A stretch of 48,319 nt of DNA. It comes from Gaiellales bacterium. GTDB taxonomy: Bacteria; Actinomycetota; Thermoleophilia; Gaiellales; JAICJC01. The notes beneath the pieces are model-generated. The model was not told the origin of the DNA. It saw only the letters and a list, made by a program, of their open reading frames with translations, and did no database searches. The DNA lies in contig DASXOR010000011.1 of assembly GCA_036494095.1 (NCBI GenBank), forward strand, positions 1 to 48,319, in the 5' to 3' direction. Shown piece by piece: positions 1 to 48,319 of the stretch (the first letter of the stretch is position 1; each line of letters opens with the position of its first letter). The translations under genes and the position numbers were made by a program.

Positions 1-648
1 CGCCACGCCGGCGCCCGACCCCAGCAGCGCCTCGCGGATGTCGTCGAAGTCGTCGAACGGGGTGTAGGCGAGCCCCAGCTTGTCGAGGTCGCGGGCGAGT
101 GCGTGCCTGGCGAAGCGGCGGTCGGCGGCGACGGCGGCGCACTGGTCGGAGTAGCCGTCGCCGATGTAGGCGACCGGCCTGCCGTTGCGCAGCCCGTCCA
201 CCACCGAGCGCTTGCACTCCTGGCCGCACACAGCGCAGTCGGCGCCGTGGCGAAACTCGATCGTCGTCCCCTCGGGCGTGAACCTGGCCTCATGCGCGAT
301 CACCGGAAGGTGCTCGGCGCCCTCGCGGGCGAGGATCGGCCGGATGATCGACTCGAACCCGCCCGAGACGACGACCAGCCCGTGCCCGGCCGCCTCGGCC
401 GCGCGCACGAACCGGGCGAATCCGGGCCGCACCCGGGCCTCCGCCACGGCCTCGGCCACGAGCGCCTCGTGCTCACCCCGGACCTGCATGAACTCCATCG
501 TCATGCACTCGCGCAGGGTCAGGCGGCCCTCGACCAGCCCTCGCTCGGCCTCCTCGTACGCCTCCGGGGCATAGCGCTCGAGCAGGCCGTCCTGAGTGTC
601 GCGATCGGTGATGGTGCCGTCGAAGTCGACGACGATCAGGAAGGGCAC
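1..648 (-). CDS. HAD-superfamily (IB) phosphatase, MtnX-like; 3' end runs off the left edge of the window
   Basis: Not in the ORF track because there is no stop in the window. My translation of the minus strand from GTG at 648: VPFLIVVDFDGTITDRD...VVVSGGFES...CAVCGQECKRSVV...AYIGDGYSDQCAAVAADRRFAR. The DxDGT nucleophile motif, SGG, Cys cluster and GDGxSD parallel Bacillus MtnX-type phosphatases. GC3 is high. Confidence 0.75.
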   Translation of the reverse strand, partial: MPFLIVVDFDGTITDRDTQDGLLERYAPEAYEEAERGLVEGRLTLRECMTMEFMQVRGEHEALVAEAVAEARVRPGFARFVRAAEAAGHGLVVVSGGFESIIRPILAREGAEHLPVIAHEARFTPEGTTIEFRHGADCAVCGQECKRSVVDGLRNGRPVAYIGDGYSDQCAAVAADRRFARHALARDLDKLGLAYTPFDDFDDIREALLGSGAGVA

Positions 649-652
649 GGGC

Positions 653-937
653 TCAGCCGCGTCGCGCCCAGCGAGCGACCGTGTCGGCATCGTGGCCGTG
701 TGCGATCAGCTGCAGGAGCGGCTTCGGGCTCTTGAGCGTCTGCATCGTCTCCATCTTGCCGACCGAGATCCCCTGGCGCTGGCAGAACCGCAGGAGCGCC
801 TGGCGGTCGCTCGAGAGCAGCCGCCACACCGTCTCCTGGCGGTGGCGGTCGAAGTCGCGGTAGACACCGACGTCGCCGGCGATCGCGCGGCGCACGGCCT
901 CGTTGTACTCGGCCCGGTAGTCGTGTTCCTCCGACAC
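653..937 (-). CDS. small hypothetical protein (about 94 aa); possible HTH, function unknown
   Basis: ORF track 653..988. The first 17 codons have low GC3 and coincide with an inverted-repeat arm, so I prefer GTG at 937 (VSEEHDYRAEYNEAV...). The stop lies 4 nt upstream of the HAD gene start. Confidence 0.45.
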   Translation of the reverse strand: MSEEHDYRAEYNEAVRRAIAGDVGVYRDFDRHRQETVWRLLSSDRQALLRFCQRQGISVGKMETMQTLKSPKPLLQLIAHGHDADTVARWARRG

Positions 938-952
938 GGCCGGGAGTGTATT

Positions 953-1043
953 AGATGATTGATCGAGAACCGCCGCGCACCTCGTCACGTTGTGGCGGAT
1001 GCGCGCAAGGTGGTGACCTGCGGCGATTCTCGATCAATCATCT
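953..1043. repeat. 23-bp inverted repeat (1 mismatch) with AT-rich 17-bp perfect core, arms 953-975 and 1021-1043, 45-nt spacer
   Basis: AGATGATTGATCGAGAACCGCCG at 953-975 against CGGCGATTCTCGATCAATCATCT at 1021-1043. The core is about 35% GC in a very GC-rich background. Confidence 0.8.
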
Positions 1044-1049
1044 CGCCGC

Positions 1050-1823
1050 TCACGCCCGCCCCACAACCTTGCCCTCGGCGTTGTACGCGACGAGGTGCAT
1101 GGGCGCGGAATTCCCGTCCGGGAACGGCAGTGCGAGGGCGAATGCTCCGCCGCGGGCGATCGGCGCGCCGCGGCCCGACACCCGATCGGCCACGCGGACG
1201 GCATCGCGGATCGTGATCAGGCCGTACTCGATCCGCCAGAACGACCCGCCGCGGCCGGTGGCGTTGACGTCGCCCTCCTGGTAGTCGAAGCCGTTGATCA
1301 CGTAGACCGGGTCCTGTCCGTTCACCTGCGTGCGGGTCGGCATGCAGCCGGGGACGGTGCCGCCGCCGTCGAGCGGATCGCGGCCGGTGCCCACCCAGTC
1401 GCCTGCGGGCAGCCGCAGGGCGCCGCACCAGCCGTGCGTGCGCGTGCGCCCGAACCAGAACTGCACGGGGCCGACGCGCGGGACGCGCATGGTCGCGGCC
1501 TTGAACACCGACGCGGGGATCACGTGCTGGTGCCACAGCTGGCCGGCGCTGGGGTCGTTGTTGTAGGCGGAGTTGGCCCGGAAGAGGGCGACCGGGCCGA
1601 GTGCGCCCGTCGCCCAGGCCGCGCCGATGCCGACGGCGAGCAGCAGCGCCGCGGCCGCCGCCAGCACGGGAGCGCGGCGGCGGTGCGGGCGGCGGACGGA
1701 CGTGCGGATGGGCACGGCGACGATCTGGCTCCTCACCGCCTCCCGGACATGCGCATCGGCCGGGGCGATCGAGCGGGCCGGGTCGAGCCGGCGCAGGACG
1801 TCGAGAGTGTCGAAGCGGGTCAT
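1050..1823 (-). CDS. putative anti-sigma factor / membrane protein cotranslated with the ECF sigma
   Basis: Internal ATG (MTRFDTLDVLRRLDP...) of track ORF 1050..2183. ATGA overlap with the sigma stop at 1820-1823. Short cytoplasmic N-terminus, one TM (VLAAAAALLLAVGIGAAW), then a roughly 180-aa extracytoplasmic domain. Confidence 0.6.
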   Translation of the reverse strand: MTRFDTLDVLRRLDPARSIAPADAHVREAVRSQIVAVPIRTSVRRPHRRRAPVLAAAAALLLAVGIGAAWATGALGPVALFRANSAYNNDPSAGQLWHQHVIPASVFKAATMRVPRVGPVQFWFGRTRTHGWCGALRLPAGDWVGTGRDPLDGGGTVPGCMPTRTQVNGQDPVYVINGFDYQEGDVNATGRGGSFWRIEYGLITIRDAVRVADRVSGRGAPIARGGAFALALPFPDGNSAPMHLVAYNAEGKVVGRA

Positions 1824-2386
1824 CCTGACCTCCTGGAGTCGGCGAATGCGAGGCCGCGGTTGGAGTCGGCATCGATGGTGCGGAGTGCGGCGGCGAGGCG
1901 GCGGCGGGCGCGGTGCAGGCGCAAGCTGGCATTGGCCTTCGAGCAGCCGAGCGCCGCGGCGATGGCCGTGCGGTCGAGCCCGTCCCAGACCGCGAGCAGC
2001 AGCACCTCGCGATCGCGCGGCGTGAGCGTGCGCAGGGCGGCCTCGACGGCAGCCGCCTCGCGGGGCGCGTCGACGCCCGCGAGGGCCGGCACGGCATCGG
2101 CGAGGCGTACGCTCACCGCCTGCCGGCGGCGCGCGCCGCGGTGCTCGTTGCGGCGGACGTTGCGGGCCACGCCGATCAGCCACGGCGCGGCCTGCTCGGG
2201 GATCTCGTCGAGCCGCCGCCAGGCGACCAGGAAGGTCTCGGCGACCACGTCGTCGACGATGCCGGGGTCGCGCCGCCAGATGTAGCGGCGCACCGTCTCG
2301 TGGTGCTGCTCATAGACGCGGGTGAAGCGCGCCTCTCGTGTCTCGGTGGTATGCAGAGTCATCCTCCGGCGGGGCTGGGACGTCAC
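1820..2386 (-). CDS. ECF (sigma-70 family) RNA polymerase sigma factor
   Basis: Track ORF of 188 aa. Region 2 (VDDVVAETFLVAWRR) and region 4 HTH (LDRTAIAAALGCSKANASLRLHRARRRL). Alternative start ATG at 2362. Confidence 0.9.
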   Translation of the reverse strand: MTSQPRRRMTLHTTETREARFTRVYEQHHETVRRYIWRRDPGIVDDVVAETFLVAWRRLDEIPEQAAPWLIGVARNVRRNEHRGARRRQAVSVRLADAVPALAGVDAPREAAAVEAALRTLTPRDREVLLLAVWDGLDRTAIAAALGCSKANASLRLHRARRRLAAALRTIDADSNRGLAFADSRRSG

Positions 2387-2445
2387 CTCTTCTCATGTCC
2401 GGCAAGGCGCGGAGATTTCGTCCGGGACCATCTAGTGTTGCGGTT

Positions 2446-3324
2446 ATGGCACACACCGCAACCCCGCAGACGCGCCGCTTTGGCGCCCAGAGCATGACCG
2501 CCCCGCTGCACGAGGTGCTGGTGAAGCGCCCCGGCGTGGCGTTCGGACGCGCCCACGACGACCCCGCGCACGGCTACCTGCACCCGGTCGATCTGACCGC
2601 CGCCCAGCGCCAGCACGACGCCTTCTGCACGATCCTCGCCGATCTCGGCGTGGCGGTGCACCAGCTCGAGGACGAGACGGCGAGCCCCGACCTCGTCTAC
2701 ACCTTCGATCCCGCGCTCGTCACCGACCGTGGCATGATCGGGCTTCGCTCCGGCAAGCCGAACCGCCAGGGCGAGGCGGCGGCCCTCGAGGCCTGGGCGA
2801 GCGCGCACGAGATGCCCGTGATCGGACAGCTCGATGACCCCCAGACAGCCGACGGCGGCGACACGTTCTGGCTGCGGCCGGACGTCTTCTGCATCGGCCG
2901 CTCGCTGCGCACCAACGCGGCCGGCGCCCGGCAGCTGGCCGAGCTCGTCGGCGGCGACGTGCACGTCTTCGACGTCCCCTACGCCAACGGCCCGGCCGAG
3001 TGCCTGCACCTGCTCTCGGTCATCTCGCCCATCAGCGACGGCCTGGCGGTCGTGTTCCTGCCCCAGCTTCCCGCCGGCCTGTACGAGCTTCTGGGCGAGC
3101 ACTCCGTCGAGATGGTGCCGGTGCCCGAGAACGAGCTCGTCACCCAGGGCTGCAACATCCTGGCCGTGCGGCCGGGCGTGGTCGTGATGGTCGAGGGCAA
3201 CCCGGTCACGCAGCGCGCGCTGCTCGACCGCGGCTGCGAGGTGCACACGTTCCCCGGGGACGAGGTGTGCATCAACGGCTCCGGCGGCCCCACGTGCATC
3301 ACCCGCCCGATCCTGCGCGGATGA
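2446..3324 (+). CDS. amidinotransferase-fold enzyme (dimethylarginine dimethylaminohydrolase / arginine deiminase-like)
   Basis: Track ORF 2338..3324, trimmed to ATG 2446 (alternative 2494). C-terminal [15 protein letters not shown] places the catalytic Cys where this fold has it. Confidence 0.75.
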
Positions 3325-4589
3325 AGAACCTCACGCCGGCCGAGCTGGCCGTGGTGGCAAACGTCGACCGGGATCGCCTGGCCGACGACCTGGCGGCGCT
3401 CGTCGCGATCCCGAGCCTGACCGGCGACGAGGGCGCCGTGCAGACCGAGGTCGCGTTGCGCATGACGACCGCCGGGCTCGAGGTCGAGCGCGTCGACACG
3501 CCGGCGATCGATCTCTCGACCGATCCCGACTTCCCGGGCGTCGAGGTGGCGCGCGACACCCATCCGGTCGTGACGGGGCGGCTGACGGGCGACGCGGCCG
3601 GGCGGCGGGTGCTGATCGCCGGGCATATCGACGTCGTTTCGGGCGGCGACGAGCTGGCCTGGACGTCGCCGCCGTTTCGGCCGCGGATCGAGGACGGCAT
3701 CCTCTACGGGCGCGGCGCGTGCGACATGAAGGGCGGCGTCGTCGCCGGCCTCGGGGCACTGCGGGCAATCGCCGAGGCCGGCGTCGAGCTCGGCGGCGAG
3801 GCGATGCTCGTGACCGTGCCGGGCGAGGAGGACGGCGGGGCCGGGATGCTGGCGGCCATCCGGGCCGGCTGCACCGGCGATTGGGCGGTCATCACCGAAC
3901 CGACCCGGCGCGAGATCGTGACCGCGCAGGCGGGCGCGATCACGTTCACGCTGACCGTGTCCGGCAAGAGCGCCCACGCCGCCTTCCGCCGCCGCGGCGT
4001 CTCGGCCGTCGAGAAGCTGTGGCCCGTGATGGCCGCGCTGACCCGCAACGAGGATGAGCGAAACGCCGCCGAGAGGCTGCAGTCGATGCGCGACCTGGGC
4101 CTGCCCTACCCCACCCTGATCGGCCGGGTGAACGCCGGCGACTGGTCATCCACCGTGCCGGAGCGGCTGGTGGCCGAGGGCCGCTACGGCGTGCGCGTCG
4201 GCCAGACGGTCGCCGAGGCGGAGGCTGAGCTGCGAGCGGTTCTGGCCGACGCCTGCGCCGGCGACGACTGGCTGCGCGAGCATCCGGTCGAGGTGCAGGT
4301 GACCGGAGGCCGGTTCGCCTCGGCCGCGGTGCCGTCCGACCATCCGCTGCCGTGGGCGGTGGGCGAGGCCGCCCGCGACGTGGACGGCCGCCTGCCGCCG
4401 TTCGTCGGCGTGCCGTACGGCTCCGACGCGCGCCTGCTGATCGACCACGGCGCGACGCCGACCGTGCTCTACGGCCCGGGCGACCCCGAGCTCGCCCACT
4501 CCGTGGACGAGCACATCGCCCTCGAAGACGTCGTCCGCTGCGCCCGCGTCCTCGCCGTGTGGGTCATGCGGTCGCTGGCACCAGAATGA
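3321..4589 (+). CDS. M20 family metallopeptidase (ArgE/DapE-type deacylase)
   Basis: Internal ATG (MKNLTPAEL...) of track ORF 3000..4589. ATGA overlap with the upstream stop. Motifs [24 protein letters not shown]. Confidence 0.85.
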
Positions 4590-5535
4590 GCTTGCCCTGC
4601 GTGCGCCGCGACTCGAGATCCTCGTGCGCCCGGCGCGCGTCAGCGAGCGGGTAGCGGCCGCCGATCAGCACCCGCAGACGGCCCGTCGCCACCCACTCGA
4701 ACACCTGCTCGGCCCGGGCGAGCAGGTCGTCGCGGGTGGCGGTGTAGTAGGGCAGCGTGGGCCGGGTCACGAAGAGCGAGCCGCCCTCGGCGAGCCGGTG
4801 GAGCTCGAGCGGTTGCGGCTGGCCGCTCGCGGCGCCGTACAGAACCATGAGCCCGCGCGGGCGCAGGACGGAGAGCCCGGCGGCGAACGTGTCGCGGCCG
4901 ATCCCGTCGTACACGACGTGGACGCCTGCGCCGCCGGTGAGATCCCGCACCGCCTCGGCGAAGCCCTCGTAGCCGATCACGTCGTCGGCGCCGTGCTCGC
5001 GCGCCAGCCGGCGCTTGTCCCCGGTCGAGGCGGTGGCGATCACGCGGGCGCCGCGCATCTTCGCCATCTCGGTCAGGAGCAGCCCGACGCCGCCGGCGGC
5101 GGCATGCACCAGCACGTCGTCCCGGGGACGGATCGGATAGGTCGACGTCGCCAGGTAGTGGGCGGTCATCCCCTGCAGGAGGACGGCCGCGGCCAGCTCG
5201 GATGAGACGGCGTCCGGCACCTGCACCGCTCGCTCGGCGGCGACGAGCACGCGCTCGGCGTAGCTGCCCGTCGCGCTCGTCCAGCTCACCCGGTCGCCGA
5301 CCGCGAACTCCGTCACGCCCGCGCCGAGGGCGACAACGGTGCCCGCGCCCTCTGCCCCGCCGACGAGCGGCGGCGGCGTGCCGTAGCCGCCCCGCCGCTC
5401 GTACACGTCGCGGAAGTTCACGCCGGCCGCCTCGAGCGCGACCAGCAGCTGCCCGTCGCCCGCAACGGGCTCCGGCCACTCGCGCGGCTCGAGTACCTCG
5501 GGGCCGCCGTTTCGGCTGATCACGACCGCGAGCAT
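4564..5535 (-). CDS. NADPH:quinone oxidoreductase (zeta-crystallin/MDR family)
   Basis: Internal ATG ([15 protein letters not shown]...) of track ORF 4564..5787. Motifs GVNFRDVY and [10 protein letters not shown] (Rossmann). Confidence 0.9.
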
Positions 5536-5539
5536 CGCC

Positions 5540-6319
5540 TCAGGCCGGGGACGGCGCGGGCGTGCCGTTGTCCCAGCCGCGCAGCTCGAAGCCCTCGTCG
5601 CCGAGCGTCGCACGCAGGCCGTCGGCGACGGTCGCGGAGCACACCACGAGCACGCCGCCGTCGGATCCGTCACCACGGCGAAGCGCCGCCGCCACCCGCT
5701 CGGGCGGCTGCACGTGGTGGCCGCTTCGGCCGAGCTCACGGTAGGTGTCGCGCACGACGACGAGCGACCCGGCCGGGCCGCGGACAAGGGCCGCGAGCTC
5801 GACGAAGTGGCCCACGTCCCAGTCGGCCGGCGGCGGCTCGGGGGTACCGCCCGCCAGATGCTCCAGCACGACGGCGGGGTCGGGGCGCGATCCCCAGAAG
5901 GGGCCGGTGCGCACGTTCGCGATCAGGAGCGCGTCGGCGGCCGCGGCGTCAAGCAGGCCGCAGACGTGCTCGCCGGTCCACGGGCCCGCCACCTCGATCG
6001 CGGCGAGTGCGCCGGCCGACAGCTTCTCGATCGCGGCTGCGAGCGGCGGCGCGGCGGTGCCTCCCGTGGCCGGGTCGGCGGCGAGCGGCAACTCGACGCG
6101 GTAGTCGCATCGGGGCGTCGCGCCGGGCGCGACGTGCGTCTGCGGGTCGCCGCCCGGCAGGATCGCGCCCGCCGCGAGCGCAACCGCCTCCTGGTCGGCG
6201 TCGACGCCGGCCGCGCGCAGCGCGAGGCTGGCCCAGAAGCAGCCGCACAGGTTGTCCATCTGCTGGCCCTCGGCGGCGTAGGCCGCGGCGAACGCGAGCC
6301 GGTCGGGCACCGTGCTCAC
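5540..6319 (-). CDS. hypothetical protein with a putative papain-fold Cys-His-Asp triad (phytochelatin-synthase-like)
   Basis: Track ORF 5540..6586, trimmed to GTG 6319, which forms a GTGA overlap with the nitrilase stop. Motifs QQMDNLCGCFWASLAL and DWDVGHFVELAALVRGPAGSLVVVRDTY. Confidence 0.55.
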   Translation of the reverse strand: MSTVPDRLAFAAAYAAEGQQMDNLCGCFWASLALRAAGVDADQEAVALAAGAILPGGDPQTHVAPGATPRCDYRVELPLAADPATGGTAAPPLAAAIEKLSAGALAAIEVAGPWTGEHVCGLLDAAAADALLIANVRTGPFWGSRPDPAVVLEHLAGGTPEPPPADWDVGHFVELAALVRGPAGSLVVVRDTYRELGRSGHHVQPPERVAAALRRGDGSDGGVLVVCSATVADGLRATLGDEGFELRGWDNGTPAPSPA

Positions 6320-7134
6320 TGCGGGAGTGGCCACACCTGGAGCATATTGCGCGTCGGCGCCCACCGCCGCGCAAGCAGCCCGTCGGCACGATCGAGGTCG
6401 ATGTCCGCGCACACGACCCCGACGGCGCCGTAGGGCAGGCTCGTGACGAGCTCGCCGTTCGGCGAGACGATGCAGGTGGCCGAGCCCTGGTCGGGGCCGG
6501 CGATGTTGGCCGCGGCGACATAGACGCCGTTCTCGAGCGCGCGGCACATGAGCGCCTTCTCGCTGTACGGGTTGGAGGCGTCGCACCAGCGGGTCGGCAG
6601 GGAGCCGTCGGCGGTCGTCACGTAGTGCGGGGCAAAGACGATGCGCGCGCCCGCGAGCACGAGCGAGCGGGCGATCTCGGGATAGCGGAACCCCTCGTGA
6701 CAGATCGTGATCCCGAAGGTCGCCCCCGCCGCGGTGAAGACCCGGCGGCCGGATCCGGGCACGTAGTGCGGCTCCTCGCTGGGGTCGATCTGCGTCTTTG
6801 CCTGTACGCCGAGCAGCGCCCCGTCCGCGCCGACGACGACTGCGACGATCTCGCGCCCGGCGGGCGTCGGCCGCTCGGCGCCGACGATCGCGACGACCGC
6901 TGCCGCACGGGCCGCCGCGGCCACCTGGGCGATCGCTGCATCCATCGCCTCCGCGCTCACGTCCGCCACCGGCCGGACCTGGACACGGTGTCCCGGCAGC
7001 CCCGTCTCCGGCAGGCAGACGATGGCGGCGCCCTGCCGGCCCGCCTCCTCCACGGCGGCGACCGCCGCCGGCGCCGCCTCGTCAAGTGTCGCAGTGAGCG
7101 GCGTTGAGGCGACCGCGATCCGCACCGTCGGCAT
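6316..7134 (-). CDS. carbon-nitrogen hydrolase (nitrilase superfamily)
   Basis: Track ORF of 272 aa. Glu-Lys-Cys triad context: IVCLPE, VQAKTQ, GITICHEG. Confidence 0.85.
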   Translation of the reverse strand: MPTVRIAVASTPLTATLDEAAPAAVAAVEEAGRQGAAIVCLPETGLPGHRVQVRPVADVSAEAMDAAIAQVAAAARAAAVVAIVGAERPTPAGREIVAVVVGADGALLGVQAKTQIDPSEEPHYVPGSGRRVFTAAGATFGITICHEGFRYPEIARSLVLAGARIVFAPHYVTTADGSLPTRWCDASNPYSEKALMCRALENGVYVAAANIAGPDQGSATCIVSPNGELVTSLPYGAVGVVCADIDLDRADGLLARRWAPTRNMLQVWPLPQ

Positions 7135-7153
7135 CGGCCGAGTGTAACCGGCG

Positions 7154-7561
7154 CTAGATCACGAGGCCCTTGATCGTGACCGCGACGGTGCGCCCGGCGA
7201 TGACGACGACGATCCGGTGCGGCTGGACGGGCGCGACCGGGAAGATTCGGGCGGTGATCCTGTGGCGCCCGGCCGGCAGGCGCAGCCGGAACCGTCCCCG
7301 CGCGTCGGTCGTCAGACGATGCACGAGGCGGCGGCCGGCACTCGTTCGGCCCGTGATCACGACCGGCGCCGCCTTGACCGTCCGCAGCTCTGCGACGCCA
7401 CCGTTGCTCGCAGTCTGGCCGCCGCCGTCGATCCCAACGAGGCCGGACACCGTTCCCGTACGCGCGGCGGCCGTCGTCGTGGAAGTCGCCGACGACGAGC
7501 CGAGACAGCCGGCCGCGAACAGGGCGGCTCCGCAGACGAGCGCGAACGGGAGCCTGGTCAT
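7154..7561 (-). CDS. lipoprotein with a carboxypeptidase-regulatory-like beta-sandwich domain
   Basis: Track ORF of 135 aa. Signal peptide plus lipobox (LFAAGC). C-terminal GRFRLRLPAGRHRITA pattern. Confidence 0.6.
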   Translation of the reverse strand: MTRLPFALVCGAALFAAGCLGSSSATSTTTAAARTGTVSGLVGIDGGGQTASNGGVAELRTVKAAPVVITGRTSAGRRLVHRLTTDARGRFRLRLPAGRHRITARIFPVAPVQPHRIVVVIAGRTVAVTIKGLVI

Positions 7562-7566
7562 CGGAT

Positions 7567-7600
7567 GGGGACTGTCCCGCTTTTCGCGGGGACTGTCCCC
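7567..7600. repeat. two copies of the self-palindromic motif GGGGACTGTCCC(C), 9-nt spacer
   Basis: Copies at 7567-7578 and 7588-7600, between the queC stop (7620) and the lipoprotein start (7561). Together they can form a roughly 13-bp hairpin. Confidence 0.75.
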
Positions 7601-7619
7601 GCCTTGCGGGCGTGTACGG

Positions 7620-8315
7620 TCATGAGGCCTGGAACTCCGCCCACCCGCGTGCGCGCGTCTCGCACGCCGGGCAGGCCCCGCAGCCGTGGCCCCAGTCGTG
7701 CAGCTCGCCGCGCACGCCCTCGTAGCAGCTGTGCGTCTGCGTGCGCACGAGCTCGAGCACGCCGAGCTCGTCGGCGAGCGCCCACGTCTGCGCCTTCGTG
7801 CGGTGCAGCAGCGGGGCGTCGATCGTGAAGGCGGGGCAGTCCATGCCGGTCCGGATCGTCTCGGTCAGCGAGTCGACGAAGTCGGCCCGGCAATCCGGAT
7901 AGCCGGCCTCGTCCGTGGAGCACACGCCGGCCACCACCGTCTCGTAGCCGCGGGGGACGCCGAACGCGGCGGCGAGGCCGAGGAAGATGATGTTGCGTCC
8001 GGGCACGAACGACGACGGCAGGCCGCGCAGCTCCGCGTACGCGTTGCCGGTGCCCGTCGCGTCCAGCCGGCCGGCGATGGCCGGGTTCGTGAGGCTGGCG
8101 TCGGCGAGCTGCGAGAACACGCCGACCGGCAGGACGACCTGCTCCACACCGGCCCCGGCGGCCAGCGCGGCGGCGCATTCGAGCTCGATGCGGTGGCGCT
8201 GGCCGTAGTCGAACGAGACGGCATGCACCCGCTCGTAGCGGCGCAGCGCGGCGTACAGGCATGTGGTCGAGTCCTGCCCGCCGGAGAGGCAGACGACGGC
8301 CGCGCCGGCGCTCAC
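7620..8315 (-). CDS. queC: 7-cyano-7-deazaguanine synthase
   Basis: GTG 8315 inside track ORF 7620..8903 (GTGA overlap with the queF stop). Motifs VCLSGGQDS and C-terminal CYEG...CGACPACETR zinc cysteines. Confidence 0.9.
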   Translation of the reverse strand: MSAGAAVVCLSGGQDSTTCLYAALRRYERVHAVSFDYGQRHRIELECAAALAAGAGVEQVVLPVGVFSQLADASLTNPAIAGRLDATGTGNAYAELRGLPSSFVPGRNIIFLGLAAAFGVPRGYETVVAGVCSTDEAGYPDCRADFVDSLTETIRTGMDCPAFTIDAPLLHRTKAQTWALADELGVLELVRTQTHSCYEGVRGELHDWGHGCGACPACETRARGWAEFQAS

Positions 8316-8683
8316 GCCGGGTACGAGCTCGACGCGGTGACCGCGATCCCGCCGCGCGAGTTGAAGCGGACGGTGACCGTGAGCGCCACCGGATCGAGCG
8401 CCGCCACCAGGTCGTCGCGCATGACCGTCGCCAGGTGCTCGTGGAAGATGCCCTCCTCGCGGAAGGTCTCCAGGTAGAGCTTCAGGCTCTTGGTCTCGAC
8501 CGCGAGCTTGCCGGGCCGGTATTCGATCGAGATCGTCGCCCAGTCGGGCTGGCCCGTGATCGGGCAGCGGCAGGTGAACTCGGCGCAGTCGAGCGTGATC
8601 ACCTGGGTGGTGTCGGCGATCGGGAACGCCTCGATCGCGCGGTCGGACTTCGCTGAAGGATTGCCGAGCTTCGTCAGTTCCAC
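8312..8683 (-). CDS. queF: NADPH-dependent 7-cyano-7-deazaguanine reductase (type I QueF)
   Basis: Track ORF 8312..8722. I prefer GTG 8683, preceded by GAGG. Motifs CPITGQPDWA and ETKSLKLYLETF. Confidence 0.85.
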   Translation of the reverse strand: MELTKLGNPSAKSDRAIEAFPIADTTQVITLDCAEFTCRCPITGQPDWATISIEYRPGKLAVETKSLKLYLETFREEGIFHEHLATVMRDDLVAALDPVALTVTVRFNSRGGIAVTASSSYPA

Positions 8684-8697
8684 GGTTCGCCTCGCGG

Positions 8698-9420
8698 TCA
8701 GTGGCCTCGTTGGTGTCCCCATGCGAGGACATGCAGCTGGGGCAGGATGCGCGCGCCGTCCATCGCCGGGTCGCGGGCGGCACGCTCACACAGCCACCGG
8801 TAACGCTCCGAGACGCCGTCGAGCGCCTCGGCGTGCGACGTCCCCGGGCCGGGCGGATCGGTGCCGCACGACAGGTGGAAGGGTAGCCCGGGGTAGCGCG
8901 CACGCAGCACGCGCGCCCACGCGTAGTCCGCCTCGTCGAAGACGACCACCTTCAGCACGGCCCGGCCGGCGGCGACCGCGCGCTGCATGAAGCGCTCCGA
9001 CTCCTGCTCGTTGGCGGCGGTGGCCATCCCGCTCGAGGGCGGCTTGGGGCTGACCGTCAGCAGGTCGACGTCGGCGAGCCAGTCGCGCCACACGCTGCCC
9101 TGCGTCTCCACCGTCACCCGGCGGCCGTCGGCATGGAGCATCGAAACGAGCTCGCCCAGCTCGAGCAGGGCCGGGTTCCCGCCCGAGAGCGTGACCCACT
9201 CCGGCCTGCCGGCCAGCGCCGCGAGCGCCGCCGCCACCTCGACAGGCGTCATCCGGGGCGCCTTGCGCACATCCTCAGGCAGGACGGCGAAAAGCGAATC
9301 GCACCAGCTGCAGCGATAGTCGCAACCGCCGAAGCGCACGAACGCGGTCGGCACGCCCGCGAGCTCGCCCTCTCCCTGGATGGTCGGCCCGAACACCTCG
9401 ACGACCGGCAGCGCGCTCAT
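8698..9420 (-). CDS. queE: 7-carboxy-7-deazaguanine synthase (radical SAM)
   Basis: ATG 9420 (MSALPVVEVFGPTIQGEG...) inside track ORF 8698..10311. CDYRCSWCD cluster. ATGA overlap with the queD stop. Confidence 0.9.
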   Translation of the reverse strand: MSALPVVEVFGPTIQGEGELAGVPTAFVRFGGCDYRCSWCDSLFAVLPEDVRKAPRMTPVEVAAALAALAGRPEWVTLSGGNPALLELGELVSMLHADGRRVTVETQGSVWRDWLADVDLLTVSPKPPSSGMATAANEQESERFMQRAVAAGRAVLKVVVFDEADYAWARVLRARYPGLPFHLSCGTDPPGPGTSHAEALDGVSERYRWLCERAARDPAMDGARILPQLHVLAWGHQRGH

Positions 9421-9806
9421 CGGCGCACGGTGGCCGCCGCCGTCTCGGTCTCCCAGACGGTCACCTCCGTGACCGGCAGCCCGGCGCCCTCCACCAGGCC
9501 GAGCACCCAGGCGGCGATGTGCTCGGCCGTGGTGGGCAGAAACGGCTCGGGCATCGTCTCGTTCAGGAAGCGGTGGTCGACCAGCGGCTCGACCTCGCGC
9601 CGCCACCACTCCGACACCGCCAGGAAGTCGAGCACCATGCCGTCGTCGGACTCGCCCCGCGCAGGCTTGATCTCGCCCTCGAAGCAGAGCTCGACGCGGT
9701 AGGAGTGGCCGTGCAGGCCGCGGCACTTGCCCGCGTGGTCGGGCAGCGAGTGGGCCGCCTCGAAGCGGAAGGTCTTTCGGATCGACGCGCGCATCGGCGC
9801 GGACAA
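9417..9806 (-). CDS. queD: 6-carboxy-5,6,7,8-tetrahydropterin synthase
   Basis: Track ORF of 129 aa. Motifs FRFEAAHSLP and CRGLHGHSY. Confidence 0.9.
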   Translation of the reverse strand: MSAPMRASIRKTFRFEAAHSLPDHAGKCRGLHGHSYRVELCFEGEIKPARGESDDGMVLDFLAVSEWWRREVEPLVDHRFLNETMPEPFLPTTAEHIAAWVLGLVEGAGLPVTEVTVWETETAAATVRR

Positions 9807-9812
9807 GCCTAG

Positions 9813-10304
9813 CTAGGTCGGGAACTGATCCTGAAGGCCGAGTCGCTGGGGCCGGGTGCGCGCGCGGGTGGCGATGACGAGTGCGGCCGCGATCGCGAGC
9901 AGACCACCCGCGACGACGACCTCGACCCCGTGGCCGTAGCGGTTCTGCGCGCCGGCGGAGCCGTACCCGCTCTCGATGGCCGCCCGCGTGGCCTGGGCGT
10001 GCCAGTGCCCGATGCACAGCCAGACCTCGGCCAGGGCGGCGAGGCCGAAGCCCGCGACGGCCACGGCGGCGATCAGAACCATGCGCGGGCTGCGCGTGCG
10101 CGTCCCCAGCTGGCTCGCAGCGGCGATCCCGAGGGCCACGAGCGCGATCACCATCTTCGCGTCGCTCTGGAAATGCGCGGTGACCGTGGTCGGCCCGATC
10201 GTCGTCGTCCCGGCGGCGATGCGGATGCCGTAGACCAGGGCGGTGATCGCCAGCAAAGCCGTTATGCGGCCGAGAGTGCGCAGCCTGGGGGTGTCCGCCG
10301 GCAT
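9813..10304 (-). CDS. hypothetical 4-TM membrane protein, first gene of the que operon
   Basis: Track ORF of 163 aa with high GC3 and four hydrophobic segments. The stop is 6 nt before the queD start. Confidence 0.6.
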   Translation of the reverse strand: MPADTPRLRTLGRITALLAITALVYGIRIAAGTTTIGPTTVTAHFQSDAKMVIALVALGIAAASQLGTRTRSPRMVLIAAVAVAGFGLAALAEVWLCIGHWHAQATRAAIESGYGSAGAQNRYGHGVEVVVAGGLLAIAAALVIATRARTRPQRLGLQDQFPT

Positions 10305-10369
10305 GCCCCATTCATCGGCGCTGACCCGCGTCCGCTTGAAGCCCGCCCGGTCGCGCGTACGATGGTGGC

Positions 10370-10663
10370 GTGGATCTCGTCTATGGCTATCCGGCCATTT
10401 TGATCGGCCTCGCGGTCGGACTCGTGGCGGCGTGGCGTGGCTGGCCCATCAGCCCGATCCTGGCCGCCGGGGCCATCGTCTTCACGGCGCTCGTCGTGCA
10501 CCAGTCGGGCGTGCCGGTCCCGGCCGGCGACCTCGGCGACAGCGGCCCTGCGACCGCCACGATATGGGTACTGCTCGCCTTCGTGAACGTCGGCAGCTGG
10601 GCGCTCGGGATCGGCATGGGCGTGGCGGTCGCCGGGCTCCGGCGCAGCCCGCATCCGGACTGA
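10370..10663 (+). CDS. small hypothetical membrane protein
   Basis: Track ORF of 97 aa with high GC3 and three hydrophobic segments. Confidence 0.45.
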   Translation: MDLVYGYPAILIGLAVGLVAAWRGWPISPILAAGAIVFTALVVHQSGVPVPAGDLGDSGPATATIWVLLAFVNVGSWALGIGMGVAVAGLRRSPHPD

Positions 10664-10669
10664 ACTGCG

Positions 10670-11599
10670 TCAGGAGGGCTCTGCCGGGATCTCGAGCTCG
10701 ATCTCGAGCTCCGGATCGTGCTGCCGCGCCTGCCACATCCGCCCGAGCGCAACGCCGCCGACGATGAACACGCCGCCGACGAGCTGGATCCCGCCGATCG
10801 CCTCACTCAGCAGAAGCGCCGCGAAGAGGGCGCCCAGGAAGGGCTGCAGGTACATGAAGAGGGTCGCCCGGGCGGCGCCGACCCTGCGCAGGGCGGCGAA
10901 GTAGAGGACGTTGGTCACCACGAGCGGAAACACCGTGGAGTAGGCGAGCGCGCCCCACCGCAGTGCGCCGATGTCGGCGAAGTCCTGGTTTGCGAGCTGC
11001 ACCGCGGCAAACGGGGCCATGAGCACGGCGCCAACCAGGATCATCAGCGTCGAGAGCCGCATCGCGCTGTAGTGACCGAAGAGCGGGCGCAGCATGACCG
11101 AGTAGGCCGCCCAGGTGAGGCCCGCGCAGATGGCAAGCAGGTCGCCCTTCAGGCTGAACCCCTCCAGGCCGGATCCGCCCTGGACGACGAGTGCGACGCC
11201 CGCGAGCGACACGCCGAGCGCCACCCAATGCACGGGGCGCACGCGCTCGTGGCCGAGCGCCACCGCAAACGCCGCCGTGAACGCCGGCGCCGCCCCCAGA
11301 ATCAGGGCGACGTTCGCGGCCGCCGTGTAGTCCAGCGCGTAGTTGAACGTGAGCTGGTTCAGGAAGATGCCGGTCGCGCCGGCCAGCACCACCCGCGGCA
11401 CGTCACGCCGCGCAACCCTGAGGCTGCCCTCGAGCCGCAGCACGATCGCGGCCATCGCCAGGCCGGCGATCGTGAAGCGCAGGCCGGAGAAGGCCAGCGG
11501 GTTCCAGCGCTCGAACGCGTACTTCGTGGTGGCGTAGTTCAGGCTCCAGAGCACGTTGGCGAGGACCAGCATGCCGTCGGCCCGGTCGGGGCGTCGCAC
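10670..11599 (-). CDS. EamA/DMT family transporter
   Basis: Track ORF of 309 aa. Ten-TM pattern in two EamA-like halves. Confidence 0.85.
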   Translation of the reverse strand: MRRPDRADGMLVLANVLWSLNYATTKYAFERWNPLAFSGLRFTIAGLAMAAIVLRLEGSLRVARRDVPRVVLAGATGIFLNQLTFNYALDYTAAANVALILGAAPAFTAAFAVALGHERVRPVHWVALGVSLAGVALVVQGGSGLEGFSLKGDLLAICAGLTWAAYSVMLRPLFGHYSAMRLSTLMILVGAVLMAPFAAVQLANQDFADIGALRWGALAYSTVFPLVVTNVLYFAALRRVGAARATLFMYLQPFLGALFAALLLSEAIGGIQLVGGVFIVGGVALGRMWQARQHDPELEIELEIPAEPS

Positions 11600-11659
11600 G
11601 CCGCGCAGACTACGAGATCGAGGCCGGCCCGCAGCGCGACAACCGCCGCGCCGGCCCGA

Positions 11660-12424
11660 TCAGGCGGCTGGGCGCGCGCCCGCGGCGGTGACAAGCATGT
11701 CGCCGGTGGCGTGCAGCGGCACGGCCAGCGGGTGCCCCGCGGCGGCCAGGCCGAGGTTCCACGGCGCGCCGACGCGCACCCACAGGCGCCGGCGGGCGAA
11801 CCGCAGGTGGTGGCCGGACGCCAGCGTGTTCTCGAACAGCACCTTGCCGTTGGCCGACCCGGCCCGCACCGAGAGCCACGTGCCGCCCCGCTTGGCGACC
11901 AGCTCGAGCGCCGCCACGCGGGCGGTCGTCGCTTGGGTGGTCGTGCCCGTCGCGCTCGTCGTGGGCGGCTGGGTGGTGCCCGTGCCTGGGCCCGTGCCGC
12001 TGAGCGGCTGCGTACGCCCGGTCTGCCCACCGCTCGCCGAGGAGCCACGCGATCCCAGCACGACGATGCCGATCGCCACGAGCGCGGCGATGAGCACCAC
12101 GGCGAGCGCCCACGCGGCGACGCGGGCGCGGTGATCGAGCAGCGGGACGGCCGCGACCTGCCGCGGCGGTGTCATCACGACGTCCTCGACGAGGTCGGGG
12201 CGGGCGTTCAGCTCGGCCACGAGCTCCTGCGGGTCGAGCCCGAGCTGCTCGGCGTAGTCGCGGACGAATGCGCGCACATACGCGGGGCCGGGCAACACGT
12301 CGAAGCGCTCCTCCTCGAGCGCGAGCAGGAACTTGGCGCGGATGCGCGTCTCGGCCTCGATCTCGTCGATCCCGATGCCGCGTCGCTCGCGCTCGCCGCG
12401 CAGCTTTGCGCCGACTTCACCCAT
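11660..12424 (-). CDS. RodZ-like protein (N-terminal HTH, TM, Thr/Gly-rich linker, DUF4115-like C-terminus)
   Basis: ATG 12424 (MGEVGAKLRGERERRGIGIDEIEAETRIRAKFLLALEEERFDVLPG) inside track ORF 11660..12463. Confidence 0.7.
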   Translation of the reverse strand: MGEVGAKLRGERERRGIGIDEIEAETRIRAKFLLALEEERFDVLPGPAYVRAFVRDYAEQLGLDPQELVAELNARPDLVEDVVMTPPRQVAAVPLLDHRARVAAWALAVVLIAALVAIGIVVLGSRGSSASGGQTGRTQPLSGTGPGTGTTQPPTTSATGTTTQATTARVAALELVAKRGGTWLSVRAGSANGKVLFENTLASGHHLRFARRRLWVRVGAPWNLGLAAAGHPLAVPLHATGDMLVTAAGARPAA

Positions 12425-12494
12425 TCCGATGCGGATTCTGCCTGCCGTGGGATGCGGCTTCAACTGCGGCGGCCGTGCGGCGGGGCCGAGCCGT

Positions 12495-13421
12495 TCAGCC
12501 GGCTCGCAGCGTGGAGGTGTCGACCGCCTCGAGATCCTGGCCCTTGATCTGGTTCAGCGCGTGCAGGGCGTCGTCGTTGAAGAGCGGGTTCGAGAACCCG
12601 GAGATGTAGCCCGAGGAGCCGTTGTCGGCCAGGATCATCCCGTAGCGCTGGAGCGCAATCGCGATCACGCGGGCCGGGCGCGGCAGGCTGTTCACGTTGA
12701 ACGAGGCCTTGAGGCGGATGCGCAGGCCCATCGGCGGCCAACCGGCGCAGCTGCCCGAGCCGGCGTCGTGGCGGGCGGGATAGATGTGGCCGGAGCAGGT
12801 GTGCGGCGCCGTGAACCGCAGCGCGTGGTCGATCAGGCCGGCCTTCACCTCGGAGTGGCGCACGAGGCCGGGCAGGATCGGCAGGCCGGCGGCGTCGGCG
12901 CTCGTCCAGCCGTTCGGGCGCAGGTGGTTCGACGTGAGCGTCCAGATCGCGCCCGAGCCGGCATGCCAGCCGCTGGCCGTGTGCCTGGCGTCGAAGAGCT
13001 CGTAGAGCTTGCAGTTGCCGCGGTCGACGATCAGCATGTGCCGGTCGGAGCCGCGCTCGATCAGCGGCTTGGCCGGGATCGGGTAGGGCCCCTTGTCGGA
13101 CTCGCTCGCGTACTGGAAGCGGACGCGGCGCGTGACCTGGCGGCCGCCGACCGTGTTCACCGGGATGCCGTAGCCGGCGAACGATCCGAAGTCGGGATGC
13201 AGGCCGGCCGAGAAGTCGATCGCATGCAGCATCGTGGCGGAGTTCGCGGCCACCGGCAGCGTGTCGACCGGCTTGTTCCAGACGTTCGTGGCCGGGAAGA
13301 TCGGGCAGTTGGGCGCGCCCGGAAGCGGCGAGCCGGACGTGCGTGCCGTTCCCAAGGCAAGCGCGGCGGCGACGGCGATCGTGGCCGCAAGCGCGACCCG
13401 GGCGAGCGGGCGACCCCTCAT
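12495..13421 (-). CDS. secreted hypothetical protein
   Basis: Track ORF of 308 aa. Signal peptide (VALAATIAVAAALALGTA). High GC3 throughout. Confidence 0.65.
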   Translation of the reverse strand: MRGRPLARVALAATIAVAAALALGTARTSGSPLPGAPNCPIFPATNVWNKPVDTLPVAANSATMLHAIDFSAGLHPDFGSFAGYGIPVNTVGGRQVTRRVRFQYASESDKGPYPIPAKPLIERGSDRHMLIVDRGNCKLYELFDARHTASGWHAGSGAIWTLTSNHLRPNGWTSADAAGLPILPGLVRHSEVKAGLIDHALRFTAPHTCSGHIYPARHDAGSGSCAGWPPMGLRIRLKASFNVNSLPRPARVIAIALQRYGMILADNGSSGYISGFSNPLFNDDALHALNQIKGQDLEAVDTSTLRAG

Positions 13422-13516
13422 GGGCGCATGATCGGAGACGTGCCCCCGGGTTGCAACCCGCAGACGGGTGAGCTTACGGAACGCTTACGCGGCGGCCCGT
13501 CTTATCCTTACGAGCG

Positions 13517-14485
13517 ATGATCGAGGCGCTGGCAGTCGAGGTGGAGGGGCTCGAGAAGCGCTACCCGAAGGCACCGTCCAACGCGGTCGACGGCGTCTCC
13601 TTCACCGTCGAGCGGGGCGAGGTCTTCGGCCTCCTCGGCCCAAATGGCGCGGGGAAGACCACCACGATCGGCGTGCTCACGACCCGGGTGCGCCTGAGCG
13701 CGGGCGTCGCACGCGTGGTCGGCATTGACGTCAGCACCGACGCGGTGCGGGCGCGCAGCATGCTCGCGGTCGTGCCGCAGCGAAACAACCTCGACCGCTC
13801 GCTCTCGATCCGTCAGAACCTGACCTTCCACGCGGCCTATCACCGCGTGCCTGCCGCCGAGCGCAACCGCCGCGCAGACGAGCTCCTGGAGCTGTTCGGC
13901 CTGACCGACAGGGCGGCCGACAAGGTCGACTTCGTCTCCGGCGGCCAGGCCCAGCGAATCATGATCGCCCGGGCGATGATGCACACGCCGCAGGTGCTCT
14001 TCCTGGACGAGCCCAGCACCGGCCTCGATCCGGCGGCGCGGTTGTTCGTGTGGGATCGCATCCGCGACCTGCGCGACCAGGGCGTGACGATCGTGATCAC
14101 GACCCACGACATGGACGAGGCCTCGACCCTGGCCGAGCGGGTAGGGATCATGGATCACGGCCGCCTGCTCGCGCTCGACCGGCCCGACGCGCTCACGCGC
14201 AGCCTGCCCGGCAAGACCACGCTCGAGATCGCGATGGCAGGCGCCGACGGCGGCCTCGACCAGGCGGTGGCGGAGCTCGAGCGGCTGCACGGAGTCGAGC
14301 GGCTCGAGCGGCTCGACCGCAGCGACGGCCACGTGCGCCTCTACGTCACCGACGACGCGCCGCTCATGGTGGCGCCGGTGGCGACGGCGCTCGCCCGGCA
14401 CGGGATCACGCTCTCCGACGTGAAGATCGGCGAGCCGAGCCTCGAGGACGTCTTCATCGGCCTGACGGGACGGGCGCTGCGATGA
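13517..14485 (+). CDS. ABC transporter ATP-binding protein (DrrA/ABC-2 exporter type)
   Basis: Track ORF of 322 aa. Walker A GPNGAGKTT, signature VSGGQAQR, Walker B LFLDEP. Confidence 0.9.
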   Translation: MIEALAVEVEGLEKRYPKAPSNAVDGVSFTVERGEVFGLLGPNGAGKTTTIGVLTTRVRLSAGVARVVGIDVSTDAVRARSMLAVVPQRNNLDRSLSIRQNLTFHAAYHRVPAAERNRRADELLELFGLTDRAADKVDFVSGGQAQRIMIARAMMHTPQVLFLDEPSTGLDPAARLFVWDRIRDLRDQGVTIVITTHDMDEASTLAERVGIMDHGRLLALDRPDALTRSLPGKTTLEIAMAGADGGLDQAVAELERLHGVERLERLDRSDGHVRLYVTDDAPLMVAPVATALARHGITLSDVKIGEPSLEDVFIGLTGRALR

Positions 14486-15279
14486 GCGCACCGGCGGCCA
14501 CGGCGCGGACGACCGCACCCGGCGTGTTCATGGCGGTGCTGTGGCGCGACCTCTTCGTGACCGGCCGCGAGCTGCCCGTGTTCCTGGCCCAGGTGGTGCT
14601 GCAGCCGCTCTTCATGCTGTTCGTGTTCGGCAAGGTGCTTGCGAGCCTCGGCTACACCCGCCCGGGCTACACGCACCTGCTGTTCCCGGGGGTGGTCGCG
14701 CTCACGGCGATGCTGACGGCCCTGCAGTCGACGGCGCTCCCGCTCGTGATCGAGTTCAGCTTCACGAAGGAGATCGAGGACCGTCTGCTCGCGCCCATCC
14801 CGGTCGCACTGGTCGCCGTGGAGAAGATGGTGTTCGCGGCGATGAGGGCGCTCGTGGCGGCCATGTTCATGTTCCCGATCGGGATCCTGATCCTGGGATC
14901 GGTGCCGTGGCGGGTGGCGGGCGCCCCCCAGTTCGTCGTCATCCTGCTCCTGGGGACGCTGTGCGGCGCGGCGATGGGGCTCACGATGGGGACGCTCGTG
15001 CCGCCGAACCGGATCACGGTCATGTTCACGCTCGTCCTGACGCCGCTCCTCTTCACGGGCTGCAGCCAGTACCCGTGGCCGTCGCTCGCGCGCCTGCGCT
15101 GGTTCCAGGTCGTGACCGCGTTCAACCCGCTCACCTACGTGAGCGAGGGCATGCGCGGAGCGCTCGTGCCCGGGGTCCCCCACATCCGCCCGCCGCTCTG
15201 CATCGGAGCGCTCGTGCTCTCGCTTGCCGTGTTCTCGGCCATCGGCATCCGCGGATTCATGCGCCAGGCGATCGACTGA
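14482..15279 (+). CDS. ABC-2 type transporter permease
   Basis: ATG 14482 inside track ORF 14050..15279. ATGA overlap with the ATPase stop. Six hydrophobic segments. Confidence 0.85.
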   Translation: MSAPAATARTTAPGVFMAVLWRDLFVTGRELPVFLAQVVLQPLFMLFVFGKVLASLGYTRPGYTHLLFPGVVALTAMLTALQSTALPLVIEFSFTKEIEDRLLAPIPVALVAVEKMVFAAMRALVAAMFMFPIGILILGSVPWRVAGAPQFVVILLLGTLCGAAMGLTMGTLVPPNRITVMFTLVLTPLLFTGCSQYPWPSLARLRWFQVVTAFNPLTYVSEGMRGALVPGVPHIRPPLCIGALVLSLAVFSAIGIRGFMRQAID

Positions 15280-17533
15280 AGGCGTGCTCGCGGGCGGCCG
15301 TCCGGGCAGGGCCGGCAACCGACCGCTCCAGCCGCCGGGCAGCGTCCAGGTGGTCGCCCGTCCAGATTACGCGCACTGCGGTCGCGGTCGCTTCGCCGCT
15401 CCCGTCGCGGAGGTCGCGACCGACCGCATCGGCGAGGCCGGCGCCTGCCAGGACGTCTGCGTCCTGCGGCTCCGGCGGCTCCGCCTGGTGCGCGAGGCTC
15501 GCGGCGAAGTCGCCGTACCAGCCGGTGACCGCGTCGGCGGACGCGAGCAGCCGCCGGCGGGCCGCCTCCCGGTCGCCGGCCGCGCCGCCGTCGCCCTGCC
15601 ACAGATCGAGCACGGCGTCCCCAGCCAGGCGCAGGCCGACGACGCCCGTGACGAGGCTCGTCACCTCGGCCAGCGGCACCGGCTTGGAGCCACGCTCGGC
15701 CAGGTACCCGCGGAAGGCGTCGTCGAGCCGGCGTGAGGCCGCAGCCGCCCGCGTCGACTCGACGGTCGGGGGCTGCATCTGTGGGGCGCCGGCGTCACAC
15801 CGGCTGATCCCGAAGCGCACGGCGCCGGCGAGATACCGAGAGCTCGAGGCGTAGGCCTCGGCCAGCGCCTCGCCGAGCGCCGCCGCCGCCCCCCGCGGCC
15901 AGAAGAGGAGGCCGACGACGAGGCTGACGGCGCTCCCCAGGGCGACGTCCTCGATCCGGACGATCCCGATCCGCCACCCCTCGGGCGCGATGATGTTGAA
16001 GAGGATCAGGAGCACCAGTGTGAACCCCGCCTGGCCCGCCGCGAACGAGATCGCCGCCGGGGCGAGGCCCGCGAAAAGGACTGCAGGCGGGAGAAGTGCC
16101 CAGAGCAGCGTCGTGTCCGTCCCGATCACCGCGACCACCCCGGCGCCGACGGCGAACCCAACGGCGGTGCCGAGCAGGCCGCGAAGGACGCTCTGGCCGG
16201 TCGCGAGCGCGTTCGTGCGTAGCACCGCGAGCGTCCCGAACACGACCCAGAACGCATGCTGGACGTCCGTCAGGTTGATGACGAGCACGGCGAGCGCGAG
16301 GCTGACAGCCCCCCGCAGGCTGTTGCGCAGCCAGACCGAGTGCAGCTCGAGGTGCGAGCCGGCCCGCTCCTGCGCCGACGCCAGCGGCCCGGCGAGCCCG
16401 CCCGGGCGCCGCCCCAGGAGCTGGTCGAGCCAGCTCCGCCGCTCCGCGGCCGCGGCGAGATCGACATTGCGGGCGATCTGGGCGGCGACGAAGCTCAGCT
16501 CCTGGGCGCGGAAGCTCGGGTCGAGCGCCGACACGACGTCGTCCGACGGCGCCGCGTCGTCGTCGGAGATGCGACCGGTGGCGCCCCGCTCGAGCTCGGT
16601 CAGGGCCTGGTCGAGTCCCGCCACGGAGGCGTGGAGTGCGTCCGCATCTGCTCGCAGATCCGCAAGCAGGTCGGCAGCCCCGTCAAGCACCCCCGCCACC
16701 GAGAGCTTGACGGCGTACGCCCGCGCGCTCACGGGTGCCGGCACTGGACGTGGGGCACCGTGGTGGACGACGGCGTCGAGCCAGCGCAGCTCGTCCACGA
16801 GGCGAACGAGGGTGCGCGCGGCCGTGTTGAGGCCGGTCGGCCGGTAAGGCGTCGCGAAGAAGACCGCCTGGACGTCGGACATCGCCTCGTCGGACCGGGC
16901 GATCGCCGCCTCATGTTCGGCGGCTGCCGCCGGCGGCCGGCCGGCGAGCATGAACGCGACCTCGGAGCGCAGCCGTGCGGCCACGGCGCGGCAGGCGGCG
17001 CCCGCGGCAACGCGCACCGGATCGCGCGCCGGCGCCGGCCACAGAAGGGCGATCGCGAACAGCGAGGCAACGGCGGCCATGTCCCAGCCCGCCAGCCGGT
17101 CGGGGATCTGCGCGGCCGGCGCCGGCAGGGCGACCGGGAGGATGAACGAGAGCAGAAGCGGCGTCGTCGCACCCGCCACCACCGAGCTCACCACACCGGA
17201 GAAGATGACGGCGAAGCCGACCACTGCCATCCCGGCCACCGCCGCGACAGCGCTCTGCGAGGCGAGCGTCCCCACGCAGATCAGGACGCTGCAAGTGGCC
17301 GCGAGCGCCGCCTGCGCACGGAGGCGTGACCACGTCCGGCCGGGAAAGTCGACCAGGAGCAGCAGTGCGAACGACCCGAAGGCCGCGAACGTCGCGATCG
17401 TCGGGTTTCCGATGACGACGTCGCCGAGCGCGAACATCGCGGGCATGACGACGGCGGCCCGGCCTGCCCGACGCAGGGCGCGGAGGCCGGGGTCGTGCCG
17501 GCCGATCCAGCGGATCAGGGTGACAGCCGGCAC
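15257..17533 (-). CDS. FUSC family (fusaric-acid-resistance / aromatic acid exporter-like) membrane protein
   Basis: Track ORF of 758 aa. Two multi-TM blocks separated by a soluble helical region. Confidence 0.75.
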   Translation of the reverse strand: MPAVTLIRWIGRHDPGLRALRRAGRAAVVMPAMFALGDVVIGNPTIATFAAFGSFALLLLVDFPGRTWSRLRAQAALAATCSVLICVGTLASQSAVAAVAGMAVVGFAVIFSGVVSSVVAGATTPLLLSFILPVALPAPAAQIPDRLAGWDMAAVASLFAIALLWPAPARDPVRVAAGAACRAVAARLRSEVAFMLAGRPPAAAAEHEAAIARSDEAMSDVQAVFFATPYRPTGLNTAARTLVRLVDELRWLDAVVHHGAPRPVPAPVSARAYAVKLSVAGVLDGAADLLADLRADADALHASVAGLDQALTELERGATGRISDDDAAPSDDVVSALDPSFRAQELSFVAAQIARNVDLAAAAERRSWLDQLLGRRPGGLAGPLASAQERAGSHLELHSVWLRNSLRGAVSLALAVLVINLTDVQHAFWVVFGTLAVLRTNALATGQSVLRGLLGTAVGFAVGAGVVAVIGTDTTLLWALLPPAVLFAGLAPAAISFAAGQAGFTLVLLILFNIIAPEGWRIGIVRIEDVALGSAVSLVVGLLFWPRGAAAALGEALAEAYASSSRYLAGAVRFGISRCDAGAPQMQPPTVESTRAAAASRRLDDAFRGYLAERGSKPVPLAEVTSLVTGVVGLRLAGDAVLDLWQGDGGAAGDREAARRRLLASADAVTGWYGDFAASLAHQAEPPEPQDADVLAGAGLADAVGRDLRDGSGEATATAVRVIWTGDHLDAARRLERSVAGPARTAAREHAFSRSPGA

Positions 17534-17607
17534 GCCTTGCTCACTCGCCGGCGGTCGCTCTCATCCCGTCGGCTCGCGCCGCGGGCCGAGTGAGTTCTCG
17601 CCGGTGC

Positions 17608-18561
17608 TCATCGGGTCTGCTCCACGAAGATCGCATCGGGCAGGAACATGCCCACCACCCAGTTGGGCGCGTCGACGACCTCGTGCACGCGCAGGTCGCA
17701 GGCCACCGAGCACAGGGCATAGGCCTCCTGGCGGTCGAGCCCGTAGCGGTGCCCGAGGTGACCGATCATCGCCCGTGTGGCCGCCCGTGTCGCCTCCATC
17801 AGATCGGGGCCGACGCCCGTGGTGACGTGGAACGCCCCGCCCTCGGTGCGGGCGAGCTCGCCCGCGGGCACCGCGTACTGCGGCGCCGGCACCGAGAAGT
17901 CGCGGCGGACGCTCAGGCGCACGACGATGTCCATCGCGGCCTCGACGGCGGTGCCGCACACCTCGCCGTCGCCCATCGCCGCGTGGGTGTCGCCGACCGA
18001 GAAGAGCGCGCCGTCGACGCCGACGGGCAGGTACAGGGTCGTGCCGACGCGCAGGTGCTTGATGTCGAGGTTGCCTCCCCACGTCGACGGCGGCACGATC
18101 GAGTGCCGGCCGGGCTCGGGCAGGGCCACCCCGATCGTGCCCGGGAAGGGCTCGAACGGCAGCGTGATGCCGTCCGCGAAGCCCACCCGGCGCGTCTCGG
18201 GGTCGACCGACGAGATGCGCAGCCACGGGTCGGGGAACTCGTCGGCGAGCAGCCCGAACCCGGGAATGATCGCCGTCCAGCCCCAGTCCCCCGGGCGCAG
18301 CTCGAGGATCTCCACCGCGAGCACGTCGCCCGGCTTCGCCCCCTTCACCGCGACCGGGCCGCTGACCGGGTTCACATGGCTGAAGTCGAGGTTCGCGACC
18401 GCCTCGACGCCCGAGTCCCTGCCGATCTGCTCGTCGCCGGCGTCGCGCGCATGCAGCTCGATCTCGGCGCCCGATTCCACCTCGAGCACCGGCGGGATCG
18501 CGTTGTCCCAGACGTAGTTGAACGCGTCCGGCCTGACCTCGTGCAGCGAATGGCGATGCAT
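17608..18561 (-). CDS. acetamidase/formamidase family amidohydrolase
   Basis: Track ORF of 317 aa. Motifs NPVSGPVAVKGAKPGD, GGNLDIKHL, GDTHAAMGDGEV. Confidence 0.9.
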   Translation of the reverse strand: MHRHSLHEVRPDAFNYVWDNAIPPVLEVESGAEIELHARDAGDEQIGRDSGVEAVANLDFSHVNPVSGPVAVKGAKPGDVLAVEILELRPGDWGWTAIIPGFGLLADEFPDPWLRISSVDPETRRVGFADGITLPFEPFPGTIGVALPEPGRHSIVPPSTWGGNLDIKHLRVGTTLYLPVGVDGALFSVGDTHAAMGDGEVCGTAVEAAMDIVVRLSVRRDFSVPAPQYAVPAGELARTEGGAFHVTTGVGPDLMEATRAATRAMIGHLGHRYGLDRQEAYALCSVACDLRVHEVVDAPNWVVGMFLPDAIFVEQTR

Positions 18562-18604
18562 GGAATGACCTCCCCGTGAGCGAGCGCGAGTCTACCTCTG
18601 CGGG

Positions 18605-18988
18605 CTATGCGTGCGAGGGCAGCGGGCGCAGATCGGGCGCGACCGAGCCCTCGCGGGCGGCGGGGGCGGCGAGCATCTCGCGGCTGTAGTGGCGCCCGAG
18701 CAGGCCGGAGTCGAGCAGCCCGGGGAAGCGGGCGAGGAACTCGTCGAAACCGAGCTCCGGCGCCTCGGTGAGGTGGTGGTGGACGAGCGCCACCCACGTC
18801 TCGGTGATCGTGCGGTGGTACTTGTCGGGGGCGCCGTGGGCGGCGGCGACGTCGCGGATCGCGGCCTCGACGCGGTCGAGCGCGACCGACCGGTCATGCG
18901 CGCGCAACTCCCGCCATGCGAGCCGGACGTGCTCGCGATGGCCGAACTCGCCCGACGGGCCGAGCAGGTCGCAGAACGGTGCGTGCAT
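18605..18988 (-). CDS. hypothetical protein
   Basis: Track ORF of 127 aa with high GC3. I recognise no family. Confidence 0.5.
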   Translation of the reverse strand: MHAPFCDLLGPSGEFGHREHVRLAWRELRAHDRSVALDRVEAAIRDVAAAHGAPDKYHRTITETWVALVHHHLTEAPELGFDEFLARFPGLLDSGLLGRHYSREMLAAPAAREGSVAPDLRPLPSHA

Positions 18989-19067
18989 GAGCAGGATGCT
19001 AGCGAGGGCCGTCGTACCAATTCACGCTGCACGCGGATGCCAATTGGGAGCTACACTCTCGCGCCGG

Positions 19068-19271
19068 ATGGCCGAGCCGACGAAACGCGATATCGACGCC
19101 CTGTGGGGCCCGGCGACACCCCAGTTCGCCTACCAGATCGCCGACCGCATCAACCACCTGATCGGCGACCTGCCCGCGGGCCATCCCGTGCGCGCCCACG
19201 GCGAGCTGCGCCTGGCCGAGCTCGACGAGCTCGGGCACGACACGACGAAGGGCCCGGCTCCCGGCCACTGA
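19068..19271 (+). CDS. small hypothetical protein (67 aa)
   Basis: ATG 19068 (MAEPTKRDIDALWGPATPQF...) inside track ORF 18768..19271. High GC3. Confidence 0.4.
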   Translation: MAEPTKRDIDALWGPATPQFAYQIADRINHLIGDLPAGHPVRAHGELRLAELDELGHDTTKGPAPGH

Positions 19272-19278
19272 GGGTCTC

Positions 19279-19309
19279 TTGACCCTGACGCGACGTCAGG
19301 GTCTATCGT
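19279..19309 (+). promoter_or_regulatory. MerR-type promoter: -35 TTGACC, 19-bp spacer carrying a perfect dyad, -10 TATCGT
   Basis: TTGACC at 19279-84. Dyad GACCCTGACG-cga-CGTCAGGGTC at 19281-19303. TATCGT at 19304-09. The ATG of the MerR gene is at 19316. Confidence 0.7.
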
Positions 19310-19315
19310 CGTGTC

Positions 19316-20056
19316 ATGGACGCACCCGACACGGGCCGCACCTGGCGGATCGGCGAGCTGGCCGGCCTGGCGCACGTGTCCGTGCGCACACTGCGCCACT
19401 ACGAGACGGTCGGGCTCCTGCAGCCCACCGCGCGCACCGAGGCCGGTTACAGGCTCTATGCGGGCGACGACGTGGCCCGGCTCTACCGGATCCTGGCGCT
19501 GCGCTCGCTCGGCCTGCCGCTCGCCGAGATCCGCCGCGCGCTCGATGCCGAGACCGGGCTGGCCGACGTGCTCGCCCGCCAGCTCGAAGCCGTCGAGTGC
19601 CGGATCGCGGCCGACGGCGAATTGCGACGCCGTCTGCAGGCGCTGATGGAGAGCTGCGCCGGCGACGGCGAGCCCACCGCCGGCCAATTGACAGACACGA
19701 TGGAGGCGATGGCCATGTCAGATCGCTACTACACCCAGGAACAGCAGGACACGCTCGCACAGCGGCGCGAGGCGCTCGGCCCCGAGGACATGCGGGCAGC
19801 TGAGCAGGCGTGGGCGGATCTGATCGCGGAAGCCGAGGCCCAGCGGGCCGCGGGCACCGACCCGGCCGCACCGGCGATGCAGGCGATCGCCGAGCGCTGG
19901 CGCGGGCTGATCGAGCAGTTCACGGGCGGCGACCCCGGCATCCGTGAGTCCCTCGGACGCATGTACCGCGAGGAGGGCGTCGAGCGGGCATCGCGCGGCG
20001 TTTCGAGCGGGCTGATGGCGTACGTCGGGGAGGCGCTCGCTGTCAGGCGGGAGTGA
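19316..20056 (+). CDS. MerR family regulator, TipAL-like (HTH plus TipAS antibiotic-recognition domain)
   Basis: Track ORF of 246 aa. Motifs WRIGELAGLAHVSVRTLRHYETVGLL and a C-terminal YYTQEQQ...AERWRGLIEQFTGGDPGI TipAS-like domain. Confidence 0.9.
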   Translation: MDAPDTGRTWRIGELAGLAHVSVRTLRHYETVGLLQPTARTEAGYRLYAGDDVARLYRILALRSLGLPLAEIRRALDAETGLADVLARQLEAVECRIAADGELRRRLQALMESCAGDGEPTAGQLTDTMEAMAMSDRYYTQEQQDTLAQRREALGPEDMRAAEQAWADLIAEAEAQRAAGTDPAAPAMQAIAERWRGLIEQFTGGDPGIRESLGRMYREEGVERASRGVSSGLMAYVGEALAVRRE

Positions 20057-20435
20057 TCGCGGCGAGCGGGATCGGCTCGAGTTCGGGCACGACGTCGCGC
20101 CACACCCCCTCGGGGGAGCCCGGCGGCACGAGTCCGAACCAGATCCTGATCTCTCCGCCGTCGATCTCGGCGTATTCCTCGTAGTGATCTGTCGTCGCCT
20201 CACCCACCTCGGTGGCGATGTCGTTGAGGGCGTCGACGACTCGCACGAGGACGTCGTCCGGACTCCATCCGCCGACACTCGAGAACCCAACGGTGATCTC
20301 CCACTGGGTGGTTGTGTCGATGATGGCGATGACACCCGGCTCGGCCACGCTGAGTCTCAGGTGCTTCGGCAGAGCGGGAGCGACCCGATCCACGACCAGC
20401 GCACCCAACCGGCCCAGGTGTCCAGCGTCACCCAC
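20043..20435 (-). CDS. hypothetical protein (last gene of the prenyltransferase/PRODH operon)
   Basis: Track ORF 20043..20474. GTG 20435 gives an 8-nt overlap with the upstream stop. High GC3. Confidence 0.45.
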   Translation of the reverse strand: MGDAGHLGRLGALVVDRVAPALPKHLRLSVAEPGVIAIIDTTTQWEITVGFSSVGGWSPDDVLVRVVDALNDIATEVGEATTDHYEEYAEIDGGEIRIWFGLVPPGSPEGVWRDVVPELEPIPLAAITPA

Positions 20436-20856
20436 GCCGGACGAGCCCGCCCAGCACCGCCCCGAACACCGCATGCCCGAGCACCTCCTGAGCGAACGCG
20501 TGCGGGTTTCGCAGCATCGGCGGCCACTCCCCCGAGCGCACGTCGGGGTGCAGCCGGTCGAGCACGCCGGTCAGCGGCCACAGGAGCGCGTTCTCGGCCT
20601 CCGCCGCCAGCACGCCTCGGCACACGCCATGCCCTCCGAGCGCGGCGAACGCGACGCCGAACGCCGCGCCGTTGGCCAGGTGGACGGCCATCCCCCGCTC
20701 CTGCCAGTCGCCGTCGGAAGCGATCAGCCCGCCGATCAGCCGCGGCTGGCTGTGATACCCACCGGCCGCGCGCCGCAGTGCCGGCTCGGCGGCCGCCCAC
20801 AGCCACGCCGCGGCGGCCCCTGCCGCAGCCGCCCGCAGCGACCGCCGCAGGCTCAC
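20428..20856 (-). CDS. hypothetical membrane protein
   Basis: GTG 20856 inside track ORF 20428..21807 (GTGA overlap with the PRODH stop). Hydrophobic segments AVHLANGAAFGVAFAAL and HAVFGAVLGGL. Confidence 0.5.
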   Translation of the reverse strand: MSLRRSLRAAAAGAAAAWLWAAAEPALRRAAGGYHSQPRLIGGLIASDGDWQERGMAVHLANGAAFGVAFAALGGHGVCRGVLAAEAENALLWPLTGVLDRLHPDVRSGEWPPMLRNPHAFAQEVLGHAVFGAVLGGLVRRG

Positions 20857-21770
20857 CGCATCCCCGGCACGAGCGTCCGCACGACGTCGCGAGCCACATA
20901 GCCGGCGATGCTCGGGTTCTCCTTGAGCCGCCTGACCGAGTACGCATACCAGGCAAGGCCGTAGGGCACGTAGACGCGCATGCGGTGGCGGTCGGCGATC
21001 AACCTGCGGCCGACGTCGCCCGCCACGCCCAGGAGCATCTGGAACTCGTACCGATCCGGCTGCAGGCCGCGCCGCCGGATCAGGTCGAGCGCGCCTGCGA
21101 CCAGCGCGCGGTCGTGGGTCGCGATGCCGACGTAGCTGCCCTGGTCGACGAGCTGCTCGAGCAGCCGCAGGTAGTTGGCGTTGATCTCGGGCATGCGCTG
21201 ATAGGCGATGTCCTCCGCCTCCAGATAGATGCCCTTGACCAGGCGCACGTTCGGAGTCAGGTCGGCCAGCGCGGCGATGTCGTCGGCGGCGCGGCGCATG
21301 TAGGCCTGGATGACGACGCCCACGTCGTCGTGCCCGGCCGCCCGCAGGCTGCGATAGAGGGCGACCGTCTGGTCGGTGAGGCCGCTGTGCTCCATGTCGA
21401 TCCGTACGAACACGCGGTGGCGCTCGGCCGACGCGAGCACGCGCGCGAGCGTGCGGTCGACCAGGTCGCGGTCGATCTCGATCCCGAGCGCCGAGAGCTT
21501 CACCGACACGTTTGCGTCGAGCTGCTCCGCGGCGATCGCGTCGAGCGCGTGCTCGTACTCGGTGGCTGTGGCCTCGGCCTCGTCGGGGACGCGGATGAAC
21601 TCTCCCAGCACGTCGACGGTCGCCGCCGCGCCGCGCCGGTTCAGGTCGCGTACGGTCGCCACCGCGTCGGCCAGGTGCTCGCCCGCGATGTAGCGATCGG
21701 CGATCCGCCGCACCACGATCCGCGGCACGGCCGGCAGCGATGCGACGACGATGCGATCGAAGGCCTTCAC
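20853..21770 (-). CDS. proline dehydrogenase (monofunctional)
   Basis: Track ORF of 305 aa with a GTG start. Motifs VSVKLSALG, VRLVKGIY, YEFQMLLGV, RVYVPYG. Confidence 0.9.
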   Translation of the reverse strand: MKAFDRIVVASLPAVPRIVVRRIADRYIAGEHLADAVATVRDLNRRGAAATVDVLGEFIRVPDEAEATATEYEHALDAIAAEQLDANVSVKLSALGIEIDRDLVDRTLARVLASAERHRVFVRIDMEHSGLTDQTVALYRSLRAAGHDDVGVVIQAYMRRAADDIAALADLTPNVRLVKGIYLEAEDIAYQRMPEINANYLRLLEQLVDQGSYVGIATHDRALVAGALDLIRRRGLQPDRYEFQMLLGVAGDVGRRLIADRHRMRVYVPYGLAWYAYSVRRLKENPSIAGYVARDVVRTLVPGMR

Positions 21771-22447
21771 CCCTCGTCCAGCTCGCCCCGGTAGTGGCCG
21801 AGCACATCGGCCACGAGCGCGTCGACCGCGCCGGAGGCAGCCGTCATCGCCTGGGCGAAGTTGGCCGGGTCGCCGGCGTGCGCGGCGGTCGAGAGCGCCG
21901 TGAGCGCGATCTCGCGAGGGGTGGGGATCGTGCTCACCGTGCCCTTGCCGGCTTCCGGCAGCCGCTCGGCGTAGGAGACGAACGCATCCAGCGCGGCGGC
22001 CAGCTCGGCTGCGAGGGCGGCCATACGGTCGAGGAACTGGGGCGTCGCCGGGCGCGGGCCGGAGGCAGCGTCGCCCAGGCGGCGGGCGGCGGCGACCACG
22101 GCCTCGGCGGCGGCGCCCGCGTCCCTGTCGCCGGTCCGGCGCAGCACCGCGGCCGCCTCGCCGAAGCGCTCGCCCAGCTCCTCGGCCGTCGTCGCCCCCG
22201 ACACCTCCTCGGCCCGCTCGGCCAGGGCGGCCAGCGAGACCGCGTCCTTCACGAGCCGGCGGTCGGTCACCGGCGTGCCGGCGCCGTCGAGCGCGACGTA
22301 GCCCAGGTCGTCGCCGGCGGCGAATGCGACGACGTACACGCGCTCCCCGGCCGGCTCGGTGGCCATGACCGCGACCGCCCGCTCGTCGGGGCGGGCGAGC
22401 CGTGCGGCAGCCGTGAGGGTGGTCTCGAGCTCCAGCTCCAGCGTCAT
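21767..22447 (-). CDS. hypothetical soluble Ala/Glu-rich protein (226 aa)
   Basis: ATG 22447 (MTLELELETT...) inside track ORF 21767..23704. ATGA overlap upstream and GTGA overlap downstream. Confidence 0.6.
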   Translation of the reverse strand: MTLELELETTLTAAARLARPDERAVAVMATEPAGERVYVVAFAAGDDLGYVALDGAGTPVTDRRLVKDAVSLAALAERAEEVSGATTAEELGERFGEAAAVLRRTGDRDAGAAAEAVVAAARRLGDAASGPRPATPQFLDRMAALAAELAAALDAFVSYAERLPEAGKGTVSTIPTPREIALTALSTAAHAGDPANFAQAMTAASGAVDALVADVLGHYRGELDEG

Positions 22448-23424
22448 GCAGCCGGAGTATGCGCCGGGGCGACCGCCAGCCGCATCTCGAATGCGATCAG
22501 CGCGGCCGCCGCGACCAGCGTGAGCGCCAGCGGCGGCTCGAGCAGCGCCGCCGCGGCGAGCGCGGCCGTGATGCCGGCGAAGATGATCACCGTCTCGTTC
22601 GCCGTCACCGAGGCGACGTCGCCGGGCCGGCAGCGCAGGTGTGCGAAGAGCCCGGCCGCATACCCCACCACGAGGGGGAGGAGGCGCGGCTGCACCGCCG
22701 CGCCGGCCACCGCGGCGGCCAGCGCGAGCAGGCACCAGCCGATGGCGTACTGGCGCCCCCGCACGAGGCCGAGGTAGACGATCGACGTCACCTTCGGCGG
22801 GTCGGCCGCGGCGTCGGCGTCCCGGTCGAGATAGTGGTGCACCATGAGCATCGACACGGCATATGCCGCGACCGCGACCGCGGCGGCGACGGTGGCGAAG
22901 TCGATCGAGGCTCCCTGCAGGAGATGCGCGCCCAACACGCAGTCGACCAGGCAGGTGAACGCGATCGCCTCGCCCAGGAACGGCCGGTAGGCGGCCCGCA
23001 CGGGCGGCAGCGTGTACAGGATCGCCCCGGCGACGCCCACGATCCCGAATGGCAGCAAGACGAGGCCCCCGGCGGCGACCAGGGAGAGGCCGATCACGGT
23101 CGTCGCCCCGAAGGCGCCGGCAAACACCCACCAGAGCGCCCGCGGCGAGAGCAGCCCGGCGACGATCACCTTGCTGCCGCCGGAGATGACGCGCGCCGAG
23201 GTGTGCCGGTCGGTGCCCGAGCGCCAGTCCTCGACCTCGTTCACCGAGTGCGCCAGAAGCCCCTGGATCAGCACCCCGAGCGCCACCGCCCCCAGATAGA
23301 ACCACACCTCGAGATCCCGGCCGCGCGCGGCGAGCGCGGTGCCGAGCGTGAGGGCCGAGAAGCTCCACAGGAGCACGGGGATCACCCGCACCTCGAGCCA
23401 CAGGCCGCGCAGCGTCTCGGACAT
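22444..23424 (-). CDS. UbiA-superfamily prenyltransferase, MenA-like
   Basis: Track ORF 22444..23517. I prefer ATG 23424 (alternatives 23472 and 23517). First Asp-rich motif NEVEDWRSGTD mirrors MenA NDyfDykkGvD. Second motif HHYLDRDAD. Multi-TM. Confidence 0.8.
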   Translation of the reverse strand: MSETLRGLWLEVRVIPVLLWSFSALTLGTALAARGRDLEVWFYLGAVALGVLIQGLLAHSVNEVEDWRSGTDRHTSARVISGGSKVIVAGLLSPRALWWVFAGAFGATTVIGLSLVAAGGLVLLPFGIVGVAGAILYTLPPVRAAYRPFLGEAIAFTCLVDCVLGAHLLQGASIDFATVAAAVAVAAYAVSMLMVHHYLDRDADAAADPPKVTSIVYLGLVRGRQYAIGWCLLALAAAVAGAAVQPRLLPLVVGYAAGLFAHLRCRPGDVASVTANETVIIFAGITAALAAAALLEPPLALTLVAAAALIAFEMRLAVAPAHTPAA

Positions 23425-23485
23425 ACCGCCTGACCATACCAGCGCCGCCGCGATCCGTCCGAGCGCGCTCATACCATGGCTTCGC

Positions 23486-23686
23486 ATGACCCCGGCGAAT
23501 GTCCTCGAGGAGGCCACGGACGCAGCTTCGCAGGTGGAGGCGTGGAGGCTGCACGTGCTGTTGCAGGCGGGCTATCCGCTGCGAGTTGCGGAGCGCCTTG
23601 CCAAGAGCTCCGCGGATCTGCACCGGGCGGTGCAGATCCTGGAGCACGGCTGCACGCCGCACACGGCCGCGCGGATCCTCACCTGA
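23486..23686 (+). CDS. small hypothetical protein (66 aa)
   Basis: ATG 23486 (MTPANVLEEATDAASQVEAWRLHVLLQAGYPLRVAERLAK...) inside track ORF 23339..23686. Confidence 0.4.
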   Translation: MTPANVLEEATDAASQVEAWRLHVLLQAGYPLRVAERLAKSSADLHRAVQILEHGCTPHTAARILT

Positions 23687-23717
23687 GCCGCGCACCCGCG
23701 CCACCTAGACTTCCGCT

Positions 23718-24944
23718 GTGAACGCGAAGCCGACGCCGACGACCTACGGCGACCGGGCCGTCTACTCCGTGGCCGGGTTCAACCAGGGCGTGGCCGACTG
23801 GCTCGGCCGGCTCGGCAACGTCTGGGTCGAGGGCGAGCTCGCGGAGCTCAAGCGAACCGACCGCTGGGGGCTCGTGTACTTCTGCCTCAAGGACGACGGG
23901 GCGATCCTGCAGGGCTCGATGCAGCGCGAGCGCTTCGACAAGATCCAGCCGCCGCCGGCCGTCGGCGACCGCGTGCACGCCTTCGGCCGCGGCGAGCTGT
24001 GGCAGCGCAAGGGCGAGTTCCGCTTCCGGGCGTACGCGATCGAGCAGTTCGGCCTCGGCCAGCTGCTGCGCCGGATCGAGGAGGTGCGCTTGCGGCTGGC
24101 GGAGGACGGCCTCTTCGCCGCCGAGCGCAAGGGGCCCCTGCCGTTTCTGCCCGGCCTGGTCGGGCTCGTGTGCGGCAGCGACGCCGCCGCCAAGCGCGAT
24201 GTCGTCGAGACGGCGACGGCGCGGCATCCGGCCGTGCGCTTCCGCATCGTCGAGGCGGCGGTGCAGGGGGCCGGCGCCGCGGGGGCCGTGACGGCGGCCC
24301 TGCGGGCGCTCGACGCCGACCCGGCGGTCGAGGTGATCGTGCTCGCCCGCGGCGGGGGCAGCGTCGAGGACCTGCTGGCGTTCTCCGACGAGGGCCTGTG
24401 CCGGGCGGTCGCCGAGTGCCGCACCCCGGTCGTCTCGGCGATCGGCCACGAGCAGGACATGCCGCTCGTCGATCTCGTCGCCGACGTCCGCGCCGGCACG
24501 CCGAGCCTCGCGGCGAAGCTGATCGTCCCCGACCACGCCGCCGTCGGCGCCGAGCTCGACGCGCTGCTCGCCCGGGCAGGGCGGGCGCTCGAGGGGCGCG
24601 CAACCCACGCCCGCCGGCACCTGCAGCTCCTGGTGGCCCGGCCGGCCTTCGCCGATCCCCGCAGCTGGATCACGGCCCGGCGGGCACTGCTCGACGGCGC
24701 GTCGGCGTCGCTGCGGCGACTGCCGGGGCTGCGGCTCGAGCGCGAGACCGCGCGGCTGCGAAACGCCCACGACCGGCTGCGCCTGCTCGGGCCTGCGGCG
24801 ACGCTCGAGCGGGGATACGCGATCGTCCAGGACGACGCCGGCGCGGTCGTCCGCGACGCAGCCGCGGTCGCCGTCGGCGAGCGGGTGGGTGTGCGGCTGG
24901 CAACCGGGCGCCTGGGCGCCCGCGTCGAGGAGGTGCAGCCGTGA
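23718..24944 (+). CDS. xseA: exodeoxyribonuclease VII large subunit
   Basis: Track ORF of 408 aa with a GTG start. OB-fold N-terminus. Motifs LARGGGSVEDLLAF and GHEQD. Confidence 0.9.
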   Translation: MNAKPTPTTYGDRAVYSVAGFNQGVADWLGRLGNVWVEGELAELKRTDRWGLVYFCLKDDGAILQGSMQRERFDKIQPPPAVGDRVHAFGRGELWQRKGEFRFRAYAIEQFGLGQLLRRIEEVRLRLAEDGLFAAERKGPLPFLPGLVGLVCGSDAAAKRDVVETATARHPAVRFRIVEAAVQGAGAAGAVTAALRALDADPAVEVIVLARGGGSVEDLLAFSDEGLCRAVAECRTPVVSAIGHEQDMPLVDLVADVRAGTPSLAAKLIVPDHAAVGAELDALLARAGRALEGRATHARRHLQLLVARPAFADPRSWITARRALLDGASASLRRLPGLRLERETARLRNAHDRLRLLGPAATLERGYAIVQDDAGAVVRDAAAVAVGERVGVRLATGRLGARVEEVQP

Positions 24945-25171
24945 GCACCGGCCCGAGCTTCGAGCAGGCCCGCGACGAGCTCGAGCAGATCGTCCGCAAG
25001 CTCGAAGACGGCAGCACGTCGCTCGACGAGGCGCTCGCCCTGTGGGAGCGCGGCGAGCAGCTGCACGCGCTCTGCCGCGCCCGCCTCGACGCGGCCGAGG
25101 AGCGTGTGGCCGAGCTCCTGGAACGGCTTGGGCGCACGCCCGCGACCGCGCCGGACGACTCAGGCGGCTGA
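24941..25171 (+). CDS. xseB: exodeoxyribonuclease VII small subunit
   Basis: GTG 24941 (GTGA overlap with the xseA stop). Sequence SFEQARDELEQIVRKLEDGSTSLDEALALWERGEQL. Confidence 0.85.
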   Translation: MSTGPSFEQARDELEQIVRKLEDGSTSLDEALALWERGEQLHALCRARLDAAEERVAELLERLGRTPATAPDDSGG

Positions 25172-25429
25172 GAAGCCGACCTCGCCGGCCGGCGTCTCGT
25201 CGGTCACCTGCACGTCGCGCACGCTCGCCCCGCGCGGCCCGCGGCCGCAGTAGTCGACCAGCGCGTCGACCGCGCTCGGCTCGCCCTCGAAGGCGGCTTC
25301 GACCTGGCCCGAGGGCAGGTTTCGCACCCACCCGGCCACGCCGCGCATACGGGCGCGCTCGAGGACGGCGTAGCGGAAGCCCACGCCCTGCACGCGTCCT
25401 GTGACGAGCACGCGGCGGCGGACGGTCAT
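25160..25429 (-). CDS. acylphosphatase
   Basis: ATG 25429 inside track ORF 25160..25513. Motifs VTGRVQGVGFRY and GWVRNLPSGQVE. Confidence 0.85.
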   Translation of the reverse strand: MTVRRRVLVTGRVQGVGFRYAVLERARMRGVAGWVRNLPSGQVEAAFEGEPSAVDALVDYCGRGPRGASVRDVQVTDETPAGEVGFSAA

Positions 25430-25524
25430 TGCCGAAACGTACTTCGGTGGCTCAAACAATTGGGAAGGACTGGGGCCGGCGGCGCCGAACTGGGAGGTTC
25501 TCCCTGGACGCAAACGGGAAGCTC

Positions 25525-26487
25525 ATGCGCAGAAGAACCGCCGCCATCGCAGCCACCGCGCTCGTCCTGGCCGCCGCCACGCCCGCGGCCGCTCGAACGC
25601 ACTACACCGTCCGCTACGGCGACACGCTGACCGCCATCGCGCGGGCCCACGGCGTGAGCCTGCGGCGCCTGGCCCGCCTGAACCATCGCCGCGTCTACGC
25701 CGTCCTGCCTGCGGGCACCGTCCTCGTCGTCCCGGGCCGCGCGGCCGCGCACCCGCGTATCTACACCGTGCGCTGGGGCGACACGCTCTCCGGCATCGCC
25801 GCCCGCTTCGGCCTCGGCCTGCATCGCCTGGAGCGGGCCAACGGCATGGGGCGGCACAGCATCCTCGCCGCCGGCTCGACGATTCACCTGTCCTCCGGGT
25901 CGGCGCACGGCTCGAGCAGCCTGCCCGGCCGCTATCGCGTCCGCCCGGGAGACACCCTGAGCGGGATCGCCGCCCGCTTCGGCATCGGCCTGCACCGGCT
26001 CGCCCACGCAAACGGCCTCGAGGTGAACGGGCTCCTGCTCGCCGGGATCACCCTGCGGGTGCCGTCAGGCGCGGCCGGCCCCGCCCCCATCGCGACCGGG
26101 CCGTGGTCGGTGACCGCCTCGATCGACGCCTGGTCGGCCCACTACGGCGTCGACGCGCGCCTCGCCCGGGCGATCGCATGGCAGGAGTCGGGCTTCCACG
26201 TCAACATCCTCTCCTCCGCCGGGGCCTGGGGCCCCATGCAGGTGCTGCCGGGCACGTGGACCTACGTCGAGGACGTACTGATCGGCCACCCGGTCGCGCG
26301 CACTGCCGACGGCGACGTGCGTATCGGCGTCGCGCTCCTGCACCACCTGATCGGCGCGTTCGGCGGCGACGAGAGCCTGGCGGTGGCCGCCTACTACCAG
26401 GGCGAGAGCTCGGTGCGCGACCGCGGCATGCTGCCCGTGACGCGGTGGTACGTGGCCGACGTCATGGCGTTGCGCGGCCGCATGTAG
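25525..26487 (+). CDS. secreted peptidoglycan hydrolase: three LysM repeats plus a lytic transglycosylase (SLT) domain
   Basis: ATG 25525 inside track ORF 25429..26487. Signal peptide. Three Y(T/R)VRxGDTLxxIA repeats. Motifs AIAWQESGF and GPMQV. Confidence 0.85.
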   Translation: MRRRTAAIAATALVLAAATPAAARTHYTVRYGDTLTAIARAHGVSLRRLARLNHRRVYAVLPAGTVLVVPGRAAAHPRIYTVRWGDTLSGIAARFGLGLHRLERANGMGRHSILAAGSTIHLSSGSAHGSSSLPGRYRVRPGDTLSGIAARFGIGLHRLAHANGLEVNGLLLAGITLRVPSGAAGPAPIATGPWSVTASIDAWSAHYGVDARLARAIAWQESGFHVNILSSAGAWGPMQVLPGTWTYVEDVLIGHPVARTADGDVRIGVALLHHLIGAFGGDESLAVAAYYQGESSVRDRGMLPVTRWYVADVMALRGRM

Positions 26488-26500
26488 CCCGGCGCCGGGA

Positions 26501-26836
26501 TCAGCTCTCGCGCAGGGCGGCGGCGCGGGCGTCGGCGTGCCGGCGCAGCGTCTCGCAGACCTGACCGCAGAGCGCGAACACGGCCGGGTCGGCGACGCAG
26601 TAGTAGGTGTGCAGGCCATCGCGGCGGCGGCCGACGAGGCCGGCCTCGGCCAGCAGCGCCAGATGCTTGGACACGTTCGCCTGGCTGCAGCCGAGATCGC
26701 CGGCGAGGCTGCCGACGCTGCGCTCGCCGTCTGCGAGCAGGTCGAGCAGCCGCAGGCGCGTCGGCTCTGCCAGGAGCCGGAAGCGCTCGGCGATAGCCAG
26801 CGCCATCGCTGGGGTAAGAGGACGGGGCAGCGCCAC
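26501..26836 (-). CDS. ArsR/SmtB family transcriptional regulator
   Basis: Track ORF of 111 aa (GTG start; alternative ATG 26806). Motifs LAEPTRLRLLDLL and CSQANVSKHLALL. Confidence 0.9.
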   Translation of the reverse strand: MALPRPLTPAMALAIAERFRLLAEPTRLRLLDLLADGERSVGSLAGDLGCSQANVSKHLALLAEAGLVGRRRDGLHTYYCVADPAVFALCGQVCETLRRHADARAAALRES

Positions 26837-26856
26837 TTGCGAAAGTGTACCGCATG

Positions 26857-26882
26857 TGCAACTATATAGCTACTGAGTTACA
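26857..26882. promoter_or_regulatory. imperfect dyad TGCAACT-N12-AGTTACA in the ArsR/trxA divergent promoter region
   Basis: Read directly from the sequence. It is the most AT-rich stretch of the 70-bp intergenic region. Confidence 0.4.
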
Positions 26883-26906
26883 TACTCTTGTTCCGAAGGA
26901 GCTTCT

Positions 26907-27248
26907 GTGTCCAGCAGCATTGAGATCACCAAGACCAACTTCCGGACCGAGGTTGTCGAAGCGGACGTTCCCGTCCTGCTCGACCTGTGGGCTGCCTGGT
27001 GCGGCCCGTGCCGCATGGTCTCCCCCATCGTCGACGAGATCGCCGGCGAGTACGCGGGCCGGATCAAGGTCGGCAAGGTCGACGTCGACGCCGAGCCCGA
27101 GCTGGCAGGCGCGTTTGGCGTCTCGAGCATCCCCACCCTGCTCCTGCTGAAGGACGGTGAGGTCGTGGAGCGAGCCGTCGGCGCCCGCCCGAAGGCCCAG
27201 CTGGCCGAGGCGCTGCGGCTGGACGCCCACGTCACCGCTGCGGCATAA
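26907..27248 (+). CDS. trxA: thioredoxin
   Basis: Track ORF of 113 aa. GTG start preceded by GGAG. WCGPC active site. Confidence 0.9.
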   Translation: MSSSIEITKTNFRTEVVEADVPVLLDLWAAWCGPCRMVSPIVDEIAGEYAGRIKVGKVDVDAEPELAGAFGVSSIPTLLLLKDGEVVERAVGARPKAQLAEALRLDAHVTAAA

Positions 27249-27261
27249 CCCGTAGCGACGA

Positions 27262-27282
27262 GCCCTCCGAATCGGGGAGGGC
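27262..27282 (+). terminator. hairpin GCCCTCC-gaatcgg-GGAGGGC after trxA
   Basis: 7-bp GC stem 14 nt after the stop, with a weak T tail (GGTT). Confidence 0.4.
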
Positions 27283-27333
27283 GGTTCATCTAGACCGGTG
27301 GTGCGGCCACGCGCCGCGGCGCCGATCATGAAA

Positions 27334-28299
27334 CTACGCGGGCCGAACACCAGCCGCCGGTTTCGGCCCGCGATTCCCCCTCCCCGGGTTTAGGCGCACT
27401 TCCCTCTCGTAGGCATCGGCAGTCCAGGCGATCCGCATGCCCAGGCGCTCGTACAGGCGCCGCGCCCCGGCGTTGTCGCCGTCGACGCCCAGCCCGACGC
27501 GCCGCTCGCCCCGGCGCCACAGCCGGTGGAAGCTCTCGAGCAGAAGCGCCGCGCCCAGCCCCCTGCGCCGCCACGGCGGCCGCACCGCGAGGCTCTCGAC
27601 GAAGCCCATGCCGAAGGTGTCCGGCATGCACAGGGCGGCGCCACATACCTCGTCCCCGTCCCGAGCCACGATCCACAGCCGCCGGTCGAAGCGCGGGTCG
27701 GCCACCTTCTGCTCGCGCCACTGCGCCTGGTTGCTCCACGCGTTCGAGAACGCCTCGACGATGCAGGCGTCCACCATCGGCCCGTCAGTGCCCGGGTCGA
27801 ACGCCGCGGCCACGAGGCCGTCCGGCCAGACCGGAGCCGGCGGCGCCGCTGCGAGGTCTGCGACCATGCGCAGGTGCTCTTCGGCGCGCTCGTAGCCGCG
27901 CGATTCGAGCAGCTCGCGGGCGGCGCAATCCGCGCGCAGCACGGCATTGCGGAGCACGATCAGCGCCGGGTCGGCGGCGGCTGCGCGCTCCTGCGTCCGC
28001 CGCTCGGTCGCCGCGACGAGCGCCGCGCCGACCCCGTGGCCGGCGTGATCGGGGTCGACCCAGCCGAGCGCGAACAGGCGCCCGTGGCCGTCGTCGTGCA
28101 GGCAGGCATGGCCGGCCGGGACGCCGTCGCGTTCGACCAGCCACGCGTCGCGGCGCACATCCCCGAGCCCGGCCCAGTCGTCGCGGACGTCGGCTGCGCT
28201 GCGGCCCGGGTCGCCGCCCATCGCGCGGCCGTAGGCGTTTCCGAGCGCGGCCACCACCCCCGCCTCGCCGGGCCGCGGCGGTCGCAGCTGCAGGCTCAC
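27334..28299 (-). CDS. tandem-GNAT N-acetyltransferase (MshD-like two-domain architecture)
   Basis: Track ORF of 321 aa. GTG start in a GTGA overlap with the upstream stop. Two acetyl-CoA motifs: HAGHGVGAALV and RRRGLGAALLLES. Confidence 0.8.
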   Translation of the reverse strand: MSLQLRPPRPGEAGVVAALGNAYGRAMGGDPGRSAADVRDDWAGLGDVRRDAWLVERDGVPAGHACLHDDGHGRLFALGWVDPDHAGHGVGAALVAATERRTQERAAAADPALIVLRNAVLRADCAARELLESRGYERAEEHLRMVADLAAAPPAPVWPDGLVAAAFDPGTDGPMVDACIVEAFSNAWSNQAQWREQKVADPRFDRRLWIVARDGDEVCGAALCMPDTFGMGFVESLAVRPPWRRRGLGAALLLESFHRLWRRGERRVGLGVDGDNAGARRLYERLGMRIAWTADAYEREVRLNPGRGNRGPKPAAGVRPA

Positions 28300-29519
28300 C
28301 GCGCGGCCGGCGCTCCCAGCGCGGCGTCGACCGCGTCGGGGTCGGCCGGGATCGCGATCGTCTCCACCGCCCCGGCCACCGCCTCGACGGTCTTCAGGCC
28401 GTCACCGGTGATGAACGCGACGACCGTCTCGCCCGCGCCGATCTCGCCGCGCTCGGCCAGGCCGCGCAGCACGGCCATTGTGACGCCGCCGGCCGTCTCG
28501 GTGAAGATGCCGGTCGTGCGGGCGAGCAGACGGATGCCGTCGACGATCTCGGCATCGGCGGCCGACTCGATGCTGCCGCCGGTGCGGCGGGCGACACCGA
28601 GCGCGTAGACGCCGTCGGCGGGATTGCCGATCGCGAGCGACTTCGCGATGCCGGTTGGGCGCACCGGCACGACCGCATCGGCGCCGGCCGCGTAGGCCGA
28701 AGCGACGGGCGAGCAGCCCTCGCCCTGGGCGCCGTGCATCACCGGCGCCGGGCCGGGCGCGATCAGGCCGGCGGTGCGCCCCTGCTCGAACCCCTGCAGG
28801 ATCTTCGTGTAGAGCGACCCCGAGGCGATCGGCACGACGACGCGGTCGGGCGCACGCCAGCCCAGCTGCTCGGCCGTCTCGAGGGCGATCGTCTTCGACC
28901 CCTCGGCGTAATAGGCGCGCATGTTCACGTTCACGAACGCCCACGGGCGGTCGTAGGTGAGCTCGGAGCACAGCCGGTTCACGTCGTCATACGAGCCGTC
29001 CACCGCGAACACCGTGGCGCCGTAGGCGGCCGCGGCGATGATCTTCTCGCGCTCGAGGTCGGACGGAACGAAGATGTACGTGGGCAGCCCCAGGGCGGCG
29101 CCGGCCGCCGCGGTGGCGCCGGCCAGGTTGCCGGTCGACGCGCAGGCGAGCGCCTCGTAGCCGAGCTCGACCGCTTTCGCGGCGGCGACCGCGACGACCC
29201 GGTCCTTGAACGAGTGGGTGGGGTTCGACGTCTCGGTCTTGATGTAGAGATCGCACTCGAGGCCGAGCTCGGCGGCCAGCCGGTCGGCCTTGATCAGCGG
29301 CGAGCACCCCACCGGGAGGCCGTGCTCGGGCGGCGCCACCGGCAGGAAGTCGGCGAACCGCCAGAGCGTCCGCGGCCCGGCCTCGACGCGGCCGCGCGCC
29401 ACCGGTTCGGACTCGTCCCAGCCGACCTCGAGCGGGCCGAAACAGCGGTCGCACGCAAACAGCGCCTCGAGCGGGTAGGTGGCCCCGCAGCCCTTGCAGG
29501 CGAGATGGCTTGCCTTCAT
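28296..29519 (-). CDS. thrC: threonine synthase family PLP enzyme with an N-terminal Cys4 zinc ribbon
   Basis: ATG 29519 (MKASHLACKGCGATYPLEALFACDRCFGPLE) inside track ORF 28296..30014. PLP lysine in NPTHSFKDR. Motifs ASTGNLAG and YYAEGSKT. Function is questioned in the findings because of the SAM riboswitch. Confidence 0.85.
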   Translation of the reverse strand: MKASHLACKGCGATYPLEALFACDRCFGPLEVGWDESEPVARGRVEAGPRTLWRFADFLPVAPPEHGLPVGCSPLIKADRLAAELGLECDLYIKTETSNPTHSFKDRVVAVAAAKAVELGYEALACASTGNLAGATAAAGAALGLPTYIFVPSDLEREKIIAAAAYGATVFAVDGSYDDVNRLCSELTYDRPWAFVNVNMRAYYAEGSKTIALETAEQLGWRAPDRVVVPIASGSLYTKILQGFEQGRTAGLIAPGPAPVMHGAQGEGCSPVASAYAAGADAVVPVRPTGIAKSLAIGNPADGVYALGVARRTGGSIESAADAEIVDGIRLLARTTGIFTETAGGVTMAVLRGLAERGEIGAGETVVAFITGDGLKTVEAVAGAVETIAIPADPDAVDAALGAPAAR

Positions 29520-29567
29520 GGTCGATCCCCTACGTTCGGGCCGGCGCCGCATGGGCGCCGGACGGTT

Positions 29568-29679
29568 CACATCGTCCGGGATCGTGAGACCCCGCCGGAT
29601 TTGGCACCTTTCCCGGCCGGCACGGCCGGGATGGTTGCCGAGGCTTCGCAGGGCCGGTCCCTCCGCCTCTCTGGATGCG
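29568..29679 (-). promoter_or_regulatory. SAM-I (S-box) riboswitch aptamer in the 5' leader of the ThrC-family gene
   Basis: Minus-strand RNA: CGCAUCCAGAGAGGCGGAGGGACCGGCCCUGCGAAGCCUCGGCAACCAUCCCGGCCGUGCCGGCCGGGAAAGGUGCCAAAUCCGGCGGGGUCUCACGAUCCCGGACGAUGUG. S-box core present: AGAGAGGYGGAGGGAC.GGCCC..GAA.CC.GGCAACC ... GGUGCCAAAUCC. P1 is CGCAUC/GAUGUG, P2 is GAGGC/GCCUC, P3 is CCCGGCCG/CGGCCGGG. Confidence 0.9.
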
Positions 29680-29798
29680 ACGCCGGGGATCGCCCCGGCG
29701 GGTACGCACACTGCTCGTCTCATGGTAGACGGCGCCCACCCCGGGCGGCAAACCACAACTGGTGGAAGATTCGTGTGGGCACGCGCGTCTGGTGGGAC

Positions 29799-29993
29799 AT
29801 GATTCCGAACTCGCACATGTACCTTCAGGTGGCGCGACTGCGCCAGGCCGAGCTCGCAGCCCAGGCCCGCCATGCCGAGCTCATCCGGCGCGCGCGGGCG
29901 GGGCAGCTGCAGCCCGAGCTTGCAGCCGGCCGCGTGCATGAGCGCCGCTCCCGCTTGGCCACGCTTCTGCGCGGCCGGCCGGCGATGGCCTGA
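29799..29993 (+). CDS. small Arg/Ala-rich helical hypothetical protein (64 aa; alternative start 29817)
   Basis: C-terminal part of track ORF 28734..29993: MIPNSHMYLQVARLRQAELAAQARHAELIRRARAG... GC3 is high only from here on. Confidence 0.4.
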   Translation: MIPNSHMYLQVARLRQAELAAQARHAELIRRARAGQLQPELAAGRVHERRSRLATLLRGRPAMA

Positions 29994-30023
29994 CCTCCAG
30001 CGCCCCGCCGGCACCGGCTTGGT

Positions 30024-30054
30024 GGCCGCCTAACCAACCCCTCGTTAGGCGGCC
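30024..30054. terminator. 11-bp stem hairpin GGCCGCCTAAC-N9-GTTAGGCGGCC between convergent small ORFs
   Basis: Read directly. It lies 30 nt after the + ORF stop (29993) and 65 nt after the - ORF stop (30119). Confidence 0.5.
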
Positions 30055-30118
30055 GCCTAGGCCGGGCCTCCCTTAGGCGCCTCTGTGGACTCGCGCCGCG
30101 CAGCCGCCCGATCGTGCT

Positions 30119-30434
30119 CTAGTGCGCCGCGGCGCACTGCGCGGCGGTGGGGGTGCGCACGGAGATCGGCGGGTCGAGCGCGATCGCCTGCGAGTCGTCA
30201 AAGACGCCGAGCACGGTGAAGTGTGCCGTCACAGACGACTGCGTCGTGACTCCCGGTGATGACCGGTACCAGTGGACACGCGGACGCAGCGTGATCGAGG
30301 CGTTGGTATCCGCCGGATCCTGCGTGTGCGCCGACAACGGGAAGGCCGCCCACCCTGGAGGCCCCAGCCTCCAGCGGCACGGTCGAGGTCAGGGTATGTA
30401 GCCCCCAGGTGACCGTCCCCAGGACGGTGAGCAC
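30119..30434 (-). pseudogene. possible frameshifted small gene downstream of sulfite reductase (two track ORFs, 30198..30434 and 30119..30337, joined by a +1 shift near 30337)
   Basis: The high-GC3 signal sits in the frame of 30198..30434 down to about 30340. It then moves to the frame of 30119..30337. Strand assignment is uncertain because + ORF 30147..30401 shares the same third positions. Confidence 0.25.
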
Positions 30435-30465
30435 GGCGGCCGATACGGTCGGCGCCGGGCCGAGG

Positions 30466-32139
30466 CTACGCGGCCGCCTCCGCCGCCTCGGAGGGCTCCG
30501 GTGCGACCGCGACGCCTGCGAGCGCCGCCAGCCGCCGGTCGGACTGCTCGGCGGCCCAGCGGGCGAACGTGCCGTCCGCGGGCCGCTCGGCGGCGTAGGC
30601 GCGCACCAGCCGCTCGACCGCGTATTTGGCGTCCTCGGCCGGGATCGGCTTCGACGAGACCCGGCGGCCGAAGCCCGCGTCCTCGCCGAGGCGGCCGCCG
30701 ATATGGACGATGAAGCCCTGCACCCGGCGGCCGTCGGGCAGGCGCGCGATCCCGCCCTGCAGGCCGATGTCGGCCACCTGGTACTGGGCGCAGGCGTTGG
30801 GGCAGCCGTTCAGGTTGATCCGCAGCGAGCCGGCGATGTCCCCCACCCTCCGCTCCAGGTGCTCGATCAGCTCGCGGGCGCGCTCCTTCGTCTCGACGAT
30901 GGCGAGCTTGCAGAACTCCATGCCGGTGCACGAGATGATCCCGCGCCGGAACGTGGATGCTGTCGTCGGCAGGCCTACATCGGCGAGCGACGCGGCCGCC
31001 TCCTCGACGCTCGCGTCGGGCACGCCGAGCACGATCACGTTCTGCCGGTTCGTGCAGCGCAGCTCGCCCGATCCGAAGCGGTCGGCGATGTCGGCGACGG
31101 CGATCATCTGCTCACCGCTGAAGCGGCCGCGCAGCGTCGTCGCGCCCAGGTAGTACAGGCCCGCCTCGATCTGCGGGTGCACGCCCAGGTGGTCGCGGTG
31201 CGGGTCGATCGGATCGGCCGGGACGACGGACGTCGGCAGGCTGCGGCCGATCTTGCGCTCGACCTCGGCCCGGAGCCGCTCGACGCCCCACTCGTCGACC
31301 AGGAACTTGATCCGCGCGCGTGTCCGCTTGGTGCGCTTGCCCTCGTCGCGGAAGAGCTCGGTGATCGCGGCGCACACCTCGGCTGCCTCGCCGGGCAGGA
31401 CGAACGCGTCCAGGCGCCTGCCCATGCGGGCGGACGCGCCCAGGCCGCCGCCGACCCAGACGTCGTAGCCGAGGACGCCTTCGCGCTCGACCGCGACCAG
31501 GCCGATGTCGTTGATCTCGTGCTGGGCGCAGCGGTGCAGGCAGCCCGACACCGACACCTTGAACTTGCGCGGCAGATTCGAGAAGCGCTTGTCGCCCACG
31601 AAGATGCGCTCGAGCTCGGCGATCAGCGGGCGCGAGTCGAGCAGCTCGTGGCCGTCCACCCCGGCGAGCGGGCAGCCGACGACGTTTCGCCACACGTCGC
31701 CGCACGCCTGCGTGAACGAGAGCCCGACCGCGTTCAGCTCGTCGAGGACGACGGGCATGTCCTCGATGCGCAGCCAGTGCAGCTGGATGTTCTGACGGGT
31801 GGTGATGTCGCCCATCCCGCGGCCGTAGCGCACCGAGAGCCGGCCGATCGTGCGCAGCTGATCCGCGGTCACGATCCCGTTCGGGAACTTGATCCGCAGC
31901 ATGAAGAGGCCGTCGGTCTCCTCGGACGGGCCGGGCACGCCCGATTCGGCCGATTCCGCGGCGCGCTGGGTGTAGACGCCGTACCACCGAAACAGCGCGA
32001 GGTCGTCCGGCTCGATCGCCTCGAAGCCGAGCTCGGCGTAGCGGTAGATGTCGGCCAGCACGTCCAAGCCGTCCTTGCGAGCCTTGATGTGCTCGATCTC
32101 GGGCAGCTTCGCCGCGGTATCGGTGGGCATAACAGGCAC
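30466..32139 (-). CDS. ferredoxin-dependent sulfite (nitrite/sulfite) reductase, SirA/NirA type
   Basis: Track ORF of 557 aa with a GTG start. Two NIR_SIR repeats. Siroheme/4Fe-4S cysteines in TGMEFCKLA and NGCPNACAQ. Confidence 0.9.
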   Translation of the reverse strand: MPVMPTDTAAKLPEIEHIKARKDGLDVLADIYRYAELGFEAIEPDDLALFRWYGVYTQRAAESAESGVPGPSEETDGLFMLRIKFPNGIVTADQLRTIGRLSVRYGRGMGDITTRQNIQLHWLRIEDMPVVLDELNAVGLSFTQACGDVWRNVVGCPLAGVDGHELLDSRPLIAELERIFVGDKRFSNLPRKFKVSVSGCLHRCAQHEINDIGLVAVEREGVLGYDVWVGGGLGASARMGRRLDAFVLPGEAAEVCAAITELFRDEGKRTKRTRARIKFLVDEWGVERLRAEVERKIGRSLPTSVVPADPIDPHRDHLGVHPQIEAGLYYLGATTLRGRFSGEQMIAVADIADRFGSGELRCTNRQNVIVLGVPDASVEEAAASLADVGLPTTASTFRRGIISCTGMEFCKLAIVETKERARELIEHLERRVGDIAGSLRINLNGCPNACAQYQVADIGLQGGIARLPDGRRVQGFIVHIGGRLGEDAGFGRRVSSKPIPAEDAKYAVERLVRAYAAERPADGTFARWAAEQSDRRLAALAGVAVAPEPSEAAEAAA

Positions 32140-32167
32140 TCCTTCAGTTGATTCGGCTCACCCTAGC

Positions 32168-32185
32168 CAGTTTGGATCCAAACTG
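32168..32185. promoter_or_regulatory. 18-bp perfect palindrome CAGTTTGGATCCAAACTG in the sir/GntR divergent region (candidate GntR operator)
   Basis: Read directly. It lies 29 nt from the sir start and 59 nt from the GntR start. Confidence 0.5.
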
Positions 32186-32243
32186 CAAGCGACGGGATAC
32201 ATGGTGCCGGAACCCGACGTATCCGGGTGTTAACATCGATGGT

Positions 32244-32951
32244 GTGACCCCGCACGCCCCCGTCCTCTCGCGCGCCGACGACCTCGCCCACCAGCTCCAG
32301 GTCGAGATCGTGACCGGCCGCATCCCGCTCGGCGCGCGCCTGCGCCAGGAGGATCTGGCCGCCCGCTTCGGCGTCAGCCGCACGCCGGTGCGCGAGGCTC
32401 TGCGCCAGCTGCAGGCGATCGGCCTCGTCGACCAGCTCGGCCACCGGGGTGCGGTCGTGCGCCAGTTCAGCGCCGAGGAGTGCCGCAACGTCTATCTGGT
32501 GCGCGCCGAGCTCGAAGGTCTCGCCGCCGAGCGGTCGGCGGGCCGCCTCACCGGCTACGACAAGGCCGACCTCGACGTCGCCCAGGCCCTGCTCCGCACC
32601 GGGTACGAGCGCCATCGCCTGCTCGCAGCCGGCGACGAGTCCGGGCTCGCGATCCTGTGCGAGCAGTGGTCACAGGCCAACGAGCTGTTTCACAACGTGA
32701 TCCTGGCCGCCGCCTCGTGCCCGCCGCTGCGCGACACCGTGCAGTCGCTCCAGAACGCCGTTCCCCGCTCGATCGCCTGGCGGACGTTCGCCGACGACCC
32801 GGACATCATCCCCCGCAGCGTCGCCGACCACGACCGCATCGTCGAGGCGCTGGTCAAGCCCGACGCCCGCCGCGCCCGCCGGCTGCTGCACGCGCATGTG
32901 GCCGAGACCGGCGCGACCGCCGCCCGCTGGCTCGAACGCCAGAGCAGCTAG
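32244..32951 (+). CDS. GntR family regulator (FadR/FCD subfamily)
   Basis: Track ORF 32148..32951, trimmed to GTG 32244 because GC3 is low before it. Motif LRQEDLAARFGVSRTPVREAL, followed by an all-helical FCD-like domain. Confidence 0.85.
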   Translation: MTPHAPVLSRADDLAHQLQVEIVTGRIPLGARLRQEDLAARFGVSRTPVREALRQLQAIGLVDQLGHRGAVVRQFSAEECRNVYLVRAELEGLAAERSAGRLTGYDKADLDVAQALLRTGYERHRLLAAGDESGLAILCEQWSQANELFHNVILAAASCPPLRDTVQSLQNAVPRSIAWRTFADDPDIIPRSVADHDRIVEALVKPDARRARRLLHAHVAETGATAARWLERQSS

Positions 32952-32965
32952 CCGCGCGCGATCAA

Positions 32966-32996
32966 GGTGCCTGGCACCGTTCCGGTGCCAGGCACC
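32966..32996. terminator. 13-bp perfect stem GGTGCCTGGCACC-gttcc-GGTGCCAGGCACC between convergent genes
   Basis: Read directly. Each arm is itself palindromic. Confidence 0.6.
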
Positions 32997-33014
32997 GGGG
33001 CTCGCCCCGTGTAT

Positions 33015-34094
33015 TCAGCTCGGGCGAGCGGCGCCGTCGAACGAGCCGCCGCCGGAGAGGCTCGCGACCTGCACGACGGTGCCGGTGTGCGGGGCGTGGA
33101 TCATCTCGCCGCCGCCGATGTAGATGCCGACATGGCCGAGCCCGTCGAAGAAGACCAGGTCGCCGGGCTCGAGGTCGCCCTCGGAGACGTGGGGCAGCAC
33201 CGCGTACTGCGCGGCGGCGTTGTGCGGGAGCGACACGCCGAGCTGGCCGTATACGTACATCGTGAGGCCCGAGCAGTCGAACCCGGACGGGCTCGCCCCG
33301 CCCCACACGTAGGGCACGCCGAGGTACTGCTCGGCGAGCTGCACCGCCTGGCCGCCGAGCGTGCTCGCCGGCGGGTTCGGCAGATTCGTGGGCGCCCCGG
33401 TCGAGCCGGACTGGGCGGCCGCGGCGGCCGCGGCCGCCGCTGCCGCCGCCTGCTGGGCGTCGATCATGTGCTTGATCGAGGCCTTGAGGTTGTTGAAGTA
33501 GCGCTGCTCGCGATCGACGCTCGCCCGCGCGGCATCTCGCTGGGCCGCCGCCGTGGCCTGGTCGTGCTTGACCTGCTTCTTCTGCTTCTCGAGCAGCTTC
33601 CCGCGGCTGACCACGACGGCCTGGTAGTGGGTGATCTCGCGCAGAAGCGACTTGCTCACACCGGTGGAGCGCTGCAGGACCTGCACCTGGTCGACGAGGT
33701 CGCCGATCGAGCGGGCCGCGAGCACGTAGGAGAGCGCGTCCTGGTGTCCGCTCTTGTAATCCGCGGTCAGGCTGAGCGCGAGCTGCCGCTGGGCGGAACG
33801 GAGGTTCTGGCGCGCGAGCCGCAGCGTCTGCTGGTTGCGGTGCAGCGCCTTGAGCGTGTTCTGGTAGCGCTGATGGACGAGATCGTAGGCCTCGACCTTC
33901 TTCTCGGCCGCGTTCTGGAGCTGGGTCAGCTGTGCCTCTGCCGCAGCCGCCTGCGCCTTCTTCTGCGCGATCGACGTGGCCGATGCCGTTCCGGCGGTGG
34001 CTGCCGCGACCAGTATCGCCGTGACCACTGCGGTCGCGATACTCGCTCGGGTTACGCGCACGCGTCCGTGCGCCTGGCCTCGGGCGTTTAGCAT
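33015..34094 (-). CDS. NlpC/P60 (C40) peptidoglycan endopeptidase with an N-terminal coiled coil (RipA-like)
   Basis: ATG 34094 inside track ORF 33015..34595. Signal/TM, long coiled coil, poly-Ala linker. Motifs YVWGGASPSGFDCSGL and HVGIYIGGGEMIHAP. Confidence 0.85.
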   Translation of the reverse strand: MLNARGQAHGRVRVTRASIATAVVTAILVAAATAGTASATSIAQKKAQAAAAEAQLTQLQNAAEKKVEAYDLVHQRYQNTLKALHRNQQTLRLARQNLRSAQRQLALSLTADYKSGHQDALSYVLAARSIGDLVDQVQVLQRSTGVSKSLLREITHYQAVVVSRGKLLEKQKKQVKHDQATAAAQRDAARASVDREQRYFNNLKASIKHMIDAQQAAAAAAAAAAAAQSGSTGAPTNLPNPPASTLGGQAVQLAEQYLGVPYVWGGASPSGFDCSGLTMYVYGQLGVSLPHNAAAQYAVLPHVSEGDLEPGDLVFFDGLGHVGIYIGGGEMIHAPHTGTVVQVASLSGGGSFDGAARPS

Positions 34095-34180
34095 TGGCTC
34101 GCAGGCTACCAAACCCGGCGGCCAGACGCAGAGGGCAGGTGGGCCCCCTAACGAATCCGTCACATATCGGCCGGGCCGGC

Positions 34181-34633
34181 TCACGCGGCGGCCTGGAGGG
34201 CAATCCAGGCAACGGCGGTGAGGGTGCACGCCACGGGCCAGCGCCACCACACATGGCCGGGGGCGTGCAGCGACCACACGCTGCCGGCCGCATAGGCCGC
34301 CACCGTCACCCCGACGACGGCGGGCGACCACGTCACACCGCCGTCGTTCACCGCAACACTCGCGACGGCCGCGTCGAGCGCCGCCGCCCAGGCGATCACG
34401 GCGGTCACGAGCACCCGCTCGACCGCGAGCGCGCGGGCGACGCCCGGCCAGGCCGCCGGCCCGAGCCAGGCAGCCAGGCCGGCCAGCCCGGCGGCGCCGA
34501 GCGCCAGGATGCCGGGAGCCGCCGATCCACCCGCTGCCGCGACCACGAGCGGCGCGACCGGCAGGGCCAGCGCGAGCACCGCTGCGGCCGCCCATCGCGA
34601 CGGCGCGGCGGTGCGGACATCACGTGCGCTCAT
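34181..34633 (-). CDS. hypothetical 4-TM membrane protein
   Basis: ATG 34633 inside track ORF 34181..34771. ATGA overlap with the rhodanese stop. Confidence 0.5.
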   Translation of the reverse strand: MSARDVRTAAPSRWAAAAVLALALPVAPLVVAAAGGSAAPGILALGAAGLAGLAAWLGPAAWPGVARALAVERVLVTAVIAWAAALDAAVASVAVNDGGVTWSPAVVGVTVAAYAAGSVWSLHAPGHVWWRWPVACTLTAVAWIALQAAA

Positions 34634-35118
34634 GCCGCGCCGAGCAGGTCCAGGCCGAGCGGCCGTGCCAGCAGATCGGGGACGCCGGTCCCCGCCAGCC
34701 GCCACACGTTGCGATGGCCGAAACGGCGCAGAGCGCTCGCCGCGGCGGCGGCCCGGTGGCCGTCCGTGCACGCCGTGACCGTGGGGACGCCCGGCGGCAG
34801 GTGAGCCGCCTCACGCAGGCTCGCGAGCGGCAGGTGCGCCGACCCGGGGATGCGCCCCTCGCACGACTCCCAGGCGTCACGGACGTCGACCAGGAGCACG
34901 GCGCCCGTCGCGAGCTCGGCGCGCACCCGGCCGATGTCGACCGCGCCCGAGCGCTGCAGCCGGCGACGCCCGAGGGGAGCGCCGGCGCCCGACGCCGCGC
35001 GTCCGGGGCGGTGAACGTCCCGGCCGGCGCGGCGGTCGATGACGGTGGCCCCGGCGCTCAGAGCGGCGGCAACCGACTCCGGGCCGAGGGGCTGTGATCG
35101 AGGGCAGGTCGTGTGCAT
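34630..35118 (-). CDS. rhodanese-domain sulfurtransferase-like protein
   Basis: Track ORF 34630..35127 (ATG at 35118). Motif LLVDVRDAWESCEGRIPGSAHLP and active-site loop TACTDGHRAAAA. Confidence 0.7.
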   Translation of the reverse strand: MHTTCPRSQPLGPESVAAALSAGATVIDRRAGRDVHRPGRAASGAGAPLGRRRLQRSGAVDIGRVRAELATGAVLLVDVRDAWESCEGRIPGSAHLPLASLREAAHLPPGVPTVTACTDGHRAAAAASALRRFGHRNVWRLAGTGVPDLLARPLGLDLLGAA

Positions 35119-35123
35119 TCTTC

Positions 35124-35456
35124 TCAACTAACTCGGTAGATCTTATCGGATACTCGCGGCCCCTCCGCACCGTCGCCGCCGGCCGGCTCCATGAGCGCCC
35201 GCACGGGCGCCCGCTCGAATACCCCGGCAGCCGCGCGCAGACAGCTGCCGGTATCTGCGAACAGGGCATCCATCGTGATGCCGAACGCCGCCGCGATCCC
35301 CTGGGCGGTACGGGAGCGCGGCTCCGACCGTCCGTGCAGGATGTTCCACAGGCCTTGTGGTGACAGGCCGAGGTATCGGGCGAGCCGCTGCTGGCTGACG
35401 TTGTGCATGCCGAGCAGGTGGCGGAGGTTGGTTCCCAAGCTTTCCGTTACAGCCAC
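35124..35456 (-). CDS. XRE family HTH transcriptional regulator
   Basis: GTG 35456 (RBS GAGAGAGG 9 nt upstream) inside track ORF 35124..35720. Sequence LGTNLRHLLGMHNVSQQRLARYLGLSPQGLWNILHGRSEPRSRTAQGIAAAFGITMDALF. Confidence 0.7.
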   Translation of the reverse strand: MAVTESLGTNLRHLLGMHNVSQQRLARYLGLSPQGLWNILHGRSEPRSRTAQGIAAAFGITMDALFADTGSCLRAAAGVFERAPVRALMEPAGGDGAEGPRVSDKIYRVS

Positions 35457-35517
35457 AGGTTGATGCCTCTCTCGGTATCGGTGATGGCCCGCCGAAAAGC
35501 CCGCGGCGGGTTGTCGC

Positions 35518-35546
35518 TTGACAGCGACCCGATACCATCTTACCCT
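35518..35546 (+). promoter_or_regulatory. candidate sigma-70 promoter of the sulfate transporter operon: TTGACA-17 nt-TACCCT
   Basis: TTGACA at 35518-23, embedded in the dyad GTCGCTTGACAGCGAC (35513-28). TACCCT at 35541-46. Confidence 0.45.
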
Positions 35547-35580
35547 AATGTCAAGTAAGTCGATAGGCAAAGGAGAGAAG

Positions 35581-36612
35581 TTGAAGCGAGTACAAGTCCA
35601 TATCGCCGCAGCCGCCCTCGTGGTGGTCTCCCTGGCCGCCCTCGCGGCCGCATGCGGGGGCAGTGGCAGCACGGCCGGAGCCAGTCCCAAGCAGAAGATC
35701 AATCTGGTCGCGTACTCCACCCCGGAGACGTCCTACGCGAAGCTGATCCCCGCCTTCAATCAGACATCCGCGGGCAAGGGGGTCACCTTCACCCAGTCCT
35801 ATGGGGCGTCCGGAGACCAGAGCCGCGCGGTCGCAGCGGGACAGGCGGCCGACGTGGTCCATTTCGCCCTCGAGCCGGATATCGCACGCCTGGTGGACGC
35901 CAAGCTCGTGAGCCCCAACTGGGATCAGGGTCAGTACAAGGGCATCGTCGCGAACACGATGGTCGTGTTCGTCGTGCGCAAGGGCAACCCGAAGCACATC
36001 ACCACCTGGGACGACCTGACGAAGCCGGGCATGCAGGTGATCACGCCCAACCCGTTCACGTCGGGAGGCGCCCGCTGGAACATCATGGCGGCGTACGGCG
36101 CGCAGCTCAAGGAGGGCAAGACACCGGCCCAGGCCCAGCAGTACCTGAGCACCCTGTTCCACAACGTGCCGGTGCAGGACGACAAGGCGTCGGCGGCGCT
36201 GCAGACGTTCACCGGCGGCAAGGGTGACGTGCTCCTGGCCTACGAGCAGGACGCGCTCTTGGCGCAGGAGAGCGGTGCTCCGATCCAGATCGTGTACCCG
36301 CCGCAGACGATCGAGATCCAGACGCCCATCGCAACCACCGTCAAGGCCTCGGCGGCGGCCACGTCGTTCGTCAAGTGGCTGTACACGCCCGCCGCGCAGA
36401 CGATCCTGGCCCAGACCGGCTACCGGCCGGTGGTGGCGAGCGCCGAGTCCGCCTTCAGCAAGGCGTTCCCGAGCGCGCAGACGCCGACCGAGTTCACCAT
36501 CGACGACGTCGACTCGGGCGGATGGGACGACGTGATGACGAAGTTCTTCGATCCCACGAACAGCGTCATGCAGAAGATCGAGTCCAGCATCGGAGTGTCG
36601 ACCAGCTCATGA
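35581..36612 (+). CDS. sulfate/thiosulfate ABC transporter substrate-binding lipoprotein
   Basis: Track ORF 35518..36612, trimmed to TTG 35581 (AGGAG 5 nt upstream; low GC3 before it). Lipobox LAAACG. Sbp/CysP-like sequence. Confidence 0.9.
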   Translation: MKRVQVHIAAAALVVVSLAALAAACGGSGSTAGASPKQKINLVAYSTPETSYAKLIPAFNQTSAGKGVTFTQSYGASGDQSRAVAAGQAADVVHFALEPDIARLVDAKLVSPNWDQGQYKGIVANTMVVFVVRKGNPKHITTWDDLTKPGMQVITPNPFTSGGARWNIMAAYGAQLKEGKTPAQAQQYLSTLFHNVPVQDDKASAALQTFTGGKGDVLLAYEQDALLAQESGAPIQIVYPPQTIEIQTPIATTVKASAAATSFVKWLYTPAAQTILAQTGYRPVVASAESAFSKAFPSAQTPTEFTIDDVDSGGWDDVMTKFFDPTNSVMQKIESSIGVSTSS

Positions 36613-37427
36613 CGACGGTCGCACTCCCGCGCAGGCGGGCCTCCGGGGCGGCGCGACCCAGCGTCGCCCCGGGGGTTGCGATCACCTACCTGTCGGTGAT
36701 CGTGCTCCTGCCGCTCGCCGCCCTTCTGTGGACGTCGAAAAAGGGCGGCGCTCACGCCTTCTGGCAGGCCATCACCGCGCCCGACGCCGTCGCGGCGCTC
36801 AAGCTCACGCTGGGCGCGGCGCTCCTCGTCGCGCTCATCAACGCCGTCTTCGGCACCCTGATCGCGTGGGTGCTCGTGCGCGACTCGTTCCTGGGCAAGG
36901 GCGTCATCAACTCGCTCATCGACCTGCCGTTCGCGCTGCCCACGGTCGTCGCCGGCCTCACCCTGCTCACCCTGTACGGGCCCAACTCGCCGATCGGCCT
37001 GAACATCACCTACACGCGCAAGGCGGTCGTCCTTGCGCTCCTCTTCGAGACGCTGCCCTTCGTGATCCGAAGCGTCCAACCCGTCCTGCTCGAGCTCGAC
37101 CGCGAGATGGAGGACGCGGCCGCGTCGCTCGGGGCACGCGGGCACACCATCTTCCGCCGTGTCGTGCTCCCGAACCTGCTGCCGGCGATTCTCTCCGGGA
37201 TGGCCCTCGCCTTCGCCCGTGCGGTCGGCGAGTACGGGTCGGTCGTGATGCTCTCGGGCAACGTGCCCTTCTCGACCGAGGTCGCGTCGGTGCACATCTA
37301 CTCCCAGATCCAGAGCGACTACGTGACCGGCGCAGCCGCGATGTCGATCGTCCTTCTGGCGATCTCGCTGGCGGTGCTGCTCTCGATCACAGGCCTGCAG
37401 CGATGGAGCGCGAAGCATGATCGTTAG
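36609..37427 (+). CDS. cysT: sulfate ABC transporter permease CysT
   Basis: ATG 36609 (ATGA overlap) inside track ORF 36375..37427. EAA loop EDAAASLGARGHTIFRRVVLP. Confidence 0.9.
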   Translation: MTTVALPRRRASGAARPSVAPGVAITYLSVIVLLPLAALLWTSKKGGAHAFWQAITAPDAVAALKLTLGAALLVALINAVFGTLIAWVLVRDSFLGKGVINSLIDLPFALPTVVAGLTLLTLYGPNSPIGLNITYTRKAVVLALLFETLPFVIRSVQPVLLELDREMEDAAASLGARGHTIFRRVVLPNLLPAILSGMALAFARAVGEYGSVVMLSGNVPFSTEVASVHIYSQIQSDYVTGAAAMSIVLLAISLAVLLSITGLQRWSAKHDR

Positions 37428-38208
37428 GCTCGGACTCCGGTTCATCGCCCTCGCCTACCTGGCGCTCCTGCTGATCGTGCCGGTGACGATCATCGTCGTG
37501 CACACGTTCTCGGGCGGACTCGCCCCGGTGTGGAACTCGCTCACCACTCCCGACGCCGTGGCAGCCCTCGTGCTGACACTCAAGATCACGCTGATCACGG
37601 TGCCGCTGAACACGATCTTCGGCATCACGATGGCGCTCCTGATCGTGCGCCGCAACTTCCGCGGGAAGGCGCTGCTCTCGGCGCTCATCGACCTGCCCTT
37701 CGCAGTGTCGCCGGTGATCGTCGGGTTCACGCTGATCCTCGTCTACGGCATGAACGGCTGGTTCGGCAGCTTCTTCATCGACCAGGGCTACCCGATCATC
37801 TTCTCCACGCCCGGGATGGTGCTCGCGACGATGTTCGCATCGCTCCCGTTCGTCGCGCGCGAGGTGATCCCGGTGCTGCGCGAGATCGGCACCGAGCAGG
37901 AGCAGGCCGCCTCGACGCTCGGAGCCAAGGGCTGGCAGACGTTCCGCCGCGTCACCCTGCCCGCCATCCGCTGGGGCATCGTGTACGGCGTCGTCTTGAC
38001 GACGGCCCGCTCGATCGGCGAGTTCGGCGCCGTCGCCGTGGTGTCCGGGAACGTCATCGGCCAGACGCAGACCCTGACACTGCGCGTCTCCCAGGAGTAT
38101 CAGAACTTCGACCACATCGCCGCCTACACGGCCGCGCTCGAGCTCGCCGTGATCGCGCTCGTGACCCTGTTTCTGATGAACCTGTTCCATCCTCGAAAGG
38201 ACCACTGA
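37417..38208 (+). CDS. cysW: sulfate ABC transporter permease CysW
   Basis: Track ORF of 263 aa. EAA loop [21 protein letters not shown]. Confidence 0.9.
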
Positions 38209-38212
38209 ACGC

Positions 38213-39211
38213 ATGGCCATCACCGTCCGCAACGTCAACAAGCGATTCGGCGACTTCGTCGCCCTCGACGGCGTCAGCCTGGAGGTGCCCTCGGGATCGC
38301 TGACGGCACTGCTCGGCCCAAGCGGGAGCGGCAAGTCGACGCTCCTGCGCGTGATCGCCGGCCTGGAGAAGGCCGACACCGGCGAGGTCTACATCGGCGG
38401 GAGCGAGGCGACCAAGCTGCCTCCGCACCGGCGTGACGTCGGGTTCGTGTTCCAGCACTACGCCGCGTTCAAGCACATGACCGTGGCCAAGAACATCGCC
38501 TTCGGGCTCGAGATCCGCAAGCGGCCGAAAGACGAGGTTCGCAAGCGGGTCGCCGAGCTGCTCCACCTGGTGCAGCTCGACGGCTTCGGTGAGCGCTACC
38601 CGTCGCAGCTCTCGGGCGGCCAGCGGCAGCGCATGGCGCTCGCCCGGGCGCTCGCGGTCGAGCCCGAGGTGCTGCTCCTCGACGAGCCCTTCGGTGCGCT
38701 CGACGCGCGCGTGCGCAGCGAGCTGCGGGCCTGGCTGCGGCGGCTGCACGACGAGATGCACGTGACCACGGTGTTCGTCACCCACGACCAGGATGAGGCG
38801 ATGGAGGTGTCGGACACGATCGTGCTCATGGACCGCGGCGCGATCGTACAGGAGGGCCACCCGCAGGAGCTGTACGACCACCCCGAGAGCGAGTTCGTCA
38901 TGCGGTTCATGGGCCAGGTGAACCGGATCGGCGGCGTCTACGTGCGCCCCCACGATGTCGAGATCCGGCTCGAGCCGAACGGGACAACAGAGCCGGCCGT
39001 GGTCGACCGGATCCTGCACCTGGGCCACCACATCCGGGTCGAGCTCTCGGTGAACGGCGGCGAGCCCGTGTCGGCGCAGCTGACTCGCGACGAGGCCGAC
39101 CGCCTCCGCCTCGAGCCGGGCCGGCCGGTGTTCGTGCGCCCGAGCCGGGCGAGGACGTTCGATGGTGGCCGGGGAGAGCTCTCAGCCGAGCCCGAGCCCA
39201 GCGCCGTTTGA
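38213..39211 (+). CDS. cysA: sulfate ABC transporter ATP-binding protein CysA
   Basis: Track ORF of 332 aa. Walker [10 protein letters not shown], signature LSGGQRQR, Walker B LLLDEP, plus a C-terminal regulatory domain. Confidence 0.9.
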
Positions 39212-40570
39212 TCACAGGGCGGCGGCGGCGGGCGTGACGCACCGGTGGAGTCGCGCTTGGCCGGGGAAGCCCTTCAGGGTGTGCTCGCCGGCATCCTCGA
39301 ACTCGATCCCGCTTCCCGCCGTGAGGTCGCGAACGGTGGAGGAGACCAGGATCTCTCCGCGGCCGGCGAGCGCGGCGATACGCGCGCAGAGGTGCACGGC
39401 GATCCCGCGGACGTGATCACCGTCCGCTTCGACCTCACCTGTATGGACACCCGCCCGGAGTTCGAGGCCGATTCCCCCAACCCCGTTCATGACGGCCTGG
39501 GCACATCGGATTGCGGCGGCGGGCCCTTCAAACGTCGCCAGCATGCCGTCACCTGCGGAGTCGATGAATCGGCCGTTGCAGCGGGCGAGTTCGCGCCGCA
39601 CCACCTCGTCGTGCTTGGTCAACAGCTGCTGCCACACCGAGTCGCCGAGCGAGACGACGTGCTCGGTGGAGGCGACGATGTCGGTGAAGAGCACCGTGGC
39701 GAGCCGCCGATCTGTGCGCGGGCGAGGCGCCGCGTCCCCGGTGACGAAGGTCTCGATCTCGCGGAGAACGGCATCGGCATCGCCGATCCAGGGGATCCCG
39801 TCGTCGCCGGCAAGCTCGACGAACCGCGCATCCGGGACCTTCGCCGCGACGTACCGGCCGGCCTCGATCGGCTCCACCTGGTCGCCGGTGCGGTGGAGGA
39901 CGAGCGTCGGCGCGTGCACGACCGGCAGCACTTGACGGATATCGGTGTGCATGTGGATGCGCATGACGGCTTCGGCTGAAGAGGGACTCGCAGCCAGCCG
40001 CGTGTACGCGATCCAGTGCTCGAGCTCAACCGGGTCGTCGAGCATCCCCGGCGCCATCCAGCGGGCGTTCCGGACGACCCACGCTCGCGTGCCCCACCCC
40101 TCGCGGATGCTCGCGAGCCAATCGCTCCACGTGCGCTCGTCCCACGCCCACGGGTACTCCGCGGAGGCCGTCTGTGCAGGAGACGAGCCGAACAGCACGA
40201 GCGATGCCACACGATCGGGGTGGGCTGCCGCATACAGCGCCGACGTCAGACATCCGTCCCAGAGGCCGATGAGCGTCGTCTTCGGCGATCCGGCCGCGTC
40301 GAGGACCGCTTCGACGTCCTCGAGCGTCGTCTCGATCGGCGCAGGATTCCAGACCCGGTCCGAGAGCCCCGACCCGCGCCGGTCCATCAGGATCAGCCGG
40401 GAAAAGCCGGCCAGCCGCGTCAGGAAACGGGCCATGGACGGATACATCCAGGCGTACTCGAGGTTCGACAGGAAGCCCGATACCAGAAGCACGTCGCGCG
40501 GGCCGTCACCCACGACCTGATAGGCCAGCGCGATATCGCCGTTCCGGGCGTAGTGCAGGTCGGGCCTCAT
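39212..40570 (-). CDS. alpha/beta-hydrolase domain fused to a class III adenylate/guanylate cyclase domain
   Basis: Track ORF of 452 aa. N-terminal hydrolase fold. The C-terminal segment LATVLFTDIVASTEH...GDGMLATF...RAGVHTGEV is typical of a class III cyclase. Confidence 0.85.
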   Translation of the reverse strand: MRPDLHYARNGDIALAYQVVGDGPRDVLLVSGFLSNLEYAWMYPSMARFLTRLAGFSRLILMDRRGSGLSDRVWNPAPIETTLEDVEAVLDAAGSPKTTLIGLWDGCLTSALYAAAHPDRVASLVLFGSSPAQTASAEYPWAWDERTWSDWLASIREGWGTRAWVVRNARWMAPGMLDDPVELEHWIAYTRLAASPSSAEAVMRIHMHTDIRQVLPVVHAPTLVLHRTGDQVEPIEAGRYVAAKVPDARFVELAGDDGIPWIGDADAVLREIETFVTGDAAPRPRTDRRLATVLFTDIVASTEHVVSLGDSVWQQLLTKHDEVVRRELARCNGRFIDSAGDGMLATFEGPAAAIRCAQAVMNGVGGIGLELRAGVHTGEVEADGDHVRGIAVHLCARIAALAGRGEILVSSTVRDLTAGSGIEFEDAGEHTLKGFPGQARLHRCVTPAAAAL

Positions 40571-40627
40571 CGCGGCAGCACCACTCTCGCTCCCAATCCG
40601 ATCGCCGTACGCTATCCGCCGATCCGC

Positions 40628-41425
40628 TCAGCGGCTCGTGATGCCGCCGGTGTCACGCATCAGCCGCTGGGCCAGGAACACCGGGATCGCGGTCAGCGCG
40701 ATCACGAACACCGCGACCGCGTTCGCCTCGGGGGCGGTGTTCGGCAGCTTGAACTGGTTGTAGATCCACAAGGGCAGCGTCTGCTGGCTGCCGGCGGTGA
40801 AGAGCGTCACCACCACCTCGTCGAACGAGAGCGCGAATGCCAGCAGCCCGCCGGCCACGAGCGCGGTGGCGATGCTCGGCAGCGTCACGTGGCGAAACGT
40901 CTGCCAACCGTCGGCGCCGAGGTCCATCGACGCCTCCTCGAGCGACGTCGACGTGCGCCGCAGCCGGGCGACCACGTTGTTGAACACGACCACGATGCAG
41001 AACGTCGCGTGACCGGCGACGACCGTCCAGAGCGACGGATGGATCCCGAGGTAGTCGATCGTCGAGAGCAGCGCGAGGCCGGTGACGATCCCCGGAAGCG
41101 CGATCGGCAGCACGAACAGGAGCGACACGGTGTTCTGGCCGAAGAAGCGAAACCGCGAGAGCGCGAAGGCCACACACGACCCCAGCACGAGCGCCAGGCC
41201 GGCCGCCCGCAGCCCGACCGAGATCGAGTTCTCGAACGCCGAGCGGGCGAACTGGTCGTGCCAGGCCAGGTGGAACCAGTGGGTCGAGTACTGCGCGACC
41301 GGCCAGCCGGGGATGCGCGAGGCGTTGAAGGCGGACAGCACGATCACGAGCAGGGGCAGGTACAGGAACAGCATCACGAAGAGCGCGGCGATGCGAAGAG
41401 CGATGCGGACCGAACGGGGCTCCAC
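40628..41425 (-). CDS. ABC transporter permease (PotC/PotI-like, polyamine type)
   Basis: Track ORF of 265 aa. EAA loop EEASMDLGADGWQTFRHVTLP. Confidence 0.85.
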   Translation of the reverse strand: MEPRSVRIALRIAALFVMLFLYLPLLVIVLSAFNASRIPGWPVAQYSTHWFHLAWHDQFARSAFENSISVGLRAAGLALVLGSCVAFALSRFRFFGQNTVSLLFVLPIALPGIVTGLALLSTIDYLGIHPSLWTVVAGHATFCIVVVFNNVVARLRRTSTSLEEASMDLGADGWQTFRHVTLPSIATALVAGGLLAFALSFDEVVVTLFTAGSQQTLPLWIYNQFKLPNTAPEANAVAVFVIALTAIPVFLAQRLMRDTGGITSR

Positions 41426-41426
41426 G

Positions 41427-42335
41427 CTAAAGGGCCTCGAAGGCGCCGAGACGCTTCATCAGCATCAGGTAGACGACCACGATCGCGACGGGGACGCAGG
41501 CGAACGCCGCCGCGAACGGCACGTTCTGGGCGACGCCCTGGAACGCGAAGATGACGTTGCCGATGAACTCGTGGTTGTTGCCGCCGACCAGGTCAGGCAG
41601 GACGTAGTCGCCCAGCGTGAGCGAGAACGTGAAGATCGACCCGGCCGCGATCCCCGGCAGCGCGAGCGGCCAGATCACCTTGCGAAACGTGATCCACGCC
41701 CGCCCGCCCAGGTCGCTTGACGCCTCGAGCAGCGACGCCGGCACCCGCTCCAGGGCGGCGTAGACCGGCAGCACCATGTAGGGCAGCCACATGTAGCTGA
41801 ACGCGAGCCACATGGCGGTGTTGGTGAAGGCGAGGTGATACGGGCCCAGGCCGACCTTCGCGAACGCCCAGTTCATCGGCCCGTTCTGGGCGGTGATCAG
41901 CCGCCAGGTGTAGGCCTTGATCAGGTAGCTCGACCACAGTGGCATCAGCACGCCGACGAAGAGCAGTGCGCGCATCTTCGGCGAGGCCAGCCGCACCATG
42001 TAGTAGGCGAGCGGGAAAGCCATGGCGACGTCGGCGATCGTGACGAGCACCGCCATCTGCACCGTGTTGCGCGTGATGGAGCGGTACGTGGGGTCGTCCC
42101 ACAGCTGGCGGAAGTTGTCCAGCGTGAACGTGTGCAGGATCCGGCCGGACAGCTCGTCCTCGACCCACAGCGAGGTCAGGAGCAGGACGCCGAGCGCCGC
42201 CAGATAGACGACCAGGATCCAGCCGAGTGGCGCGGCCAGGAGCAGCGCGAGCTTGAGCGGCCGGCGCCGGTACAGGAACGCCGACAGCCGCCGGCGCGCG
42301 CCGGCCGCCCCCGCCTGGGCGGCGGGGGCGGTCAT
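41427..42335 (-). CDS. ABC transporter permease (PotB/PotH-like)
   Basis: Track ORF of 302 aa. EAA loop LEASSDLGGRAWITFRKVIWP. Confidence 0.85.
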   Translation of the reverse strand: MTAPAAQAGAAGARRRLSAFLYRRRPLKLALLLAAPLGWILVVYLAALGVLLLTSLWVEDELSGRILHTFTLDNFRQLWDDPTYRSITRNTVQMAVLVTIADVAMAFPLAYYMVRLASPKMRALLFVGVLMPLWSSYLIKAYTWRLITAQNGPMNWAFAKVGLGPYHLAFTNTAMWLAFSYMWLPYMVLPVYAALERVPASLLEASSDLGGRAWITFRKVIWPLALPGIAAGSIFTFSLTLGDYVLPDLVGGNNHEFIGNVIFAFQGVAQNVPFAAAFACVPVAIVVVYLMLMKRLGAFEAL

Positions 42336-42360
42336 GGCGCGTTCCGGCTGCAGGCCGGGG

Positions 42361-43554
42361 TCAGGAGTTCTTGATGTCGGTCCAGGCCGTCGTCCACTCG
42401 GAGTACGGGATGCAGGTGTTGCCGCGGCTGTCGCCGCAGTCGGTCAGCGGGGTCTTCCAGTAGGAGATCCGCTTGAAGTAGTTCTGGTCGGTGACGTGGT
42501 ACTGCGTGCAGTAGCCGGGCACCATCTTGTCCAGGATCGTGCACGCCTTCGGGTTGGCCGGAGCCGAGCCGAACGTGTAGGCGGTGTGGGCCTGCACGAA
42601 GGGCGTCGTCGCCCACTTCATCCACATGAGCATGCAGTTGGGATCCTTGGCCTGCGAGGACAGCATCCACGTATCCGCCCAGCCGGTCGCGCCCTCCGAC
42701 GGCAGCACCGAGGCCACCGGCACGTGGTCGGACTTCAGGGTGTTGTACTGGTACGGCCAGGTGGGGCCGATCACGATCGACCCGTTCTTGAAGTCGGAGA
42801 TCTGGGACGTGTAGCTGCCCCAGTAGTTGCCGATCTGCTTGCGCTGGGTCTTCAGGAGGCTGACGGCCGCGTCGAACTGCGGCTGGGTGAGCTCGTACGG
42901 ATCGGTGATCTTGAGGTCGGGCTGCGTCGCCTTCAGGTACACGGCGGCGTCGGCGATGTAGATCGGGCTGTCGTAGGCGTCCACCTTGCCCGCATAGCTC
43001 TTGCCGTCGAAGATGACGCCCCAGCTCGTGGGCGGGGTCGTGACGACCTTCGTGTTGTACATGAGCACGTCGGCGCCCCACTCGTAGGACACGCCGTAGT
43101 GCAGGCCGCCCACGGTGTTGTGGGGCGGTGACTGCAGCGCCGGGGAGATGTTCTTCCAGTCGGGGATCAGCTTCTGGACGTCGACCGGAACCACGTCGCC
43201 GGCGGCGATCAGCCGGTTGGTGGCGTCGCCCGAGGCGCTCACGCCGTCGTAGTTGCCGGAGCGCATCAGCTGCACCATCTCGTCGGAGGTCTGGCCGTAG
43301 GTGACGTGCACCTGGCAGCCGGTCGACTTCTCGAACGGCTTGACGACGTCGGGCCCGGTGTATCCCTGCCAGGCGATCAGGTTCAGGTTCGTCTCTGCCG
43401 GCCCGACCGTCTCGACGACCTTCGTATTGCCGGCTCCTCCGCCACCGCTGCCGCCGCCACCGCCGGCGCCGCCGCCGCCGCTCGACCCGCCGCAGCCCGC
43501 GGCCACCGCGAGCCCCGCTGTCGCCGCCACCAGGGCGATCCATCGCTTGCTCAT
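42361..43554 (-). CDS. ABC transporter substrate-binding lipoprotein (PotD/PotF-like)
   Basis: ATG 43554 (ATGA overlap with the ATPase stop) inside track ORF 42361..43785. Lipobox VAAGCGG followed by a Gly/Ser linker. Confidence 0.8.
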   Translation of the reverse strand: MSKRWIALVAATAGLAVAAGCGGSSGGGGAGGGGGSGGGGAGNTKVVETVGPAETNLNLIAWQGYTGPDVVKPFEKSTGCQVHVTYGQTSDEMVQLMRSGNYDGVSASGDATNRLIAAGDVVPVDVQKLIPDWKNISPALQSPPHNTVGGLHYGVSYEWGADVLMYNTKVVTTPPTSWGVIFDGKSYAGKVDAYDSPIYIADAAVYLKATQPDLKITDPYELTQPQFDAAVSLLKTQRKQIGNYWGSYTSQISDFKNGSIVIGPTWPYQYNTLKSDHVPVASVLPSEGATGWADTWMLSSQAKDPNCMLMWMKWATTPFVQAHTAYTFGSAPANPKACTILDKMVPGYCTQYHVTDQNYFKRISYWKTPLTDCGDSRGNTCIPYSEWTTAWTDIKNS

Positions 43555-44645
43555 GCCGGGATCTCCTCTTCCTCGGGTTCGCGATCGGCGCCGTCCACCG
43601 GCCGGTTGTGCTGCCGATCCCACACAAGGCGGACTTGACGTCCGCGCGCGGCCAGCGCCTGCATCGACGACGTGGCCTGGTTCTGCTGCACCACCACGAG
43701 CTCTCCGCCCGCCGTCAGCGCGACGATGTAGCGCGTGTTCACGCCCAGGTAGACGACCTCCGAGACGACGCCGTCGGCAGTGCACTGATCGGGCCCGGGC
43801 TGCTCGTCGGGCGCCGCCAGATGGATCTTCTCGGGACGCACCGTGAACGTCCCCTCGGTGCCCGTGATCGTGCGGGCGATCGCCCCGGCGATCAGGTTCG
43901 AGGTGCCCACGAACCCGGCCACGAACGCCGTCGCGGGACTCTCGTACACCTCCGCCGGCGAGCCGACCTGGTCGATCCGGCCGTCGCTGAACACCGCCAG
44001 CCGGTCGCTCATCGTGAGCGCCTCGTCCTGGTCGTGAGTCACGAACAGAAACGTGATGCCGACATCCTTCTGGATCGCCTTCAGCTCGATCTGCATCTGC
44101 TCGCGCAGCTTCAGGTCGAGCGCCCCGAGCGGCTCGTCCAGGAGCAGCACGCGGGGGCGGTTCACGAGCGCCCGCGCGAGCGCGATCCGCTGGCGCTGCC
44201 CGCCCGAGAGCTGGCTGGGCTTCCGCTTCTCGTAGCCAGGCAGGCGCACCATCTCGAGTGCCTCGGCCACACGGGCCGAGCGCTCCTTGCGGGCCACCCG
44301 CTTCACCATCAGGCCGTAGCCGACGTTGTCTCCGACCGACATGTGCGGAAAGAGCGCATAGTCCTGGAAGACCGTGTTCACGTCGCGCTGGTAGGGCGCC
44401 AGGCGCGAGACGTCGGCGCCGTCGAGCAGCACCGACCCCTCGGTGGGCAGCTCGAACCCGGCGATCAGTCGCAGCGTCGTCGTCTTGCCGGAGCCGGACG
44501 GCCCGAGCAGGGTGAAGAACTCGCCCGCCGAGACGTCCAGATCGACCCGGTCCACGGCGACGACGTCGCCGTAGGTCTTGCGCACGCCGCGCAGGCTGAC
44601 CGCCGGCGCGGAGGCGGGGGCCGGGCTAGCCGACGGCTGCGCCAA
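43551..44645 (-). CDS. potA: ABC transporter ATP-binding protein (PotA-like)
   Basis: Track ORF of 364 aa. The TTG start overlaps the gabT 3' end by 20 nt. Walker A GPSGSGKTT, signature LSGGQRQR, Walker B LLLDEP. Confidence 0.88.
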   Translation of the reverse strand: MAQPSASPAPASAPAVSLRGVRKTYGDVVAVDRVDLDVSAGEFFTLLGPSGSGKTTTLRLIAGFELPTEGSVLLDGADVSRLAPYQRDVNTVFQDYALFPHMSVGDNVGYGLMVKRVARKERSARVAEALEMVRLPGYEKRKPSQLSGGQRQRIALARALVNRPRVLLLDEPLGALDLKLREQMQIELKAIQKDVGITFLFVTHDQDEALTMSDRLAVFSDGRIDQVGSPAEVYESPATAFVAGFVGTSNLIAGAIARTITGTEGTFTVRPEKIHLAAPDEQPGPDQCTADGVVSEVVYLGVNTRYIVALTAGGELVVVQQNQATSSMQALAARGRQVRLVWDRQHNRPVDGADREPEEEEIPA

Positions 44646-45915
44646 GCGACTCCTCGAGCCGGTCGAGCCCGGCCTCGAGATCCTGGTCGGGGGCGGTGAT
44701 CGGCACCAGGATGCGGATCACGTTGTCGTGGATGCCGGTCTTGAGCAGGATCAGGCCCCGCTCGAGCGCACCCGCGACCGTGGCCGCGGCGACGTCGGCC
44801 GCCGGCTCCTTGCCGACCGGGTCCTTGACGAGCTCGATCGCGGCCATCGGCCCGATCCCGCGCACCTCGCCGATCACGGGGAAACGCGCCGCGAGGTCGC
44901 GCAGCCGTGCCTGGATGCGCTCGCCCACCTCGACCGACCGGGCCAGGAACTCGTCGCTTGCGATCGCCCGCAGGCTCTCGATCGCGGCGGCGCACGCCAC
45001 CGGGTTGCCGCCGTAGGTCGAGCCGAGCCCGCCCGGATGCACCGAGTCCATGATCTCGGCGCGGCCGATCACGCCGGCCAGCGGCATGCCCGAGGCGAGC
45101 GACTTGCCGACCGTGACGAGATCAGGGACGACGCCGGAGTGCTCGATGCCCCAGAGCGTGCCGGTGCGGCCCATGCCGGCCTGCACCTCGTCGTCGATGT
45201 AGAGGATGCCGTGCTCCTCGCAGCGGGCCTTGAGGCCCTGGATGAACTCGGGCGGCATGACCGTGAACCCGCCCTCGCCCTGCACCGGCTCGAGGATCAC
45301 GCACGCGACGCCGGCCGGGTCGACCGTCGCCTTGAACATCCAGTCGAGCGCTGCGAGCGCGTCGGCGGAGGTGATGCCGCGGTACGGATACGGGGCGCTC
45401 GCCCGGTACACCTCGGGGGCGTACGGGCCCATGCCGCGCTTGTACACGAGCTTGGACGTCAGCGTCATCGTCAGCAGCGTGCGGCCGTGGAAGCCCCGGT
45501 CGAACGTGATGACCGCGTCGCGGCCCGTGTGGTAGCGGGCGATCTTGACGGCGTTTTCGACCGCCTCCGCGCCGGAGTTGACCAGGAGCGCCTTCTTCGC
45601 GTGCGTGCCGGGCGCGAGCTCGCACAGCATCCGGCACACCTCGAGATACGGGTCGTAGGCGGCCACCGGGAAGCAGGCGTGGATCAGCTGCTCCGCCTGC
45701 TCGCGGATCGCGGCGACGATCGCCTCCGGCGTGTGGCCGAGGTTGAGGACGCCGATGCCGCCGCCGAAGTCGATGTAGGAGCGACCGTCGACGTCGGTCA
45801 GATGGGCGCCGTGGGCGCTCGCGGCGAAGATCGGCGCGATCGAGACGCCGCGCGCGACATAGCGGTCGCGCTTCGCCCGAAGCGCCTCGGTCTGTGAGCC
45901 TTGCTGGACTGCCAT
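44626..45915 (-). CDS. gabT: 4-aminobutyrate aminotransferase (class III PLP aminotransferase)
   Basis: Track ORF of 429 aa. Motifs SGAEAVENA, DEVQAGMGRTG and the PLP lysine in VTVGKSL. Confidence 0.9.
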   Translation of the reverse strand: MAVQQGSQTEALRAKRDRYVARGVSIAPIFAASAHGAHLTDVDGRSYIDFGGGIGVLNLGHTPEAIVAAIREQAEQLIHACFPVAAYDPYLEVCRMLCELAPGTHAKKALLVNSGAEAVENAVKIARYHTGRDAVITFDRGFHGRTLLTMTLTSKLVYKRGMGPYAPEVYRASAPYPYRGITSADALAALDWMFKATVDPAGVACVILEPVQGEGGFTVMPPEFIQGLKARCEEHGILYIDDEVQAGMGRTGTLWGIEHSGVVPDLVTVGKSLASGMPLAGVIGRAEIMDSVHPGGLGSTYGGNPVACAAAIESLRAIASDEFLARSVEVGERIQARLRDLAARFPVIGEVRGIGPMAAIELVKDPVGKEPAADVAAATVAGALERGLILLKTGIHDNVIRILVPITAPDQDLEAGLDRLEESLGAAVG

Positions 45916-46053
45916 TATGACCCCCGCGGGAGGAGCGTACGTTGCGCCGCCGAGTATAAGGGTCGTGGCAGTTCAGCGGGGGATCGTTCCGATAGCATTG
46001 GCCGCGGTGTCCAACGGCCGGCCCGGGCGCGGGCCTCGAAAGGACTGACGCGT

Positions 46054-47454
46054 ATGACCGACCCCGCCACCCTGCAGGAACTCGCGAAGCGGCATCTGAT
46101 GATGCACTTCACGAGCCACGGCCGCTACTCCTCGGAGGACGTCCCGATCATCAGCCGGGGCGAGGGCTGCTGGCTGTGGGACACGAACGGCAAGCGCTAT
46201 TTCGACGGGATGTCGGGGCTCTTCTGCACCCAGATCGGGCACAGCTTCGGCGCCGAGCTGGGCGAGGCGGCCGCCAGGCAGATGGCCGAGCTGCCGTTCT
46301 TCATCAACTGGAGCTACGCCCACCCGCGCGTGATCGAGCTCTCCGCCAAGATCGCCGAGCTCGCCCCGGGCGACCTCAACCGCACGTTCTTCTGCTCGGG
46401 CGGCTCCGAGGCGAACGACTCGATCATCAAGCTCGTGCGCCAGTACCACCAGATCCGCGGCGAGCACCACCGCTACAAGATGATCGCGCGCCGGCTCGCC
46501 TACCACGGCACCACCATGGGAGCGCTGTCGCTGACCGGGATCGCGGCCATCAAGGCGCCGTTCGAGCCGCTCCTGCCGGGCGTCCGCCACGTCTCGAACA
46601 CCAACGCCTACCGCCGCCCCGACGGCGAGACCGAGGCCGAGTTCACCGCGTTTCTGCTCGACGAGCTGCGCGGCGTGATCGAGCAGGAGGGCTCGCACTC
46701 GATCGCGGCCGTGTTCATGGAGCCGGTGCAGAACTCGGGCGGCACCTTCACGCCTCCCGAGGGCTACTTCCCGGGCGTGCGCGCGATCTGCGACGAGTAC
46801 GGCATCCTGCTCGTGGCCGACGAGGTCATCTGCGGGTTCGGCCGGCTGGGCACATGGTTCGCATCCGAGCGCTACGACATTCGCCCGGACGTCATCACCT
46901 TCGCGAAGGGCGTCGGCTCGGCCCACGTGCCGCTCGGCGGCGTGCTCATGACCGACCGGGTCGCCGACCCGTTCGTCACCGGCTCGCACATGTTCACGCA
47001 CGGGATCACGTACGGCGGCCACCCCGTATCGACGGCGGTCGCGCTCAAGAACCTCGAGGTGATGGAGCGCGAGGACGTGCTCGGGAACGTGCGCCGCAAC
47101 GAGCCCTACTTCCGCGGAGTGCTCGAGAAGCTCGGCGACAAGCCGATCGTCGGCGACGTGCGCGGCGCCGGCTACTTCATGTCGCTCGAGCTCGTGCGCG
47201 ACAAGGAGACGAAGGAGACGTTCTCGGACGAGGAGTGCGACCGGCTGCTGCGCGGGTTCCTGTCGCCGCGCCTGTACGACGCCGGCCTGATCTGCCGCGC
47301 CGACGACCGCGGCGACCCCGTGATCCAGCTCTCGCCGCCCCTCATCGCCACGCGCGAGGACATCGACTACGTCCATGACGTGCTGGACACGGTCCTCGAC
47401 GAGGCGTGGACCGAGATGACGAGATCCGGCGGCCGCCAGGCCGTGACCTCCTGA
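46054..47454 (+). CDS. second class III (omega-amine:pyruvate/oxoglutarate type) aminotransferase
   Basis: ATG 46054 inside track ORF 45901..47454. Motifs SGGSEANDS, ADEVICGFGRLG and the PLP lysine in ITFAKGV. Confidence 0.9.
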   Translation: MTDPATLQELAKRHLMMHFTSHGRYSSEDVPIISRGEGCWLWDTNGKRYFDGMSGLFCTQIGHSFGAELGEAAARQMAELPFFINWSYAHPRVIELSAKIAELAPGDLNRTFFCSGGSEANDSIIKLVRQYHQIRGEHHRYKMIARRLAYHGTTMGALSLTGIAAIKAPFEPLLPGVRHVSNTNAYRRPDGETEAEFTAFLLDELRGVIEQEGSHSIAAVFMEPVQNSGGTFTPPEGYFPGVRAICDEYGILLVADEVICGFGRLGTWFASERYDIRPDVITFAKGVGSAHVPLGGVLMTDRVADPFVTGSHMFTHGITYGGHPVSTAVALKNLEVMEREDVLGNVRRNEPYFRGVLEKLGDKPIVGDVRGAGYFMSLELVRDKETKETFSDEECDRLLRGFLSPRLYDAGLICRADDRGDPVIQLSPPLIATREDIDYVHDVLDTVLDEAWTEMTRSGGRQAVTS

Positions 47455-47465
47455 CGAGCGCATCC

Positions 47466-48319
47466 GTGCTGACCGTCGCGGACATCGTCGCGATCGACGC
47501 CCTGCAGGTGACGCTGCGCGGCGGCCGCACGGGCTCCGAGCGGCAGGTGCGATGGGTGCACATCTCCGAGCTCGAGGATCCGACGCCGTGGCTGCGCGGC
47601 GGCGAGCTGTTGCTCACCACCGGCCTGCCGCTGCGATCGGGGGCCGCCGGGTACGTCGAGCGGCTCGCCGCGGCCGGGCTGACCGGCCTGGGGCTGGGGC
47701 TCGGGTTCGGCTACGACGAGGCGCCGGCCGACGCCGTCGCGGCGGCCGACCGGCTCGGCTTCCCTCTCTTCGAGATCCCCTACGACGTGCCGTTCATCGC
47801 CATCACGGAGGCGGTCGCCACCCGGCTCTCGGACGCACGCGTGGCCGAGGCCGTGCGGCGCCTGGCCGGCGACTTCGTCGAGGCCGTTCTGGGCGGCGAC
47901 GCCGGCCCGCGCGAGCTGCGCCGGCGGGCGCGGGCGTTCGGGATGCGGGGGACGCTGCCGATGTCGTTCGTCGCGCTGCGCCCGGAGACGGCCGGGGCCG
48001 CCCAGCTGGCCCGGCTGGCCGAGGCGGCGGGGCGGTTCGGCCCGGCCAGCATCCGCGACGGCGTGGTGGCGGTGCTGATCGAGGCCCGCGACGACGGCGA
48101 GGCCGAGGGGGTCGCGGCCGACCTCCTGCGCGCGACCGGCGCCGGCGCGGCCGGAGTTGGCCGCGTGCGCACCGAGCCGGCCGAGCTTGCCCGCACCTAC
48201 GACGAGGCCGTCTACGCCGTCGAGGTGCGGCCGGTGAACGGCACTCCTGCGGTCGCCACGTTTCGCGACCTGGGCTCGATCCAGCTCCTGCTCTCGCTCG
48301 GCGACGAGCGCGGCGTCGA
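47466..48319 (+). CDS. PucR family transcriptional regulator, N-terminal part (runs off the right edge)
   Basis: Not in the track because there is no stop. My translation from GTG 47466: LTVADIVAIDALQVTLRGGRTGSERQVRWVHISELEDPTPWLRGGELLLTTGL... This is typical of the PucR N-terminal domain. High GC3 to the end of the window. Confidence 0.75.
   Translation, partial: MLTVADIVAIDALQVTLRGGRTGSERQVRWVHISELEDPTPWLRGGELLLTTGLPLRSGAAGYVERLAAAGLTGLGLGLGFGYDEAPADAVAAADRLGFPLFEIPYDVPFIAITEAVATRLSDARVAEAVRRLAGDFVEAVLGGDAGPRELRRRARAFGMRGTLPMSFVALRPETAGAAQLARLAEAAGRFGPASIRDGVVAVLIEARDDGEAEGVAADLLRATGAGAAGVGRVRTEPAELARTYDEAVYAVEVRPVNGTPAVATFRDLGSIQLLLSLGDERGV

Follow-up and report, generated by a model that had tools for sequence, protein, structure and literature searches.

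The CysM-CysO-Mec-MoeZ system of Mycobacterium tuberculosis combines a fold-type II PLP enzyme and an O-phospho amino acid with the thiocarboxylate of a ThiS-like carrier. The MetM type of homocysteine synthase follows the same carrier-thiocarboxylate logic, but CysM belongs to the CysK/CysM subfamily, converts O-phosphoserine to cysteine and is not known to be under SAM-riboswitch control. The MetM/MetO pathway is, by the accounts that cite it, that of Streptomyces albulus reported by Hasebe, Adachi, Maruyama and Hamano (2024, Appl Environ Microbiol 90:e01247-24). According to the summary in GapMind 2026, which cites Hasebe et al., S. albulus MetM is homologous to ThrC and forms homocysteine from O-phosphohomoserine with the help of the MetO thiocarboxylate; the same source describes MetM as often misannotated as threonine synthase and assigns the carrier-activating enzymes MoeZ and Mec to the pathway. 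A SAM riboswitch upstream of S. albulus metM is mentioned, again with reference to Hasebe et al., in a study (PMC12172450) of a Microcystis aeruginosa 'ThrC' that shares 51.6% identity with S. albulus MetM. This cyanobacterial protein is encoded next to a MetO-like gene, has no SAM riboswitch, and is reported to have threonine deaminase activity and a weak threonine synthase activity in vitro (PMC12172450).

Here we describe a related locus of an uncultured Gaiellales bacterium (class Thermoleophilia), found in a stretch of 48,319 nucleotides that was analysed as a whole and is referred to below as the window. As in S. albulus, also a member of the phylum Actinomycetota, a ThrC-homologous PLP enzyme is encoded behind a SAM riboswitch (Table 1), and here too the enzyme is annotated as threonine synthase while its predicted substrate is O-phosphohomoserine and its predicted product homocysteine. 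Unlike in S. albulus, metM in the Gaiellales has no metO downstream or within 10 kb. In the window the gene instead has genes for a sulfite reductase and for sulfate transport as neighbours, and the metM stop codon is overlapped by an acetyltransferase gene. We consider it likely that the locus is a SAM-repressed, MetM-type homocysteine synthase operon, with substrate, product and switching deduced by comparison.

Table 1. Features of the metM-type locus, with positions counted from the first nucleotide of the window.
Feature	Position	Strand	Basis or detail
SAM-I (S-box) riboswitch aptamer, helices P1-P4	29681..29566	-	RF00162 full-length match; P3/P4 covariation
Candidate promoter	29751..29722	-	-35 TTGCCG (29751-29746), 18-nt spacer, -10 TACCAT (29727-29722); inferred
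5' leader hairpin CGCCGGGG-CGAU-CCCCGGCG	29700..29681	-	Read in sequence; conserved in Gaiellales
GC-rich hairpin CCGGCGCC-CAUGC-GGCGCCGG	29561..29541	-	Folding; between P1 and ribosome-binding site
Shine-Dalgarno region GGGGAUCG	29530..29523	-	3 nt 5' of ATG; conserved in Gaiellales leaders
metM-type gene, ThrC-like fold-type II PLP enzyme, 407 aa	29519..28296	-	ATG 29519, stop 28298-28296
N-terminal Cys4 zinc-ribbon-like segment (C8, C11, C23, C26)	29498..29442	-	Invariant cysteines and model
PLP lysine Lys105	codon 29207-29205	-	Within SFKDR, residues 103-107
Tandem-GNAT acetyltransferase, 321 aa, accessory	28299..27334	-	Pfam Acetyltransf_1 twice
NirA/SirA-type ferredoxin-dependent sulfite (or nitrite) reductase	32130..30466	-	NIR_SIR and NIR_SIR_ferr, each twice
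Sulfate ABC transporter genes sbp-cysT-cysW-cysA	35581..39211	+	TIGR00971, TIGR02139, TIGR02140, TIGR00968, all above cutoffs

When the whole window was searched with cmscan, RF00162 was the sole match above its gathering score (81.8 bits against 44.4, E = 7.4e-18), and the match spans positions 1-108 of the 108 in the model. The initial annotation had placed an S-box aptamer at 29679 to 29568, and the coordinates given by the covariance model agree with it to within 2 nt. The 3' end of the aptamer lies 47 nt from the ATG of the metM-type gene (29519), on the same strand and in its 5' leader. The aptamer core hardly varies in an alignment of 21 Gaiellales leaders, and pairing is kept by compensatory changes, with three to eight double changes in each pair of P4 and one in P3; P1 and P2 are invariant among these leaders and therefore carry no covariation information. 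At position 29648 the window has a C in place of a conserved U. Of 80 loci serving as species representatives, 77 have the SAM-I core motif 5' of the homologue, and an Rfam SAM match was obtained in 16 of the 18 loci tested, the two loci without one being the two cyanobacterial loci (L081 and L082). We conclude that 29681-29566 is a genuine SAM-I aptamer, for which SAM binding itself is predicted.

The sequences flanking the aptamer are suggestive of how it might act. The two hexamers of the candidate promoter keep their position across the 21 aligned Gaiellales leaders, and transcription would start near 29715 if this promoter is used. It was not called by the consensus scanner because only 8 of its 12 positions match; the promoter and terminator scan of the leader called nothing and found no canonical terminator. 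An Rfam scan at permissive settings found no second RNA in the 785-nt gap 5' of the riboswitch. Approximately 400 nt of this gap are specific to this strain. The GC-rich hairpin that follows P1 is without a U tract, and when 21 other Gaiellales leaders were folded, 20 showed a hairpin of differing sequence at the same position, L021 being the one without. In most leaders of the metM-metO operons of other lineages (L023-L080) the 3' arm of the final hairpin holds a GGAGG ribosome-binding site, and in 25 of 56 of them a U run follows the final hairpin region, whereas the Gaiellales hairpin has neither. Since the expression platform contains no U-tract terminator, control of metM is probably translational.

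The hairpin at the 5' end of the leader includes CGAUCCCC (29692-29685), which is perfectly complementary to the Shine-Dalgarno region. In the long-range helix that these two segments can form (29692-29685 with 29530-29523), 88.7% of cells are paired, with seven double-change cells, a pairing value reached by none of 500 shuffles, and the helix is also present in the predicted MFE structure. We speculate that the 5' leader hairpin and the long-range helix have a regulatory role. It should be noted that in equilibrium folding the ribosome-binding site pairs with the 5' flank alike when P1 is favoured and when it is penalised, such that on and off states are not separated; with the same fold in both cases, the switching mechanism is not readable from equilibrium structures.

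The product of the gene is a ThrC-family protein with a Pfam PALP match (E = 9e-66), in which the start at 29519 and every motif listed in the initial annotation were found (CKGC at residues 8-11, CDRC at 23-26, SFKDR, and YYAEGSKT at 203-210). It scores 239.8 bits against the thrC equivalog model TIGR00260, above the cutoff of 167.1, and standard annotation therefore names it threonine synthase. However, homologues linked to metO pass the same cutoff (293 and 337 bits), and in an NCBIfam search of these homologues and the window protein no MetM-named model was matched. The AlphaFold model (pLDDT 86) has threonine synthases as its best structural matches, with target-normalised TM-scores of 0.85-0.89. 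The four cysteines of the N-terminal segment, which the model places in a region with beta strands at residues 2-8 and 30-35 (pLDDT 84-88), do not vary among the 77 MetM-clade homologues; the solved ThrC structures lack this segment and can be aligned from about residue 49.

Comparison with four solved bacterial threonine synthases (PDB 2zsj, 6cgq, 1uim and 2d1f) separates the window protein from them. Its identity to these enzymes is 34-38%, against 55-63% to homologues whose gene is followed directly by a ThiS-type metO, and its 35% identity to Bacillus subtilis ThrC is comparable to the 33% between that ThrC and S. albulus MetM (bioRxiv 10.64898/2026.09.15.751699). At approximately 55 positions the window protein and the metO-linked homologues have a residue in common that differs from the one conserved in the solved ThrC, and several of these fall in ThrC-conserved motifs around the PLP lysine. 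Four ThrC motifs are replaced in the same manner in both: NPTGSFKDRG by NPTHSFKDRVV, SVNPxRxEGQKT by NMRxYYxEGSKT, GNAGN by ASGSL, and EPASAAS by ETAGGVT. The closest match in organization is with the metM-metO operons of Solirubrobacterales, Thermoleophilaceae and Acidimicrobiia (L023-L080), whose proteins are 56-63% identical to the window protein and have the Cys4 ribbon, the SAM-I aptamer and the clade-specific residues of the conserved motifs in common with it, but in which metO follows immediately downstream. The cyanobacterial loci L081 and L082 encode proteins 55% identical to that of the window; they and the Microcystis aeruginosa gene differ from the window in having no SAM riboswitch, and the Microcystis gene also in its neighbouring carrier gene. 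By neighbour joining, the Gaiellales proteins form a clade nested inside the metO-linked clades. A second ThrC-like gene was found neither in the window nor in the flanks of any locus.

The genes around metM also point to sulfur metabolism in part. The reductase gene lies upstream of metM on the same strand and adjoins it in most Gaiellales loci, at a distance of only 221 nt in L086; its PRK09566 score is 445.7 bits, under the cutoff of 594. The sulfate transporter genes are syntenic in Gaiellales. Downstream, the GTG start of the GNAT gene overlaps the metM stop codon (GTGA), and the two genes are therefore probably co-transcribed. The GNAT protein reaches only 58.9 bits with the MshD model (cutoff 163), and its nearest PDB entry, 3tt2, is of unknown function. 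The gene occurs in about half of the Gaiellales loci, where its product is 52-69% identical to that of the window (88% in the nearest relative, L003). The idea that the GNAT protein replaces MetO was rejected, as roughly half of the Gaiellales loci lack the gene and its product matches no characterised family; it is also disfavoured by the 52-69% identity, compared with mostly 80-97% for neighbouring genes of the same loci.

Taken together, the clade, the residue signature and the gene neighbourhood support the identification of the window protein as a putative MetM-type, O-phosphohomoserine-dependent homocysteine synthase, an assignment based on homology and gene neighbourhood. Its tie to the characterised S. 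albulus enzyme would be transitive, running through the metO-linked homologues and the published cyanobacterial homologue. The initial annotation had likewise proposed that O-phosphohomoserine is converted to homocysteine rather than threonine, and the ThrC-like homocysteine synthases of actinomycetes that it mentioned do exist, as the MetM/MetO system attributed to S. albulus in the sources cited above. The replaced motifs argue against a genuine threonine synthase that happens to be regulated by SAM, such as for keeping the threonine and methionine branches in balance, as do the identity of only 34-38% to solved ThrC and the orthologous clade being co-operonic with a sulfur carrier. The TIGR00260 score, the top structural matches and the activities reported for the cyanobacterial homologue (PMC12172450) would each fit such an enzyme. 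Canonical ThrC indeed has the fold, the PLP lysine motif and probably the substrate in common with the window enzyme, but it has no Cys4 ribbon and carries other residues in the PLP-lysine motifs and Gly-rich loops, and it differs from the window's clade in having no link to a sulfur carrier or SAM riboswitch. We also know of no logic by which SAM would repress threonine synthesis. A true ThrC was rejected on the residue signature, despite the score above the TIGR00260 cutoff, and a SAM-controlled threonine synthase appears very improbable to us. Just as doubtful is another replacement reaction of the ThrC superfamily, either cysteate-synthase-like or with a different nucleophile, such as the formation of methionine directly from methanethiol: the clade signature is that of metO-linked homologues and a SAM riboswitch suggests the methionine pathway, even if the N-terminal Cys4 ribbon is common to models that also cover cysteate synthase and the cysteate-synthase-like CapA2 (9k3c) is among the structural matches. 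Cysteate synthase itself was rejected, with 56.1 bits against a TIGR03844 cutoff of 324.9 and a residue signature that also speaks against it.

For the putative MetM-type synthase, the source of sulfur is the feature that sets the Gaiellales apart. In 55 of 58 loci of non-Gaiellales relatives, metO is directly downstream and encodes a ThiS-family protein of 90-94 aa that ends in PAVAGG and matches PF02597. The initial annotation had seen no sulfur-carrier gene next to the metM-type gene, and indeed neither tblastn nor hmmsearch --max with a MetO profile (signature RRFVN...PAVAGG) found MetO in the 48-kb window; likewise, none of 24 Gaiellales loci has a metO or ThiS-type ORF within 10 kb. Among the best 120 matches of the MetO profile to 5.8 billion proteins there were only close, Solirubrobacterales-type carriers, and an exhaustive search of cluster representatives gave 3342 matches at E<=1e-10, which come without taxonomy attached. 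With metO not adjacent, the donor in Gaiellales would be either a carrier whose gene lies at another place in the genome or sulfide that the nearby sulfite reductase produces. The latter corresponds to a carrier-independent variant, in which the Gaiellales homologue lost MetO and acts as a direct O-phosphohomoserine sulfhydrylase on free sulfide. It is favoured by the consistent absence of metO in these 24 loci, by a tree that indicates the lost linkage to be derived, by Gaiellales-only substitutions beside conserved motifs (N134G, V136T, P202A and T290G) and by the reductase gene directly upstream, and the analogous CysM of M. tuberculosis can use sulfide too. However, sulfide is also the presumed source for thiocarboxylation of the carrier, and the reductase neighbourhood thus does not discriminate between the two. 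Moreover, two Solirubrobacterales loci, L024 and L068, are likewise without an adjacent metO, yet one is present in L026, which is closely related to L024; and in one Solirubrobacterales neighbourhood with Pfam labels the genes for MoeZ and Mec are not adjacent to metM-metO, which makes a carrier encoded elsewhere plausible. We therefore regard the carrier-independent variant as unlikely and a carrier encoded elsewhere as the more likely donor. Rather unlikely, too, is a combined proposal of a one-component Gaiellales MetM, working without a carrier on sulfide from the co-located sulfite reductase, whose riboswitch acts through the unusual long-range helix 29692-29685/29530-29523 instead of a terminator.

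Based on our findings, we propose the following for a SAM-repressed, MetM-type operon. When SAM is abundant it would bind the SAM-I aptamer, and the leader would then shut off the downstream gene, most likely by hiding the ribosome-binding site, possibly helped by termination at the GC hairpin that lacks a U tract. When expressed, the ThrC-like PLP enzyme may take O-phosphohomoserine from the threonine branch and eliminate its phosphate, and addition of sulfur at the gamma carbon would yield homocysteine, which directly precedes methionine and SAM in the pathway. In the sister lineages the sulfur would be supplied by the C-terminal thiocarboxylate of MetO, the ThiS-like carrier encoded directly downstream.

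The arrangement of a SAM riboswitch in front of a ThrC-like gene is already explained by the published MetM family, except for the missing neighbouring carrier gene. As the core biology of MetM was published in 2024, our finding confirms and extends known work and does not open a new field. It nevertheless bears on annotation: this metM-type gene and thousands of its relatives carry the threonine synthase label in public databases, and since none of the matched NCBIfam models represents MetM, genome-based metabolic reconstructions of Thermoleophilia would miss this route to methionine. The SAM riboswitch offers a cheap and reliable flag by which MetM can be separated from ThrC in Actinomycetota. 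Finally, the lineage-wide lack of an adjacent carrier gene makes the Gaiellales a natural test case for whether MetM needs a protein thiocarboxylate or can use sulfide.

The initial annotation had placed an S-box aptamer before a ThrC-like gene, an observation that is correct because the RF00162 match, the gene and every protein motif it named are present. Searching the whole window with Rfam gave SAM-I (S-box, RF00162) full model coverage at 81.8 bits (E 7.4e-18, gathering score 44.4), far above chance and within 2 nt of the proposed position. This was the sole Rfam match above the gathering score in the window, and a permissive rescan of 29400-30600 returned nothing beyond it. The aptamer lies upstream of the gene and ends 47 nt before the ATG that opens a frame of 407 codons. 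It should be noted that window position 29648 is C, while the 99.85%-identical contig L001 and 20/20 other Gaiellales leaders have T; at this position the Rfam consensus, CCCuaUGAAg, has a highly conserved U, which lies on the k-turn side of P2. The aptamer with this C still scores 81.8 bits, and the C may reflect strain-level variation or an error in sequencing.

Features of the metM locus and motifs of its 407-aa product
Feature	Position	Strand	Remark
Sulfate ABC transporter, complete (sbp, cysT, cysW, cysA)	35581-39211	+	flanks metM
NirA/SirA-type reductase	30466-32130	-	flanks metM
ORF of 64 aa, MIPNSHMYLQVARLRQAEL...	29799-29993	+	divergent from metM leader
Putative promoter, TTGCCG, 18-nt spacer, TACCAT	29751-29722	-	conserved; no scanner call
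Local hairpin available to the 5' segment	29700-29681	-	
5' segment CGAUCCCC	29692-29685	-	just 5' of P1
SAM-I aptamer (RF00162)	29681-29566	-	
GC-rich hairpin	29561-29541	-	after P1
Ribosome-binding site GGGGAUCG	29530-29523	-	
metM-type gene	29519-28296	-	ATG at 29519
Tandem GNAT	27334-28299	-	GTG start overlaps metM stop codon (GTGA)
CKGC	residues 8-11		407-aa protein
CDRC	residues 23-26		407-aa protein
SFKDR	residues 103-107		includes Lys105
YYAEGSKT	residues 203-210		407-aa protein

The closest proteins are metagenomic (64-91% identity), and those with names are threonine synthases of Gaiellales bacteria. With one genome scanned for each GTDB species, 80 loci were obtained, in which homologues from Gaiellales and other Thermoleophilia are 79-96% identical to the window protein, and those from Solirubrobacterales, Thermoleophilaceae, Acidimicrobiia, one Chloroflexota and two Cyanobacteria are 55-63% identical. 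A motif search found the SAM-I core upstream of the homologue in 77/80 loci, and Rfam confirmed it in 16 of the 18 tested, the two exceptions being the cyanobacterial loci. Directly 3' of the homologue, 55 of the 58 non-Gaiellales loci carry an ORF of 90-94 aa, frequently with stop-codon overlap, that has an invariant RRFVN motif, ends in PAVAGG (at times with one further residue) and matches the Pfam ThiS (PF02597) and MoaD/SAMP1 models. These two genes are the MetM/MetO pair, known from Streptomyces albulus since 2024. According to GapMind 2026, O-phosphohomoserine is turned into homocysteine by MetM, a ThrC homologue that 'is often misannotated' as threonine synthase, and MetO is a sulfur carrier, prepared by MoeZ and Mec, whose thiocarboxylate gives sulfur to the reaction. 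PMC12172450 reports a SAM riboswitch upstream of S. albulus metM, and a Microcystis homologue with an adjoining MetO-like gene and without the riboswitch; the same pattern is seen here.

Whether the window protein is itself a threonine synthase has to be weighed against these relationships. It matches Pfam PALP (E 9e-66) and passes the NCBIfam thrC equivalog TIGR00260 (239.8 bits, cutoff 167.1); its AlphaFold model (pLDDT 86.3) reaches target-normalised TM-scores of 0.85-0.89 against ThrC structures and shares their fold, and neither sequence nor fold search found solved structures closer than threonine synthases. The N-terminal Cys segment, whose four cysteines are invariant in 77/77 clade members, is absent from solved ThrC structures. 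The window protein shows 34-38% identity to four solved bacterial threonine synthases and 55-63% to metO-linked homologues; the former is comparable to the 33% reported between B. subtilis ThrC and S. albulus MetM (bioRxiv 10.64898/2026.09.15.751699). When 21 proteins from Gaiellales and 56 from elsewhere in the clade were aligned with the four solved ThrC sequences, ~55 positions proved to be conserved, the same in Gaiellales and the other clade members, and unlike the ThrC residue. Several motifs conserved in solved threonine synthases fall among them (ThrC/MetM clade: NPTGSFKDRG/NPTHSFKDRVV, CASTGNTSAS/CASTGNLA.., SVNPxRxEGQKT/NMRxYYxEGSKT, GNAGN/ASGSL, ATAIRIGNPASW/AKSLAIGNPADG, EPASAAS/ETAGGVT), and the arginine of SVNPxRxEGQKT, invariant in the four, is tyrosine in the MetM clade. 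Neighbour-joining placed the Gaiellales clade next to Solirubrobacterales plus Thermoleophilaceae as their sister group, within the metO-carrying groups. Threonine synthase identity was rejected on the low identity, these clade positions and the tree placement, and we conclude that the window encodes a MetM-clade enzyme, tied indirectly, through the metO-linked homologues, to the characterised S. albulus protein. The homocysteine-type role proposed by the initial annotation appears right on this comparative evidence and matches the published MetM/MetO pathway, which explains the SAM-I riboswitch before a ThrC-like gene.

The carrier gene itself is missing from the neighbourhood, as had been remarked from the sequence: tblastn and an unfiltered profile search found no MetO-like ORF in the 48-kb window, and 24/24 Gaiellales loci likewise have none up to 10 kb from the gene. 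The carrier is more probably encoded at another site in Gaiellales genomes; a carrier-free, sulfide-using Gaiellales enzyme is unlikely in our estimation. Two Solirubrobacterales loci (L024 and L068) also have metM without adjoining metO, followed by an uncharacterised ORF of ~800 aa, and linkage has therefore been lost outside Gaiellales as well; L026, a close relative of L024, retains metO. The kept Gaiellales order is sulfate ABC transporter, NlpC/P60 hydrolase, GntR regulator, NirA/SirA-type reductase, riboswitch and metM, thioredoxin and ArsR regulator, and its reductase and sulfate transporter were not seen in Solirubrobacterales loci. The tandem GNAT is confined to part of the Gaiellales, with roughly half of their loci lacking it, and it evolves fast (52-69% identity in most loci having it, where its neighbours mostly show 80-97%). 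Its patchy occurrence, its low identity relative to its neighbours and the failure to match any characterised family led us to reject it as a MetO replacement, and we regard it as a passenger of the riboswitch-controlled transcript. In one database entry, P0113 (712 aa), MetM and a GNAT are called as a single fused protein.

Elsewhere in the window, the 64-aa ORF has counterparts in 13 Gaiellales loci (51-94% amino-acid identity), and no NCBIfam model matches it. Between it and the reductase stop codon lie ~400 nt (30066-30466) without an Rfam family, present among Gaiellales loci only in the window and L001; in L086, also Gaiellales, only 221 nt separate reductase and metM. Pfam matched QueC, PTPS (6-pyruvoyl tetrahydropterin synthase, QueD-type) and QueF among window ORFs; these matches probably belong to the run of adjoining minus-strand ORFs at about 7620-9806, which may form a queuosine precursor cluster. 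Another Pfam match is to exonuclease VII, large subunit. Synteny with L086 places its gene and that of the small subunit at about 23718-25171 (+), a few kb beyond the 3' end of the metM operon, and the two genes are syntenic across Gaiellales.

Most Solirubrobacterales leaders (L025-L076) end in a hairpin, CCUCCGCC...GGCGGAGG, whose 3' arm contains a GGAGG ribosome-binding site. Of 56 non-Gaiellales actinobacterial leaders, only 25 continue into a U run after the last hairpin, which suggests sequestration with or without termination and, across this one family, a mixture of translational and transcriptional control. Gaiellales leaders have a GC-rich hairpin of species-variable sequence without a U tract, then a conserved stretch, CCCGAACGUAGGGGAUCGACCAUG, and the scanner called no terminator in the window leader. 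The ribosome-binding site is perfectly complementary to the segment just 5' of P1. Across 21 leaders, 88.7% of cells are paired in this long-range helix and 7 cells carry double changes, and 0/500 shuffles reach that level of pairing; leader L021 (Gaiellales) lacks the GC hairpin but still has the 5' element, together with a related ribosome-binding site. Taken together, the U-less hairpin, the lack of a called terminator and the ribosome-binding-site complement favour translational control of Gaiellales metM, as read from sequence. In equilibrium folding the two segments pair whether P1 is favoured or penalised, and any coupling to SAM may be kinetic. The conserved TTGCCG/TACCAT element may be the metM promoter.

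We found no published account of the Gaiellales-wide absence of an adjoining carrier gene, of metM lying together with genes for sulfite reductase and sulfate uptake, or of the differing Gaiellales expression platform. These peculiarities leave the overall MetM/MetO picture unchanged, and the locus is an additional case of the MetM type, from an uncultured lineage.
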